A model generated the notes under the pieces. That model was not told the origin of the DNA and searched no databases. It was given only the letters and a program-made list of their open reading frames with translations. DNA of 64,000 bases from Pseudomonadota bacterium. GTDB lineage: Bacteria > Bdellovibrionota > Bdellovibrionia > Bdellovibrionales > Bdellovibrionaceae. Shown one piece after another: positions 1-64,000 of the stretch (within the stretch, counting starts at the first letter, position 1; each line of letters begins with the position of its first letter). Position numbers and translations under genes: made by a program. Where the stretch lies: contig JBEGVH010000030.1 of the NCBI GenBank assembly GCA_041178425.1, positions 233,137-297,136 on the forward strand. Direction: 5' to 3'.

Positions 1-2
1 GT

Positions 3-1145
3 CTCGACTTTCTTATTTTTCAAAGAGATGAAATTAAGCAGCTTCCCCTAAAGCCCGGTGAAGAAATAGAACTTGAAAGCAAAGTTAAGCGCATCAAAAA
101 TCGCCAAAGATTAGCACACTTTTATGCATCTGCTATTTCGGCCATCGATGAAGAGGGTGATGCTGTTGTTCCTCGTTTACAAAAAATTCTACAAAGAGGC
201 GCTGAACTCGCTTCTATGGATCCAAAGATCCAAGAAAAGCTTCAAATTATCGAACAATCCCTCACCTTGGTTCAAGACTGTGCCTATGAACTTCAGCGCT
301 CATTAGACGAACTCAACAACGACGAAGATGATGCCGAAAAACTAGAATCGCAATTGAGTCAGTGGCGGAAACTTCAAAAAAAATATGGCACAAACTTCGA
401 TGATATCCAAGCGGCCCTAGCAAAGATAGAGCGTGAGATCTCTGAGATTCAAAATGCGGAAATTCTAATTCAAGAGCTCACCAAGAAAAGACGAACAGTC
501 GAAACTTCTCTTTTAACCGTTGGAAAAAAACTCCATAGTGCCAGAGAAAAAGCGTCGCGCGACTTGGCCCGTAAAGTGAACGAGCATCTTAAGGACCTCA
601 ACATGAAAGGGGTTGTTTTCGATATTAATATCGACACCCTCACCGAACCGCAAAGCACAGGACTTTCTGATGTGGAATTTTTAAGTCAGACTTCTCCGCA
701 AGATCCGGCTCGCCCCCTCTCCAAGGTGGCCTCTGGGGGTGAGTTGAGTCGTATTTTACTATCCCTCAAATGTGTTTTGGGAGCCTCCGCCTTTCCGCGA
801 ACTTACTTGTTTGATGAAGTAGATACAGGAGTCAGTGGTAATACGGCTGACAAGGTGGCGCGTAAACTTCAACAGATCAGCCGCGGACAACAAGTTATTT
901 GTGTGACTCATTTACCTCAGGTTGCAGCTCTGGGAGAACATCACTATTCAATTCAAAAAGCCCCCACGGGAAAGAGTGTCCATATGGATGTCCAGGTTCT
1001 TGAGGGCTCAGAGCGGATCAGAGAAATTGCCCGACTCATCTCTGGAGAAACGATTACTCAAACGAGTTTGGCGCATGCCAAGGAACTTTTGGAGATCCCT
1101 TCACAATCCACCAAAAAAGGTTCCAATCGACGCTCGACCGTGTAA
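3..1145 (+). CDS. recN: DNA repair protein RecN (5'-truncated by window edge)
   Basis: Frame is open from base 3 (LDFLIFQRDEI...). C-terminal ABC signature KVASGGELSRILL, Walker B FDEVDTGVSG, QVICVTHLPQVAA and EIARL motifs. Confidence 0.95.
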   Translation, partial: LDFLIFQRDEIKQLPLKPGEEIELESKVKRIKNRQRLAHFYASAISAIDEEGDAVVPRLQKILQRGAELASMDPKIQEKLQIIEQSLTLVQDCAYELQRSLDELNNDEDDAEKLESQLSQWRKLQKKYGTNFDDIQAALAKIEREISEIQNAEILIQELTKKRRTVETSLLTVGKKLHSAREKASRDLARKVNEHLKDLNMKGVVFDINIDTLTEPQSTGLSDVEFLSQTSPQDPARPLSKVASGGELSRILLSLKCVLGASAFPRTYLFDEVDTGVSGNTADKVARKLQQISRGQQVICVTHLPQVAALGEHHYSIQKAPTGKSVHMDVQVLEGSERIREIARLISGETITQTSLAHAKELLEIPSQSTKKGSNRRSTV

Positions 1146-1304
1146 AATTTTTCATAATCGGGGTTCTTTAGGCTTCAGACACTGCCTATTTTTGTCACCA
1201 TACCATGAAATAAATTGAAAATAAAAAGGCTCTCTGTCAAACAAGCGGTTGATGAGAGCCAACGGCCTCGCACCCTAATATTTTTTACCCTATCGGAGAC
1301 CCAA

Positions 1305-2495
1305 ATGAAAAAACTACTCGCCGCTCTGTTATTCTCGAGTTTATTTTCACCCGTTGCTCACGGTGCCTACTTCACGGCCTACCTTCAGGGCACAAAACAA
1401 TCTCATAGTGCTCCAACCCACATTATTGTTGCGGGAGTGGGAATGGAACTTGGTATGAGTCTCCAGTGGGCCGCCGTTTCCAAAGCAAAACGCTACAAAG
1501 ATCTTTATCCCAACCACCAAGTATTTTTAATTGCCCACAGAGAAGATACGGTTAACGACAACCCAGTTAATAACTTCAACAAGCTTCCGGCTTGGGGTTT
1601 TAGACTCGAAAAATCATTCGATAAACTCTTTACTCAAAAAGGTTTGATCGATCAAATGGCGCAATTTTCTCAAATCGCCTCCATTGACCTCTTCACTCAT
1701 AACTCTCCTCACTACGGTGCGCAGCTCGAGAGTAAATACTACCGAATGACTCCTGAGAGCTCCGAAAACAACCGACTCGTTGGTCACTTTATGGACGATG
1801 CCTATGCTATTCTTCACGGATGCAACACAGGTTTTATTGTAGCTCCCGCTCTATCTAAAACTTGGGGAATTCCCGTGGCTGGAACTCTGGCCTCCACTGG
1901 TTTTGAATACCTTCACAAAGATGGTCAGTTCTACTTCAGTGGGGATGGCCGCGGAAGAGCTGGTCGCAATGACGTTTCATTTTCTGAGCCCATCAACTGT
2001 GAAAATGGCGCATGCTCGCGAATGAAGCCTGCCAATTTCACCTACGACGGAATTTGGGGTAATTTTGAAGGCGGTGGTCTAAATTTCTTCAAATTTTTCT
2101 GTGTCAAAAATAACTCTTCAAGCTGCTATAGAACAATGGCTAAATCACTCATTAGCTCTCTCTCCATTAAAGTGATTGGTGAGCGTCCGTCTTTAGAGGA
2201 GTATAAAGAAATACTTTTTGATTTCTTATGCACAAGCAGCTCTGGAGGAAAATTTCGCTCAATGTGTCGCCAGAATCTTGAGCGCTATCATGTCTCTAAA
2301 GTAGTTGGAAAGAACGGGTTCCAAGGCCGCCAAGTGCAGTGCTCATTTAAAGAATGCTTTGCCAAAGTGGAATGTTTCTCTTTCAACGGTCAATTGGTTC
2401 ACCACACTTGCAGTGTAAAAAACAATTGGAATGGCCAAGTCGACACACTTGAGCGCGAATACGAAGCTTACCTCAAGGGTTACGATCTATTGTAG
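1305..2495 (+). CDS. Secreted Cys-containing hypothetical protein
   Basis: GGAG RBS before ATG at 1305; signal peptide MKKLLAALLFSSLFSPVAHG; LFTHNS and LHGCNTG segments; many C-terminal Cys. Confidence 0.75.
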   Translation: MKKLLAALLFSSLFSPVAHGAYFTAYLQGTKQSHSAPTHIIVAGVGMELGMSLQWAAVSKAKRYKDLYPNHQVFLIAHREDTVNDNPVNNFNKLPAWGFRLEKSFDKLFTQKGLIDQMAQFSQIASIDLFTHNSPHYGAQLESKYYRMTPESSENNRLVGHFMDDAYAILHGCNTGFIVAPALSKTWGIPVAGTLASTGFEYLHKDGQFYFSGDGRGRAGRNDVSFSEPINCENGACSRMKPANFTYDGIWGNFEGGGLNFFKFFCVKNNSSSCYRTMAKSLISSLSIKVIGERPSLEEYKEILFDFLCTSSSGGKFRSMCRQNLERYHVSKVVGKNGFQGRQVQCSFKECFAKVECFSFNGQLVHHTCSVKNNWNGQVDTLEREYEAYLKGYDLL

Positions 2496-2525
2496 TCGTC
2501 TCTAATGAGTAATTTAATCTTAAGT

Positions 2526-2550
2526 AAAGGGGGTACTACCCCCTTTTGTT
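2526..2550. terminator. Probable bidirectional intrinsic terminator
   Basis: AAAGGGGGTA-C-TACCCCCTTT inverted repeat between convergent genes. Confidence 0.8.
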
Positions 2551-2551
2551 T

Positions 2552-3505
2552 TTAGAGAGCATTTAGCTCTGCAATAAATTTTTTCACCTCGCCCATAAAA
2601 GCAGAAATTATCTCGGGCTTGTCAGGTTGGATATGCGCGCCCGGGAGGGTGACTAGTTTTTTAGGTTCTTTCAAATTATCAAAGAGGCCGCTTTGCGATT
2701 GCGGAGGAAAAACCGTATCGCTCTCACCGTTAACAACTAAGAACGGCCCCTTCAGGTGAGACACATGATTTTTTGGTTCTAAAAACCAGGTTTGCTGTCG
2801 AATAACTAACTTAGAAACCTCTAATTCATTAGAACCCATATTTTTTATTAGCTCACCACCAATAACCTCAGCGATGTCGACACCACCATAACCAAATACC
2901 GTCGCGCGAGAGAAGTAGCCTTCTTGGTTGAGAAATCTCTGCGCCAATGGATAAAACAAAGTACCAAAGCTCACTGTGATGACATTAATTTTTTTATTGT
3001 CGATATAGGGTTGTTGATGTAGCCACGCCAAGCCCACACTCATAAGCAGTGGAATCATTTGCATGCGGGTCCAATCCCACTGAACTAAACCATTATTATT
3101 TTTAAACGGCCAAGGATACTGAAACCCAACATAGACGGAGTTTTCTGGATCGCCAACGAGATTGATTGCGTCACTCCCTGTTTGAAAGCCCGTAAAGAGG
3201 ACTAATGCCGAGAGTGGAGGGCGAAAAGTACTCGGAAACTTCATGACCATGGAAATCTCGGGATAACCTTCTGCTTTGAGGCGAACAGTTTGTAAAACAA
3301 ACTTTGAAGATGTCTTATTTTCGATTGCGCTCACCACAAATTTTGGTAAGCCCTCGGTGACTTTATAAAACTGTTTAATTTTATCGAACGACTCTTCTGT
3401 CGAAGGGTCGGCAGGCATTGGCGGTACATCCAATTTTTTTCCATAAACCTTAAACCCTAAACCGCAAACCAAAACAAAAGTGCAAAAAAACTTAACTTTG
3501 CTCAT
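2552..3505 (-). CDS. Secreted alpha/beta hydrolase-fold protein
   Basis: N-terminal hydrophobic segment; VSFG nucleophile-elbow-like motif, NGESD and GAH. Confidence 0.65.
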   Translation of the reverse strand: MSKVKFFCTFVLVCGLGFKVYGKKLDVPPMPADPSTEESFDKIKQFYKVTEGLPKFVVSAIENKTSSKFVLQTVRLKAEGYPEISMVMKFPSTFRPPLSALVLFTGFQTGSDAINLVGDPENSVYVGFQYPWPFKNNNGLVQWDWTRMQMIPLLMSVGLAWLHQQPYIDNKKINVITVSFGTLFYPLAQRFLNQEGYFSRATVFGYGGVDIAEVIGGELIKNMGSNELEVSKLVIRQQTWFLEPKNHVSHLKGPFLVVNGESDTVFPPQSQSGLFDNLKEPKKLVTLPGAHIQPDKPEIISAFMGEVKKFIAELNAL

Positions 3506-3596
3506 GGGAACAGACTACCAAAACTCCCTCCCAACGAGTCTCTAAAAACATCTCCACTTTCTCTTTTTCACCACACCAGCCAAAAAAAGGCTCACC

Positions 3597-3793
3597 CCCT
3601 GTAGGCCGCACAAGCCGATGACGACGCCAACGACGATGCCAACGACGAGGACGGCACCTCCTCCGCATCATTTTTCGCTCCAGAATCGCCGTCATCGAGG
3701 CGGCGAGGAAGAGGCGCGGAGGCCTACTCCCTGTAGGCCGCACAAGCCGATGACGATGCCAACGACGAGGACGGCGATTCTGGAGCGAAAAAT
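3597..3793. repeat. GC-rich structured repeat element (direct repeat plus 24-bp inverted repeat)
   Basis: CCCTGTAGGCCGCACAAGCCGATGACGA...GCCAACGACGAGGACGGC at 3597-3655 and 3729-3775; perfect inverted repeat 3670-3693 / 3770-3793; inner hairpin GGCCTAC-TCCCT-GTAGGCC. Confidence 0.85.
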
Positions 3794-4027
3794 AGATTTG
3801 CCCTGAGGGTGGCGTTCCCCCAGGGCGGGCTTAAGAGTCGAGGTCTGTGGGCGACGACTCAAAAAACTCTTTAAATTTCTATCAGGGAAGGTTAGAGCGT
3901 CGTCATTCTGATGTTCGCTCTCAAGATGCTTTTTCCCTATCAATTTTTTTACGCCACTCTAACCCTCGAGGTAGAAATGCTCCAAGTTAGCGCCCATGAG
4001 TAAGCACAGGTGCTTAGAGCGATCGAC

Positions 4028-4855
4028 CTAGGCAAGCAACTTCAGGGCCACCGCTGGCAACTGATTAGCTTGGGCCAAGACAGACACGGCGGATTGCTGC
4101 AATATATTTGCAGAGGCCATTTCTGCTGACTCCCGAGCTACGTCGGTGTCGCGAATTCGAGAATTCGCAGCACTTAAGTTCTCGTGTTGCACATCTAAGT
4201 TACTCACGGTTGCAAATAATCTATTTTGAATGGCACCAAAATTCGCTCTCATCGATCCAATTTTTACGAGAGCGTCATCGACAACTTCCAATGTATCGCG
4301 GGCTCCACCTTTGTCGGATATATCAAGATCAGAGATACCAATGGCTTTAGCTGTGGCATCTGTTGAGAGATCGTAGGAGACTCTGTTTTCGTTTCCACTA
4401 AAGGCTCCCACATGAAATTCCATTTTTCCGCCAGAACCATCGAGGAGAGTTTTTGCTCCAAATCGGGTGGTTTTAGCGATTCGATCTGATTCTTGAACGA
4501 GATGCTTTACTTCTTGATTGAGAAATCCTCGTTCGGTTTCACCAATGTTGTCGCTGGCCGCCTGGATTCCCAGTTCGCGCAAACGAATGAGGATATTACT
4601 AATCTCATTGAGGCCGCCCTCAGAGATTTGGATAGCCGATCCAGCGTTGTAGGCATTATTTCGGGCCTGACTTATCCCCCGAATCTGCCCTTTCAAGCTT
4701 TCCGAAATCGACAAACCTGCTGCATCATCGGCGGCATTAACGATTCGACTGCCCGATGACAATGCTTGAGCCGCATGTTCCGCCCGCTTCTGCTGGTTAC
4801 TTAAAACCCGCTGGGCGCTAATCGACGCCATGTTAGTGTTTATTCTTAAGCCCAT
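4028..4855 (-). CDS. fliC: Flagellin (short type), downstream paralog
   Basis: MGLRINTN...LSSGSRIVNAADDAAGL N-terminus and SRIRDTDVARE...LAQANQ C-terminus; GGAGGAG RBS. Confidence 0.95.
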   Translation of the reverse strand: MGLRINTNMASISAQRVLSNQQKRAEHAAQALSSGSRIVNAADDAAGLSISESLKGQIRGISQARNNAYNAGSAIQISEGGLNEISNILIRLRELGIQAASDNIGETERGFLNQEVKHLVQESDRIAKTTRFGAKTLLDGSGGKMEFHVGAFSGNENRVSYDLSTDATAKAIGISDLDISDKGGARDTLEVVDDALVKIGSMRANFGAIQNRLFATVSNLDVQHENLSAANSRIRDTDVARESAEMASANILQQSAVSVLAQANQLPAVALKLLA

Positions 4856-5043
4856 ATGTTGATCTCCTCCTTCAGAGATTTAGCGATACCTTGCCGACCG
4901 AGAATTCCACAGCTCTCGAGCGACAAGCGTGTTCGATGAACACAAAATTGTTTTTGTTTATGTGTTGAGAAGAGATCTTGGGATTTGCTACTCGTTGTTA
5001 CTGCTGAACGAGGAGTTTTCCGTTGAGGTCTTCGTCATGCACG
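4856..5043 (-). promoter_or_regulatory. Long structured 5' leader of the downstream flagellin
   Basis: About 190 nt between sigma28 promoter and ATG; stem-loop CUCGUU-CAGCAGUAAC-AACGAG (4991-5012); GAUCUCUUCU (4968-4977) can pair with SD region GGAGGAGAUC (4861-4870). Confidence 0.6.
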
Positions 5044-5049
5044 TATTAC

Positions 5050-5076
5050 TTCTCGGCGAAGGTCCAGGAAACTTTA
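5050..5076 (-). promoter_or_regulatory. Sigma28 (FliA) promoter of the downstream flagellin
   Basis: Minus strand TAAAGTTT-N11-GCCGAGAA versus consensus TAAAGTTT-N11-GCCGATAA. Confidence 0.85.
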
Positions 5077-5157
5077 GGGCCAAAGTCTAGGTTTTTTTGG
5101 GCGCAGCGCATCTTGTGATTGAAATGACTAACTTTTGAATTGAAAAATATTTTAGCC

Positions 5158-5191
5158 AAAGGTCTAGGTCTAGCTCGACTAGACCTAGACC
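5158..5191 (-). terminator. Probable terminator of the upstream flagellin
   Basis: Perfect 13-bp stem GGTCTAGGTCTAG-CTCGA-CTAGACCTAGACC about 40 nt after the stop, followed by a short U-run on the minus strand. Confidence 0.7.
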
Positions 5192-5232
5192 AAGGTGGGT
5201 TGGGGCGCTACAAAAATTGATTAGAAATTATT

Positions 5233-6060
5233 CTAATCGAGCAGTCTCAGTGCTGACTGCTCCAAGATGTTAGCTTGAGAGAGAACTGCGATCTGATATT
5301 GAGTTTGAATTTTTCCTTTTGTCATTTTTGTAACGGCATCAGCAACATCGGTATCCGCCATTTTTGATCGCGCCTCTTCAATGCTGATTTCATGCGACAA
5401 GAGATGATCGACAGCATGCTGAAGTCTCGACTGAAGCGAGCCAAAAGAGGCACGAGCGACTCCTATTTTGGAAAGTGCTTCATCAAGATCTGCGATGGCG
5501 TCAACAGCATCGTCCTTGTCGGCAAGGCCTAAGTGGTTGAGCCCCAGCGAATCAGAGGAAGTATTGGCTTCGAGAGAATAGGAAATTTTATTTTCTTTCC
5601 CTCCGTAGGCGCCCACTTGGAATTCAAATTTTTTTCCACTACCAATGAGCAACTTGTTTGATCCGAACTGGGTGGTTTTTGATACTCGATCTACTTCACT
5701 GCTCAGTTGCTGAAACTCATCGTTGAGCATTTGGCGTTCAACATCAGACACGGTGTCACTGGCTGCTTGGATGGCCAATTCTCGCAGACGAATAATAATA
5801 TTATTTTGTTCGTTAAGCCCGCCTTCGGCCACTTGAATAAGCGAAATCGCATTGTCAGCATTCAAACGTGAGGCCCTAAGGCCACTCGCTTGTCCGCGCA
5901 AATGTTCGGAAATGGAAAAACTCGCAGGATCTTCATCGGAAGTGGCCAAGCGTGAGCCCGATGCTAATTGAGCCATGGCGCGATTGGTCTCGGCCTGGCT
6001 GCCTCTCATGTATTTAATAGCCGACAAAGCAGCCATGTTAGTGCCTATGCGAAGGCCCAT
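5233..6060 (-). CDS. fliC: Flagellin (short type), upstream and more divergent paralog
   Basis: MGLRIGTN start at 6060 with AGGAGG RBS; QVAEGGLNE, RLRELAIQAASDT and DTDVA motifs. Confidence 0.92.
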   Translation of the reverse strand: MGLRIGTNMAALSAIKYMRGSQAETNRAMAQLASGSRLATSDEDPASFSISEHLRGQASGLRASRLNADNAISLIQVAEGGLNEQNNIIIRLRELAIQAASDTVSDVERQMLNDEFQQLSSEVDRVSKTTQFGSNKLLIGSGKKFEFQVGAYGGKENKISYSLEANTSSDSLGLNHLGLADKDDAVDAIADLDEALSKIGVARASFGSLQSRLQHAVDHLLSHEISIEEARSKMADTDVADAVTKMTKGKIQTQYQIAVLSQANILEQSALRLLD

Positions 6061-6147
6061 TGGAATCCCTCCTACGTTGTCTGTTGCCCAACAGATCAAG
6101 GTGAGGGTCGCCCACAGAATTTAAACTCTCGTTCAGCAGTAAGGTCC

Positions 6148-6176
6148 ATAGTATTGCTGCGCATTGTTATTGTAAA
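6148..6176 (-). promoter_or_regulatory. Sigma70-type promoter of the upstream flagellin
   Basis: Minus strand TTTACA-N17-TACTAT with AT-rich upstream tract; predicted +1 near 6140-6142. Confidence 0.65.
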
Positions 6177-6264
6177 TAAGTTTTATATGCACCCCGTTAA
6201 GTAAATGAAATCTATTTGGAATTTATTTACCAAAAAGAAACAACGTCTTCACTATGCAGAAAGC

Positions 6265-6424
6265 CTCTCCCTCTTTGCGGGGTAATTAAAACAGCGATAA
6301 CTTCGGGACGGCCATTCCATGGCCTCCGCCGGCGTGGCCTGCCCCGTTGGGGCAAGGCCAACACATCACGTTCGCCGGAGCCCGAATTTCTTCGCTGTTT
6401 TAATTACCCAACTAAGAGGGAGAG
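6265..6424. repeat. Palindromic element, copy A (conserved GC-rich core in long inverted-repeat arms)
   Basis: Arms 6280-6297 / 6392-6409 (perfect 18 bp) and 6265-6275 / 6414-6424; core 6301-6392 resembles the reverse complement of 59656-59745. Confidence 0.9.
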
Positions 6425-6450
6425 ATGCCTGCGTTTTGGCTAAACTTAGA

Positions 6451-7200
6451 TTAAGCTTCGATAAAGCTGCCGCCTTGATCATCGAGCTTATAAACGGAGG
6501 TGCGATTATTGAGCCAACTGCCAAGATTGACAGATTTAATGACTCGGTTTTCAAATTCGAACGAGTATTCATCGAGAACATGAAAGTGGCCTGTGATAAC
6601 AAACTGAGAGCGATCTCGATCGGCAATCGCGCGAGCGTATTCGCGAGAAAGAAGTCGTAAATAGTCTTGTTGGTCTTGCCGTTGCACACGACTTTTTTTG
6701 GAAGAGGCTTTACTCATTTGAGTTCCAACCCAATCCCAGAACCCGCCGGGAAGAGTGTGGGCCAACTTCTGCATAAACGGAGAGCGAATTTTCTTTCGAT
6801 ACTTCAAGTAAGCTTCATCGCGCAAATTGATTTCATCCCCATGAGCCATATGAACAATCCAGGGCCCCATAGGCATTGATAGAGGGCCGGTTAAAACCGT
6901 GGCGCCCATCTTTTGCTCCCAAAAAGGGGCAATATGAACATCGTGATTACCTTCAAAGTAGATAAGTTGAAGACGGTGTTTTTTGGTGAGAGACTCAATG
7001 GCCTTAATAATTGGATTCCATCGTTTCACAAAAACTTCGTGATCGCTGATCCAGAGATCAAAAATATCACCCAAAAAACACAGATGCGTTACCGATCCTT
7101 GGGGTTGCTGCCACAACGAAAGCAAAAAGCGCAACAGCTTTTGACTGTTGCGCTCTTCCATCGATTTTAAATGTAGATCTGAAATAAAGTAAGCCTGCAA
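6451..7200 (-). CDS. lpxH: UDP-2,3-diacylglucosamine diphosphatase (LpxH-like metallophosphoesterase)
   Basis: SDLH, GDIFDLW, GNHD, HGD, GHFH and NLGSW motifs. Confidence 0.85.
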   Translation of the reverse strand: MQAYFISDLHLKSMEERNSQKLLRFLLSLWQQPQGSVTHLCFLGDIFDLWISDHEVFVKRWNPIIKAIESLTKKHRLQLIYFEGNHDVHIAPFWEQKMGATVLTGPLSMPMGPWIVHMAHGDEINLRDEAYLKYRKKIRSPFMQKLAHTLPGGFWDWVGTQMSKASSKKSRVQRQDQQDYLRLLSREYARAIADRDRSQFVITGHFHVLDEYSFEFENRVIKSVNLGSWLNNRTSVYKLDDQGGSFIEA

Positions 7201-7212
7201 ATCAGTTCCCTA

Positions 7213-8766
7213 TTACTTTTTGTCGGCGTCTGCCTCGTATCCTTGTTGTTTACGACGTAAAAAAGCAGGAACCTCAAAATTCTGTGAAAAAGGATTTCTC
7301 AGTGCCTCTCGCGCCAGTCGCCGAGCTTCTTCAAGAGCCGCTTCGTCCATATTGACTCCACTGCCTTCAGTTCCGCGAGTTCTAACATCCTGAGTTTCAC
7401 GAAAAGATCTCGCCTTAGCAATTAATAAATCTCTCGGAAGGCCTCCTGACTCAGTTGGCTGGGCATTTTCCTGAATTTTTCTTTGAGCGTCAACAGGCTC
7501 GCTCGCAACAAGTGTCTCTGCGGGAGGCATCACTGGCTGGTGAGTCATCGGCTGAAGGCCTTGAGTCATCATTGGTTGGGACATCATTGGTTGAGCGATG
7601 TGTTGTTGATATGTTTGATTCGGCATCTGCGGCTGTGTTGGCATTACCTGTTGAGTCACAGGGTGAATCATTGTCTGCATCGGTTGAGACATTGGATTCA
7701 TCATGGGCGCAGGGGCTGCTTGTTGTGCGTTGACAACGGGTTGTGCCGGTTGGCGATGAAGAAAGTCTTGCATTTGCTGAGCAAGATGCTGACCAGCTTC
7801 TTTTTGTTGGCTGTATTCAAAACCGGTTGCAATAACAGTAACACGAATTTCGTCGCCCAGAGTATCATCGATAACCGCTCCAAAGATAACTTCTGCATCT
7901 TCATGGGCTGATTCGGTAATAAGCGTAGACGCTTCGTTAACTTCGTAAAGGCTAAGATCTGGTCCACCGGTCACATTGATGATAATGCCTGTGGCTCCAT
8001 CAATGGAAATGTTCTCAAGAAGTGGAGAAGAGATAGCGGCTGTAGCAGCTTCAACAGCGCGATTTTCTCCGCGAGCACTTCCTGTGCCCATAAGAGCAAT
8101 GCCTCGGCTAGACATTACGGTGCGGATATCAGCAAAGTCGAGGTTGATTAAACCACGAATATTAATAAGGTCAGAAATCCCTTTAACTGCTTGAAGTAGT
8201 ACTTCGTCTGCTTTTTTAAAGGTCTCAAGGAGTGGAGTTCGTTCAGAAGAAATGCTGAGTAGTTTTTGGTTAGGAATAACAATAAGTGTATCAACATTTT
8301 CTTTTAACTCTTGAAGTCCAAGATCAGCGTGTTTCTGACGCTTTTTACCTTCAAAAACAAAAGGCTTCGTTACAACACCAATAGTAAGGGCGCCAAGTTC
8401 TCGAGCGATTTTTGCAACCACAGGAGCTCCACCCGTTCCGGTTCCGCCACCCATACCAGCGGTAACAAAAACCATGTCGGCGCCTTCAATTTTTTCAACG
8501 ATATCATTATAAGATTCAATGGCCGCGCGACGACCGATGTCTGGATTAGCTCCAGCGCCGAGTCCCTTTGTGAGCTCAGAGCCTAATTGAATACGATTCT
8601 TCGCTTTATGAGCAGCAAGGGCCTGACGATCAGTATTGGCCACAATAAATTCAACGCCATTCATACCTGAATCGATCATTGTTGAAACGGCGTTATTACC
8701 ACCGCCACCAACGCCAACAACTTTAATATTTGCACCGATATTGATATTTTCTTCTAGCTCAAACAT
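7213..8766 (-). CDS. ftsZ: Cell division protein FtsZ with long Q/P/M-rich linker
   Basis: [30 protein letters not shown]-terminal peptide FEVPAFLRR. Confidence 0.98.
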
Positions 8767-8781
8767 GATCCCTCCCGAATC

Positions 8782-10029
8782 CTAAAATATTTTTCCAAAA
8801 AATCCCTTTATTTGGCGAGCTGCTTGGGTCAATGCGACACTCAAGTCCTCATTTTTAGAGCCAATTGTTTTTTGCCTATATTGTTCATAGCCATAAAGTA
8901 CGAGACCCACGGCTGTTGCGTAACCAGGAGAGCGCACAATTTCTGTGAGCCCACCCACTTTTGATGGAATTCCACGACGAACTGGTACGTCGAAAATGAA
9001 TTCGCCCATTTCAACTAAACCTTCTAGCTCACTGCATCCACCGGTTAGCACTACTCCCGCCCCTAAAAAGGGCTGAAGTCCACTTTGCTGAATGTCTCTA
9101 GCAATCATTTGCAAGATTTCATCAGCTCGTGGTTCGATGACTTCCGCAAGATCTCTGCGTCGCAGGGTTCTTGCTTTTCTTCCGCCGACTCCTTCGACTT
9201 CGATATTTTCATCATCTTTTACCAAGCTCACAAGGGCACATCCGTATTTCTTTTTAATCTCTTCAGCCGCTAGCTGAGGAGTACGGAGCCCAATCGCAAT
9301 ATCTTGGGTAAAATGCTGTCCGCCAATCGGAAGCACAGACGTATGAGCGACGTGTCCATTAATAAAGTAGAGCAGATTTGTTGTACCACCACCTATATCA
9401 ACAACACACACACCGAGATTTTTTTCGTCGGGACTCAAGACGGCAAGGGACGCGGCCAAAGGATCAAGAACCATCCCCGCCACACGAAGCCCTGCTTTTT
9501 CTGCACACTTAGTTGCATTTTGAAGAGTCGTTAAGCCTCCGGTCACTAGGTGAATCGAAGCCTCAAGTCGCACGCCGCTCATTCCAATCGGGTCCCAAAT
9601 TCCATCGGTACCATCGATTTTGAAATCACGAGGAAGAACGTGGAGTAAGTTTCTATCTGTTGGCACAGCAACGGCTCGTGCCGCCTCAAGAACCCGATCG
9701 ACATCCTGCTGGTTGACCTCTTTGTTCTTGATGGCCACCATTCCTCGTGAATTAAAGCTTTTAATATGAGTGCCTGAAACACCAACCCAAACATCTTTGA
9801 GGCTGTAACCAGACATTAATTCACACTCTTCTTTGGCTTTTAAGATGGCTGCCGTTGTAGCTTCAATATTAACTACGACACCCTGACGAATTCCTGTGTT
9901 TGGAGCAGTTCCGATACCAGCGATATTTAGCCCACCATCTTTATTTAGATTGGCGGCCAATGCGACAACTCTGGTTGATCCAATATCAAGACCCGCAAAT
10001 AGCGGCGTTTGAAGCTTTGGCTTACTCAT
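8782..10029 (-). CDS. ftsA: Cell division protein FtsA
   Basis: GLDIGSTRV, VDIGGGTT, VLTGG and C-terminal amphipathic IKGFFGKIF; start MSKPK at 10029. Confidence 0.97.
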   Translation of the reverse strand: MSKPKLQTPLFAGLDIGSTRVVALAANLNKDGGLNIAGIGTAPNTGIRQGVVVNIEATTAAILKAKEECELMSGYSLKDVWVGVSGTHIKSFNSRGMVAIKNKEVNQQDVDRVLEAARAVAVPTDRNLLHVLPRDFKIDGTDGIWDPIGMSGVRLEASIHLVTGGLTTLQNATKCAEKAGLRVAGMVLDPLAASLAVLSPDEKNLGVCVVDIGGGTTNLLYFINGHVAHTSVLPIGGQHFTQDIAIGLRTPQLAAEEIKKKYGCALVSLVKDDENIEVEGVGGRKARTLRRRDLAEVIEPRADEILQMIARDIQQSGLQPFLGAGVVLTGGCSELEGLVEMGEFIFDVPVRRGIPSKVGGLTEIVRSPGYATAVGLVLYGYEQYRQKTIGSKNEDLSVALTQAARQIKGFFGKIF

Positions 10030-10150
10030 CCTTAAGTCCTTTGTAGAGTGAAACTGATAACTCTCAACAAATCCGTCGTTGGAGTGTATCAATCCGTTTT
10101 TAAGAACTCGACTTTAGTTTTTAGACTTTTGTCGAACCCTATCTATAAGG

Positions 10151-10882
10151 CTAGGGATGGTTACGCAGCCTGACAAGCACTTTCTTAGAGAAATTTGCAT
10201 CAATGACGCGACTTTCAAGACCTCGGATTTGAAGATATTCGAGAACCTGGGCCACACGAAGCGACTTAACTTCAAAATTATCCGAACCAAATCGAACTTG
10301 TTGAGCAGACTTGACCAAGGTTAGTAGAAACCCATCGATATCATTAAATTGAATCTCAGACACTTGCTGTGCCGACATTGGACCTTTGTCTGGGAGTTGC
10401 TTCAATAGCGAGAGCACTCCCTCCTTCATGATCGGCTTCTGAGTCACCCAATCGCCCTTGAGCCAAGGTAATCGTGGAAGTCGAGACCATTTTGTTGGAC
10501 CAATCCATCGCCCATCTTCTGCAAGAACTTTATATTTGCCATCGGTCTCTTGGTGAATGGCTTTCAACGTGGGAAGTGAGTATTGAACATCAAGGCTGTG
10601 GGGCCATGACTTTTTTACCTGAACATCCTTCAGTAGCGAAAAGGCAGATAGTTTTCTTTGTACATCCGCTAATGACACTTTCCAAAGTGAAGCGCCTTGA
10701 TAAGCTCTCAAAGTTTTCTCAACTTCATTGGTTAAGTCGTTCCACGCCAATCGATCGGGTTCATTCATCGTTACCTGAATATTAACCTGATCGACGGTAA
10801 AGAGAGTTTCATCTTTGATTATTGCAAAGACGGCAATGGCCACAAGAGATAATGCAAGTATTCGTCCAATTATAACCTTCAT
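10151..10882 (-). CDS. ftsQ: Cell division protein FtsQ/DivIB
   Basis: N-terminal TM segment, POTRA-like VQVKKSWPHSLDV, C-terminal VIDANF; position immediately before ftsA. Confidence 0.85.
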   Translation of the reverse strand: MKVIIGRILALSLVAIAVFAIIKDETLFTVDQVNIQVTMNEPDRLAWNDLTNEVEKTLRAYQGASLWKVSLADVQRKLSAFSLLKDVQVKKSWPHSLDVQYSLPTLKAIHQETDGKYKVLAEDGRWIGPTKWSRLPRLPWLKGDWVTQKPIMKEGVLSLLKQLPDKGPMSAQQVSEIQFNDIDGFLLTLVKSAQQVRFGSDNFEVKSLRVAQVLEYLQIRGLESRVIDANFSKKVLVRLRNHP

Positions 10883-10958
10883 ACCTACAGAATACCGGGA
10901 CCTATCGCTCGTGAAAAATCATTTGTGTAACTTTAGTCTGAGTCCTGGACTTAAGATC

Positions 10959-12311
10959 TTATTTTGCTTCGAGCAATTTGAGCAGATCCATTCCAAATTT
11001 CCAACCATCGCCGGCACCAAGAGTTAACAGTATATCGCCCGACTGAACCCTGTTGATGAGGTGCTTGGCCGATTCCTCTGAGCGAGTAAATGGCTGACAG
11101 TGGGCATGATTAATCTCTTCTGCAAGTTTTTGGCTACTGATTCCTGGAATCGGTAATTCACCCGCCGCATAGATATCAAGGAGCAGAACCTCATCGGCCA
11201 AAGTAAAACAGCTCAAGAACTCATTCCAACAGTGCTGAGTTCGAGAAAAACGATGAGGCTGAAACAAAACAATTAATTTATTCTGTGGAAATTTTTCTTT
11301 AAAGGCCTGAAGTACAGCTCGCACCTCTGTAGGATGATGACCGTAATCATCATAAACCTTAACCCCTTGGGATTCGCCCTTAAAGTGAAAACGTCGATCA
11401 ACACCCGTAAAGTGCGATATGCCACGCGCACAGACATCAAAATCAATTCCAGCCACTAGGCCCGCAAGAATTGAAGCTGTTGCATTGAGGGCATTATGAA
11501 TTCCAGGAACGTTAATCGAAAAACGACCGAGATTCTTTCCGTGCTTGATAAGTTCGTAATTGCCCCTTTCGCCTTTAATGACCACATCGTTTGATTCCTG
11601 AAACCCATAAAAAACAACTCGCTTAGGAAAGTTTTTAAAGGTCTCTCGCACCGAAGGGTCATCACCACAGGCGATGAGCTCACCGTAGAAAGGGATTTTT
11701 AAAGAAAAATCGTAAAAAGCTCGTTCGATGTTTTCAAAGGTTTTATAATAGTCGAGGTGATCGGCATCGATATTAGTGACAATGGCCACTTCTGGAGCAA
11801 GCTTCGCAAAACTTCCGTCACTTTCATCGGCCTCCGCCACAATCCATTCGCCCTGCCCTAAGAGAGCCGTCGACTGGATCCGTTCGAAACGCCCCCCAAC
11901 AACGATGGTTGGACTCGCCTCTGCCTCTAAAAAAATAGATGCTACCATACTCGTGGTTGTTGTTTTTCCATGAGTTCCAGCAACAGCCAGGCCACGCTTA
12001 AAGCGCATAATTTCCGCCAAAGCCTCTGCCCTTGGAATTAGGGGAATTAATTTGGCACGAGCTGCGGCGATTTCTGGATTTTGAAAATTAATCGCACTTG
12101 AATAAACAACGACTTCCGCATCACCAATATTGTCGGCGTGATGCCCCTTGAAGATTGGCACCCCTAGATTTTTAAGTCTCTCCGTATTTGCATTCTCGGC
12201 AAGATCGCTGCCTGTCACATGGGCTCCCATATTTTTAAGGAGCTCAGCAAGGCCACACATTCCAATTCCACCAATTCCAACAAAATGAAAGCGACTTGTT
12301 TTTAATCTCAT
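10959..12311 (-). CDS. murC: UDP-N-acetylmuramate--L-alanine ligase
   Basis: HFVGIGGIGM, GTHGKTTT, EADESD, DDYGHHPTE. Confidence 0.97.
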   Translation of the reverse strand: MRLKTSRFHFVGIGGIGMCGLAELLKNMGAHVTGSDLAENANTERLKNLGVPIFKGHHADNIGDAEVVVYSSAINFQNPEIAAARAKLIPLIPRAEALAEIMRFKRGLAVAGTHGKTTTTSMVASIFLEAEASPTIVVGGRFERIQSTALLGQGEWIVAEADESDGSFAKLAPEVAIVTNIDADHLDYYKTFENIERAFYDFSLKIPFYGELIACGDDPSVRETFKNFPKRVVFYGFQESNDVVIKGERGNYELIKHGKNLGRFSINVPGIHNALNATASILAGLVAGIDFDVCARGISHFTGVDRRFHFKGESQGVKVYDDYGHHPTEVRAVLQAFKEKFPQNKLIVLFQPHRFSRTQHCWNEFLSCFTLADEVLLLDIYAAGELPIPGISSQKLAEEINHAHCQPFTRSEESAKHLINRVQSGDILLTLGAGDGWKFGMDLLKLLEAK

Positions 12312-12326
12312 AAATTTCTCAACTTT

Positions 12327-13403
12327 CTAAAATGCATTAACCAATAATTTTGCAATCACTTCAGCAGCCTGTGGCTGATGAAGTGATCGGGCATTTTGCG
12401 ACATCTTAGTTAACACTTCAGGGTTCTTTTGCAAATCTGTTAGTATTTCATTCAAGCGTTGCGCCGTTAGATCTTTTTGCTCTAACAAAATAGCAGCCTG
12501 ATGCTCAACCATAGCAAGGGCGTTTTTTCTTTGATGGTCGTCAGCGGCAGTTGGCAGTGGAACCAACACGGCCGGCTTTCCGGCGGCACAAAGCTCCGCA
12601 ATTGTACTCGCCCCTGACCGACAAATCACAACGTCCGCCCAGCTGTAGTATTGGTCCATTTCGAAAAGGTACTCAAAAGCACTAACCTCAAAGACAGACT
12701 TTTCGTAGCTTTCTTTGATTCTAGAATAGTCTGTCACACCCGTTTGATGAATCAGCTTGCCTTTGTGTAACCAACTCATTTCGGTGGTCACCGTTTTTTC
12801 AAGGGCCTCATTGATGGCCTTCGCGCCCTGACTTCCTCCAAAGCTCAACACATGAAACTCTGAATCAGCGGGCCTCGAAGCTACTGATTCGAGCTCTTTT
12901 CTAATAGGTAGCCCGACGAGAACAATTTCCGTGGATTGAAGATATTTTTTTGCACTTTCGAAAACAATGAAAGATCGTGGCACTATTCGCGATAGCCAGC
13001 GATTTGCAAGACCAGGGTGAGCGTTGGGCTCCCAAATAGACGTCGGAATTTTCATTAAAGCTGCCGCCAAAACAAGTGGCCCCGAAGCGTATCCACCAAC
13101 ACCCAGCACCCCGACGGGCTTCAGTCTGCGCAAAAGGACAAAGGCTTGCACCAGACCCACGAATACCCTAAGCAACCCCATAAGCTTGCCAAAGGCAGAT
13201 CCTTTATAATTGAGTTTGCCGGCCGACAAAATATGTAAGGGAAAACCTTCTCGAGGAACAATCTTAGTCTCTAAGCCCATAAGAGAGCCTACGAATTCAA
13301 CCTCTACGTTCTTATCAAGAGTTTCGATGGCGCGAGCAATAGCGACTCCAGGGTATATATGCCCCCCCGTTCCGCCTCCAGCCACAAGAAATTTTTTCTT
13401 CAT
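12327..13403 (-). CDS. murG: Lipid II N-acetylglucosaminyltransferase
   Basis: GGGTGGHIYPG, GGYAS, GGSQGA, RSGAST, DDHQRKNA. Confidence 0.97.
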   Translation of the reverse strand: MKKKFLVAGGGTGGHIYPGVAIARAIETLDKNVEVEFVGSLMGLETKIVPREGFPLHILSAGKLNYKGSAFGKLMGLLRVFVGLVQAFVLLRRLKPVGVLGVGGYASGPLVLAAALMKIPTSIWEPNAHPGLANRWLSRIVPRSFIVFESAKKYLQSTEIVLVGLPIRKELESVASRPADSEFHVLSFGGSQGAKAINEALEKTVTTEMSWLHKGKLIHQTGVTDYSRIKESYEKSVFEVSAFEYLFEMDQYYSWADVVICRSGASTIAELCAAGKPAVLVPLPTAADDHQRKNALAMVEHQAAILLEQKDLTAQRLNEILTDLQKNPEVLTKMSQNARSLHQPQAAEVIAKLLVNAF

Positions 13404-13484
13404 ATAATCGTTCCTCTTTGTAAGAAGCTCTAACACACACTTGCTAACCAATTAAAGAAGTTTGTCCTTATAAAGAACGGTTAT

Positions 13485-14576
13485 TTATTGAGCCGTGGCT
13501 GCTTGCCGCCCGAGGTTGAGAATCCAACCAAAGGCCAAGCAATAACAAAGCAAGCTACTACCACCATAACTTAGAAAAGGCAGTGTTAGCCCCTTCGTTG
13601 GCAACATCCCTAAAACAACTGCCATATTAAACAAGCTGTTGAGACCAAAAAGAAAGGTGATCCCTAAGACAATGAGGCGGTTTTGAATATCTTGAATCGC
13701 CAAAGCAATTTGAAGGCTTCTTAAAAAAACAAAGCCATAAATTAAAAACAGAATGGCAATACCCAAGAATCCTGTTTCTTCGGCAAAGACCGCTAGTGTA
13801 AAATCGGTGTGAGCCTCTGGTAAAAAGAAGAGTTTTCCTTGGCCAGCGCCAAGACCCTGACCCCAAAAACCACCATTACGAACACTGAGTAAACTTTGAA
13901 TGAGCTGAAACCCAGAATTCGCCGGATCAGCCCAAGGATTCATAAAGGCCACCACCCGAGCTAAACGGTATGGGTATTTAATAATAAGAACACTAAATAA
14001 GGGGATGATGATTCCTGCCATCAGAGCGAAATGCTTCCACGAAAAACCAATCGCAAACAACAAAAGTAACACAACAAAGATTATCAATGCGAAGGAGCCA
14101 AAATCGGGTTGCAAAAGAAGCAACCCAAGGGGCGATAACCAAAGCAGCCACGCCGAGCGACGCCGAGACCAATGCTCATCTTCTTGCCAATGCGCATAGA
14201 TGTAACTGAAAGCCCACGGCACTAAGATTTTTATAAGTTCGCTTGGTTCAAACCGTATAAAGTGAAGATCAATCCACCTTCGCGCACCACCCACCTTAAC
14301 GCCAATGCCCGGAACGAAAGTAAAAAGTAGAGCTAAAACCCCAAGCCCCCAAAGCCCAACCAAGATTTTATTCCAGTAGCGCCAAGGCATCAATGCAGCC
14401 ACTCCAAGAACTAGTAGTCCTATCGACATAGCAATACTTTGCTTTAAAACAAAGTGTAGCCCATCTCTGTACATCTCAGCCGCGAAAATATAGCTCGACG
14501 AATACACTTGAACGATTCCAAGGCCCAATAGGGACACAAGGGCCAATAAGAGGGCCTGATCCAATCCTCGACTCAA
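13485..14576 (-). CDS. ftsW: SEDS peptidoglycan polymerase FtsW
   Basis: GARRWI, EPSE, QPDFGS, LPEAHTDF, LPFLSYGGSSL; located in the dcw cluster. Confidence 0.95.
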   Translation of the reverse strand: MSRGLDQALLLALVSLLGLGIVQVYSSSYIFAAEMYRDGLHFVLKQSIAMSIGLLVLGVAALMPWRYWNKILVGLWGLGVLALLFTFVPGIGVKVGGARRWIDLHFIRFEPSELIKILVPWAFSYIYAHWQEDEHWSRRRSAWLLWLSPLGLLLLQPDFGSFALIIFVVLLLLFAIGFSWKHFALMAGIIIPLFSVLIIKYPYRLARVVAFMNPWADPANSGFQLIQSLLSVRNGGFWGQGLGAGQGKLFFLPEAHTDFTLAVFAEETGFLGIAILFLIYGFVFLRSLQIALAIQDIQNRLIVLGITFLFGLNSLFNMAVVLGMLPTKGLTLPFLSYGGSSLLCYCLAFGWILNLGRQAATAQ

Positions 14577-14587
14577 TGGAATACTCC

Positions 14588-14977
14588 TTATTTTGCGGAG
14601 GAATCTTTAGATTTATCTTCTTTTGCTGGCGCTGGTGCTGATGCTGGGGCCGCGGGCTGAGCCGAAGGAGCCACAGGAGCAGTATCTACGTGAGCTTCCA
14701 CGCCCTCGGAATTGCAGCAATAGAGCACTCCCGGATTTTCACTGACTCTTTTATGGCTTGTAATAGAAAAAGGCTTTGAAGCATCACATTTTTTAGCTAA
14801 CCGAAGATTTAACTCGACATCAACATCGTTGAAATCAGACTCACTAACAAAGTCACAGAAGACTCCCTTCGACTGCACTAATCTCTCTCGCTCCTGACGA
14901 CGAGCTTTATGTGAGCTTGAGCAACCGCTGAGAACTATACCAAAAAGAAGGCCAATGGATGTGATTTTTTTCAACAT
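14588..14977 (-). CDS. Small lipoprotein
   Basis: GGAG RBS; lipobox LSGC; Cys-containing core and PA-rich tail. Confidence 0.8.
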   Translation of the reverse strand: MLKKITSIGLLFGIVLSGCSSSHKARRQERERLVQSKGVFCDFVSESDFNDVDVELNLRLAKKCDASKPFSITSHKRVSENPGVLYCCNSEGVEAHVDTAPVAPSAQPAAPASAPAPAKEDKSKDSSAK

Positions 14978-15220
14978 ATGAGTGTCTCCTGATACGAAGA
15001 TTTTAAAAATCCTCAAAGGTCCGGGCAAAGGAAAAAAGCCCCGGTACTGGCCAATAGATCTTAACTAGCCCTTGGTCGCTTGCTAACCATGACTTAGGTC
15101 TTGGTCTTCCAATGATACCCCTCCACAATCAAAACCTTAAGGAGCCTTTAAATATCCCACTTTTTTCATATTTATCGGCAGACAGTTGCCCAAGAACCCG
15201 AGTTATGGGAAGAAAGGGCC

Positions 15221-16195
15221 ATGAAAAATGCATTGATAGATCAAATTCAGGCCATCAAGAAGAAAAAGAACGCCACAATCCTAGCCCACTACTATGAAGA
15301 GGGCGTGATTCAAGATATTGCTGATCATGTTGGTGACAGTTTCTACTTAGCACAAAAAGGACAGCAATCCGAAGCTCCTATCATCTTGTTGGCGGGCGTG
15401 GTTTTTATGGCCGAATCCGTGAAGATTTTAAATCCGTCAAAAAAAGTCATCGTACCCACTCTCGACGCCGGCTGCTCGTTGGTCACAGAATCTCCCTATG
15501 CCGCTTACCTCCGATGGCGGCTAGAGCATCCCAATGCCATCGCCGTTACTTATATCAACTCGAGCGCAGAGGTAAAAGCCATCTCCGACGTAATAGTAAC
15601 CTCGAGCAATGCGGCTAAAATTCTCGATGCCATCCCTAAAGATCGAGAAATTCTTTTTGGGCCCGATCAAAACTTGGGCCGCTATCTGAGCAAAAAACTC
15701 AACCGCCCCATGATCCTTTGGCCGGGCGCTTGCGAAGTTCATGTTCTTTTCTCAAGTAAAAAACTTTTTGCACTAACTCAAGATCATCCAGATGCTATTG
15801 TTGTTGCTCATCCAGAATGTGATCCGGCGGTTCTCCAGTACGCCCACGTGATTGGCTCGACCTCACGCCTTCTTGAAGAGGTGCAAAAAAACCCGGCAAA
15901 AAAATTCATTGTGGCCACCGAAACCGGCATTCTCCATCAAATGCGTAAATCGCGACCCGAGATCGAATTGATTCAAGCACCTGCCGAGGGAAGCTGTGGG
16001 TGCAACGACTGTCCCTTCATGAAATTAAATACGCTCGAAAATATTTTGCACGCTTTAAAGAATGAGACACCAGAGGTAAGTCTATCGCCAGCGCTTATGG
16101 AGAAAGCCGCCGTTTCACTCAACCGAATGATGGCTATCACCTCCGGCGAGCCAGTTAACTGGCCCGAAAGGTTTGTGGCACCGACTGGGTTATAG
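15221..16195 (+). CDS. nadA: Quinolinate synthase
   Basis: ILAHYY, GDS, GVVFMAES, AGCSL, YINSSA, CEVH, AHPEC, CPFMK. Confidence 0.97.
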   Translation: MKNALIDQIQAIKKKKNATILAHYYEEGVIQDIADHVGDSFYLAQKGQQSEAPIILLAGVVFMAESVKILNPSKKVIVPTLDAGCSLVTESPYAAYLRWRLEHPNAIAVTYINSSAEVKAISDVIVTSSNAAKILDAIPKDREILFGPDQNLGRYLSKKLNRPMILWPGACEVHVLFSSKKLFALTQDHPDAIVVAHPECDPAVLQYAHVIGSTSRLLEEVQKNPAKKFIVATETGILHQMRKSRPEIELIQAPAEGSCGCNDCPFMKLNTLENILHALKNETPEVSLSPALMEKAAVSLNRMMAITSGEPVNWPERFVAPTGL

Positions 16196-16322
16196 AAAAT
16201 AAAAAAATACCTTCGTTTCATTTTCATTCGTACAATTAAGAAGTGAAGGATTTCGCGTCCCATCTTAGTACACTCACAAGGGCGATCCAGAATTCGCCCC
16301 CTAAGGGTGATACCCTAAGACC

Positions 16323-18752
16323 ATGACAAGTGCTGCCCGAAAAAGAGAGCCCATCGAATTCCTTCGTCAAGACCTTCTAAAGGCTTGCGAAGGTACTCTT
16401 TTTGAAGTCCACCATGGCCCCCCCCCGTTTTGGAATAGTGATCTCGATGGCAAACTCGAAATCTATCTTGCACAAAAACCTCGAGTGGCATTTACCACTT
16501 GTCCTATCTGTGGCCATCACCTAGAAGCTCCTAAAAATCCAGAAGAGTTTCATGACCCGTGGTGGATCTATCCACAAAGGGGATTTCACGAGGCATCAAC
16601 GTGTTCGCACTTTGAACTACTGACCTTTTCGATTTTGTGGAACCATTCAGAGCCCTTTGCGCCACCCTGGCTTATTCCGTGCGGATGGGGCACTCCCGCC
16701 ATGGCCGAAGTTCTTAGTCAGAACGAAAATTTACTGATGTCTCTCAAGGTAGAGCATCTACCTAACGGTGCCACCATCTTTTGGACGGGTCTGTATCGAA
16801 GGCAACCCGGCATTCCACTCCCTGCTGATTTCTGGCCACTTCCTGTGTTAAAGGCAAGAACGGCCATCAACCCGAGCCTAAACAGTCGAGGATTTTGGGG
16901 AGAGTTTGTACCAATCTCCACCCATACTCCATTTATTTGGTCGCAATTATTCCTACACCAAGCAGACGGAAAACTCATTAGTTATGAGACGGAACAAGAC
17001 ACAGATATCTGGCTTCCAAAATTAAGAAACTGGAACAAGCTAGCCTATAATCAACCTATGAAAATGTACAAAGACCGCTTTGTAACTGAGAGTGGATTTG
17101 CCTCTTTTGCCATAGGCATGCGATCAACCAGAACCAAGGGGGCTCTTTTTATTTCTCAAACTCCTATTGCTTGTCCGAATCCGGTTCTTCCCATGTTGGC
17201 GGTTGCACCAATGAAAGAATCGAGCTTGCGACCTGTTATTCAGCCTCTCAACCAAGAACAAATTCAGGATCTCTCGCAGACTGAAACCCTATGGGCCGTC
17301 GTAGACCCTTTTCAAAACGAGGCCGTTCAAGACTGGCTACGACTCATTCGAAGAAATAGCGCAAACAAAGTGTTATCGCTCTGGAGTGAAAGTGAAATTG
17401 GAGAAAGCTGGAAACTAACAGCCGACGCCTCACAGTCTGCTACGATTAAACAAGATAACTTAACCGATTATTATCGCGATCTCTCTCCTTTGATTATTCA
17501 CATAACCCCAGATGTTTTTGAGTTGAGTCGTCGCTACCCCTTAGGTTCACAATCTTGGGGTATGTTTTTTCTGAGTGAGGCTCAACCCAATGATATCCAT
17601 TATTTTCTTCGACAGCGTCTTGTGTGCCACTATCAAACACATTGGATCTATTTTCGTTTTTTCGAGGTAAACTTTCTCTCAGCCGCACTTTCGTTATTGA
17701 ATAACGAAGATCTAAAATTTTTCTATGGCCCCATCGAGGGCTGGATCATTCGTCACCCCTCAGAAAACTCATACACCCTCTACTCTCATACTGGCATAGG
17801 AAAAAATGGGGATTGGCAGTTTTCGCACGGCTTTTCGCACTTACCCAGACAAGTTCATGAAACAGCGCAAAGAGTCTTTCAGACCGAACTCCCTCGACGA
17901 ATCAAAGAGTTTATCAAAGATCGAACTCCTGAATTTGCCGACCTCATTCCGATCTCAGTGATCGATCGCTGGGTGAGAGATTCTGTTCGACAAGCAAACT
18001 CTTGGGGAATAAAAAAAGAGACTCACCTCATTAAGTTTTTTCTCTGGAAGGTGCTCATCACTCCCACGTGGTGTCATCTAAGCCCGTTTGTTCGACTTCT
18101 ACAACAGCCGGTAGCAGAGGAAGTGAAAATACAAAACATCGAAAATCTTTTTCCTCAACTTCGGGCCTCCGAAATACCTAGAGGTCTTGCTATTGAATCG
18201 TGGGACGCGGAACTCTGGACAGAACTCCGAAAACACAACTCACCCCTTGCTAATGCGGATCCGGAGGCGTTTCATCCCTTGCTAGGAGAACGCCCGCCCG
18301 CGATGCCACTCAATAATCCAAAGTGGCTCAAGGCGCTTGGGCTTTTTTATGAAAGTGCCTATGCTGATCTTTTTTCTCAATCGGGAGTGAAGCTACTCAA
18401 TTCGGCCATGGTGAGCGAAGTTCAGCGCCCACTCCATGCACCACCGCGACTTATCTCATTGAGTTCAACAGAACTTGTTGTACGTGATGAGGGCACTCGA
18501 ACAAAACCCTGGTTGAAGCAGCACGGGTTTGAAGGTATTTCTTCGACCCAAGGTCATTGGATCCACCGGTCGTCAAATCCTCAAGCCATCCTTATGCTGG
18601 CTAGACAATTTCTTGAAGAATTTCCTTATCTCGAAAACAGATATATTTTTGACTTCTTAAGCGCAGAGGATCGCCAGGCCCTTTCGGCTGATTTAGAAAT
18701 CTATTCAGTTATTTGGGACGCCCATAATTTTTGGAGCCTTCATAAAATATAG
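16323..18752 (+). CDS. Large multidomain protein with central DUF4123-like domain and N-terminal Cys/His domain
   Basis: LWAVVDP...LSPLIIHI...SWGMFF...FLRQRL...YFRFFE...FYGPIEGW resembles DUF4123; N-terminal CPICG..H..PWW..CSHF. Confidence 0.65.
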   Translation: MTSAARKREPIEFLRQDLLKACEGTLFEVHHGPPPFWNSDLDGKLEIYLAQKPRVAFTTCPICGHHLEAPKNPEEFHDPWWIYPQRGFHEASTCSHFELLTFSILWNHSEPFAPPWLIPCGWGTPAMAEVLSQNENLLMSLKVEHLPNGATIFWTGLYRRQPGIPLPADFWPLPVLKARTAINPSLNSRGFWGEFVPISTHTPFIWSQLFLHQADGKLISYETEQDTDIWLPKLRNWNKLAYNQPMKMYKDRFVTESGFASFAIGMRSTRTKGALFISQTPIACPNPVLPMLAVAPMKESSLRPVIQPLNQEQIQDLSQTETLWAVVDPFQNEAVQDWLRLIRRNSANKVLSLWSESEIGESWKLTADASQSATIKQDNLTDYYRDLSPLIIHITPDVFELSRRYPLGSQSWGMFFLSEAQPNDIHYFLRQRLVCHYQTHWIYFRFFEVNFLSAALSLLNNEDLKFFYGPIEGWIIRHPSENSYTLYSHTGIGKNGDWQFSHGFSHLPRQVHETAQRVFQTELPRRIKEFIKDRTPEFADLIPISVIDRWVRDSVRQANSWGIKKETHLIKFFLWKVLITPTWCHLSPFVRLLQQPVAEEVKIQNIENLFPQLRASEIPRGLAIESWDAELWTELRKHNSPLANADPEAFHPLLGERPPAMPLNNPKWLKALGLFYESAYADLFSQSGVKLLNSAMVSEVQRPLHAPPRLISLSSTELVVRDEGTRTKPWLKQHGFEGISSTQGHWIHRSSNPQAILMLARQFLEEFPYLENRYIFDFLSAEDRQALSADLEIYSVIWDAHNFWSLHKI

Positions 18753-18781
18753 TTCTTCAAAAAATACGTCTTTGGCTTACT

Positions 18782-19462
18782 TTATACCCGCGCCTCAAGG
18801 TACTTGCGAACCTCCGAAAGTACCGGCGGTGGAATTTCGTGTCCACCGGCGAATCTCTGAAGTCGCCCCTTCATTCCCCCCTGGGTGAGAATAGTTTCGA
18901 GTTTTTGTGAACCTCTAATAGACAAGACCTGATCACTTTCACCGTGCGAGAGGAAGAACGCTTTTCCTGCTCGGCTTTTTGCTTTTTCTCGCCATTGATC
19001 GGCATGCAAACAAGTTCCCGAAAGAATGACCAATCCCAGTGGTGACTCGGGAGCATTCAAATATAACTCAGTCGCCAACATGGCTCCCTGACTAAATCCA
19101 CCTAAAATTATTTTGTTCCAAGGGACTTTGAGCGCCGCCAACATCTCAGAGGCTTTTTTAAAAGCAACATCAAGTCCTTGCGGTGTTGATTGACTTAAAT
19201 CTCTAGGTACACCCGTTATTTGAGCTTGCTGGAGTTCTACCATGTTGACCGGCCACCATGCACGCCCCGTCCAATTTCCTCCGATAGGGACTTCAAGAAA
19301 ACCCTCAGGAAAAAGCCAGTTACAATCTTTTTGCAATGCGATCTCTTGAGACAAAGGATAGAGATCACCAGCGTCGGCCCCGTAACCATGAAAGAAGACG
19401 ATCCATGGTGCTTCATCGTTTTTAATATCGTCAATACACTTTAAACTACCAAGTTTTCTCAT
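18782..19462 (-). CDS. Phospholipase/carboxylesterase (alpha/beta hydrolase)
   Basis: FHGYG, RAWW, GGFSQGA, HGESD, GGHEI. Confidence 0.9.
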   Translation of the reverse strand: MRKLGSLKCIDDIKNDEAPWIVFFHGYGADAGDLYPLSQEIALQKDCNWLFPEGFLEVPIGGNWTGRAWWPVNMVELQQAQITGVPRDLSQSTPQGLDVAFKKASEMLAALKVPWNKIILGGFSQGAMLATELYLNAPESPLGLVILSGTCLHADQWREKAKSRAGKAFFLSHGESDQVLSIRGSQKLETILTQGGMKGRLQRFAGGHEIPPPVLSEVRKYLEARV

Positions 19463-19520
19463 GGAGGACCCCCCGCTAATAAATTAGTATTTAGAGGAAA
19501 GAGGCTTAATAAGCCAGCGA

Positions 19521-20744
19521 TTAAAATGATCTTTCACCGAGAAAGATTTTTTTACCAGACTTAACGGTTAGAGTGGTCTCCGGGCGATCCGCATGAAGGC
19601 GGATCTTGTAGTCACCCGCGGGAATATTGGCTCGGTAAATAATAAAATTTTTGGGAAGAGTCGACCACTGCCGAAGATCTGCTCGATCCGCAGCATACAT
19701 AGCAATGAGGGCAAGATCGCCAAGAAGTTGGTTTTCTCTGCGAATTCTCTCGGCCACAAGTTCCTTAGCAATCACGCCACCTAGGCGTCTGGCCACTAGT
19801 GCCGCATATTGATCTTCTAAACTTTGAACGGCCACCTGATCAACGTTGAACAAAACTTCGTTTCCACTAAATAGAATGGGAGCAGATTCGATTTTGTTTT
19901 TGAGTTGGAACAACTCCGGAGCATCATTGGTTCGCACTGACCAGATCGGATACATGGCTGGATATCGCATATTGTCTCTGCGAAATCCTTTTCGAGGCCC
20001 CCATCCCTGCTGATAAATCACAATGACTTCGCCCCTAGTTCTATCGGTCCATTCGGGCTTCTCAACAACGTCAGGAAACATTAACTTCCACTTTTTTACC
20101 GCATCGAAGCGGCGCGCTCGCAAATTTGAACGGATAATATCCTCTCTCAACGGAGGATAATCGGGGTTAACGGCGTAAACTTGTTCGTAGGCGATAGCAG
20201 CATCATCCCAGTTTTGGTTGGCCTCGTAAATAATTGCAGATAAGTAGAGCGCCAGGGGATTATCAGTAAAATTTCTCTTTGCTTCTAGGCGAAATCGCCT
20301 TAACTTTTCATTCAGCCGTCGAACCTCAACCATGGCATTTTCGAGATCACCCAAATTGAGATAATTAATCGCTGCCATCGCATTGATGAGAACGACTTCG
20401 TAATCCTCACCTTTATACTGAACCATCTCCTCGCTGGTCAGAAGAGACCCAGTTTCTAGACTCAAAGAGGTGTAGTCTTGAATATCGGCGAATTTATCGG
20501 CGATAAGAAAGTATTTATTACTTTCTTTGTAATCACCTGAAACCTGAAGGGCCGTGGCATAATCAAGAAGATAAATGAGCTGATCTTTGCTCGGCTCATC
20601 AGCCAGCTTTTTCAGCTGACTGAGAGCTTCACTAAAGCGACCATCCTCCAACAAAGAACGAGCATGATCGACCTTGCCCTGGTAGGTGGCACAGGCAACT
20701 AAGAAGAGAAAAAAGAAGCAAAGTATAAGCCGAAAAAACTGCAT
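19521..20744 (-). CDS. COG3014-like TPR lipoprotein
   Basis: Lipobox LVAC; YKGEDYE and ADLRQWSTLP motifs; downstream of the lpoB-like gene. Confidence 0.85.
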   Translation of the reverse strand: MQFFRLILCFFFLFLVACATYQGKVDHARSLLEDGRFSEALSQLKKLADEPSKDQLIYLLDYATALQVSGDYKESNKYFLIADKFADIQDYTSLSLETGSLLTSEEMVQYKGEDYEVVLINAMAAINYLNLGDLENAMVEVRRLNEKLRRFRLEAKRNFTDNPLALYLSAIIYEANQNWDDAAIAYEQVYAVNPDYPPLREDIIRSNLRARRFDAVKKWKLMFPDVVEKPEWTDRTRGEVIVIYQQGWGPRKGFRRDNMRYPAMYPIWSVRTNDAPELFQLKNKIESAPILFSGNEVLFNVDQVAVQSLEDQYAALVARRLGGVIAKELVAERIRRENQLLGDLALIAMYAADRADLRQWSTLPKNFIIYRANIPAGDYKIRLHADRPETTLTVKSGKKIFLGERSF

Positions 20745-20761
20745 TCAACCGTTCATCAAAA

Positions 20762-21376
20762 CTAAAGGCCCAGAGTCTTCTTTTTGTAAAGCTTACGAAT
20801 CTGCTTTTGATCGGTCCACTCTATCACTCCGGATTTGATGCTCGTCAAATTGAGAGTAATTTTATAATAAACGGATTTTTCTTTTCCTGCCTCTTGAACA
20901 ATACTATCGAGCCTTCCATTCACAATAAAATCAGCTCCTGTTTGTGCTCCAGGACCTTTTTTTGTAGTTTCGGAAACACGACCGCTGTTTTGATAGTTAT
21001 ACTCTTGATCAATATCTTCTCTAGCCTCTTTATCCACAAAGGCCATCTTTCCTGTTTTCATTAGCTCGACGCGAACCATGTCCATTATAGACTGTGTGTC
21101 GATATGCTCAGACGTTTTATTTTGCAATTGGGTCACCATAACCACCGGACGGGTTCTCGCGCCCGTCACAACGGGATGAGTCACTAAGCTTGCGACCATC
21201 GACTTTACGGTTTCTTGCATATCACTTTCAGACCACTCATCAGTCATAAGATTTGTTCGCTCCACGTTATCATCGTACTTTCCTTTAACAAACGCACTTG
21301 GGCCACATCCGATGACAAAACCAATCAATGCGATAACCGAGCTAAATATAATTTGCTTATAAACTGAGTGTTGCAT
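20762..21376 (-). CDS. lpoB: Penicillin-binding protein activator LpoB-like lipoprotein
   Basis: Lipobox VIGC; NKTSEHID, GADF and YYKITLNL motifs; GGAGG RBS. Confidence 0.8.
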   Translation of the reverse strand: MQHSVYKQIIFSSVIALIGFVIGCGPSAFVKGKYDDNVERTNLMTDEWSESDMQETVKSMVASLVTHPVVTGARTRPVVMVTQLQNKTSEHIDTQSIMDMVRVELMKTGKMAFVDKEAREDIDQEYNYQNSGRVSETTKKGPGAQTGADFIVNGRLDSIVQEAGKEKSVYYKITLNLTSIKSGVIEWTDQKQIRKLYKKKTLGL

Positions 21377-21520
21377 AAAAACCTCCGTCGTTATTTTCAA
21401 AAAAACACACTTGTTAAGTTTAAGGTTATTAATACCCAATCATCAACGCCGGATTTCGGATCAAGATCCGCATCACGTCAAAAGGAATTGATTTAAACGA
21501 AAATAAGGTTTGCCCAAAAA

Positions 21521-21949
21521 TTGCAAACTACCTGGGACATGCAGATAATTTCAAGCCTTCAAGCCTATAGCCTTTTAAAAAAATACATGATTCAAGACGT
21601 CGAAGAGCTTTGGTGCCTCGCCCTGGGTCCCAGCCTAAAACTCTTATCGATCAAGATGATCTTTCGAGGGACGGTGGATTCATGCACTGTGCATCCTCGC
21701 GATATCTTTCGATTTGCCTGCTTGAAAAATGCCTCACAATTAATTATCGCACACAATCACCCGAGCGGAGATTGCTCGCCATCAATACAAGATCTTCAAT
21801 TCACACAACGGATTGTGTTTGTGGGCCGAGAGATAGAAATTCCCATTATTGACCACCTTATTATCACACGAAAGTCGTACCGGAGCTTGGCCGAGACCAA
21901 AGAGATTTGCTTTAACTCCGACCGTCTTAACGATTGGGCAAACTCTTAG
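21521..21949 (+). CDS. radC: RadC-like stand-alone JAB domain protein
   Basis: GTVDSCTVHPRDIF, HNHPSGD..PS..D, IDHLII. Start may be 21539. Confidence 0.88.
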   Translation: MQTTWDMQIISSLQAYSLLKKYMIQDVEELWCLALGPSLKLLSIKMIFRGTVDSCTVHPRDIFRFACLKNASQLIIAHNHPSGDCSPSIQDLQFTQRIVFVGREIEIPIIDHLIITRKSYRSLAETKEICFNSDRLNDWANS

Positions 21950-22526
21950 GATCAAAAATAGAAGGGGCGTCCTTAATCTCAATCTTTCGAACACTGCGAA
22001 CTTTAAAATTTTCATCAATTTGAACATCGTACCCCTGGCTTTTGGCTTTGGCGATAATCGCTCCGGCCAGTGCCTTTTTGTACTGAGCTTCTTCTTTCGC
22101 ACGACGCAGGTCTTCTAGAATTTCGTGCTGTATTTGCTGACTTAAAGGCCGCTGCTGAACAGCCGTCAAGGCCATGGCATTTAAGTCTTGCCCCTCAAAA
22201 GAACTCATTTCGCCCGAATCAAAATCGAGGGGCAATTGATTAAAAATGAGGCCCGGCTCAACGCTCTCTTCCTCCGACTCTGCAATCGGAGGGGCGGTGA
22301 TGGCATTAATGCGTTCGACATTTTCTCTATTCATTTCTTGGCTATCATAAACATCTCGAAGATGTTTATTTACTAACTCCATCGTATTGACCGGAGCACT
22401 CGACTGCACGACCGGCACAGGCTCAGTCGGTGGAGATTCAAAACTCACAAGTGCCACAATCAGTAAAAAGAGACCCGCTAAAAGAACGGCGATGGCCAAA
22501 TCTTTTCCTCTAGGATCTTTATTCAT
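21927..22526 (-). CDS. Membrane-anchored hypothetical protein
   Basis: N-terminal hydrophobic helix; start overlaps the stop of the upstream gene. Confidence 0.7.
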   Translation of the reverse strand: MNKDPRGKDLAIAVLLAGLFLLIVALVSFESPPTEPVPVVQSSAPVNTMELVNKHLRDVYDSQEMNRENVERINAITAPPIAESEEESVEPGLIFNQLPLDFDSGEMSSFEGQDLNAMALTAVQQRPLSQQIQHEILEDLRRAKEEAQYKKALAGAIIAKAKSQGYDVQIDENFKVRSVRKIEIKDAPSIFDPKSLPNR

Positions 22527-23068
22527 TGAGACTCCTTTTGGAAACCCTGAAGAAAAGAACTGGGCACATCGAACGACTGCAATAGTTCAAACCGCCCATT
22601 GCCAGGGTTGAACTTTACAACCTCCAGAATAGGAGCGAATTCTAAATTGTAAGTCGGAACAACGAGCTCTAACAACTCATCCGCATCTAAATTTGCCACG
22701 GCAAGATTGGTCGCTTCGCCCATAAAGGTAACAAAGCCATCTATCGAGTTAGGAAGTTCTAGGCGTTGAATCAAATTCATTGAACTTGTTGAAGTCTCAA
22801 TAATTTTATCGGCATCTGATTCATAGAATTCGAGAAACAGTGATTCACCTTCCTTAATTTTAAAAACCAAAACAGGCTGCCCTTGATTCTTGAGATCATC
22901 GCGAAGCGTAGCAACAATTCGGCGCTCCACCGGACGAAAAAGTCCTCGGATCTTGTCACGCCATTGCGGTGTTGCCATAATCACTATGAGCATAACGACA
23001 GCGGTCACCAAAAAAGCATAAATTGCTTTTAACAGGTAGTGTGAATTTAAATCGGTTCTCGACGACAT
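22523..23068 (-). CDS. Membrane-anchored hypothetical protein
   Basis: N-terminal TM segment; NLDADELLELVV FG-GAP-like loop; start uncertain. Confidence 0.65.
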   Translation of the reverse strand: MSSRTDLNSHYLLKAIYAFLVTAVVMLIVIMATPQWRDKIRGLFRPVERRIVATLRDDLKNQGQPVLVFKIKEGESLFLEFYESDADKIIETSTSSMNLIQRLELPNSIDGFVTFMGEATNLAVANLDADELLELVVPTYNLEFAPILEVVKFNPGNGRFELLQSFDVPSSFLQGFQKESQ

Positions 23069-23117
23069 AGTAATTAGAAGTGTAATCGTTTGTATCGACT
23101 CAATAAAGGAGGAACTC

Positions 23118-23717
23118 ATGAATCGCGAAGAATTTTACGGACTGCTCAAAATGAGACGCTCTATCCGAAAGTACAAACCAGACCCCATCCCTCGCGAAAC
23201 TCTCCAGCGAATACTTGATGGCGCCGTAGAAGCACCCTCTGGAAAGAATCGTCAGAATTGGCGTTTTATTGTGGTCAGTGGGAAAAAGCGCGATGACTAT
23301 CTGAAATACTCCCAAAAGTCGTGGGAAAACATCAGAGATATCCTCAAAGCTCGTCTAAAACCTTCTCTCTATGATTTTACGGAGCGCTTTTTCTATACTT
23401 TAGGACAGGCTCCAACCATTATCTTTTGCTACTCTATCAATGATCCCGACGAAAAATACCTAACCTCAATAGGAAGTGTTTATATGGCTGCCGAAAATAT
23501 CAATCTCGCAGCTTTTGCCGAGGGACTTGGTTGCTGCACCATGGGTGCCCCGCTTGAAATTAAAGAAGAAGTTAATCAATTTCTAGGAGTCACAGATTGG
23601 CCCGAATTTAAGGAGGGACGCATGGAACTTCTCTGTGCCATCACTCTTGGAGTTCCCGATCATGAACCCCCAAAGGCAGAACGACAAATAGAAGGGCGAA
23701 TCACTTGGCTTGAATAA
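23118..23717 (+). CDS. Nitroreductase family protein
   Basis: RRSIRKY, APSGKNRQNWRF, EGLGCC; AGGAGG RBS. Confidence 0.93.
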   Translation: MNREEFYGLLKMRRSIRKYKPDPIPRETLQRILDGAVEAPSGKNRQNWRFIVVSGKKRDDYLKYSQKSWENIRDILKARLKPSLYDFTERFFYTLGQAPTIIFCYSINDPDEKYLTSIGSVYMAAENINLAAFAEGLGCCTMGAPLEIKEEVNQFLGVTDWPEFKEGRMELLCAITLGVPDHEPPKAERQIEGRITWLE

Positions 23718-23749
23718 GCCAAAACAAAACTCTACAAAGTAACCGTCAG

Positions 23750-24445
23750 CTAACGAAACCTGGCTACGAACGATAGATTTCGACCCGATTGCTGGCCATC
23801 GCGTCGATAGGAGTGCCATTGGAAATCGGAGACCGTATCGATGTCGAGGGCCTGAATATTGTCGTTTGGTATTTTTAAGTCCCAGAGCTGAGTTCTTACA
23901 ATTTTTTCTAAATCGACCCTAAATTTTGCATTTGGGAGCTTTTCATAAAAACTTTTCGCCTCATGGTGAAAACTCACCGGAACCGAATCCATCAGTTGAA
24001 CCCAAACAGGCTCATGCACCTCAAAACTTCGCAAACGGATGTGTGGCCCCATCACAATCTTTAAGTCTAGCGGATTGCAGCCAATTTCTAAAAGTGGAAT
24101 CACAGCCTTAGAGGCAATTTGCGATACTACTCCCCTCCACCCAGCATGAATTCCCAAGACTGCTTTTTTCTTTGGATCAATCACAAAAAGGGGAATGCAA
24201 TCGGCTGTTTTGATATAAAGTGCTTGAAAGCACTCTGTTGAGAATAGCGCGTCAGCTTCGATCGTCTCGTGCGAGGCTCTCACCACTCGGTCGCTATGCA
24301 CTTGTTTCACCGATCTCGATTCAAAGTGAGGAAAGCTTGCTTTTAGATTTTCAGAATGAGCCCGTTGATCACCAAAAAAAACCAAGTAATCTTCAAAAAG
24401 ACACTGTAATCCTAAATCGTGGGCCTCAACCTTAAACATCATCAC
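23750..24445 (-). CDS. pgeF: PgeF/YfiH (peptidoglycan editing factor / purine nucleoside phosphorylase) family
   Basis: KQVH, TADCIP, IHAGWRG, GPHI, SYRR; follows rluD. Confidence 0.92.
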   Translation of the reverse strand: MMMFKVEAHDLGLQCLFEDYLVFFGDQRAHSENLKASFPHFESRSVKQVHSDRVVRASHETIEADALFSTECFQALYIKTADCIPLFVIDPKKKAVLGIHAGWRGVVSQIASKAVIPLLEIGCNPLDLKIVMGPHIRLRSFEVHEPVWVQLMDSVPVSFHHEAKSFYEKLPNAKFRVDLEKIVRTQLWDLKIPNDNIQALDIDTVSDFQWHSYRRDGQQSGRNLSFVARFR

Positions 24446-25398
24446 ATCCCAAAAAGTTCTTTGACTAAGTCTTTATAATCTAAGGGCCACTCTTTTTCAA
24501 AAAGGAGCGACTCTTTTGTTACCGGATGAACAAAACCCAGCTCTGCGGCATGAAGTGCAAAGCGAGGAACAGCTCGGTACTTTTTTGAGGCTCCGTAGGT
24601 TTCATCACCCAAAATCGGATGTCCTAATTCTGACAGGTGAACGCGAATTTGATGCGTACGACCTGTGTGAAGCTTAAGCTTAACATAGGTCAGACCTGAC
24701 GGGTGCCTCCCAATGACTTGGTAATCAGTATGGGCCCACTTTCCCACTCCAGGATTCAGATTGGGGTCTTGAATTATTTTACGGTCCCTATCTCTTATTG
24801 ATGCAAACCTTTTTCGGTCGGTTGGATGTCGAGCTAGAAAGCTTTTAATCGTTCCACCTTCTTGTTTAATGGAGCCGCAAGCGATCGCTAAATACCGTCG
24901 ATGAATTGTGCGGTCTTTAAATTGTGCCGCCAACGCCACCTGGCTCGAGTCATTCTTAGCCACAACCATAATACCACTAGTGTCTTTATCTAATCGATGA
25001 ACGATGCCAGGACGATGTTCTCCAAACTTCATGGCAAAGTCATCGGAATGAGCCACCAAAGCATTCACCAAGGTATCTTGCGCGTGTCCGGCCGCTGGAT
25101 GCACGACCAATCCGGGTGGCTTATTGATAACCATGATATGCTCATCTTCAAAAAGTATTTCAAGCTCGATATCGAGAGGCTGCAATGTCAGTGGGGTCGC
25201 TTCTGGAATTTCAATCAAAAGGCTCTCGCCACCCTTCAAAACAAAAGAGGGCTTAACCTGCATTTGATTGACTAAAACACTCCCTGAATCAATGAGCTGA
25301 ATGGCACGCGAACGAGACTGCACTTGTTCAACAGTCCCGAGGTATTTATCAAGGCGAGTTCCTCGAGCTGTCTCGGGAACTTGAAGTTCAATTTTCAT
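24442..25398 (-). CDS. rluD: RluA-family pseudouridine synthase (RluD-like, with S4 domain)
   Basis: RLDKYL, NKPPGLVVHP, HRLDKDTSG, TGRTHQIRVH. Confidence 0.93.
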   Translation of the reverse strand: MKIELQVPETARGTRLDKYLGTVEQVQSRSRAIQLIDSGSVLVNQMQVKPSFVLKGGESLLIEIPEATPLTLQPLDIELEILFEDEHIMVINKPPGLVVHPAAGHAQDTLVNALVAHSDDFAMKFGEHRPGIVHRLDKDTSGIMVVAKNDSSQVALAAQFKDRTIHRRYLAIACGSIKQEGGTIKSFLARHPTDRKRFASIRDRDRKIIQDPNLNPGVGKWAHTDYQVIGRHPSGLTYVKLKLHTGRTHQIRVHLSELGHPILGDETYGASKKYRAVPRFALHAAELGFVHPVTKESLLFEKEWPLDYKDLVKELFGM

Positions 25399-26027
25399 TT
25401 GTTTTTAGCGAGATTAGCCTTGTAGAGTTTCATGTATGAATCTGCTGTTTTACGCTCATCGAGGCCATAAATACGGCTCATCTGAACAATAAAACCTCGA
25501 ACAAACACTTGAGCCGGCATTCCTTCCCAATCGTTCTGCTCTAGCGCATCAAGATAGTGAGGATTAATTCGAGTTATTTCACTGAGTTTATCCAAAGTAA
25601 TATTTTTGTACTCACGAACCTTTTTTAAGAAGGGACCATCACACACGTCTTGGTGTCGAATCATCTCTTCCATCGACTCATCAACTTTATAGGTTGGGCG
25701 AAAGTGAACTTTTTGCTTATCCACTTTTGTTGCTCCCAGCGGACCAACGATATCGTGAAAAGTGAGTTCTTCAATTCGCGTGTCGGGGTCTTTGAGGATT
25801 TCATCGTAACGGTTGCGATAGATGGTATTACCCAGAACCGAGTAAGCCTCTTCAATCAGCTTGAGCAACTCCCTCGCTTCTTCGGTTGAAAAAACCGTAT
25901 AGAGAGCAGGATTGTCTGATGCGTAGGTGATTTTTGCACGCTCATAAGCCCGAGAGACCTCGTGTTGAGGACTTCCAGGCAACACTTCTAATAACTCGTA
26001 GTATGTTCCAACAAAAGATTTGCTCAT
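25395..26027 (-). CDS. Degenerate J-domain plus RodZ-type HTH protein
   Basis: TYYELLEV...EAYSVL...RNRYD J-like fold lacking HPD; LKKVRE...ITRIN..YLDALE...VFVRGF HTH. Confidence 0.75.
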   Translation of the reverse strand: MSKSFVGTYYELLEVLPGSPQHEVSRAYERAKITYASDNPALYTVFSTEEARELLKLIEEAYSVLGNTIYRNRYDEILKDPDTRIEELTFHDIVGPLGATKVDKQKVHFRPTYKVDESMEEMIRHQDVCDGPFLKKVREYKNITLDKLSEITRINPHYLDALEQNDWEGMPAQVFVRGFIVQMSRIYGLDERKTADSYMKLYKANLAKNK

Positions 26028-26032
26028 CTCTT

Positions 26033-27004
26033 TTATACTACGGCCCTTTGAGAAGTCTGATCAACTAAATGCTTAACTAGCGCCTGAATTTGTCCAACGA
26101 GGGGGTTGAAAGGTTGATGAATCAAGACTGGAACCCTCTGTCGGGAGCATTGCCATACTGCATTATCGTACTGAATAGAACCCACGGCCTGGATATCTAA
26201 GAAATAAAATTTGTTACAAATACTTCTTATTGGCTCACCCAAACGGTCATCTTCGTAGTTTCGCGCTTGATTGATAACCAGCTTAAGAGGTCCGAAGGGA
26301 ATGGATTCATCTTCGTTCTTTTTGCGAAGTTCCTCTAAATAGTTTCTGACGATATAAAACGAAGCTTTTCCGCCAGGCTCTGCTTGCATTCTTTTTTTGT
26401 TAAACTCACAAAGTTGACGAGCATCCTCAGCGTTCAAAACGACTTTCATGATGTAATTCTCGATCCAACGATAGGTTTTCTCGATAGACGTTGCCTCTGG
26501 CGTTGTCATCAAAAAGGTTTCATCGACTTTTAAAAGAATATCCTTATGGTGATCTTCACAACCTGCCGAAAGATCAAAGAGCACGATATCAAACGGTTGA
26601 GATTTGAGATCGGCTATGAGATCGGAAACATCGCGCTTGTAAACATCAGGGTCATTCCATTGGCAAGTATCACCCGCAATGAGGCATAACTTTTCATGAT
26701 CGAGAGTTGTTATATAATTCTTAATTGAGTCAGTTCCGCGATAATAATCAGAAATATTTTTATTTTTAACAAGAGTCCCCATCCAACTGTGAAGATTCCC
26801 ACCGTTCTGATCTAAATCAACAATAAGAACTCGATAACCTTGTCGACTAAGAGTGATACCAAGAGAAGAAGTAAAAAAGCTGCGACCAACGCCACCTTTG
26901 CCTGAAGCAATCGCCCAAAAAAGTGGTTTAGATCCATTTCCAGAGACACGCTTTTTCTCGAGATATACAATAGGACCAACCTGATCGAAATTTTCTGACT
27001 TCAT
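26033..27004 (-). CDS. MinD/FlhG-like P-loop ATPase
   Basis: ASGKGGVGRS, VDLD, DLSAG, TTPEATS, LVINQ; GGAGG RBS before ATG at 27004. Confidence 0.85.
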   Translation of the reverse strand: MKSENFDQVGPIVYLEKKRVSGNGSKPLFWAIASGKGGVGRSFFTSSLGITLSRQGYRVLIVDLDQNGGNLHSWMGTLVKNKNISDYYRGTDSIKNYITTLDHEKLCLIAGDTCQWNDPDVYKRDVSDLIADLKSQPFDIVLFDLSAGCEDHHKDILLKVDETFLMTTPEATSIEKTYRWIENYIMKVVLNAEDARQLCEFNKKRMQAEPGGKASFYIVRNYLEELRKKNEDESIPFGPLKLVINQARNYEDDRLGEPIRSICNKFYFLDIQAVGSIQYDNAVWQCSRQRVPVLIHQPFNPLVGQIQALVKHLVDQTSQRAVV

Positions 27005-27108
27005 GTCAACCTCCAGGATTCGCCTTCTGCGAATCGCTTTCAAAATTTCAGAAAAGCCTCACAAACGCATTTGCTTTTTGAGGTCCAGACAACAATTGTT
27101 TAGTCGCC

Positions 27109-27867
27109 TTATTTACTATTTTTATTTTCCTCAGCGGCCGAGGCACGAAGATAAGTTGGAACTAGCTCTCGCCAGTGCAAGATTTGTTTGTTTGTCCAGT
27201 TCTTGAGAGTCAAAGAGGCCAGGGTTTTGGCCACTGGATGGTCTTTCGGACAGCCCGTTCGGAGCCAACGCGAATTTTTCTCTGGGTCAAACGTGTTTTC
27301 GTAGGCAAAAAAACCGTCACCAAGAAGCTGGACTTTGCTCGTACTGCTATTCGCCATCGCGACAGAAATCCAGTCATTAAATTGTTCAACAGCAACGGTT
27401 TGTGGCTCCTGCCGACCAACTAAGTCACCCTTTGGATCTCTCTCATAGAGAGCACAAAAAACCATGTTTTTAAAGGCATTGATTATTGGGAGCACAAAAG
27501 GAGTTTCCTCACAATCCTCGGCTTGATTCGCCAGAACTTCGAGAGTACTAAAACTCACGATGGGCTTATCTTTAGCAAAAGCGATGGCTTTTGCTAAATT
27601 GGTTGCAACTCTCACCCCCGTGAAACTTCCGGGCCCGTGCGAAACAGCAACTAAATCGAGTTGCTCCCAACTCCCTGGCAAATTTTGAATGGCCCGTTCA
27701 ACGGCTCCGTTAATCCATTCGCTATGTGATTTTTGTCGAAAGCATTCTTCTGAAAAAATAATTTGATTGTGAAGTGTCAGGGCCACACTCGCCAGCTGGG
27801 TGCTAGAATCAATGGCTAGAACAGAGCGCTGAGTGCTCTGTTCTAGTTGTATTTTTTTAGTTTCCAA
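27109..27867 (-). CDS. tsaB: tRNA t6A biosynthesis protein TsaB
   Basis: LAIDSST, HSE, GPGSFTGVRV, PTYLR; start uncertain. Confidence 0.93.
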   Translation of the reverse strand: METKKIQLEQSTQRSVLAIDSSTQLASVALTLHNQIIFSEECFRQKSHSEWINGAVERAIQNLPGSWEQLDLVAVSHGPGSFTGVRVATNLAKAIAFAKDKPIVSFSTLEVLANQAEDCEETPFVLPIINAFKNMVFCALYERDPKGDLVGRQEPQTVAVEQFNDWISVAMANSSTSKVQLLGDGFFAYENTFDPEKNSRWLRTGCPKDHPVAKTLASLTLKNWTNKQILHWRELVPTYLRASAAEENKNSK

Positions 27868-29515
27868 AAAATCGTGAGAAATCATTGAACAAGGCAAATA
27901 CCATTAAACTCATCAATACCACAATTCCAAATTTCTGAGCCATTTCTATTTTTCTAAGACTCAACGGCGATCCTTTTAAGAGCTCAATTGTGTAGAACAC
28001 CATATGCCCCCCATCGAGAACTGGAATGGGTAAAAGATTCAAAATAAAGAGATTTATCGATATCACTCCCATCATGCTGAAAAACTGCCCGAGGCCCATT
28101 TTAAAGGTTTCGCTAGCAGCCTGTCCGATAGAAATAATTCCACTTATATTCTTTGGTGAAATTTCAGCCTTGAAGAGTTTTACAAAGCTCACGAGGGTCA
28201 TCGCCGTGACTTCCCAAGTGCGTTCAATCCCTCGAACAAATGCATCGATACTCAATCCGTATTTAACGGTGGCCAACTCTGGAATACTCGGAAATAGCCA
28301 AGGAACTATTCCGATGGTGAATCGATCCTCTCGCAACCCCTGGGAACTTGTCGTTGACGTCATAACGGGAGTAATCTCGAATGCTTTCTGTTCTCCACTA
28401 CGTTCAACCTTAAGTTTTATAGATCCGTCTTCTTTTTTGAAGAGCTTTACCGTATTTTGCACCACTTCCCACTGGTTGACGGGAGCACCTTGAATCTCAA
28501 GTAATTTATCACCCGCCATTAACCCCGCAGCTTGCGCGGGAGTGCCGGGCATTACCTTTGCCAAAAATAGCTCCCCTTTTTCAAGGCCCACGTCCGCAAA
28601 GGTAGCACCTGTTGGAGCTTCAGAGATTTCGAGATCCATTGGTTCGAATTTATCTTTGGTTTGCTCTCGAATCACCGTCACTTTCAATGGTGGGGTTGCT
28701 TTGAGAATAGTATCTTCTGCTTCTCGCCAGTACTTAACTTCTTTACCGTTCACCTTCGAAATAAAATCGCCTGTACGAAAACCCATTCGATAAGCCCATG
28801 AATCTTGTCGAGCCACGCCAACACCGGGCTCAGACGCTAGGTTTGTTAAACCTGGTAAGCTTCCCATGGTCTTGCTTAGACTCAACAACCCTGTGTCGGG
28901 TAGAGCTTGCGGAGTAATTTTGAGAGTTTCCTCAGCGCCCGAGCGATGACCCACTTTAATGACTAACTCTTGCCCAATGGCCTTGTTCATAAGTTTTTGA
29001 AACTCGGCCCATGTTCTAATCGATTGTTCACCCACCGAGAGAACCTTATCTCCACTGCGAAAACCAACTTGATAAGCCATAGAGCTATCGGAAATATCAC
29101 CAATAACGGGAGCCTTCTGATCTTCGCCAAACATTGCGATTCCGACGAAAAGCACGATGGCAAAGAGCAAGTTCATGATGGGCCCAGCAAGAACAACTCC
29201 AATTCGCTGCAGAACCGGCTTATGAACAAAGCTAAAGGCGTGCTGGGAGGATTCTACATCAGCACCTAACTCATCTCCGAACATCTTTACGTATCCGCCT
29301 ATTGGCAAAAGACTGATCGCGTACTCAGTGTCACCCCGGCGACGCTTCCAAAGCTTTTTGCCGACTCCAATACTGAAAACTTCAACCCTGACTCCAAAAT
29401 ACTTTGCCACCATAAAGTGACCCAATTCGTGAACAAAAACCGTGAGTGAAATTAATATGACGAATGGAAGAATTAAGTTCATTCCGGATTGCAACCAACT
29501 GAAAACCAAATCCAT
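27857..29515 (-). CDS. rseP: RIP metalloprotease RseP with multiple PDZ domains
   Basis: HELGH, GGYVKM, AGP..N, NLLPIPVLDGG. Confidence 0.96.
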   Translation of the reverse strand: MDLVFSWLQSGMNLILPFVILISLTVFVHELGHFMVAKYFGVRVEVFSIGVGKKLWKRRRGDTEYAISLLPIGGYVKMFGDELGADVESSQHAFSFVHKPVLQRIGVVLAGPIMNLLFAIVLFVGIAMFGEDQKAPVIGDISDSSMAYQVGFRSGDKVLSVGEQSIRTWAEFQKLMNKAIGQELVIKVGHRSGAEETLKITPQALPDTGLLSLSKTMGSLPGLTNLASEPGVGVARQDSWAYRMGFRTGDFISKVNGKEVKYWREAEDTILKATPPLKVTVIREQTKDKFEPMDLEISEAPTGATFADVGLEKGELFLAKVMPGTPAQAAGLMAGDKLLEIQGAPVNQWEVVQNTVKLFKKEDGSIKLKVERSGEQKAFEITPVMTSTTSSQGLREDRFTIGIVPWLFPSIPELATVKYGLSIDAFVRGIERTWEVTAMTLVSFVKLFKAEISPKNISGIISIGQAASETFKMGLGQFFSMMGVISINLFILNLLPIPVLDGGHMVFYTIELLKGSPLSLRKIEMAQKFGIVVLMSLMVFALFNDFSRFFGN

Positions 29516-29692
29516 ATTTTCCCCCTTAAAACAATCCTACGAAAACTTGCCTTCTTGGCAATGCCCTATTGTATCTATATTTCTTAGAGCTAAACAACCC
29601 TGTGTGAAACGCCCCGGCAATATCAATCAATTTTATTGAGCCATGGCGTAAAAGCACCAGTGAATTGAATTTTAAGAGATTTTGGCTGAGCT

Positions 29693-30526
29693 TTAGATCC
29701 AACGATCAAAAAGCGATATGGCAATAGACATAATCGGTGCCGCAAAAAGCAAACCATCAATTCGATCTAGAACACCGCCATGACCTGGCATGATAGCCCC
29801 CGAATCCTTAACATTAGCCACGCGCTTCAAAAGAGATTCAAAGAAATCTCCCGATTGGGCAACGACCGAAATAAGGCTGGCCATTGCTAACCAAGCCGCT
29901 AAGGGTATACCGATGCTCGAACTCTGATGAATAACGAAAGCACAGAGAAGGGTCGACAAAAAGCCACCGATGGCACCTTCCCACGTTTTTTTGGGAGAGA
30001 TCGTTGGCAAAACGTGACGCTTTCCCATGGTTACACCAAACGCATAAGCGCCAACGTCGCCGGCGAAAACCATCATCAGCAGCGATAAAAACCACAAGCC
30101 ACCTTGATATTTAAAAAGCAAATCAATGAGCAAGGCTGGAAAAACCGCCAGGTATACCGTCACCAAGAGTGCTCGCCCCTGAAGATTTTGAAGAGTTTCG
30201 AGAGACTCCCCAGCACGCCACTGAACTGAGAGGGCTAAACCAACGGTCAAAGCCAAAATCAGAATATGAAACCGGTAGGGCTCCACAAAAAGAATCATCA
30301 AAAATAACCCGTAAATAAATACACCTAAGTAGTGTTTGAAATCTTTCGAAAGAGGAGACCAGTTAATAAGATTTAACCCCTCTCGAATAACCAAAATCTG
30401 GAGTAACAAGCACGCAATCACAATTCCGGAGATTCCAAAAAAGAGAAAGGTGGCGATGAGAATCCCTACTGCCGAAAGAGCTGAGACCACTCGAACCGCC
30501 AAATTCTTCATTCTTTCTGAAGTCAC
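29693..30526 (-). CDS. cdsA: Phosphatidate cytidylyltransferase
   Basis: ISPKKTWEG, GDFFES..KR...KDSG..MPGHGGVLDRID. Confidence 0.96.
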   Translation of the reverse strand: MTSERMKNLAVRVVSALSAVGILIATFLFFGISGIVIACLLLQILVIREGLNLINWSPLSKDFKHYLGVFIYGLFLMILFVEPYRFHILILALTVGLALSVQWRAGESLETLQNLQGRALLVTVYLAVFPALLIDLLFKYQGGLWFLSLLMMVFAGDVGAYAFGVTMGKRHVLPTISPKKTWEGAIGGFLSTLLCAFVIHQSSSIGIPLAAWLAMASLISVVAQSGDFFESLLKRVANVKDSGAIMPGHGGVLDRIDGLLFAAPIMSIAISLFDRWI

Positions 30527-31263
30527 TCCAGGCCTCCATGAATACTCGTAGCGATTATTTGTTCAGAAGTTTGTCCAAAACGACGCTCACGTTTTTTATA
30601 CGACTCAAGGGCCTTTTCAAAATCTATCACTTCAAAATCTGGCCAAAGGGTATTTGTAAAATATAGCTCCGAGTAAGCGGCCTGCCAGGTTAGAAAATTA
30701 GATAATCTAAGCTCACCACTGGTGCGAATAATAAGATCTGGGTCACCGACTGAGGTTTTGAGCAATAATTCAGAAACGATTTCTTCGTTGATGTCTTGGG
30801 CTGATAATTTAGAGTTCTTCACCTGATAAGCCAACTCACGCATGACTTGAACCAATTCTTGGCGCCCGCCATAGTTGAGCGCAAAAGTTAGATTCATTCC
30901 CGTATTGGCTTTTGAGGCCTCAATTGTTAGTTCAATTTCTTCGATCACAGGCGCGGGTAAGTCCTTATATTGGCCTATGACATTAAAGCGGATATTTTGT
31001 TTTACAAGTAAATGGCGCTCACGATGAAGATAGCGTTTCAATAAACGCATTAAGAAGTTTACTTCTTCAGCGGGCCGCCCCCAATTCTCCGTGGAGAAGG
31101 CATAAAGCGTGAGATCTTTGATTCCGAGCTCGACTGATCTAGAAATTATTTTTTTAGCGACTCGTGCACCTTTGATATGCCCAAAAATACGAGGGCGACG
31201 GCGTTCTTTCGCCCATCGCCCATTTCCATCCATAATAATTGCAATATGGCCTGGCAAGTTCAC
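30523..31263 (-). CDS. uppS: Undecaprenyl diphosphate synthase
   Basis: HIAIIMDGNGRWA, YAFSTENW, RTSGELRLSNF, RRFG. Confidence 0.97.
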   Translation of the reverse strand: MNLPGHIAIIMDGNGRWAKERRRPRIFGHIKGARVAKKIISRSVELGIKDLTLYAFSTENWGRPAEEVNFLMRLLKRYLHRERHLLVKQNIRFNVIGQYKDLPAPVIEEIELTIEASKANTGMNLTFALNYGGRQELVQVMRELAYQVKNSKLSAQDINEEIVSELLLKTSVGDPDLIIRTSGELRLSNFLTWQAAYSELYFTNTLWPDFEVIDFEKALESYKKRERRFGQTSEQIIATSIHGGLE

Positions 31264-31269
31264 AAGATC

Positions 31270-31827
31270 CTAGATCGTCATGATGCTTTTTTCTTTTTCG
31301 TCAGAAACAGCATCTACTTTTTTAATGTAGTCGTCGGTCAGTTTTTGAACCTCAGCTTCTGATTTTTTATTCTCGTCTTCACTGATCGCTTTATCTTTTA
31401 AAGCCTTTTTAGTGATTTCGTTAGCATCTCGGCGAGCCATACGGATAGCTACCTTTGCTTCTTCAACGATTTTCTTTGTTTGCTTAACGAGGTCTTTACG
31501 ACGTTCTTCAGTCAAATCTGGAACTTTTAAACGAATAACTTTTCCGTCATTCATTGGTGTCATTCCAATATCGCTCTTGATGATCGAAGATTCGATCTCT
31601 TTCAATATAGAAGCTTCCCAAGGAGCAATCAAAAAGGATTTCGCATCGGGAGTTGAAATCGCTGCAACCTGAGAGAGCGGAGTCAAAGTTCCGTAGTAGT
31701 TTACGCGCACAGAATCCAACATCGAGACTTGAGCACGACCAGTACGAATCTTTTTGAGTTCGTTATTAAGAGCAACAAGGCTCTTTTCCATTTTATCTTG
31801 AGTTTCTTTTTTTAAGTTCGCCAGCAT
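31270..31827 (-). CDS. frr: Ribosome recycling factor
   Basis: IRTGRA, LTEERRKDL; position after pyrH. Confidence 0.97.
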   Translation of the reverse strand: MLANLKKETQDKMEKSLVALNNELKKIRTGRAQVSMLDSVRVNYYGTLTPLSQVAAISTPDAKSFLIAPWEASILKEIESSIIKSDIGMTPMNDGKVIRLKVPDLTEERRKDLVKQTKKIVEEAKVAIRMARRDANEITKKALKDKAISEDENKKSEAEVQKLTDDYIKKVDAVSDEKEKSIMTI

Positions 31828-31838
31828 GGCCCCTCCTA

Positions 31839-33502
<1,664 letters not shown>

Positions 33503-33633
33503 GATTATCTCCTAGAAAGACCCATTATAGTAGGACACTCAGCATCCTCTGGCGGCCCGACTAGGCCGCCACAACGGGATTTGAATAATTTAAGGGTTTA
33601 AATGAAATATAAAATCTGTCGCCAAAGACCGAC

Positions 33634-34563
33634 TTATTCAGCTGAATCAGTCGTAGTCTCTTGGTTTTCCAATTCGGCTTCGATCTCAATTTTTTCAGCA
33701 AGACCGGCAGCAACAAGCTTTCTTTGTTTTTGAACTTTAACAACTTGTGGACCTGCCGCTGGTGCTTTTTCTTCTTTTTCTTTTCTGCCTGGACGAGCGC
33801 GACGCTTTTCAACTGGAGCTTCTTTGTCTTCAGCTTTAACGTCAGAGGCTTTATCAGTTTGAGTGCGAAGTTTTGATTCGTACTCTTTAGCACCTTCGAG
33901 GTAGGCTTCGGCAACAAGGTTAGAGAACAATTTGATTGAACGAATAGCATCGTCATTACCTGGAATTGGGTAATCAATCACTTCTGGGTTTGAGTTAGTA
34001 TCGGCGATACCAATAACTGGGATGCCAAGACGTTTTGCTTCAGCAACAGCGATGTGTTCCTTCACAAGATCAACGACAAAAAGAGCCTTTGGAGTTTCTT
34101 TAAGGTCGCGTATACCATTTAGGTATTCAGACAATTTTACGTATTCTTTTTCGATACCAAAACGTTCTTTTTTAGTGAAAAACTCAAGCTCGCCTTTTTC
34201 GCGCATTTGATCGATCTTTTTAAGACGGTCGATGCTTGATTTAATTGTTTCAAAGTTTGTAAGGGTTCCACCCAACCAACGCTTAGTTACATAGTATTGG
34301 CCAGATTTTTGGGCCGCTTCTTGAACAGGCTCAATAGCTTGTTTTTTCGTTCCTACAAAAATCATTTTTCCGCCATCAGCTGCGATCGTCTTTACGAACT
34401 CAGCCGCTTTATTAGCGCGAACAACTGACTTTTGAAGGTTGATAATGTGGATACCGCCGCGAGCCGTGTAAACATAAGGCTTCATCTTTGGGTTCCAGCG
34501 TTGTGTTTGGTGTCCAAAGTGTACACCAGCATCCAACATTTCTTTCATCGTAACTTGTGCCAT
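33634..34563 (-). CDS. rpsB: 30S ribosomal protein S2 with charged C-terminal extension
   Basis: [34 protein letters not shown]. Confidence 0.98.
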
Positions 34564-34660
34564 GGTTTTCTCCTTCTGGTTAAACCGCCTTCTCTGCAGG
34601 GACCGCTCTCACGGTAGAGCCCTCTTATGAGGGACCAGAATGTGCAAAAAAGTGTGTTAT
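34564..34660 (-). promoter_or_regulatory. Probable rpsB 5' leader (S2 autoregulation)
   Basis: About 95-nt structured leader starting CACAC, preceded by a TTGCTT-N17-TATCAA candidate promoter. Function inferred from position only. Confidence 0.4.
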
Positions 34661-34920
34661 TGTTGAACGAGCTTGATATCACGCCCCATAGCACAAAAGC
34701 AACACTTGAATTTTATTGGATTCTGCGGAGATCGCGAAATAATAGCATAAATGGAACTGAAGCCGCATCTATCTGTAATTACTTGTCTAAATAGATTACC
34801 ACTAGAGAGGTAGCCAAGTCGGCCCTCTAACCTCGAGATTCTTCCCTCGTGAACATCCATACACTCCAGAGAAAACTGTTTCTAAATGGCACATTGATGG
34901 AATCTCCCTCTTCAAACCTC

Positions 34921-34948
34921 TAAAGCCTTTGGAGAATAAAACCGATGA
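34921..34948 (+). promoter_or_regulatory. Probable sigma28 promoter of the fibre gene
   Basis: TAAAG...ACCGATGA with 16 nt between TAAA and the -10 octamer, just upstream of ATG 34963. Confidence 0.55.
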
Positions 34949-34962
34949 GATTATAGGTATTT

Positions 34963-37671
34963 ATGAGGATAATTGGAATCGCAATACTAGCTCTAATCTG
35001 CCTCCTTAACTCCGGCTTCGCCGCGGACTATGGCATTACTTACCAGGGACGAATTCTCAATAACCGGAATGAACCCCTGATTGCAGCGAATGTGAATTTT
35101 ACCCTCCGAATAACCGACAGAGATCCGAATTGCATTCTTTACTCAGAAGCATTCGCCGTGAACATGAGCGATGGAACCGGAGGCTTTTCCATCATCGTGG
35201 GCAAGGGCACCCCAACAACGCCTCTAGGCTTACCCTTTTCACAGGTTTTTAATCCTCGCTTTACTTATACAACGGGTACAGGCTGCTCGAATAAAACTAT
35301 CAAGCAACCCTCCGAAGGACTTTATCTTCAAGTCTATTTCGATGATGGCTCTGGCCCGCAGACGCTGCAACCTATTGAAATATCAGCAACCCCATATGCC
35401 ATGGATACAATAAATGTCGGTGGAGTCTCGAGCGAGAAGGTCATTTTCGATGGCGGTAACTCGTCCCAAAGCTCAATTTCGATGGGCACAAAAGAGAATT
35501 TTGAACTGAACCTATTGGCCAATAATCAGACGATCATGAGCCTTTTTCCTAATGGCCGAGTGGGACTAGGGACCGTTAGCCCGCAGAGCCAACTCGATAT
35601 TAACGGCTCCTTGAGGGTCGGAACCGATGACTCAACTTGCACTCAGCTCAATGGCGGAGCGATTCGACTCAACTCAAATGTTTTGGAGTATTGCAACAGT
35701 ACAAGCTGGACAGCACTCTCTGCGGCAGGATCAGGCCTCTTGAGCTTAAATGGCCTCACATCGAACATTCAAGAAATAAAAATTGGTAGTTCCGGTACAA
35801 GTCCCAGTTTAGCATCATCGGCATCAACTCATACTTTAAATCTACCCTTGGCCTCGACATCGAACGTAACAGCAGGCCTCATCAGCAAGGCTGACTACGA
35901 TAACTTTTCTTCAAAGCTTTCAGGATCGACCAATCTCGGTGGAGACGTTAGAGGGGCCATTGGCTTAACAATAGTTGAAAAAATTCAAGGTCGCACTGTT
36001 TCCTCCGCAACTCCTAACGAAGGTCAAACACTGATCTGGGATCAGGCGAACACTTCTTGGCAACCACAGTTCTTGAGAGCTCAAGATCTTCGAACCGCTT
36101 GGGGAGGAACTCAACTCATTCCTTTAGCGCCGTGCTCAGCCGGAGAAGCCATGGTTTGGAATGCACTAAGCGACCGATTCATCTGTCAAACTATATCGAT
36201 TGATGCCTCTAAAATAACCAGCGGCACTATTAACTCTGCTCGCTTGCCGGCTAAACAATTTTCGATTATCACGACCAACTCTTACAATCTCAGCTCCAGC
36301 GACAACACTATTCTTGTTAACTCTTCGGGCACATCAAATATCAACTTGCCAGTGGCATCGACTGTGGCTGGTCGTGAATACTGCATCAAAAATAAAACCT
36401 CTCATCCTGTCACGATCTATGCAGCGAATGGTGAGTCGATAGATGGCTCACCATCCACTAGTTTGCTTTCCCAATATCAATTTGTAATTCTTCTGTCCGA
36501 CGGCCTCGGTTGGAATATCGTAGGATCCAATTCTGGAGCTGCGAGTGTTCGAGTCACTTTCACCGATGTCACAGGCGCAAATTTAAACTCATTAGTAACT
36601 TCTTCCTCCATTACATCTAATGGTGTCGGAACCGTGCCAATAAGTATTGCCGGAACGGGCAACCCTGAATTCTCAGTCAATGGGGGCAACTGGAGTACAT
36701 CTTCAAATATTACGGCAGGAAATACGATTCAACTCAGGCTAACAAGCTCAACAACTCCTCTCACGTCGACTTCGGCCACCATATGGATTGGTGCTAGTGC
36801 CATCACATGGACCGTCACGACCTCCAATCAAATCAATATAATCGAAAGTGGATCTATCAGAAATTGGTCCGATGGCTCCTACGCAGCTAATTGCAACAGC
36901 TATAAAAACCCCTCAGGAATCTATACCTATGTGGGCTCAACAGGCGATGGCACTTATCGCATCACCACTAACGGAGAAACATTCGATGTTTATTGCGACA
37001 TGACCACCGATGGCGGAGGCTGGACTCACGTTGGAACCATTTCGGATAAGAACGAGAGCCCCAATTCAGCCCAACACATTTGGGGAACACCACTAAATGC
37101 AGCTCAAGACTCAGGACTGTGGCAAAGTAGCTCTACCGTTGGAACACTCTCTCTGACCGATGACTTCAAAAGCAAAGCGTGGTCGAAAGTGCCCTTCACA
37201 CAACTTAACATTAAAGACTCCGGCACAACTAAGAGAAATCTCCTCATTACAAACCCTGGCGCTATTTCTTCGAATAACTCTTCTCTCGCCAGTTGGTTTG
37301 GAAGCCTCCAATGGGCGGCATCTGGAAGTGACTATTCTGACTCTGCCGTTGCTTCGGGCAGAGTTAAGTCCGTTGGGATTTCAACTTTCGGAATTGCTGA
37401 CCCAGTGCTAGAGGCAAGCGCCAAAACAGTATTACTTTTTAAATTTGGAGAAGCAGATGGAACTCAAGATACTAATAAAGACCGATGTATGATTAATTGG
37501 CAGCGGGCCAACCAACACGATAATGTCGATTTACCTACGGGATTAGGTTGCTTAAATGGAAACGCAGGAACCCTTCTCTACAGGGATATAGTTCCATATT
37601 CAAATGCGAACGATACAATCCCCAGTTCAATTTCGAGCACCCCGCTCAATTACAGTCTTTGGGTTCGATAA
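34963..37671 (+). CDS. Secreted mosaic fibre/adhesin with fibrinogen-like C-terminal module
   Basis: Signal peptide, ITYQGRIL N-domain, GRVGLGTVSPQSQLDING and LEYCNSTSW shaft motifs, phage-fibre-like INLP...GESIDG module, FDVYCDMTTDGGGWT. Confidence 0.8.
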   Translation: MRIIGIAILALICLLNSGFAADYGITYQGRILNNRNEPLIAANVNFTLRITDRDPNCILYSEAFAVNMSDGTGGFSIIVGKGTPTTPLGLPFSQVFNPRFTYTTGTGCSNKTIKQPSEGLYLQVYFDDGSGPQTLQPIEISATPYAMDTINVGGVSSEKVIFDGGNSSQSSISMGTKENFELNLLANNQTIMSLFPNGRVGLGTVSPQSQLDINGSLRVGTDDSTCTQLNGGAIRLNSNVLEYCNSTSWTALSAAGSGLLSLNGLTSNIQEIKIGSSGTSPSLASSASTHTLNLPLASTSNVTAGLISKADYDNFSSKLSGSTNLGGDVRGAIGLTIVEKIQGRTVSSATPNEGQTLIWDQANTSWQPQFLRAQDLRTAWGGTQLIPLAPCSAGEAMVWNALSDRFICQTISIDASKITSGTINSARLPAKQFSIITTNSYNLSSSDNTILVNSSGTSNINLPVASTVAGREYCIKNKTSHPVTIYAANGESIDGSPSTSLLSQYQFVILLSDGLGWNIVGSNSGAASVRVTFTDVTGANLNSLVTSSSITSNGVGTVPISIAGTGNPEFSVNGGNWSTSSNITAGNTIQLRLTSSTTPLTSTSATIWIGASAITWTVTTSNQINIIESGSIRNWSDGSYAANCNSYKNPSGIYTYVGSTGDGTYRITTNGETFDVYCDMTTDGGGWTHVGTISDKNESPNSAQHIWGTPLNAAQDSGLWQSSSTVGTLSLTDDFKSKAWSKVPFTQLNIKDSGTTKRNLLITNPGAISSNNSSLASWFGSLQWAASGSDYSDSAVASGRVKSVGISTFGIADPVLEASAKTVLLFKFGEADGTQDTNKDRCMINWQRANQHDNVDLPTGLGCLNGNAGTLLYRDIVPYSNANDTIPSSISSTPLNYSLWVR

Positions 37672-37684
37672 TAAGCATTAAACC

Positions 37685-38827
37685 CTAAACGCCCAACAAC
37701 TCGGCCTCAGCCACCACAGAATCCTTCGCAAAATGATTGGCTACATTGATACCTTGATGAATAGCCCCAACGATATTTCTGCCGTTGGAAGAAGTTCCGT
37801 GAGCAAGCCAGAGGTTCTCGATTCCGGCAAAAGCCCCTTTTTTATCGAATTTCAAATCAAGTTCAGCCTCAGCGAATGGTGCGACCAAAATTCTTTCGGA
37901 ATAAATCTTTTCCATCGCTTCGGGATAGGCTCGCTTAATTTGTCGTTTAATTTTTTTGAGAATCGAGCCAATTACTTCTGGATCTTCACTGGCCTCGTTT
38001 TCAACAAAGGTCATCCATTGAGAGTGCTGCAACAAATCTCCATTGAGTTTATCCGAAGGCGCTGCCGGATGAAAAAGCCCTACACAAGGACCGATTTCAT
38101 CTTGAGTGGTTCCATTCAGGAGATGTAGTTCCGAGCGATTAGACACCTCACCATGAAAAAAGAGATCCAAACCGAGCGCCGTCCAATAATCAGCCTTAGA
38201 AATTTTTTGCTTCGCCCGCGCCGAAAGAACATCGTCACTTAAAAGAGTAGCAAGTAACTTCGGAGAGGCCGCATGAATAAATTGGCGCCCATTGATTTGC
38301 TTTTGGCCGTTAACCATGACCGACTGAATTGTGTCTCCTTGACCCAAATATTTGGTAACGATCGAAGCCGGGTAAAATCTCTCACCCAATTGAGAGGCCA
38401 AATCAGCCACGATTAACCCTAAATTTCTAGAAGTCTCAAAGCGACGTGGTTCGAGAAAATAAGAAAGTTCTCGATGAAAATCGGGCGCATCTTTACCAAA
38501 CCCAACAAACGGCTTTAGGTCGCCATTATGATAAGTGATAGGACCATTCTCTACCGAGCCCCACTCAATGGGATGAGTCAATAATGGATTGAGCTTTTCT
38601 AGGGCAGCGATGGTATCTTGGTTGTCCGGAAAAAACTTAATTCCATTATCTACGAGTCCGACAGGTGAGTAAACAGAGCGCGAATGTCCACCGGCAAACT
38701 CAGTGCTCTCGAGCACACAAACATCAATTCCCTTTTTTATCAAAGAGACCGCCGCCACCAAGCCTGGCAAACCCGCGCCAACAACCACAACATCGTAGAT
38801 ATGATCTTTTTTTCTAATATGATTCAT
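37685..38827 (-). CDS. FAD-dependent oxidoreductase
   Basis: YDVVVVGAGLPGL...VLE....GG dinucleotide-binding motif. Confidence 0.8.
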   Translation of the reverse strand: MNHIRKKDHIYDVVVVGAGLPGLVAAVSLIKKGIDVCVLESTEFAGGHSRSVYSPVGLVDNGIKFFPDNQDTIAALEKLNPLLTHPIEWGSVENGPITYHNGDLKPFVGFGKDAPDFHRELSYFLEPRRFETSRNLGLIVADLASQLGERFYPASIVTKYLGQGDTIQSVMVNGQKQINGRQFIHAASPKLLATLLSDDVLSARAKQKISKADYWTALGLDLFFHGEVSNRSELHLLNGTTQDEIGPCVGLFHPAAPSDKLNGDLLQHSQWMTFVENEASEDPEVIGSILKKIKRQIKRAYPEAMEKIYSERILVAPFAEAELDLKFDKKGAFAGIENLWLAHGTSSNGRNIVGAIHQGINVANHFAKDSVVAEAELLGV

Positions 38828-39102
38828 AAGCCCTAAAATCTAAAACAACCGCCCAGTTTGCAAGGACTTTGCGCGAGACTCGTCGCCCCAGCTCATTATT
38901 GTTACCCAGTGTCAATCGGCCCTTCAACCCAGGAAGCCTGGTTCAGAGAATAAGTCCGAGAGAGGCCCTCATACGTAATTTTCTGAATAGAATAAAAAAG
39001 ATTTATGCTATTGCCTAGAATTGAACGTGTCGGTTTTCACTTTACGAGATTATCGCCATCGACCAAAATGGAAGGGCGCTTATCGCTAAAATTGGAGATC
39101 AA

Positions 39103-40137
39103 ATGAATTCAGTTTTGTTTCGAGTTCTGATAATAATTTTTTTTGCTTCATCAACAAGCTGGGGAAAAACCTCTATGAACCAATCAAATGGCAATAAATT
39201 CAATAAACCCGCTCTTGACGTGCTCAAAAAACGCCTCACTCCAGAGCAATACTCCTGCACACAAGAAGAGGGAACTGAACGCCCCTTTCACAACAAATAC
39301 TGGGATAACAAAGCCGATGGTATTTATGTTGATGTCGTCAGCGGAGAACCTCTCTTTAGCTCTATCGACAAGTATGATTCTGGATCAGGATGGCCTAGTT
39401 TTACAAAACCTCTCGACCTCAACCAACTCCACCTAAAAAAAGACATGAAACTTGGTATTGAAAGAACAGAGGTTCGCTCTTCGGGTGCCGATTCGCATCT
39501 CGGCCACGTCTTTGATGATGGCCCAAGCGATGCTGGCGGAAAACGCTACTGTATCAATTCCGCCTCTCTCGATTTTATTCCGGTCGAAAAACTAAAGGAA
39601 AAAAACCTAGGGCACCTGCTCTTTCTCTTTGCCAGCAAAAAAGGTTGGGAAACAGCGACGCTCGCTGGAGGGTGCTTTTGGGGCGTCGAAGAACTACTAC
39701 GATCACAGCCAGGTGTGATCGAAACCATGGTTGGCTATACCGGGGGCAAGTCAGAGCAACCTACCTATAATCTCGTTAAAACAGGTGCGTCTGGTCACGC
39801 CGAAGCCGTAAGAATTCTCTTTGATCCAAAAAAGTTCAGTTATGAAAACTTGCTGATTTTATTTTTTAAACTTCACGACCCTACCACTCAAAACCGACAA
39901 GGTAACGATATTGGAACCCAATATCGATCTGCTATTTTCTTCGAAACAGAAGACCAACACATCGTTGCCGAAAAAGTTCGAGCGCGCGTCGACAAATCGG
40001 GAGCTTGGAAAAAGCCCGTCGTCACCGAAGTGACGAAAGCCTCCCCATTCTGGCGGGCCGAGGAATACCACCAAAAATATCTCCAGAAAGATCCCGGTGG
40101 ATACACCTGCCACTTTGTGCGTGATCTGAAATTTTAG
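39103..40137 (+). CDS. msrBA: Bifunctional methionine sulfoxide reductase MsrB-MsrA with probable signal peptide
   Basis: MsrB: GTERPF, GWPSF, HLGHVF.DGP, RYCINS. Msr[28 protein letters not shown]. Confidence 0.95.
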
Positions 40138-40649
40138 TGGTGCCCACCGTGCGAGGCTTCCTCTTTGGGGGCCGCTTCTTTCTTGGCCGTTTCAGAGGGC
40201 GGTAGCTGAGGAAGTTTCATTTTCTTTAACATGAGTTCTCGAGCGAGTTTTTTAAAAAAGGCCGGAACTCGCGCCTTCTTTTTATGAGCCTCTGCCTCTT
40301 TCACTAATTTAAGAACAATGCCGGTAGTTGGCACCCATTCAACCAATCGCTGGGCGATCCCGTCGGCGCGCTCCTGATATTTCTCATTAGCTTCGTAGAG
40401 TCTAACTAAATCCCAGTAGACCATGATCAAAACAGACAGCTCTGTTTCAAGGGCCGGTGTCTTGAAGGACTGGGAGGTGAGACTTTCAATGGACACATTA
40501 AAAACCGTCTCAAAGATTTTAAGGTATTTTTCGTAGACAACAATCGCTTCAGCAAAATGCTTTTCACGAACCAACTGCCGAGCTTTCTTTACCAGCAAGA
40601 TTCTTCCTTGCCAAAGTTCGAGTTTTTCTTTTGCTTCATGGTCGCTCAT
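40134..40649 (-). CDS. Helical (TPR-like) hypothetical protein
   Basis: 171-aa ORF downstream of pri[13 protein letters not shown] helix. Confidence 0.65.
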
Positions 40650-40678
40650 AGCTCACAGTTTACCAACTGCTGAATAGG

Positions 40679-42739
40679 TTACAACATATTCATCGGATCT
40701 ACATCAACCTGGACCTTCACCTGAGATTGTATCCATTTTCGATCGCCAATCACCTGTCTGACAAACGTATTGATTACATTGGCTTTGGGACCTTTGATCA
40801 AAAGTTGATAGCGATGTTGATTTCTCAAACGAGCCAATGGGTACTCCGTCGGACCAAGAATCCAAAGATCGCGATAGGCGGGATACTTTTTCTGAAGCTC
40901 ACGACCTCGATGGGCCATTTGGTCAGAAACCTGTAGCACCTTATCGAGATTCGCTCCAATAATTCGAACCACCGCCAATTTACCAAAGGGTGGATAAAGA
41001 AGTTCTTCTCGATTTTTGAGTTCTTCTTCAGCAAACTTTTCATAATCGGCCATTTGCGCACAAACAATTGCGGAGTGATTGGGGGTATAGGTTTGAATAA
41101 TCACTTTACCCGGAAGCTCTCCCGGCTGCACGTGTCGTCCCGATCTTCCGCTCACCTGCGTAATAATCTGAAATCCACGCTCGGCCGCGCGAAAGTCGGG
41201 CATATGAAGACCAACATCTGCGTTAACGATTCCTACCAGATTGAGATTAGGAAAATCGAGCCCCTTTGCGATCATCTGCGTGCCAATCAAAATGTCGATA
41301 TCACCCGACTCCATTCGAGCCACCAACTCTTCGATATCTTCGCGCGATGTGATTTCATCGCGATCAGCTCGCGCCAATCGTGCCTGCGGAAACAAAAGAC
41401 TGAGATCGGCCTCGATCTGTTCAGTACCCAATCCTTGCGCTACATATTCGCTTTGGTTGCAGTTCGTACAAATGGGCGTGAGCATTTGTTGATAATCACA
41501 GTAATGACAAACCAAATGGTGTTTACCATGGAGAGTGAGGCTAATATCACAATTCGGGCATTCTAGAACGAAGGCACAACCGGGACACTGAACCACATTG
41601 GCAAAGCCTCGCCGATTGAGAAAAACGGCTACTTGTTTGCCATTATCTAACTGTCGCTGCATTTCTTCTAGTAGTTCTTCCGAAAGCCAATGTGGCAACT
41701 CAGAAGGTTTGTCTTTTCTGCGGAGTCGCTGCACTTTTAAATCCACGATTTGCACATCGGGCATCGAGCGATCTTCGACTCGGCGGCGCAATCGATGCAA
41801 AAAGTACCTTCCATGAAGGGCGTTATTCCAGCTCTCAAGGGAGGGCGTTGCCGATCCCAACAAAATGGGTATATTTTTTAACTGAGCAAGTTTTACTGCT
41901 GCATCTCTCGCATGATATTTTAAGTAGTCTTCTTGTTTAAAACTCGGTTCGTGCTCCTCATCAACAATCACTACTCCTAATTTTGGGATCGGACAGAACA
42001 TCGCCGAGCGCGCACCAATGAGAATTTGCTTTTCGCCATCGACCATTTGCCACCACTGATTGGTTTTTTCTCTGGGGGTTAGATGAGAATGAATAGTTGC
42101 AACTTTTTGACCGAAACGAGCCGTAAAGCGATTGAGAAGCTGAGGTGTTAATGAAATCTCTGGCACAATCACGAGGCCCCGCTCACCACGAGCTAAACAC
42201 TCCTCAAGAACTCTCATATACACTTCAGTTTTTCCCGAACCGGTAACTCCAAAAATAAGATGAGCACCGAACCCTTGGTGGCTGCTGACTTGCTTCACCA
42301 CTTGCTGCTGTTCTTCGGTTAAAACCGGAGGTGCGGTGGCAGCAACCTCTTTTATTACCGCAGCTTTTCTTGTTTTGTTTTTAGGTGTCGCTTTATCAAG
42401 GGGGGGCAAGACCGTCGCCATAATTTCGCCGACCGGATAAACATAATAGTCGGCAAGCCACTCGAGCCACTTCATGTACTCTGCATCGACTATTGGATAC
42501 TCAAAAGACAGCTTCGAAATACTCTTAACATCAAAAGAACCATCTGGTGCAGGGGTGGGACCAAGAATTATTCCCTGGGTTTGGCGATTACCCAAAGGGA
42601 TGGTCACCCAACGCCCACGGACAAGATTTTGACGTTCATCCTCTGAGAGTGATTGATCAGAATAGGTTAATGGAGCCAATAATGGGGCATCAACGGCAAC
42701 ATGCCAAAAACCAGTTTTAGCTCCCTCGCTTGAACTCAC
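40679..42739 (-). CDS. priA: Primosomal protein N' (replication restart helicase)
   Basis: GVTGSGKTEVY, PEISLTPQ, DEEHE, SATPS, four CxxC, GTQMIAKGLDF. Confidence 0.97.
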   Translation of the reverse strand: MSSSEGAKTGFWHVAVDAPLLAPLTYSDQSLSEDERQNLVRGRWVTIPLGNRQTQGIILGPTPAPDGSFDVKSISKLSFEYPIVDAEYMKWLEWLADYYVYPVGEIMATVLPPLDKATPKNKTRKAAVIKEVAATAPPVLTEEQQQVVKQVSSHQGFGAHLIFGVTGSGKTEVYMRVLEECLARGERGLVIVPEISLTPQLLNRFTARFGQKVATIHSHLTPREKTNQWWQMVDGEKQILIGARSAMFCPIPKLGVVIVDEEHEPSFKQEDYLKYHARDAAVKLAQLKNIPILLGSATPSLESWNNALHGRYFLHRLRRRVEDRSMPDVQIVDLKVQRLRRKDKPSELPHWLSEELLEEMQRQLDNGKQVAVFLNRRGFANVVQCPGCAFVLECPNCDISLTLHGKHHLVCHYCDYQQMLTPICTNCNQSEYVAQGLGTEQIEADLSLLFPQARLARADRDEITSREDIEELVARMESGDIDILIGTQMIAKGLDFPNLNLVGIVNADVGLHMPDFRAAERGFQIITQVSGRSGRHVQPGELPGKVIIQTYTPNHSAIVCAQMADYEKFAEEELKNREELLYPPFGKLAVVRIIGANLDKVLQVSDQMAHRGRELQKKYPAYRDLWILGPTEYPLARLRNQHRYQLLIKGPKANVINTFVRQVIGDRKWIQSQVKVQVDVDPMNML

Positions 42740-42747
42740 TCTTTAAC

Positions 42748-43608
42748 CTACCTAAATTTTTGATAAAATTCTTCAACAAGAAAACGACCGCGATGCCGAT
42801 CGAACTCACCCGTTCTTGAATCGCCATGCTTTTGAAATAATTGTCGCTGCTGGGCCTCGGCCGCTCTCACAGAAGTTGCCTGAACCTGCGCCTGAGCATT
42901 CATGCCAGAGCTAAGCCAAGTGTAGGTTATTTCTTTAGGCCAACGCGCCCCACGAGAAAATGTGGTTGGGCGGTCTGCTTGCAATTCATCACCCAAGAGA
43001 TTTCGAATCTTTAGTATGTTAAATTGATCCTGCTCAACCCAAAACCCCGGCGCTGGAATATCCATCTTCGGGCGAGGACCAAAAATCCAAGCCACCTTTC
43101 CGCCAGTTCGACCTAGCCGAACAAAAGGCGCTGGCACATATTGAAATTTTCCCTGAGTATTAGGAATTTTTTTAAAGTTTGGTGCCTGGTAAACCTCCTC
43201 CGTCACGATGCCTTGTTGAACAAGAAACCGCATGAGGCTATCGGCAGAGTGAATAAAAAAAGCTCTGTCCATAAGTGGTTTTGCTTGGCGCGTGTTTTGT
43301 AAAATCCCCGAGAGGGTCGAAGTCTTTTGATTATCGGTGTATAAATTTTGAAATACAATTTGATCCTTGAGATCTTTTTCTCCCCGCACAATTAGTCGAA
43401 CGGTGTTGTCATCATCAAAGAGCCATTGCTCTTTAAGCGTCATGTTTTGTTCGCCAGACACCAAGGTGACTTCTTGCTCAACAAACAAAGGAAGTTTAAT
43501 CGAGCTTTCTGTGACTCGATCAAGAATCATTCGAGCACTTGGAATATAGGCAAACGATTTTAAACTAACAACTAAGACTGCAAAAACCATGTGGGCTAAA
43601 TAACGCAT
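42748..43608 (-). CDS. Secreted hypothetical protein (possible LolA-like beta fold)
   Basis: Signal peptide ending SFA-YIP; FWVEQDQF segment; GGAGG RBS. Confidence 0.65.
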   Translation of the reverse strand: MRYLAHMVFAVLVVSLKSFAYIPSARMILDRVTESSIKLPLFVEQEVTLVSGEQNMTLKEQWLFDDDNTVRLIVRGEKDLKDQIVFQNLYTDNQKTSTLSGILQNTRQAKPLMDRAFFIHSADSLMRFLVQQGIVTEEVYQAPNFKKIPNTQGKFQYVPAPFVRLGRTGGKVAWIFGPRPKMDIPAPGFWVEQDQFNILKIRNLLGDELQADRPTTFSRGARWPKEITYTWLSSGMNAQAQVQATSVRAAEAQQRQLFQKHGDSRTGEFDRHRGRFLVEEFYQKFR

Positions 43609-43620
43609 GGATGGACCTCC

Positions 43621-44511
43621 TTATACACGCTGAGCGATTTCTTTAATAAAAGCCTTAACCTCAGCTCCTAGGCGAGGGTGCAACAGTGCCATTTCGATAT
43701 TCGCTTTAAGAAACCCCAACGGATCTCCCGCATCAAAACGTCGGCTCTTTACTTCGATGGCACGCATGCCATGCTCTACTAGCATTTGGGCCATAGCATC
43801 GGTGAGCTGAATTTCTCCATTCTTACCAGGCTTTGTTGTCTCTAAGAAATTAAAGATTTTAGCATCAAAAACATATCGCCCCGGAAGCGCCCATCGCGAT
43901 GGAGTTTCGTTCGGCTGAGGTTTTTCTACAAGGCTATTAACAACAAACTCTCCAGGATTCGTTGAGCGAACTTCGGCAATACCGTACTTTGATACATCAG
44001 CATCACTCACAGGCATCACCGCTATCGTTGAAGTGTTGGTACGGTGAAATGATTCAACTAAATTTTTTGTCACATTGTCTTGGCCATGCCCTTGAACCAT
44101 GACTTCGTCACCGAGCAAAACGGCGAAGGGCTCATTGCCAATCACGGGTTGGCCACAAAGAACCGCGTGCCCCAAACCCAAGGGCTGTTTTTGACGAATA
44201 CTAATGATGTTAGCCATGCCTTTGATGCGATTGAGGCGTTCCAAAATATCAGTTTTGCCATCTTTGGCGAGTTTATCTTCGAGCTCATAAGAAACATCAA
44301 AAAAATCTTCGATAGCCGCCTTGCCTCGCCCTTGAATGAGAACGATGTCTTGTATCCCCGCAAGCACGGCCTCTTCGACCACATAAAAAATAGCCGGCGA
44401 ATCAACGATCGTGAGCATCTCTTTAGGAATACTTTTTGTGGCCGGTAAAAAGCGAGTCCCTAGACCTGCCGCAGGGATTAATGCTTTGGTGACCCTTTTC
44501 GAAGCCGTCAT
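43621..44511 (-). CDS. galU: UTP--glucose-1-phosphate uridylyltransferase
   Basis: PAAGLGTRFLPATK..PKEM, LGLGHAV, VEKP, GEIQLTDA. Confidence 0.96.
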   Translation of the reverse strand: MTASKRVTKALIPAAGLGTRFLPATKSIPKEMLTIVDSPAIFYVVEEAVLAGIQDIVLIQGRGKAAIEDFFDVSYELEDKLAKDGKTDILERLNRIKGMANIISIRQKQPLGLGHAVLCGQPVIGNEPFAVLLGDEVMVQGHGQDNVTKNLVESFHRTNTSTIAVMPVSDADVSKYGIAEVRSTNPGEFVVNSLVEKPQPNETPSRWALPGRYVFDAKIFNFLETTKPGKNGEIQLTDAMAQMLVEHGMRAIEVKSRRFDAGDPLGFLKANIEMALLHPRLGAEVKAFIKEIAQRV

Positions 44512-44631
44512 TTTAACCTCATTCAATGCCCTATCTTTCATCTTTTTCTCAATATGAGTCAAAAGCTAAATTTTTCGCTGTAAACCAACAAAATCCCGAT
44601 AAACTAAAAGTGTTAATTCTGGGGGGATCTC

Positions 44632-45915
44632 ATGCGCTTAAAGCCATCGCGCGCTATAAGGATTTTGGGTGGGATCACCTTCAGTACGCTATTTATCTTG
44701 CTTGGCTTCCAAAATTGCAGCTCACAAGACTATGCAAACACATTGGCTTCGATGGAATCTCCGGAGGTAACTAGTCAAGCCTCAAGCATTCCTTTTGCTT
44801 TTGATTTTCGAGCCAATCAACTCAGCTACATGAGCTGCAGTCGCAGCAACGCTCAAGGTCCCGATAATACTTTTTCTAGCTTAACGTCTCTCAGCGATCC
44901 TACGGTTTTTTATACCTTCAAAATTGGCGCTTACGATGATGCGGGCCTAGGTTTGCGCCAAGAGTTTATCAACTACGTAAAAAATAATTTTACGTCTAAA
45001 GGGGTTCTCGCTGACTCCTACATTACAGATGCCATTACGGCAGGAACGGCTCATAGCGGTGCCGCTTTACAATTGGCCATCCGTGACACAACACCGATTG
45101 AAAGCGAAGTTTATGACCCAGAACGGCGCGACGAACCGAACTACGGAATTGCCTATCATCTTTTTCCAGTGAGTGTGATCCTGAATATGAGGGACTTTTT
45201 TCCGCAAATGATTGCGCTCTTTAAAACCCCAGGAATGCGCCTTTCTACACTCGGCACGGCGAGCCTGCAGCAATACAAATTAGAATCAGCCATTCATTTT
45301 GAACAAGAACAAGCCTATCAAGAAAATACGGCCGAACAAGTGCGCCAGAAACTCAGCACCCAATCAGGCCCTCTTTCGAGCTTGCTCACTATAACGTACT
45401 CCAAGGATCTCCGCTATTCTGCATCTCCTTATATCGCGAGACCTTTTCAAACGGCTGCCTCCGACAATCGCGTTTGGGGGGTCGGCTATGGCCTAAAATT
45501 CATCAGCGATCCACGCCTTCAGTGGAAACAAAACGTGATCGACTCTGTTCAAGAGTATGATCTCACCACTTTCGAGAAAACCAGCAACTGGACCTGTCAC
45601 CAGTCATTTAGGTATATAATTATTGCCGCAAAAGATCGGGGCACCTATGGCTGCATCGATCGCGACCCCGCTCAACTCAATACTGTACAAAAGCAAGACC
45701 TCCTCAAAATTAGGCGTCACCTCATTGCCGAAAAGTGGATCGTTGATCCGGTTAATCACTGCGTGTCCCCCAAAATCGCCAGAGACGATTGCTATCCGAA
45801 CAGCTCTTTTCGCGAAATCGACTACCGTGGAGCCACTCGTTGTGGCATCGATTCGAATGGCCGGTACCTCGAAAAAGATTGCCCTGAGTTTGTGTCTTTT
45901 TGTTTTCGCAACTAG
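44632..45915 (+). CDS. Lipoprotein with GFQNC lipobox and Cys-rich C-terminus
   Basis: LFILLGFQNCS; SYMSC; several C-terminal Cys; CCGATAA (sigma28 -10-like) at 44596-44602. Confidence 0.75.
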   Translation: MRLKPSRAIRILGGITFSTLFILLGFQNCSSQDYANTLASMESPEVTSQASSIPFAFDFRANQLSYMSCSRSNAQGPDNTFSSLTSLSDPTVFYTFKIGAYDDAGLGLRQEFINYVKNNFTSKGVLADSYITDAITAGTAHSGAALQLAIRDTTPIESEVYDPERRDEPNYGIAYHLFPVSVILNMRDFFPQMIALFKTPGMRLSTLGTASLQQYKLESAIHFEQEQAYQENTAEQVRQKLSTQSGPLSSLLTITYSKDLRYSASPYIARPFQTAASDNRVWGVGYGLKFISDPRLQWKQNVIDSVQEYDLTTFEKTSNWTCHQSFRYIIIAAKDRGTYGCIDRDPAQLNTVQKQDLLKIRRHLIAEKWIVDPVNHCVSPKIARDDCYPNSSFREIDYRGATRCGIDSNGRYLEKDCPEFVSFCFRN

Positions 45916-46005
45916 GAACACAGCCTCATTGACCCCTAGGATTCCTAGACCCCGCCTATTCGGCTTAACGTTGAACTTAATGGGCAAGTTGCCTAGTATG
46001 AGTTT

Positions 46006-46902
46006 ATGGCATCAATACTCAAGTTTTTTTATTTAGCATCACTTTTTGTTGGTCTTTCCTCTCATGCCGTCACCGTTGGCTCAATATCCAGCGCCATGGC
46101 GGGCACTGGCCGTTCCTCGGTAGATATTGGCGAAAGCTACCTTCTTAACCCTGCTACCGTTGCCCATCTTCAAGGAGCCGCGATGGCTTTCGGATCCTCT
46201 TACCTCGAGTGGACCAACCCCTTGGATAATTCTCTTAGTAGTTATGATGGGTGGCGACTCAGTCTTAATGAAAACTCTCCCGACTCAATGTGGTCCTCAT
46301 CGATCTATATGAGTCAGAGCCAGAGCCGCCAAAGTCGCCGAAGTTTTAATGCGCCCACGCAATTCAACGATGCCTGGTTTACGCTCGGCAATTTTGTGAT
46401 GCCGCAATTGAGTGCGGGCCTGAGCTACCACTTTCATGAAACCATTACTGCCCTGAATAGCTACCAAGAACATAACTTTGGTCTAGGCCTTTTGTGGACT
46501 CCGCTGGATAATTTGGGGGTTGGGTTTAGCCTACAAAATTTTCGAGCCCCCCCCAAAGAGGTTCCCACCGAGCTTGGCTTGGGAAGCAATGGAGGGGTTG
46601 GCGTGATGTATTTGCATCAAGATTACCTCCGGCTTCGCTTAGACTATTCTAGAAAAGCCCATAAGTTATCATTACTTAGCTCGCACGAGTGGGCTTTCGG
46701 TTTAGAAAACGCCATGACCCCATGGACTCTCATTCGCATTGGAGCGGCCCAAGAAATTAACGACGAACAAAAAACAACTCAAAAACTGACCTGTGGAATT
46801 GGGTTTGCTGGCCCACGCTTTGGAGTTCACTACGGATTTCAACAACTTCGAGTTGCCAAAGTGGGAACGGAGCATAGTGTTGACTTAATGATTCCCTTTT
46901 GA
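46006..46902 (+). CDS. Probable outer-membrane beta-barrel protein
   Basis: Signal peptide, AMAGTG...LNPA plug motif as in FadL/PorV-type barrels, alternating beta-strands, terminal Phe. Confidence 0.7.
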   Translation: MASILKFFYLASLFVGLSSHAVTVGSISSAMAGTGRSSVDIGESYLLNPATVAHLQGAAMAFGSSYLEWTNPLDNSLSSYDGWRLSLNENSPDSMWSSSIYMSQSQSRQSRRSFNAPTQFNDAWFTLGNFVMPQLSAGLSYHFHETITALNSYQEHNFGLGLLWTPLDNLGVGFSLQNFRAPPKEVPTELGLGSNGGVGVMYLHQDYLRLRLDYSRKAHKLSLLSSHEWAFGLENAMTPWTLIRIGAAQEINDEQKTTQKLTCGIGFAGPRFGVHYGFQQLRVAKVGTEHSVDLMIPF

Positions 46903-46939
46903 TACCTGTCTTACTTCGAATTTATAAAAGGTGGTCGAA

Positions 46940-47077
46940 ATGGCATCAAAAACAATTGCTACTGAAAACAAAAGACATAGAAGAGATGCTCGTATGGGCA
47001 AGAAGCGCAAGGCTGCCTTACGCGCGAAAGGCTCTACAAAATCTCCAGCGGCTCTTTTCGGTGACGAAAAGAAGTAA
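46940..47077 (+). CDS. Small highly basic protein (45 aa), absent from the ORF track
   Basis: AAGGTGG RBS; MASKTIATENKRHRRDARMGKKRKAALRAKGSTKSPAALFGDEKK-stop; followed by a terminator. Confidence 0.75.
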   Translation: MASKTIATENKRHRRDARMGKKRKAALRAKGSTKSPAALFGDEKK

Positions 47078-47105
47078 TTGAGTCCTTTTTAAAGTGAACT
47101 CTATC

Positions 47106-47140
47106 AAAAGCCTGCGGCTACACCGCGGGCTTTTTTATTT
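47106..47140. terminator. Intrinsic terminator
   Basis: AAAAGCCTGCGG-CTACA-CCGCGGGCTTTTTT between convergent genes. Confidence 0.85.
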
Positions 47141-48265
47141 TTATTGATTCTCTCTATCTTGAACAAGCCCCTCGGGGATTCTTCCCTCGTCGATGGCTTG
47201 GGCGACTGCTTTGTGGTCAGCATGACCAATCACATCTTTAACCTCCGACCAAGGTCGGGGATCAATTTCTAGGATGCTTTCACGTTTTAACTTGGCCACT
47301 CGCTGATAGGAGTCTTCGATTCGGGCCAACGAAAGGCGACCATTGTTTACTGCGGCCTCAAGGGCATCAAGGGCCTTGGGTGGCACCGCCGGATCATTAC
47401 AATACAGAAGAACGTCATTGCCCGCCTCAATGGCACGCACGGGAATCTCTTCGGGCGAGTAGTTTTTGGTGAGCGCCTTCATATCGAGATCATCCGAAAC
47501 AATCAGGCCTCTAAAGCGAAGTTCTTCGCGCAAAAGTTTTTGAATAATCGCTTCTGATAAACTCGCCGGATACTGAGAATCGATGGATTTAAAAAGTATA
47601 TGCGAAATCATCACGCTATCAACTCGCGAACGAATGGCTTTTTTAAAAGGAACCAACTCTACCTGGTTCAAACGCTCTAAACCAACCTCTTCAACAGGAA
47701 GATCCTCATGACTATCGAGCAAGGTATTACCATGCCCCGGAAAGTGTTTCGCGCACGTGATGACTTCGGCCTTCATATAACCTCGCACTAAGGCCGAAGC
47801 CATTTTTGCCACCAACTCAGGATCGCTCGATAACGAGCGATCCCCAATCACCGTATTCGCCGGGTTAGTAAACACATCCACACATGGGGCAAAATCAAAA
47901 TTAATTCCCACTGCTTTTAACTCCTGCCCCATCCCCACGGCAAAATTAAAGGCCAGACTTGGCGAATCGAGATCTCCGAGTTTTTTGAGAGGTGGCCATT
48001 TTGTAAAGGGAGCCTTGAGGCGCGCCACGCGGCCTCCCTCCATATCAACAGAAATAAAAAAGGGTGATTTTGATGTTGTCTGATGACGCAGTTTTTGAAT
48101 CGACGAACTTAATTGATGAACTTGCTCTGGCGACTGACAATTCCGCCCCATAAAAACAACGCCACCGATGTCATTGTTAACTAAAAAAGCCTCTTCGTCT
48201 TTTGTTAGCTGAGTGCCATGAACTCCAACAATCAAGAGCTGGCCGAGTTTTTCTCTTAAAGTCAT
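47141..48265 (-). CDS. nagZ: Beta-N-acetylhexosaminidase (GH3)
   Basis: VDMEGGRV, KHFPGHG, DSH, SDDLDM. Confidence 0.93.
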   Translation of the reverse strand: MTLREKLGQLLIVGVHGTQLTKDEEAFLVNNDIGGVVFMGRNCQSPEQVHQLSSSIQKLRHQTTSKSPFFISVDMEGGRVARLKAPFTKWPPLKKLGDLDSPSLAFNFAVGMGQELKAVGINFDFAPCVDVFTNPANTVIGDRSLSSDPELVAKMASALVRGYMKAEVITCAKHFPGHGNTLLDSHEDLPVEEVGLERLNQVELVPFKKAIRSRVDSVMISHILFKSIDSQYPASLSEAIIQKLLREELRFRGLIVSDDLDMKALTKNYSPEEIPVRAIEAGNDVLLYCNDPAVPPKALDALEAAVNNGRLSLARIEDSYQRVAKLKRESILEIDPRPWSEVKDVIGHADHKAVAQAIDEGRIPEGLVQDRENQ

Positions 48266-48282
48266 ATAAACCTCAATATGTT

Positions 48283-49245
48283 TTATTTAGATTTAGTCTG
48301 TATTCCAATGCCAGGTCGAGCCCCTTTCTTCATGGGCTTATCGCTTGGCGGGGGCTTTTGAAGTTCGAGCTTCTTGATGGCCGCAGGCTTATTCACCTGC
48401 ACGGGCGCAGAGGCCCCTTCGGTGGCGGCCCCAACGGCAATCGAACTGGTTGCCGCGGCCCCGGCTGGCGCCACTCCTGTGGGAGCAGCAAAGGGGTGAG
48501 CTTTTCCTTCGGGTATGTTACCAAAAAGTATTCGCAAATTATCAGCGCTCACAGAAAGACCGCCCATGGCTTGAGTGGCGTCTGGCATTAGCTCTAGGTT
48601 GAGGGCTTTTTGTGGCGAAGTTGTTCCCAAGATTTCGCCTTTTTCGGTGGTGTACGAAACAAATTGGGCATCTTTGAAATCGTTTAATATTTTAAAAACC
48701 GGAACACCTTTGTAGTTCTCTTGTGACTGAACCGTGGCAGTACCTTTGTAAACAGCCCCGTCTTCTTCGGCTATCGCTTGATAGTCATACCGAGCCGACG
48801 CTTTGAGTCCCTTAGGATTTTTAAGAATCACATACGCCAAAAAGGTACTAAAAAAAGTTCCTTTCGGAAGAACCTTTTCAGTTTTGGTGGTTCTCCCTTT
48901 TTCGGTGGTTGTAATTTTTAGTTTTCCTTTTTCGAACTTCGCATCGATGGTTTTTGCTCCCATCTCGGGGCTTAGCATATTGTAGGTATAGGCCACAGGC
49001 TCAAGACCATCATTAGCCGTTGCCACTAAGCTTTCGGTCATTGATCCACCGAGCTCGTTGTATTTAATTAAATAGGTCGAAACAAAGTTTTTCTTGGCGG
49101 CATTGTATTCATAGCGCTGAACGACAAAGCCAAGAAACTCTCCGCCCATGGTAATTTTTGAATACCCTTCAAAGAGAACCTGCGCCCGACCTTGGTTTGT
49201 CAAAAAGATCAACACCATCGAAACTGCTAAACAAAATAACTTCAT
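48283..49245 (-). CDS. Secreted hypothetical protein
   Basis: Signal peptide MKLFCLAV...GRA-QVLFEGY; A/P/K-rich tail. Confidence 0.7.
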   Translation of the reverse strand: MKLFCLAVSMVLIFLTNQGRAQVLFEGYSKITMGGEFLGFVVQRYEYNAAKKNFVSTYLIKYNELGGSMTESLVATANDGLEPVAYTYNMLSPEMGAKTIDAKFEKGKLKITTTEKGRTTKTEKVLPKGTFFSTFLAYVILKNPKGLKASARYDYQAIAEEDGAVYKGTATVQSQENYKGVPVFKILNDFKDAQFVSYTTEKGEILGTTSPQKALNLELMPDATQAMGGLSVSADNLRILFGNIPEGKAHPFAAPTGVAPAGAAATSSIAVGAATEGASAPVQVNKPAAIKKLELQKPPPSDKPMKKGARPGIGIQTKSK

Positions 49246-49378
49246 AAATAATCTCTGCTTGCTAAGGGGTTCAAGACTCGACTGTTTTCTTTGATTTAGT
49301 CTGTCCCTTAATAGAGGGTCAGTCAAAGATGTTCTCGGCAGACTTGCGATTCTCTGGCAAACAAGCGAAAATAAACCT

Positions 49379-51679
49379 ATGGGAATTCGAGCCTTCTGGG
49401 GGAGATCAGCAAAAAACAAGACGAATGGACAGGTCTCCATTTTTTTGGTTTTTTTATTTCAGGTGCTCTTTGTTTTTTTTGCCATGGTCGTTAACGTTGG
49501 CCTCCTCGTTTACTACAAAATTAATTTACAAAATTCCGTCGATCTCGCTGCCTACTACGGAGCCATGAAGCAAGCCGAAATGCTCAATGCGATCGGGCAC
49601 ATCAATTATCAGATGCGCCAAAGCTGGAAGTTGCTGGCCTTTCGCAGTTCGATACTGGGATCACTGGGGCCCGATGACCACCCAGCATCGAACCCAAACC
49701 TATCGGTAAAACCTATTGTTGGAGAAATCCCTTATACGTCGCCACCCGGAAAGCGGGGGTTCCCTATTTTCTGCATAACCATCGCCCAAATATACGGAAA
49801 CCTGATCAATCAAAGCGGCTTGGTTAACACCTCTGATAACCAGTGCAGAAGGACCTCGAATGTCAATTTTCCCGATTTTGCGATTCCACCAGTCCTCTGG
49901 ACACTCCCTGGGTTCAACCAAGGAATCCGCGATGGCGCGATTGCACTTCAAGATAAGTATCTAAACGAATTCAGCGGAGGGGGGTTTCGTAACTTTAACA
50001 CTCTTGCCAGTTTTATTATTCAATTTCGTGCTGATAGTTTGAATCGGCGAAAACTCATTGGTGTCCTTGCAAATTCCATGAGTGGCCGGAGCGACGAGTT
50101 CTTTGATACAGAGGGAAATAGCGTAAGCGATGGAGCTAAAAAAGTGCTCCTCGGAAACCTGGCTCAGCAAAACTCTCAGTCTCTGGGGAATGAATTTCAA
50201 CTCTATAACTCTCTCGCAGACCCCAACTGCGGAGGAGCAAGCGGAGCCAGCGGACAATTCGGGAACACACTCCCGGGCTGGCTTAAGGAGATCGATGTAA
50301 ATCCACTTTTTATCTATTTCGATAGTAGCATAGGAGAATTAAATCCAAACACGGCTGCGGCTCCAACTGCGCAAGATCTTCGTTATATGGGCTATGATGC
50401 AACGAGATCTCTTCCACAGCAATGGGTTAACATCCAAAATCCAGGCGTAAAACAGGCCTTTTTAATAATGAATGAACTCACTAAACTCGGCGGACTCCCC
50501 AACTTTCAGGCTGGTCGCTGGACCGATGCCATTGGAGTCGAGAAAAACCCTTGGTGCATGCCCTATATTGGCTTTAGGGCGACCACGCATCCTAAATTAC
50601 CTTTTATGCCTGCAAGCTTTACTCCCAAGTTGGTGGCAAAAACCTTCGCAAAACCATTTGGGAGTCGCATAGGCCCCTGGTATGGAAAAACTTGGTCGAG
50701 CAACAGTGCCGGCACAACCTCTGATAACACCATTGGATCCACTACAGACGGGAACCTCCCCCCAAGGCAATTACAAGGCGCCACGGGATTCACCACCCCC
50801 CCTAAAGATACAGGCGACCTTTACAAATACACGGCCAACTTCTCGCGATTTGTTGGTGATAACATGGGATTGCTCTCGGAAGGTGTTCGGCAGGGTTATG
50901 GCCGCTTTTTCTGGAAAACAGCGGGCACCGGCATAACTAATCCCTATTGGGCAAAAATGTGGACTGAGCCAAACAGTAAGGCTCTTGAAAATAGCTTGAG
51001 CCCTGCCGACCCATTTTATGCGGGCCCATTTACGGGAGACATTCTATCTGACCCCTTTATTGATAGCTATTACGCAAATTTACCGAATCCAATCCTAGCT
51101 AAAAAATATGCTACAGAAATGCGAAAGGCCGAAATGGCGGCGATTGCTCCTGATCTTTTTGATATTAACTACTACTCGATTGAGCCTCGCTATGATCAGT
51201 TTTATGTTCCTCGACTGACTCAGTTTGTGAAGAATCTTGCACAGCAAAACAATCTAATGGTGCGTGGTGATTTGGGCTGGCGGTATCCAGGCACACCGGG
51301 TGGTGCCGCGGGGAATAGTAATACTAATATTGAAACTCAAATCAACTCATTCAAAACCCACGAATTCCTCACCGCTAGGCCCGGCAATCAAATTTTTCAC
51401 ACCATCACAGACCCATCGTTGATTCTGACCTCTTGGGCAGAGAGCAATATTCTCGACTATAACACCAACGTATGGACTACCAAAGTAGCCAAGTGCGATC
51501 CCTCGGCCAAAATTCCCGAAGGAGATCCATTCTGGTACCCCGGGGCTTGCACTAAAGGTGGACGCACAGGCTACTCGGTTAAAGTGATCTCGCAAAAGTT
51601 TCTCGAAGGTTACATCCCCGAGCTAGGAGGAACCGGACTCGGGGGGCAGATCGTTAACCCACCGTCGCCTAATTTTTAA
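49379..51679 (+). CDS. Large Tad-domain (TadG-like pseudopilin) protein
   Basis: Prepilin-type GQVSIF plus hydrophobic helix, then NVG...LQNSVDLAAYYGA. Confidence 0.82.
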   Translation: MGIRAFWGRSAKNKTNGQVSIFLVFLFQVLFVFFAMVVNVGLLVYYKINLQNSVDLAAYYGAMKQAEMLNAIGHINYQMRQSWKLLAFRSSILGSLGPDDHPASNPNLSVKPIVGEIPYTSPPGKRGFPIFCITIAQIYGNLINQSGLVNTSDNQCRRTSNVNFPDFAIPPVLWTLPGFNQGIRDGAIALQDKYLNEFSGGGFRNFNTLASFIIQFRADSLNRRKLIGVLANSMSGRSDEFFDTEGNSVSDGAKKVLLGNLAQQNSQSLGNEFQLYNSLADPNCGGASGASGQFGNTLPGWLKEIDVNPLFIYFDSSIGELNPNTAAAPTAQDLRYMGYDATRSLPQQWVNIQNPGVKQAFLIMNELTKLGGLPNFQAGRWTDAIGVEKNPWCMPYIGFRATTHPKLPFMPASFTPKLVAKTFAKPFGSRIGPWYGKTWSSNSAGTTSDNTIGSTTDGNLPPRQLQGATGFTTPPKDTGDLYKYTANFSRFVGDNMGLLSEGVRQGYGRFFWKTAGTGITNPYWAKMWTEPNSKALENSLSPADPFYAGPFTGDILSDPFIDSYYANLPNPILAKKYATEMRKAEMAAIAPDLFDINYYSIEPRYDQFYVPRLTQFVKNLAQQNNLMVRGDLGWRYPGTPGGAAGNSNTNIETQINSFKTHEFLTARPGNQIFHTITDPSLILTSWAESNILDYNTNVWTTKVAKCDPSAKIPEGDPFWYPGACTKGGRTGYSVKVISQKFLEGYIPELGGTGLGGQIVNPPSPNF

Positions 51680-51854
51680 TGGATACTGTCTCATAACAAA
51701 ACAAGATTGGCGAGTGGCACGGTCTTCATTGATGGGCGACTCACTATGAAACAACTTTTCGCACATCTATACTAAATACACTGAGTTTACAGGATCTTGG
51801 TATATAATGGTAATGAGACGTGCTTTCGCACCCCTGGGGAAGGAAAACTTGTTT

Positions 51855-53471
51855 ATGTTTTCAGTTCGCTTACGCGTGCCTGTTTTGCTTTACGGCCTAA
51901 TGACGTTTTTAATACTTTTTGCAAACCAAGCTCATGCACAATCAGGAAAACTTTGTGTTAATGTTAAAAGCGCAATTGCGAGTTATCGAACCAACCTCGC
52001 TAATCCCACTTTCGCCGCGAGCAACAGCAGTCCCGCCGTTAAAACAGCCATTAATAATTTAGAAGCTAATTGTCGGCAATATGATGGCTTGGTTAAACTT
52101 TGCCAAGAAAGCAAAGATGAAACCGATTACAACTGCGCCGAATCAAACAACAAAGGTTTAAGTCAATTCTCGAGCATGATGGGTTCCGTCGCCGATATGG
52201 CTTCCATGACTATGAGTCAATCGTGCAGTAAAATGGCCGAGCTATTAAAGATCGGCAATGGAGCCCTAGCAGGATTTCGACTTCAGTGCCTTACAACCCG
52301 AGGCACCTGTGTCGAGAAATGTGGTGCCGCAGAGAAAATAGAAAAAGCGATCGAGAAGGATTTACAGATTCTTGCTCGATCCGGCTCCGTGGTAATTGTG
52401 CAAAACACCCAACCGGCGGCCGAAACAGAAGATCACCGACGACTCTTGAATAAAGAAAATCTTTGCGGGCAGAAGGAAAATCGCCAAAAAAATGAAAGCC
52501 AGGCAGAATGCTTGTCGCGCGTGGAAGCTGACTACGACAAAAAACACCCTTCAAATGCTTCGGAACAAGCTCCGCAAGGGACCGCCCCCGCTAACAGCTA
52601 TTCTCAATTCGAAGATGCTGTTCTTGCAGCCCAACAAGAACTCGGTAAGCCCACTGACCCAGAGTCGCCGACCGCTTTAAAACGCATCTGTAATGCGACC
52701 GCTCAAGAAATGACCGGTAAAGTGGGCATGAACATGGTTTCTCTTATGAGCTCAATGCAACAAAACACGAATTGCGCCAATGAGCTACAAAACATCCCCA
52801 ATAGCGGCATCGACCTCAAAGACTGTAATCTCACTGGCACTTGCACGCCCACCGATCCAGTCTCCGATTGCCAAGACCCGGCTTTTAAAAATTCGATTTA
52901 TTGCCAAGCCGGCCTTAACAATAGCGGCGGCAACACCACAACGGGCGGTGGCCTCAATGGTGGGCTCAATGGCACCAATGGTGGTCTCAACAATGGATTT
53001 GCGGATTCTGGCCTCCTTGACTCTAAAGGAACATTAGGAACTCTCGACGGCAACACAACCGCCGGATCCGATGGCGGCTTTGATCCGAATGATCCAAACA
53101 ATCCTCTTAATCGCTTGGGCGATGGTGGTGGTCAGCGGTCAGCCGGTGTTCCCGGTGGCGGCGGAGGCGGCGGCTTGGGTATTCCTGGAGGTGGCTATAA
53201 TCCCCGCGGCGGCGGTGGCGGTCGTGGCCCCAGCGGTGAAGGCACAAACTTTGGCGGCACTCCCAGTTATGCAGCGGGAGGCTCCTATGGTGGCGGCTCT
53301 GGTAACAACAAAAACGATTTAGACAAATACATGCCTGGTGGTGAAAAAGACCCGGCACTTAATAAAAAAGGAATCGGTCCCGAGGGAATCACGGCCCCAG
53401 GCGGCCTCACTTTGTTTGAAAAAGTCAGCAAGGGTTATAAGAATAATCGATCGACTCTTATGCCGGAGTAA
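51855..53471 (+). CDS. Secreted Cys-rich / Gly-rich hypothetical protein
   Basis: Signal peptide ending AHA-Q; many Cys; G/N-rich low-complexity region; C-terminal TLFEKVSKGY. Confidence 0.8.
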   Translation: MFSVRLRVPVLLYGLMTFLILFANQAHAQSGKLCVNVKSAIASYRTNLANPTFAASNSSPAVKTAINNLEANCRQYDGLVKLCQESKDETDYNCAESNNKGLSQFSSMMGSVADMASMTMSQSCSKMAELLKIGNGALAGFRLQCLTTRGTCVEKCGAAEKIEKAIEKDLQILARSGSVVIVQNTQPAAETEDHRRLLNKENLCGQKENRQKNESQAECLSRVEADYDKKHPSNASEQAPQGTAPANSYSQFEDAVLAAQQELGKPTDPESPTALKRICNATAQEMTGKVGMNMVSLMSSMQQNTNCANELQNIPNSGIDLKDCNLTGTCTPTDPVSDCQDPAFKNSIYCQAGLNNSGGNTTTGGGLNGGLNGTNGGLNNGFADSGLLDSKGTLGTLDGNTTAGSDGGFDPNDPNNPLNRLGDGGGQRSAGVPGGGGGGGLGIPGGGYNPRGGGGGRGPSGEGTNFGGTPSYAAGGSYGGGSGNNKNDLDKYMPGGEKDPALNKKGIGPEGITAPGGLTLFEKVSKGYKNNRSTLMPE

Positions 53472-53473
53472 CT

Positions 53474-54610
53474 ATGACGATGAGAGAAAATTTTTTAGTT
53501 GTAATAATGATCTCAACTTTTATTTATCCCAAGGTTAGTCTTGCCCAAAATAACCAAGGCGTCAATTTTAGCGGTGTAGACACCGCCACCGCTTCGGGTA
53601 GTGCCAAGCAGGGCTCAAGCGACCAAGCGGCTGGTGCCGCATTGAATGGAACATTGGCTGGAACGATGGCCGTAGCAGGCGCCTACTATAAAGCAGAAGC
53701 TGCTACATGTGCCGCAGCTGCCGCAACCGGCTGCAATCCTGCCCCGCTTGAAATGCAGTCTACATTTTATTTCATCCAAGCGGCCCTCGGGGCCGCCCAA
53801 GCCCTCGCTCAAGGACTTACCTCTGGGGCCAACAACGATAAGTCTAATACTTTTAGAAATGGACTCAATTTCCCGAATGGAAAAAACTCTCCCCCCAATA
53901 CGAATACTACCCCTCCCGCAGTTGATCCAAATAACCAGGACCCAGATTCGAACCCGTTGGCTGATGATCCCGATAAGGGTCGACTTCCTGATCCCGACAA
54001 AACTGATACCAATACTATTGCTGGTTTGAGTCCAAATTCATTAGATGCATTGAAAGGTCTCTCTCCTGGTGCCTACGAAGCAATTAAAAAACTCGGTGCT
54101 GCTGGCTATAAAATCGATCCAAAAACAAGTTCGGTGACAACTCCCGATGGAACCACCATTACCCCCTCAGATGCCTCAAATCCTTCGACTCTAGATTCTA
54201 AGTTGGGTCTGAGCCCTGGAACATCCGCAAGAGGAATGCAAGCTGTTCAAGACATCGCAAAAAAATACCAAGCTGATCATGGTGGTCTCGGCGGAGGCAG
54301 TGGCGATGGCTCGTTGGCAGGGGCCGGCAGTGGCGCTGATGGGTATGGAGCCGGCGACAAAGAGGGCCCTGGTGGCAAATACAATCCCAATAAATCCGGA
54401 GCCAAACCTGGGGACGTGGCAGGTCGCCTACCGGCCTCGGCGCTCGTAGCAGGTCTCACTTCTAAGTACAACGGCGAAAATATCGGTGTGGCTGCCGACA
54501 ATATCTTCACGATGGTTCAACGCCGCTATCAACTCAAGAACGAGCAAGATTCTTTTATTATTACGGATCAACCGAATCAAAAAAGTTTCTTTAATGCCCC
54601 CCGAAATTAA
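53474..54610 (+). CDS. Secreted Ala/Gly-rich hypothetical protein
   Basis: Starts 2 nt after the previous stop; signal peptide ending SLA-Q; Ala-rich helices with a Cys pair; C-terminal NIFTMVQRRY. Confidence 0.8.
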   Translation: MTMRENFLVVIMISTFIYPKVSLAQNNQGVNFSGVDTATASGSAKQGSSDQAAGAALNGTLAGTMAVAGAYYKAEAATCAAAAATGCNPAPLEMQSTFYFIQAALGAAQALAQGLTSGANNDKSNTFRNGLNFPNGKNSPPNTNTTPPAVDPNNQDPDSNPLADDPDKGRLPDPDKTDTNTIAGLSPNSLDALKGLSPGAYEAIKKLGAAGYKIDPKTSSVTTPDGTTITPSDASNPSTLDSKLGLSPGTSARGMQAVQDIAKKYQADHGGLGGGSGDGSLAGAGSGADGYGAGDKEGPGGKYNPNKSGAKPGDVAGRLPASALVAGLTSKYNGENIGVAADNIFTMVQRRYQLKNEQDSFIITDQPNQKSFFNAPRN

Positions 54611-54649
54611 CTTTAGTTTTATTTTTTAATTTTAAAATAATTCTTATTT

Positions 54650-54674
54650 AGAGCCGCTCTCCGCGGCTCTTTTG
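54650..54674 (+). terminator. Intrinsic terminator
   Basis: AGAGCCGC-TCTCC-GCGGCTCT-TTT. Confidence 0.75.
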
Positions 54675-54766
54675 CGTTGGAGTGAGCCAAAACGAACAGA
54701 GATAACTCCCGATCTGAGACACTCAAAATTAACTTGGTTTTGACAGACTTTATTTTCAGAACCCTC

Positions 54767-54793
54767 TTTAGTCCAGTCCAGCCGAGCCGATAA
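54767..54793 (+). promoter_or_regulatory. Probable sigma28 promoter of the PilZ gene
   Basis: Perfect -10 GCCGATAA (54786-54793), weak -35 TTTAG at the expected spacing. Confidence 0.5.
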
Positions 54794-54833
54794 GTTTAAG
54801 GTAAATAGGAAGCACAAGAAAGGTTTCACCTCA

Positions 54834-55274
54834 ATGAAAGCTGAACGTCGCATAACCAACAGAAAAGAAGTCTACCCCTTGAGAATATCATCACTGGCGG
54901 TTGTTGAGAGCATGGCAAAGCTTGTTCGCCATGGCTCAATTATCAATGCCTCCACTCAGGGTATGCTTTTGCATATTCGCCGCGAAGACATCATTCCTCG
55001 CTCTTTGAAAAACACACTAACCCTTGACTCACTTATTGGTGATTTGGTGGTGATTCGAATTGAAGAAATGAATTTAGAGCTCTCAGGCAAAGTGTCGCGC
55101 ACTCGCCTCTTGGGCAAAGAGGGATTTGAAATTGCCCTCGATTACACAAACGATGCACCAGAGTATTGGCGCGAGTGTTTAATGGACCTACTCCCAACGC
55201 CGCAAGAGTTTAATGACCTCCAAAGCGGCGCCGGCAATGTGTTTCCGTTAAAGGCCCACAAAGGGAATCGGTAA
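54834..55274 (+). CDS. PilZ domain protein
   Basis: RRITNR (RxxxR) and NASTQG (D/NxSxxG) c-di-GMP-binding motifs. Confidence 0.8.
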   Translation: MKAERRITNRKEVYPLRISSLAVVESMAKLVRHGSIINASTQGMLLHIRREDIIPRSLKNTLTLDSLIGDLVVIRIEEMNLELSGKVSRTRLLGKEGFEIALDYTNDAPEYWRECLMDLLPTPQEFNDLQSGAGNVFPLKAHKGNR

Positions 55275-55898
55275 TTCTTTTTCAGACACCAAGGCCACTT
55301 GATAGTGAGGCGGCAAAAACCAAGCAATCGCCTCCAAGATGCCCTGATGCTCACTCTGCACAGGGTTTCCTAAGCTCTCCACCGAAAAAGCGAGTTCATA
55401 AGCTTTACCATCCAATGTAAATGATAAAATTTTAGGAGCGAGCACTCCCTGTTGTACAAAGAACTCTTTAATCACTTTTCTAACATACCCCGGAAGATAG
55501 CCCTCAGCGGGCTCACCCGATGCTTTGATGTCTTTGACTTGAAATTCAAAAACCCCTTCGCGAGCCAGAGGTTGCTCTCGAAAAAACAATCCGGTTTCTT
55601 TAAAATTCCACAACATCCCGTAAGTAAATACAAAATCAGGGTATTCTTTGTGAGGATTCAACACTAGGCCAATCCCTTTATCAAAAAGCCATTGAAGAAT
55701 GCGTTGAAACGGCTCGGTGGAATCAGGCTCCGTTTTAGTCAAAAGATAGGGCCAACCATCGGGCCCTGATTGCGGCTCTTGAGTGAAAATATCGAGGTTG
55801 CCCGTCGAGAGGGCGTGAAACAATTTGGTTTCCCAAGCGGCATCGCGCTGATCATCTGGAGTATTAAGAATTTCTGTTAAAGAAAGTGTCTCTTGCAT
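55248..55898 (-). CDS. Hypothetical protein (possible SseB-like)
   Basis: GGAG RBS; GPDGWPY, GIGLVLNP and WFLPPHY segments. Family guess is weak. Confidence 0.6.
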   Translation of the reverse strand: MQETLSLTEILNTPDDQRDAAWETKLFHALSTGNLDIFTQEPQSGPDGWPYLLTKTEPDSTEPFQRILQWLFDKGIGLVLNPHKEYPDFVFTYGMLWNFKETGLFFREQPLAREGVFEFQVKDIKASGEPAEGYLPGYVRKVIKEFFVQQGVLAPKILSFTLDGKAYELAFSVESLGNPVQSEHQGILEAIAWFLPPHYQVALVSEKELPIPFVGL

Positions 55899-55992
55899 GG
55901 GTTCTCCCGTTTTCGAATTTATTTCATGCCTCAAAGGTGTTTACTAAAGTTTACTCGCCTATAAAAGAAATATTTGCTAAGGCTGGGCGTGA

Positions 55993-56478
55993 ATGGTCAC
56001 TATTGTTTGGATTCTCTTTATTTTCATGGTTCTCATGGGTTTTGCCGGCATCTTGCTACCTGGCTTGCCTGGCCTTTTAATGTTTTTCCTCGCCAGTCTG
56101 ATGGTTTATATTTTTGTTCCCGGTGTGCTTTCTGCGTGGACCGTTTTTCTAATGCTAGTAGGATTTTTGGCGAGCTTTCCTATTGATATTTTAGGCACTC
56201 TGATCGGAGCCAAGTGGGGTCGCGCCACTAAATGGGGCCTTTTCGGCGCCTCCGTTGGAGGCTTTACTGGCTTATTTTTTGGATTCCCTGGGCTAATTAT
56301 TGGCCCCATCGTGGGAGCCTTCACGGGTGAATACTTGTTTAAACGCCGAAGCCTCAAAGAGTCAGTTAATGCCGGCGCGGGTGCCGGAATGGGTTTATTC
56401 ATTTCAACCGCGGGTAAAATGCTTCTCGCCTTTTTTCTGATCGCCGCCCTCGTTATTGATATTTTCTTTGTCGTTTAA
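55993..56478 (+). CDS. DUF456 family membrane protein
   Basis: GILLPGLPG, GLIIGPIVGAFTGE; Gly-rich TM helices. Confidence 0.85.
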   Translation: MVTIVWILFIFMVLMGFAGILLPGLPGLLMFFLASLMVYIFVPGVLSAWTVFLMLVGFLASFPIDILGTLIGAKWGRATKWGLFGASVGGFTGLFFGFPGLIIGPIVGAFTGEYLFKRRSLKESVNAGAGAGMGLFISTAGKMLLAFFLIAALVIDIFFVV

Positions 56479-56552
56479 TGACTCGATAGTTTCGAGTTAG
56501 ATCTTTACGGGTAAAATTTTTCATGGTAGCCCTTGAGAACAACCTGATCTGC

Positions 56553-56642
56553 GGAGAGGTGGGAGAGTGGTTGAATCCGCTTGCCTGGAACGCAAGTAGG
56601 CTCGCAAGGGTCTCGCGAGTTCGAATCTCGCCCTCTCCGCCA
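56553..56642 (+). tRNA. tRNA-Ser (GGA)
   Basis: Acceptor GGAGAGG/CCTCTCC, anticodon arm CTTGC-CTGGAAC-GCAAG, long variable arm, GTTCGAATC, encoded CCA. Confidence 0.97.
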
Positions 56643-56656
56643 AATTTTGGATCCCT

Positions 56657-57712
56657 ATGAAACTCTACTTCGATGTTTCTTGCCTCAGCTACGAACAAAT
56701 TACGGGAATCGGAAACTATACCAAACAACTATTTTTGCATTTAAACGAAATTTCCAGTGGGCAACTGAATCCTATTTCGAGCATTAGTCGACTAAAGCGC
56801 AGAAAAATTATTGAGTCTCACATTTCTCAACCAATTCCGCTGAATCTTTTGAACCGCTATTTTTATTCTGACCAAACAATCCTTCACACTCCCGATCATC
56901 GCCAACCCATCATGAGAGCCGATGTGTACGTACAAACGATTCACGATGTGGCGATGCTCGAAGATTATGAGTTTTCAAATCCGAACTTTAAAAAAACTTT
57001 CGCACACCGATTCAACCAGCTGTTTCAATCGGAAAAAATCGATCATTTTGTGACGGTTTCTCATTTTACTAAAAATCGCGTTCTCGCATTTTTTCCGCAC
57101 CTCGAAAACAAAATCTCGGTTATCCATGCGGGCACGACATTGCCATCTACGAATCCAGGCAACAGCGAGAGATACCCATGGCCCTACATTCTTTGTGTGG
57201 GAACTATAGAAAAACGCAAGAACACAAAGACTCTCGTTGAGGCTTTCGAAGCCATTGCCTCCCGCAACCACGAGTTGCGATTAGTTTTAATTGGCAAAGA
57301 AGGCTACGGATCAGAAGACACACTAAAAGCCATCGATGCTAATCCTTTTAAGGATCGAATTATTTGGAGACAGTTTGTTTCGGCCGATGAACTGAAAACA
57401 GCTTATCGATATGCCGAGGTTTTCACAATGCCCTCCGTTTATGAAGGCTTCGGGCTTCCTGTACTAGAGGCCCTAGCGTTTGGTTGCTCTGTGGTTTGCA
57501 GTGATATTGAACCCTTTATCGAAATTGGAGGCGATGCCATTAAAACGGTTTCGCCGTACGATGCGGAGGCGATGGCATCCACCATCGAAGAGGTTTATCT
57601 AAATCAGGAGACTCGGGCGGATCTCAAAAAAAGAGCCCTCATCCAAGCGGCTGGACTGTCGTGGAGTCAATGCGCCCAGAAAACCTGGAACCTTTACTCA
57701 GAGCTAATCTAA
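56657..57712 (+). CDS. GT4 family glycosyltransferase
   Basis: TGIGNY, TIHD, VGTIEKRKN, PSVYEGFGLPVLEA. Confidence 0.93.
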   Translation: MKLYFDVSCLSYEQITGIGNYTKQLFLHLNEISSGQLNPISSISRLKRRKIIESHISQPIPLNLLNRYFYSDQTILHTPDHRQPIMRADVYVQTIHDVAMLEDYEFSNPNFKKTFAHRFNQLFQSEKIDHFVTVSHFTKNRVLAFFPHLENKISVIHAGTTLPSTNPGNSERYPWPYILCVGTIEKRKNTKTLVEAFEAIASRNHELRLVLIGKEGYGSEDTLKAIDANPFKDRIIWRQFVSADELKTAYRYAEVFTMPSVYEGFGLPVLEALAFGCSVVCSDIEPFIEIGGDAIKTVSPYDAEAMASTIEEVYLNQETRADLKKRALIQAAGLSWSQCAQKTWNLYSELI

Positions 57713-57763
57713 GAATTGTATAAGTAACCGTTTTTATGAGAGTTTCCTTTGTCTATTTTTCTC

Positions 57764-57799
57764 TTGAGTAGTACTGCCCGTTTGCTACAATAGTACTAT
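57764..57799 (+). promoter_or_regulatory. Promoter and candidate operator of the MNT-HEPN pair
   Basis: TTGAGT-N16-TACAAT with extended -10 TG; TAGTACT at 57769-57775 and palindrome ATAGTACTAT at 57790-57799. Confidence 0.6.
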
Positions 57800-57852
57800 G
57801 CACCTTGGAGTGATAGTCTCCCTTGCGTAAACAAAGTGTTGAGGTAAATCTC

Positions 57853-58440
57853 ATGGCGCGAAGAGATCCACGAAATCTAAACCGAGAAGTTTCATCATCC
57901 ACGACAGAGCTATCGGGAAAGTTTGTTCTTCGTTTAGATCCTAAGACCCACTCAAAGTTAAAAAAGGAAGCTCAAGCTAAGGGTGAGTCGCTCAACTCAT
58001 TGTGTTTACAAAAGCTACTCGGTGTTGGAATATCACCTTGGCAAAAAATCGTTACGAAAGTTGTTGATCATTATAAACCTCTTGGGATCCTTTTATTTGG
58101 TTCAACAGCCAGAGGAGAAGCAACGACCAAGAGTGATATTGACCTTCTGATCGTCATGCCATCTTCTGTGACTATTAACCGCTCCCTGTACAGTCTTTGG
58201 GATCAGGAATTTAAAGACGACCCAAAAATCTCTCCGCAGTTCGCCCATCTCCCTGATCTAGACGCCGTTGGGGGAATTTGGCTTGAAGCTTCAATTGATG
58301 GCGAAATTCTGCATGATCCCGACGGAGAGCTTAAGACAGCACTTCAATCGATTCGAGTTTTCATTGCGGAGGGCATCTACCAAAGAAAAATGAGTTACGG
58401 GCATCCTTACTGGAAAAGGCAGGATACAAATGCAAAATAA
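57853..58440 (+). CDS. HicB-like RHH fused to minimal nucleotidyltransferase (MNT antitoxin-like)
   Basis: SGKFVLRLDPKTH..L...A...GESLNS RHH; LFGSTARG.....SDIDLL. Confidence 0.88.
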   Translation: MARRDPRNLNREVSSSTTELSGKFVLRLDPKTHSKLKKEAQAKGESLNSLCLQKLLGVGISPWQKIVTKVVDHYKPLGILLFGSTARGEATTKSDIDLLIVMPSSVTINRSLYSLWDQEFKDDPKISPQFAHLPDLDAVGGIWLEASIDGEILHDPDGELKTALQSIRVFIAEGIYQRKMSYGHPYWKRQDTNAK

Positions 58441-58837
58441 GAGCTTAGCGAAGGACTATATCGAAAGGGCAAAAATTCGAGTCGGAGCTGTCGAATATCT
58501 TTATTCCAAGAAGTCATGGGCTGATGTTGTTCGCGAATCACAAGAAATTGTTGAATTGGCACTAAAAGCGCTCTTGATAGAATCTCACATCGATGTCCCT
58601 CGTATTCATGATGTGTCAGGAATACTTCAGCAAGAGGTGTCGAGGATCCCGATGGAGCTGCGAAAAGATTTAGACAGGCTCTGTGATATTTCTCGAAGTT
58701 TACGCCGTGACCGCGAATTGGCTTTTTATGGAAGTGACGATCTCACGCCATCAGAGTTTTATCAGCAAAAGGATGCAAAAGAAGCGTTCGAGTCCGCGCA
58801 ATTTGTGGTTGAAAAGATATCTCTTGTTATCAAGTAA
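58430..58837 (+). CDS. HEPN domain protein
   Basis: Overlaps the MNT stop; SQEIVELALKALL, PRIHD, RELAFYG. Confidence 0.87.
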   Translation: MQNKSLAKDYIERAKIRVGAVEYLYSKKSWADVVRESQEIVELALKALLIESHIDVPRIHDVSGILQQEVSRIPMELRKDLDRLCDISRSLRRDRELAFYGSDDLTPSEFYQQKDAKEAFESAQFVVEKISLVIK

Positions 58838-58856
58838 GTTTCGAGATCTGGCCACC

Positions 58857-59444
58857 CTACCAATCCCAGCGAACTCCAACTTGTTGCAGTCGCTCGAGAG
58901 GGCCACGCGTGGTCTCGTAATAAACACGAGTATCGGCGATGATTTCTTCAACTTTGATTTTTTGAGTATCGTTTGCAGGCTGAAAAGAGTAGTCCACACC
59001 GATGTATCCCGAGTAACTGAGCGTGGCCGATTGCTGAAAGGGTTGAACTTGAGCCTTTAATTTATGGGCGACCTTATCGCCTTGGGGTTTTACGCTGAGT
59101 TCGATCTTAGTTTGTTCCTTTACTTTTTCATTGATAGCTCCCAAGGGAGTACTTTTAAAACTATCCGAATTAATAATTTTTTGGAAACTTCGATCAGCGA
59201 TACGATTAAAAATCACCGCTCCACTATCATTGGGATTCAGATCCATCGGAATAATTTCATTGATTTTTTTGAGTTCAAAAAGACTCTGAGAAGGATCATT
59301 CGGACGCTCTGGAGGAGCCATCATTTTGGCTTCCATAATGTTCATGCAACTGTCTGGCGTGCGCTCAACGTTTTGTGCCCGACTCTGTAATGAGCTCGCC
59401 GTGACCACAAACAATATAATGAAAATTCTCAAACTCTTCTTCAT
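58857..59444 (-). CDS. Secreted hypothetical protein
   Basis: Signal peptide ending SRA-Q; C-terminal strand VGVRWDW. Confidence 0.7.
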   Translation of the reverse strand: MKKSLRIFIILFVVTASSLQSRAQNVERTPDSCMNIMEAKMMAPPERPNDPSQSLFELKKINEIIPMDLNPNDSGAVIFNRIADRSFQKIINSDSFKSTPLGAINEKVKEQTKIELSVKPQGDKVAHKLKAQVQPFQQSATLSYSGYIGVDYSFQPANDTQKIKVEEIIADTRVYYETTRGPLERLQQVGVRWDW

Positions 59445-59557
59445 TACCCTATTGAAATGCAAAGCGTGTTCCCGCCGTTACTCTACTCATCGCAAATGGC
59501 CAACAAATTCCTCTCAACGGGGACCATTTTTGGAAACCCACTGTCACCAAAACAAAC

Positions 59558-59580
59558 GAGTGTCTCAGTTTGATACACTC
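59558..59580. promoter_or_regulatory. Palindromic candidate regulator site
   Basis: GAGTGTCTCA-GTT-TGATACACTC (10-bp arms, 1 mismatch); related half-sites at 54715-54724 and 51687-51693. Confidence 0.5.
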
Positions 59581-59630
59581 GCCCCCCCCTCGAATCAAAC
59601 TCACGCCAAGGTTACAACTGAGAAGCACTC

Positions 59631-59774
59631 GAGCTGGGACTGGCTTCGAGAGGCAAAGAACTGAGGGCTCCAACGAGCGTGACGCGTTGGCCGGGCCCAG
59701 CGGGGCCGGCCACGTCGGCGAGGCCATGGAATGGCCGCCCCGAAGTATTTGCCTCTCGAAGCCATTCCCAGCTC
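59631..59774. repeat. Palindromic element, copy B
   Basis: Arms 59631-59657 / 59748-59774 (27 bp, 1 mismatch); core 59656-59745 is a reverse-complement homolog of 6301-6392. Confidence 0.9.
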
Positions 59775-59798
59775 AAGCGACCTTCGAATCAAAAGCCC

Positions 59799-61064
59799 CT
59801 ATATTTTCTTCGGAGTGCGCAAGCCAATGTCAGAGCGTTTTTGAAGCCCTTTCCACGCGACGTGATTGGCTTGCTCGTAGGCATTCGTGCGCGCTTCGTC
59901 TTTGGTAGAGCCGATTCCTATAGCACACATCACACGTCCGCCAGCCGTAACCCATTGGCCGTCGTCTGTGCGACGAGTGCCTGCATGAAGAAAGTAAGAA
60001 GAATGGCTTTGATGAGCGAGCTCTCCCGTTATAATCACGCCTTTTTCAGGACTGTCTGGATAACCCGGAGCCGCTAAAACAATACAGGCGCTGAAGATTT
60101 GTTTCCACGTAAGCTCCGACAAATGCCCTTGAGCCAGTTGAAAAAACACCTGGCCCCAGTCACCTTTCAACAACGGTAACACCACCTGGGTTTCGGGATC
60201 GCCCATGCGACAGTTATACTCGAGAAGTTGTGGACCATCGTTGGTTACCATAAGGCCTAAAAAGATTACCCCTCGATAAAACATTCCACGAGATTGTAGC
60301 CCCTTCAACGAAGGCTCAATAATTCTTGTTTTTATTTGCTCCGAGAGCTCTGGAGAAATACCCATTGGGGCAATCGTACCCATGCCGCCAGTGTTAGGCC
60401 CCTGATCACCATCGTTGAGTTGCTTGTGATCTTGAGCCAGTGGTAAAAGTTGGTACTCACTGCCATTCGTTAACAACAACAAACTCAATTCATCTCCAGG
60501 GAGAAACTGTTCGAGAAGAGCCTTTTCGCTTGCTGAACCAAACAATTTTTGTTCAAAGAACTGATTAGCAACTGAGCGCAGCTGCTCGATGTCTTTACAA
60601 AGCACCACGCCTTTTCCTGCCGCCAAACCATCGGCCTTTAAAACATACGGTGGAGTAAAAGCATTTGCCGCACGCAGCGTTTCTTCGACAGAGCGAACCG
60701 TGGTAGCACGGGCTGTGGCCACGCCAAACTCTTGCATGAATTCTTTGGCAAAAACCTTACTGCCCTCTAATTGAGCCGCCGCTTTTGACGGCCCAACCAC
60801 GAGAATTCCTTGATCACGAAGAAAATCACTCAAGCCCATCACCAGTGGATCTTCGGGTCCAATCACCACCACATTGATGCTAAACTGGCGGCAAAAATCA
60901 GAGATCGAAGAAAAGTTCTTCCAGTCGAGAGAGTGACATAGAATCTCAGACGCCATTCCAGGGTTTCCAGGAATCGCGTGAATCTCTTTTACGCTCGGAG
61001 AATTTCTAAGAGCACGAACGATGGCGTGCTCTCGCCCGCCTTGACCAATTACTAAAAAGTTCAT
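59799..61064 (-). CDS. purD: Phosphoribosylamine--glycine ligase
   Basis: GGREHA, GPEDPL, LEGSK, KADGLAAGKGV, QDHK...GPNTGGMG, GDPETQ. Confidence 0.98.
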   Translation of the reverse strand: MNFLVIGQGGREHAIVRALRNSPSVKEIHAIPGNPGMASEILCHSLDWKNFSSISDFCRQFSINVVVIGPEDPLVMGLSDFLRDQGILVVGPSKAAAQLEGSKVFAKEFMQEFGVATARATTVRSVEETLRAANAFTPPYVLKADGLAAGKGVVLCKDIEQLRSVANQFFEQKLFGSASEKALLEQFLPGDELSLLLLTNGSEYQLLPLAQDHKQLNDGDQGPNTGGMGTIAPMGISPELSEQIKTRIIEPSLKGLQSRGMFYRGVIFLGLMVTNDGPQLLEYNCRMGDPETQVVLPLLKGDWGQVFFQLAQGHLSELTWKQIFSACIVLAAPGYPDSPEKGVIITGELAHQSHSSYFLHAGTRRTDDGQWVTAGGRVMCAIGIGSTKDEARTNAYEQANHVAWKGLQKRSDIGLRTPKKI

Positions 61065-61204
61065 GAATACGACTCACTTTGACAAAGTTTTGCTAATTTT
61101 CAGTCAATACCGAGATTTTTATAGAATCTCTGAACTATCAAAGGCAAACTTTTTTGGATAGCAAATACGACAAATATAGGCGACTTCATGGAGAGGAAGA
61201 ACTT

Positions 61205-61981
61205 ATGGCAGAGCAAAACCTAAACCTGCGCGAAAGAACCACGGTCATTACTGGCCCCCTCACAAACCTTACACAAAATATCGCAAGTCTCTTTGCTCAA
61301 AACGGATCAGACATCGTTTTTATCGATAAAAATGCAGATGCCTGCCAAAGAATGGCTGGAGTTATTAACGACCAGCGCGAGATAAACGAAAAATTTGGCC
61401 GTGCCACCGCGATAAAATGTAATTTTGATTCACCCAAAGCCTGCCAAGAAGCCCTCAATAGTGCAGCTCACACCTTTGGGAGCATCGACATTTACATCGA
61501 CACCCTTTTTGGCGCAGGCCCCGCTCCCATTCGCAGCGAGAGTGCAATTGCAACTTTTGATGAGCTAATTGCTACCGAAGTAAAACCTAGCTTCTATTTT
61601 GCCCAGCAGGTAGTTCACTTTTTGAAAACCCGAAAACGCGGCCGCTTGGTTTTTGTCGTACCTGACTCTGCCGCCCATGGCTCAGCCCTCGATACTACAC
61701 ATTCTCTTTTGCGAGGTGGGCTTATGTCCTTTGCTAAAAGCTTGAGTTTAGAACTTGCTGACCAATCAACCACTTCGAATGTGCTCTGTGTGGGCCCCAC
61801 TGAGGAATACCTTCTGCAGCACTTTCCAGAGGCTGGCTCTGCCAAGGCCGCCCTCGAAAAACTCAAATTGAGCAATCCGCAGGCTAAGATCGTTAATTCC
61901 GAATCAGTATCTGGAACTCTGCTGTATCTGTGCAGCACGATGGGTAATGCCATCAACGGTCAAACTCTCACCTTGCTTTAA
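61205..61981 (+). CDS. Atypical SDR-family oxidoreductase
   Basis: VITG, FGSID, SLELA...SNVLCVG, INGQTL; lacks canonical GxxxGxG and YxxxK. Confidence 0.75.
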   Translation: MAEQNLNLRERTTVITGPLTNLTQNIASLFAQNGSDIVFIDKNADACQRMAGVINDQREINEKFGRATAIKCNFDSPKACQEALNSAAHTFGSIDIYIDTLFGAGPAPIRSESAIATFDELIATEVKPSFYFAQQVVHFLKTRKRGRLVFVVPDSAAHGSALDTTHSLLRGGLMSFAKSLSLELADQSTTSNVLCVGPTEEYLLQHFPEAGSAKAALEKLKLSNPQAKIVNSESVSGTLLYLCSTMGNAINGQTLTLL

Positions 61982-62082
61982 ATTCATTGCCACAAGAAGA
62001 ATCCATGTTTTTATGAATTCTTCTTGCCTACTTTTAAAGCCATTGATACCCCTCACCTTTAGATTTTTTAATGGGGGTTTCA

Positions 62083-63684
62083 ATGTTAAAAAAGCTTATT
62101 CTCGCCGCGGCCCTAAGCCTCGGATTCGCGTCAACGGCACTAGGTCTTACAGAGACTCAAAAGCTCGCTGATTTTCACCAACTCACCAGCCTTATCGAGG
62201 CTCAATATGGCCCGAAGCTCTATAAGCAAGAGCATATGGGCATTAGCCTTGAGTCGTTAAAAAAATCTTACGAAGAACAAATAACTCAAACGAAAACCAA
62301 TGGAGAGTTTTATTACCTCATGGTTCGCTTTGTGGCTGAATTTAAAGATGGTCATTTTGGAGTGACCGTTCCAACCGAAAAAGTATCTTCTCTAGGATTT
62401 ACAACTGACTACATCGACGGCAAAGTATTGATCGATGAGGTTGATAAAAAAGCCCTTCCTAACTTTGAATTTCAACGTGGCGATGAAATTGTCACCCTTA
62501 ATAAGTTGCCTATTGAAGTCGAACTCAATGCCATTAAACCTTACATCTCCAACGGCAATGACCTCAGCATCACTCGTATTGCTGCCATCACTCTGAGCCG
62601 TCGCAGAGCCGCTCGCTTGCCAGCACCAACGGGTTCGGTAGAGCTTGGCATCCGTCACGGCAACTCTGATATCATCGACACTGTCACACTTGAGTGGAAA
62701 CAAACCGGCAAAGGCCTTGATGAAGAGGACGGCTTTTTTCCAAAAAGCCTTAACAAGCTAACCTATGGAACCAACTACTCTCAAATCTCGATCAAAGATT
62801 TGATGGCAGATCTTAAGCACCCAAAATTGAAATCCATTCGTTGCTCCGGCGAAACCCGTATTGAGATTCCTCAAGACGCTACCGTTCTCACCATGGAGCC
62901 TTTTGTTTCGTACTATCACCCTACCGACAAAGGAAACATCGGCTACCTTCGTATTCCCCACTACCACTGGGAAGAAGCGGGTGAGAGCATCAATGCACAG
63001 ATTTTTGCCCAGTATGTTTACGTCATTGATCAGCTAGAAAAAAACACGGTGGGCCTTGTCATTGACCAAGATCACAATTGCGGTGGTAGTGTTGAGTTGG
63101 TCGAACAAATGGCTTCGATCTTTATTCCGAAAACATACCCTGGTCTTGAATTTCAATTGCTCGCAAGCAAGACCGAGTACCTGCAGTTCAAAGGTTGGCT
63201 CAGAGAGTACCCTGAAAACACCTTCGACCACGTTGGCACACAAGAGGCTCTCGACCTGATTTTGAACTCTTGGAAAAAAGGTGATTACCTCACTCCAAAA
63301 TCAACGCTTCATGGAAGTGTTCCAGTACGCCCCTACCACTACCAATACACAAAACCCATAGTTCTTTTGACGGACGAAATGTCAGGCTCAGGTGGCGATG
63401 CGTTCCCAGGTTTGTTGCAAGGGCATGGGCGCGCAAAAGTGATTGGTAACCGTACAATGGGGCTTGGTGGTCACGTTGAGGAAGTACCAGCTCTTTACAA
63501 TTCTGGTTTGAACTTGCGTATGACGAAGTCACTTTTTTATCGCCCTGATGGGGTTGCGATTGAAAACAACGGTGTACAACCCGACGTAAAATATGTTCCA
63601 ACTCGCGATGACTTTATGTATGGATTTAAGAACTATCAAAAGTTCTACTTGAACGAATTGTTCAAATTGATCGAACAAAAATAA
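62083..63684 (+). CDS. Secreted S41 peptidase, CPAF-like
   Basis: Signal peptide; YGP..YK, KDGHFGV, IGYLRIP, DQDHNCGG, KPIVLLTDEMSGSGGD, TMGLGG, IENNGV. Confidence 0.88.
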   Translation: MLKKLILAAALSLGFASTALGLTETQKLADFHQLTSLIEAQYGPKLYKQEHMGISLESLKKSYEEQITQTKTNGEFYYLMVRFVAEFKDGHFGVTVPTEKVSSLGFTTDYIDGKVLIDEVDKKALPNFEFQRGDEIVTLNKLPIEVELNAIKPYISNGNDLSITRIAAITLSRRRAARLPAPTGSVELGIRHGNSDIIDTVTLEWKQTGKGLDEEDGFFPKSLNKLTYGTNYSQISIKDLMADLKHPKLKSIRCSGETRIEIPQDATVLTMEPFVSYYHPTDKGNIGYLRIPHYHWEEAGESINAQIFAQYVYVIDQLEKNTVGLVIDQDHNCGGSVELVEQMASIFIPKTYPGLEFQLLASKTEYLQFKGWLREYPENTFDHVGTQEALDLILNSWKKGDYLTPKSTLHGSVPVRPYHYQYTKPIVLLTDEMSGSGGDAFPGLLQGHGRAKVIGNRTMGLGGHVEEVPALYNSGLNLRMTKSLFYRPDGVAIENNGVQPDVKYVPTRDDFMYGFKNYQKFYLNELFKLIEQK

Positions 63685-63700
63685 ATATATTCTCCAATTG

Positions 63701-63730
63701 AAAAAGCCCCGCACCACCGGGGCTTTTTTG
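63701..63730. terminator. Bidirectional intrinsic terminator
   Basis: AAAAAGCCCCG-CACCAC-CGGGGCTTTTTT. Confidence 0.88.
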
Positions 63731-63770
63731 TTTTAGCTCGTTCTCATCTGTTTTAGCAAATAGGCCTTAT

Positions 63771-64000
63771 TCACTTTTTCGTTAGTGCCGTCTTCGACTC
63801 TAGGCTCCTGTACTTAAAGTACAAGTCGTACATCGGAAGTGTCTTCTTGTTCGTTAACACCACCTCAGAGCGATAACGCGACTGGTTGCCGTACTGATCT
63901 TCTTTCACGTAGTTCTTATCGTAACCAAGTTTGATCTCTTTGATCTTCATTTGCTTCAAAGTGAGAAGCTCGCCCTTTTGGACCTTACCGTCGAGGTTCT
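63771..64000 (-). CDS. 3' end of a hypothetical protein continuing beyond the window
   Basis: Open frame ...GYDKNYVKEDQYGNQSRYRSEV...MYDLYF ending before the terminator. Confidence 0.6.
   Translation of the reverse strand, partial: NLDGKVQKGELLTLKQMKIKEIKLGYDKNYVKEDQYGNQSRYRSEVVLTNKKTLPMYDLYFKYRSLESKTALTKK

What the first reader, a model, noticed from the sequence alone, without database searches (positions are those of the whole stretch)
4991..6176. Leaders of the two tandem flagellin genes are complementary: candidate paralog-to-paralog antisense switch
Seen: TTACTGCTGAACGAG (4998-5012) and CTCGTTCAGCAGTAA (6128-6142) form a perfect 15-bp inverted repeat, 20/21 with one bulge (4998-5018 vs 6123-6142). 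Both genes are on the minus strand, so the two transcripts carry complementary sequences. For the upstream flagellin, UUACUGCUGAACGAGAGUUU begins 5 nt after the -10 of a TTTACA-N17-TACTAT promoter, at the predicted 5' end. For the downstream flagellin, the complement covers the loop and 5' strand of hairpin CUCGUU-CAGCAGUAAC-AACGAG, about 30 nt into a sigma28 leader. Established: free-5'-end-to-loop pairing is how hok/sok and IS10 RNA-IN/RNA-OUT duplexes nucleate. Inference: the sigma70-driven flagellin mRNA, or a small RNA derived from its leader, controls expression of the sigma28-driven flagellin, possibly ordering filament segments or growth/attack phase expression. I know of no described example.
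Basis: partly seen in the sequence, partly recalled or inferred. Interest (0 to 1): 0.82.

Follow-up and report, generated by a model that had tools for sequence, protein, structure and literature searches.

The report
Flagellin mRNAs that pair with paralogs
In predatory Bdellovibrio-type bacteria, the front ends of the messenger RNAs of neighbouring flagellin genes have evolved to base-pair with each other, probably so that one flagellin message switches off another, which could help explain how these cells build their tail in ordered segments.

Summary
The complementarity is real and conserved. The window is a Bdellovibrionales genome. The downstream gene is FliC1-class; the upstream one ("A") is its sister paralog. 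Across 29 A/fliC1 pairs, A's first ~20-27 nt pair with a hairpin in the fliC1 leader (mean -32.3 kcal/mol, against -19.0 for cross-genome pairs). At least ten seed variants are each matched by the own-genome target. Mismatches favour G·U over A·C (43:16; control 52%), as expected for RNA pairing.

It is one arm of a larger system. The fliC2 leader pairs with the fliC1 5' end (42 of 56 pairs) and, by a covarying 7-mer, with a second fliC1 loop. This arm is present in a named B. bacteriovorus genome. By coordinates, the published attack-phase sRNA APsRNA3 is the fliC1 5' domain.

Folding predicts that partner binding breaks a 5' helix and frees an anti-Shine-Dalgarno strand, closing the fliC1 ribosome site (window; 17 of 25 dimers, 5 opposite). 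Pairing is very likely; the direction of control is inferred. The sigma70-versus-sigma28 logic is lineage-specific. No RNA data were found for this organism.

The parts
5233..6060 (-). Flagellin 'A' (upstream paralog; sister clade of FliC1)
   Evidence: NCBIfam flagellin hits; protein tree, A clade support 0.99
4028..4855 (-). FliC1-class flagellin (downstream gene, predicted target)
   Evidence: same class as the gene before the FliC2-class gene in B. bacteriovorus Bd16 locus L229
6148..6176 (-). Probable sigma70-type promoter of A (-35 TTTACA, -10 TACTAT); congeners have TAGACT at the same place; sigma28-type in most other genera
   Evidence: inferred, not mapped
6188..6200 (-). Conserved TAAYGC..GC box upstream of the A promoter (probable transcription-factor site)
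   Evidence: alignment; seen across relatives
6123..6142 (-). A 5'-end antisense seed (predicted about +1 to +19; may extend to 6110)
   Evidence: start inferred from -10 spacing and the mapped Bd0606 start
6111..6116 (-). UGUGGG motif shared by A and fliC1 leaders; may extend the duplex
6067..6073 (-). Shine-Dalgarno of A (AGGAGGG)
   Evidence: sequence
5050..5077 (-). sigma28 promoter of fliC1 (CTAAAG-N14-GCCGAGAA); predicted start 5042
   Evidence: PWM score 22; invariant in congeners; spacing
5029..5042 (-). fliC1 5' strand of helix P1 (anti-anti-SD)
   Evidence: predicted
4998..5018 (-). Target of the A seed: 5' strand and loop of hairpin hp1
4991..5012 (-). Hairpin hp1 (6-bp stem, 10-nt loop)
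4962..4977 (-). P1 3' strand / anti-Shine-Dalgarno (10 bp possible with the SD region, -15.2 kcal/mol)
   Evidence: family-wide support moderate
4943..4962 (-). A/U-rich single-stranded stretch ending the 5' domain (candidate processing site; the equivalent position matches the APsRNA3 3' end)
   Evidence: median start about +121 in 31 leaders; APsRNA3 is 128 nt; inference
4863..4872 (-). Shine-Dalgarno of fliC1, inside a small GGA-loop hairpin (possible CsrA site)
   Evidence: CsrA present in 21 of 21 genomes; binding inferred
5102..5111 (-). ATGCGCTGCG box upstream of the fliC1 promoter (same motif family as the A box)
5161..5191 (.). 13-bp perfect inverted repeat after A's stop codon: terminator of A and/or protein-binding boxes
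   Evidence: I22; not called a terminator; role untested

Best explanation
The fliC1 leader is an RNA switch controlled in trans by the leaders of paralogous flagellin mRNAs. Its sigma28 transcript starts with a ~120-nt domain: a 5' strand (P1) that holds an anti-Shine-Dalgarno strand, enclosing one or two hairpins with CAGUCA-type loops. Flagellin A mRNA docks its unstructured 5' end on the hp1 loop and zips down 20-27 bp. Where present, fliC2 mRNA pairs loop-to-loop with hp2 and captures the fliC1 5' tail. Either event destabilises P1, frees the anti-SD and closes the fliC1 ribosome site; RNase III cutting of the duplex could do the same. FliC1 synthesis then falls once a partner mRNA accumulates, limiting or ending the FliC1 block of the filament. 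Supported by sequence comparison: the pairings, and that they act at RNA level and in trans. Inferred from folding: P1/anti-SD switching and repression of fliC1. Inferred only: the effect on filament order. The window's genus keeps only the A arm.
For: Cognate A/fliC1 duplex -32.3 (n=29) vs -19.0 kcal/mol (n=1681), best of all partners in 15 of 29. In the all-class screen only A-fliC1 shows a strong own-genome excess, with fliC1-fliC2 second. First 8 positions: 198 of 200 cells Watson-Crick in 25 distinct rows despite at least ten seed variants. G·U:A·C is 43:16 vs 1752:1640 in cross-genome controls, and 22:9 for fliC1/fliC2. Loop variants CUGUCAC, CAAUCAC and UAGUCAC are matched by the own-genome partner and by 0-2 of 65 others. 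The target is missing in the 6 genomes where A was not found; G028 and G068 keep A but show neither seed nor target. Pairing persists with opposite-strand genes between A and fliC1. Window cofold: P1 is replaced by anti-SD:SD, dimer gain -19 kcal/mol. Ribosome-site opening cost rises on 5' capture by +1.42 vs +0.04 for random blocks (18 of 25), on A binding by +1.49 vs -0.22 (18 of 26), and in dimers by +2.35 vs +0.99 with a shuffled seed (17 of 25). The 64-nt fliC1 leader of G068 keeps only the 5' strand, anti-SD, A-run and SD. APsRNA3 starts 276 nt before Bd0604 with a FliA promoter. Filament order FliC1 then FliC2 (PMC2791853).
Against: No RNA data for this organism; start sites are inferred. 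The folding effects are modest and not uniform: 4 of 26 and 5 of 25 go the other way, and with the shorter 24-nt duplex the window itself showed slight opening. In several genomes the equilibrium fold already has anti-SD:SD paired without a partner, so the model needs co-transcriptional trapping. The anti-SD candidate is in the top decile for its own SD in only 11 of 31 leaders (21 of 55). RNAalifold found no consensus pairs on a 13-leader MAFFT alignment. If APsRNA3 is cut off quickly, the anti-SD cannot act in cis. Iida 2009 reports similar band intensities in mutants and wild type, although those knockouts may leave the leaders intact (recalled, not checked). Genomes are related, so p-values overstate. 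Three near-identical pairs (L215, L218, L219) rank only mid-field.
Confidence: 0.55

Rival explanations
1. Same pairings, opposite arrow. The abundant fliC1 5' domain (released as APsRNA3 or on the full mRNA) is the regulator and A and fliC2 mRNAs are the targets: it shields or exposes A's 5' end to decay and slightly opens the fliC2 ribosome site, coupling their expression to fliC1 transcription.
For: APsRNA3 is a discrete, abundant RNA: attack-phase RPKM 14,726, against 11,984 for Bd0604 and 1,932 for Bd0606. An A/U-rich stretch follows the domain. RNase E/G and RNase III were found in 13 of 13 genomes. fliC2 ribosome-site opening eases in 11 of 37 pairs and worsens in 2. Capture of a 5' end stabilises prsA2 mRNA in Listeria (PMC8722363, abstract).
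Against: A's own ribosome site shows no trend on binding (11 up, 10 down of 28). RNase J is over cut-off in 0 of 13 genomes. The P1/anti-SD layout, clearest in G068, G027, G023 and the window, would be unexplained.
Confidence: 0.27
2. The duplex serves mainly mutual destruction or co-localisation (RNase III co-degradation, sponging, or bringing flagellin mRNAs together at the pole) to balance flagellin amounts, without a structural switch.
For: Duplexes of about 27 bp (median) are long enough for RNase III, found in 13 of 13 genomes. Hfq was found in 0 of 21 genomes, consistent with long unaided duplexes.
Against: The fliC1/fliC2 helices are only 11-17 bp plus a loop-loop contact. The directional ribosome-site effect exceeds controls.
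Confidence: 0.13
3. DNA-level element: inverted repeats of an invertible segment, or two protein-binding sites.
For: In the window the arms are a perfect 15-bp inverted repeat flanking A and the fliC1 promoter.
Against: G·U over A·C bias on the sense strands and bulges in the duplex. The sequence varies between genomes but covaries within them. A is on the same strand upstream of fliC1 in every locus holding both. No strand-changing joints in the contigs of 4 DNA runs (contigs drop rare variants).
Confidence: 0.02
4. Chance or a lineage-specific relic with no function.
For: 5 such repeats occur genome-wide.
Against: Order-wide conservation with compensatory changes, and joint loss of seed and target.
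Confidence: 0.01

Closest known systems
FlaX sRNA of Vibrio cholerae (PMC11879080; abstract and section list seen)
   Same: An RNA made from one flagellin transcript base-pairs with the mRNA of a paralogous flagellin, blocks ribosome binding and changes filament composition.
   Different: FlaX is processed from the flaA 3' UTR, is ProQ-associated and acts one way. Here the pairing elements are the 5' leaders of the mRNAs themselves, two paralogs converge on one leader, and repression is predicted to work indirectly through an anti-SD switch.
hly 3' UTR - prsA2 5' UTR mRNA-mRNA pairing in Listeria (PMC8722363; abstract and section list seen)
   Same: One mRNA captures the 5' end of another in trans.
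   Different: A 3' UTR binds a non-paralogous mRNA and protects it from RNase J1. Here it is 5' leader to 5' leader between paralogs, and RNase J was not found over cut-off in 13 genomes.
APsRNA3 of Bdellovibrio bacteriovorus HD100 (PMC3627812; Table 2 passages and supplementary rows seen)
   Same: FliA-driven 128-nt attack-phase RNA starting 276 nt before fliC1 (Bd0604): by coordinates, the 5' domain described here.
   Different: Reported as an intergenic sRNA with no function, partner or link to fliC1. The HD100 sequence was not held here, so the match rests on coordinates and on relatives.
Plasmid and transposon antisense systems: hok/sok, IS10 RNA-OUT, CopA/CopT (recalled)
   Same: A 5' tail docking on a loop, loop-loop kissing, no Hfq needed.
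   Different: Those are cis-encoded, fully complementary overlapping RNAs. These are trans-encoded, imperfect, and lie between chromosomal paralogs.
Campylobacter FlmE/FlmR sRNAs (PMC11187230; abstract and section list seen)
   Same: Base-pairing RNAs tune the flagellar hierarchy.
   Different: Dedicated or flgE-derived sRNAs acting on flgM and a regulator mRNA, not flagellin leaders acting on each other.

Membership tests
cis-antisense systems (hok/sok, IS10, CopA/CopT) | Antisense RNA transcribed from the opposite strand of the target locus, fully complementary | tested here: not met
   Partners are separate same-strand genes about 1-5 kb apart; duplexes carry bulges and G·U pairs
cis-antisense systems (hok/sok, IS10, CopA/CopT) | Nucleation by a free 5' end on a loop, or loop-loop kissing | tested here: inconclusive
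   Geometry predicted: seed at inferred +1, target in the hp1 loop, covarying 7-mer loops; no structure probing
FlaX-type flagellin 3'UTR sRNA | Processed from a flagellin 3' UTR | tested here: not met
   All pairing segments lie in 5' leaders
FlaX-type flagellin 3'UTR sRNA | Represses translation of a paralogous flagellin | tested here: inconclusive
   Predicted by folding in 17 of 25 dimers, opposite in 5; no experiment
FlaX-type flagellin 3'UTR sRNA | ProQ or Hfq dependence | tested here: inconclusive
   Hfq not found in 21 genomes searched; ProQ not searched
hly-prsA2-type mRNA-mRNA stabilisation | Full-length mRNA, not a fragment, is the acting species | not testable with these tools
   No RNA run holds the stretch; APsRNA3 suggests a fragment can exist
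hly-prsA2-type mRNA-mRNA stabilisation | Protection of a 5' end from RNase J1 | tested here: not met
   RNase J model over cut-off in 0 of 13 genomes; one sub-cut-off full-length hit in G020
Invertible DNA switch (hin/fim type) | Conserved recombinase sites and both orientations in the population | tested here: not met
   Arms vary across genomes with RNA-type mismatches; one orientation in all loci; no joints
Any Rfam family | Covariance-model hit | tested here: not met
   5 loci scanned to E<=1: only two irrelevant sub-threshold hits

The most novel reading that the evidence does not exclude
Bdellovibrionales time the blocks of their multi-flagellin filament with an mRNA relay: the leader of a later flagellin mRNA (A and/or fliC2) docks on the leader of fliC1 and flips an anti-SD switch, so that the order of proteins in the filament is partly written in base-pairing between paralogous messengers, with no dedicated sRNA or RNA chaperone.
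Probability: 0.35. Interest if true: 0.95.

Novelty: new variant of a known kind. Interest (0 to 1): 0.87.

Why it matters
How a cell lays down several near-identical flagellins as ordered blocks is unresolved for Bdellovibrio (order FliC3-5-1-2-6 per Iida 2009, whose text as read offers no ordering mechanism). This gives nucleotide-level, compensable predictions in the laboratory model B. bacteriovorus, and a function and partner for the orphan sRNA APsRNA3. It would also be a case of paralogous mRNAs regulating each other through their 5' leaders, kept across an order. None of 9 literature searches turned up such a case (the library lacks most subscription papers).

Tried and rejected
No RNA holder listed for window 3900-6500; this says nothing on expression. 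Contigs of 4 DNA runs showed no inversion joints. Rfam: no relevant hit. A plasmid search with a relative's fliC1 leader found nothing and was uninformative. RNAalifold on 13 fliC1 5' domains gave 0 consensus pairs; the 4-congener alignment gave 14 pairs, only 1 with a two-sided change. A full cascade through all six flagellins was tested and not found: class pairs among FliC3, 4 and 5/6 show no own-genome excess, and A-FliC5/6 only a weak one (p=0.031, uncorrected). Outside the order, 8 genomes gave 6 hits near background, and many of their leaders lacked a recognised promoter, so the test is weak. No partner for the fliC1 5' end was found in the window's genome. Exact-pattern hits in G017 and G068 that were inspected (4 loci) lay in or beside unrelated ORFs, none in a flagellin leader. 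The first covariation table had two misregistered rows and was redone (row L264 is still shifted by one base). The sigma70/sigma28 phase logic was rejected as a general rule. Earlier-findings look-ups were empty. The HD100 sequence was not held, and the structure figure (Figure S1) of PMC3627812 was not opened.

Full report
OBSERVATION. The window is contig C30 of a 3.06-Mb genome with 8 flagellin matches. The closest named loci are Bdellovibrionota/Pseudobdellovibrionaceae. Two flagellins lie in tandem on the minus strand: 'A' (5233-6060) and a second gene (4028-4855). The 15-bp inverted repeat, its 20-bp extension with one bulge, hairpin 4991-5012 and both promoter-like sites are as described. 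The 15-mer occurs only at these two places, even with one mismatch. Apart from A's own opposite strand, the fliC1 site is the best of 244 seeded genomic sites for A's first 20 nt (-29.1, next -23.9 kcal/mol). A repeat of this size is not remarkable genome-wide (5 found, 2.6 expected) but is for one given leader pair (1.8e-5).

GENE CLASSES. Flagellins of 29 genomes were classed by a protein tree, independently of their leaders. The downstream gene groups with the gene that precedes the FliC2-class gene in B. bacteriovorus Bd16 (L229), and the published Bd0606 promoter matches that FliC2-class leader start. So it is FliC1-class. A forms its own clade (20 genomes, support 0.99), sister to FliC1, and was not found in 6 of the genomes that have a FliC1-class gene.

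START SITES. The mapped Bd0606 start is the 10th base after GCCGAA (PMC3627812 supplement). Applied to relatives, this puts A's pairing segment at +1 and the fliC1 start at 5042. 12 of 20 A genes have a clear sigma28 promoter, 1 a weak one, and 7 none, including this genus. In this genus a TAnnnT hexamer sits 7 nt before the seed in all four aligned sequences. All starts are inferred.

THE A-fliC1 PAIRING IS CONSERVED. An all-versus-all leader screen (16,290 pairs; approximate stacking energies from a recalled table) gave A-fliC1 -29.2 in own genomes (n=20) against -18.3 across genomes (n=500), and fliC1-fliC2 -20.7 against -17.9. The other 15 class pairs showed no clear excess. With ViennaRNA and added named loci, 29 own-genome pairs averaged -32.3 against -19.0 kcal/mol (n=1681); 15 of 29 ranked first and three near-identical pairs ranked mid-field. 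Left out before this count: 8 duplicate loci, 2 weakly assigned A genes and 12 leaders without an assignable start. Over the first 8 seed positions, 198 of 200 cells in 25 distinct rows are Watson-Crick, 1 is G·U and 1 a mismatch, although the seed takes at least ten forms (one row is shifted by a base). The window itself carries a two-sided change at +1 relative to its congeners. With scoring neutral between the two transition mismatches, own-genome duplexes hold 43 G·U and 16 A·C, cross-genome ones 1752 and 1640: the sense RNAs are what pair. The hp1 target is absent in the 6 genomes where A was not found (some assemblies are fragmented), and G028 and G068 have A but show neither seed nor target. 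Pairing persists where opposite-strand genes separate A and fliC1 by about 4-5 kb, which points to action in trans. Kin are not independent, so p-values overstate; the 18 handle-genome pairs span 15 genera.

A SECOND ARM. The fliC1 5' tail pairs with a segment in the fliC2 leader in 42 of 56 own-genome pairs (<= -15 kcal/mol), with matched variants (G023, G027, G015, G010, L220) and G·U:A·C of 22:9. Of the 14 misses, 9 are in genomes lacking the arm (this genus, G005, G017) and 5 are second fliC2 copies. A 7-mer in a second fliC1 hairpin loop is complemented in 35 of 56 fliC2 leaders and 9 of 29 A leaders (the window's own match there is probably chance). Rarer loop variants are matched by the own-genome partner and by 0-2 of 65 others. 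In the example folds both 7-mers sit mostly in hairpin loops. The arm is present in B. bacteriovorus Bd16. No signal was seen among FliC3-6 or in 8 genomes outside the order (weak test).

LINK TO PUBLISHED DATA. Karunker 2013 (PMC3627812; passages and supplementary rows read) lists APsRNA3 at 561,854-561,981 (+), 128 nt, FliA promoter, attack-phase RPKM 14,726. Bd0604 starts at 562,130, 276 nt further on. Leaders of named Bdellovibrio loci run 266-305 nt, and the A/U run that ends the 5' domain starts at a median of about +121 (31 of 39 leaders had one). APsRNA3 is therefore, by coordinates, this domain; the HD100 sequence was not held. The term occurs in no other paper of the library. Iida 2009 (PMC2791853; parts 1-3 of 4 read) places FliC1 just proximal to FliC2. 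The proteome paper PMC12546842 (passages) has Bd0604 and Bd0606 rising together late in the cycle, which does not resolve their order.

MECHANISM (inferred from folding). In the window the free fliC1 leader folds 5029-5042 onto 4962-4973 (P1). Cofolded with A, P1 is lost and the freed strand forms 10 bp with the Shine-Dalgarno region; the dimer gains 19 kcal/mol. Family-wide, the cost of opening the fliC1 ribosome site rises on 5'-tail capture (+1.42 vs +0.04 for random blocks; 18 of 25 above 0.5), on A binding (+1.49 vs -0.22; 18 of 26 up, 4 down) and in dimers (+2.35 vs +0.99 with a shuffled seed; 17 of 25 up, 5 down). A's own site shows no trend (11 up, 10 down of 28) and fliC2's eases slightly (11 of 37 down, 2 up). 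G068's 64-nt leader keeps just the 5' strand, anti-SD, A-run and SD.

Against this mechanism: with a 24-nt duplex the effect was weaker (14 of 28 up) and the window went slightly the other way; several free folds already pair anti-SD with SD; anti-SD specificity is moderate; RNAalifold found no consensus on a plain alignment; and release of APsRNA3 would uncouple the switch. RNase III and RNase E/G are present in 13 of 13 genomes, RNase J over cut-off in 0 of 13, Hfq in 0 of 21 and CsrA in 21 of 21. I put functional RNA-RNA pairing at about 0.95, and repression of fliC1 as its main output at about 0.55.

COMPARISON AND VERDICT. It works like Vibrio FlaX (a flagellin-derived RNA repressing a paralog), docks like the plasmid antisense RNAs (recalled) and is an mRNA-mRNA contact like hly-prsA2, but fails a defining feature of each, and Rfam has no match. 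FlaX, hly-prsA2 and FlmE/FlmR were seen as abstracts and section lists only; the CsrA paper PMC13443453 as passages. Searches found no description of such pairing in Bdellovibrio. DNA inversion and chance are rejected. Verdict: a real, order-wide, apparently undescribed leader-to-leader pairing network among flagellin paralogs, testable in the model predator; direction and output await experiment.

Noticed in passing
window 6265-6424: Long imperfect palindrome (33-nt arms) between the lpxH-like gene and flagellin A. Its inner ~90 nt has at least 7 other copies in the genome and raised contig depth: a REP/MITE-like repeat.
   Followed up: partly
window 3588-3793: 58-nt direct repeat plus a 28-nt inverted repeat downstream of fliC1; no copy elsewhere in the genome.
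   Followed up: partly
window 5161-5191 and 5080-5095; upstream of fliC1 and fliC2 promoters in relatives: Repeated YTAGAC/CTGGAC boxes, often as inverted pairs, before and within the sigma28 promoters: probable sites of an unknown flagellar regulator.
   Followed up: no
window 6188-6200 and 5102-5111: A TAAYGCRNNGCG-like box precedes both A and fliC1 promoters. In sigma28-driven A genes it sits in the promoter spacer; A's promoter appears to have switched from sigma28 to sigma70 type in more than one lineage.
   Followed up: partly
fliC3-6 leaders (e.g. L005, L045, L038); fliC2 leaders (e.g. L034); A and fliC1 leaders: FliC3-6 leaders are rich in GGA hairpin loops (CsrA-like; CsrA in 21 of 21 genomes). 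fliC2 leaders carry a GUAGGU loop and A/fliC1 leaders a UGUGGG motif instead: possibly another binding factor.
   Followed up: partly
FliC5/6-class leaders, e.g. L038, L039, L072: Hairpin with an RGGUCA loop resembling the fliC1 hp2 loop, with no partner found among flagellin leaders.
   Followed up: partly
B. bacteriovorus HD100 562,984-563,081 (PMC3627812 Table 2): APsRNA4 begins 30 nt after the end of fliC1 (Bd0604): a possible 3'-derived flagellin sRNA, FlaX-like in position; not examined in the window.
   Followed up: no
window 6088-6309, run X3: A related strain differs at 13 places in this 222-nt piece, none of them in the seed 6123-6142; one change moves the -10 toward consensus. Weak, single contig.
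   Followed up: no
window 7213-8766: FtsZ with a long Gln/Pro/Met-rich C-terminal linker; the flagellin pair sits at the end of the division and cell-wall gene cluster.
   Followed up: no
L295 (G068): Minimal 64-nt fliC1 leader reduced to 5' strand, anti-SD, A-run and SD; no fliC2 or other partner found in that assembly.
   Followed up: partly
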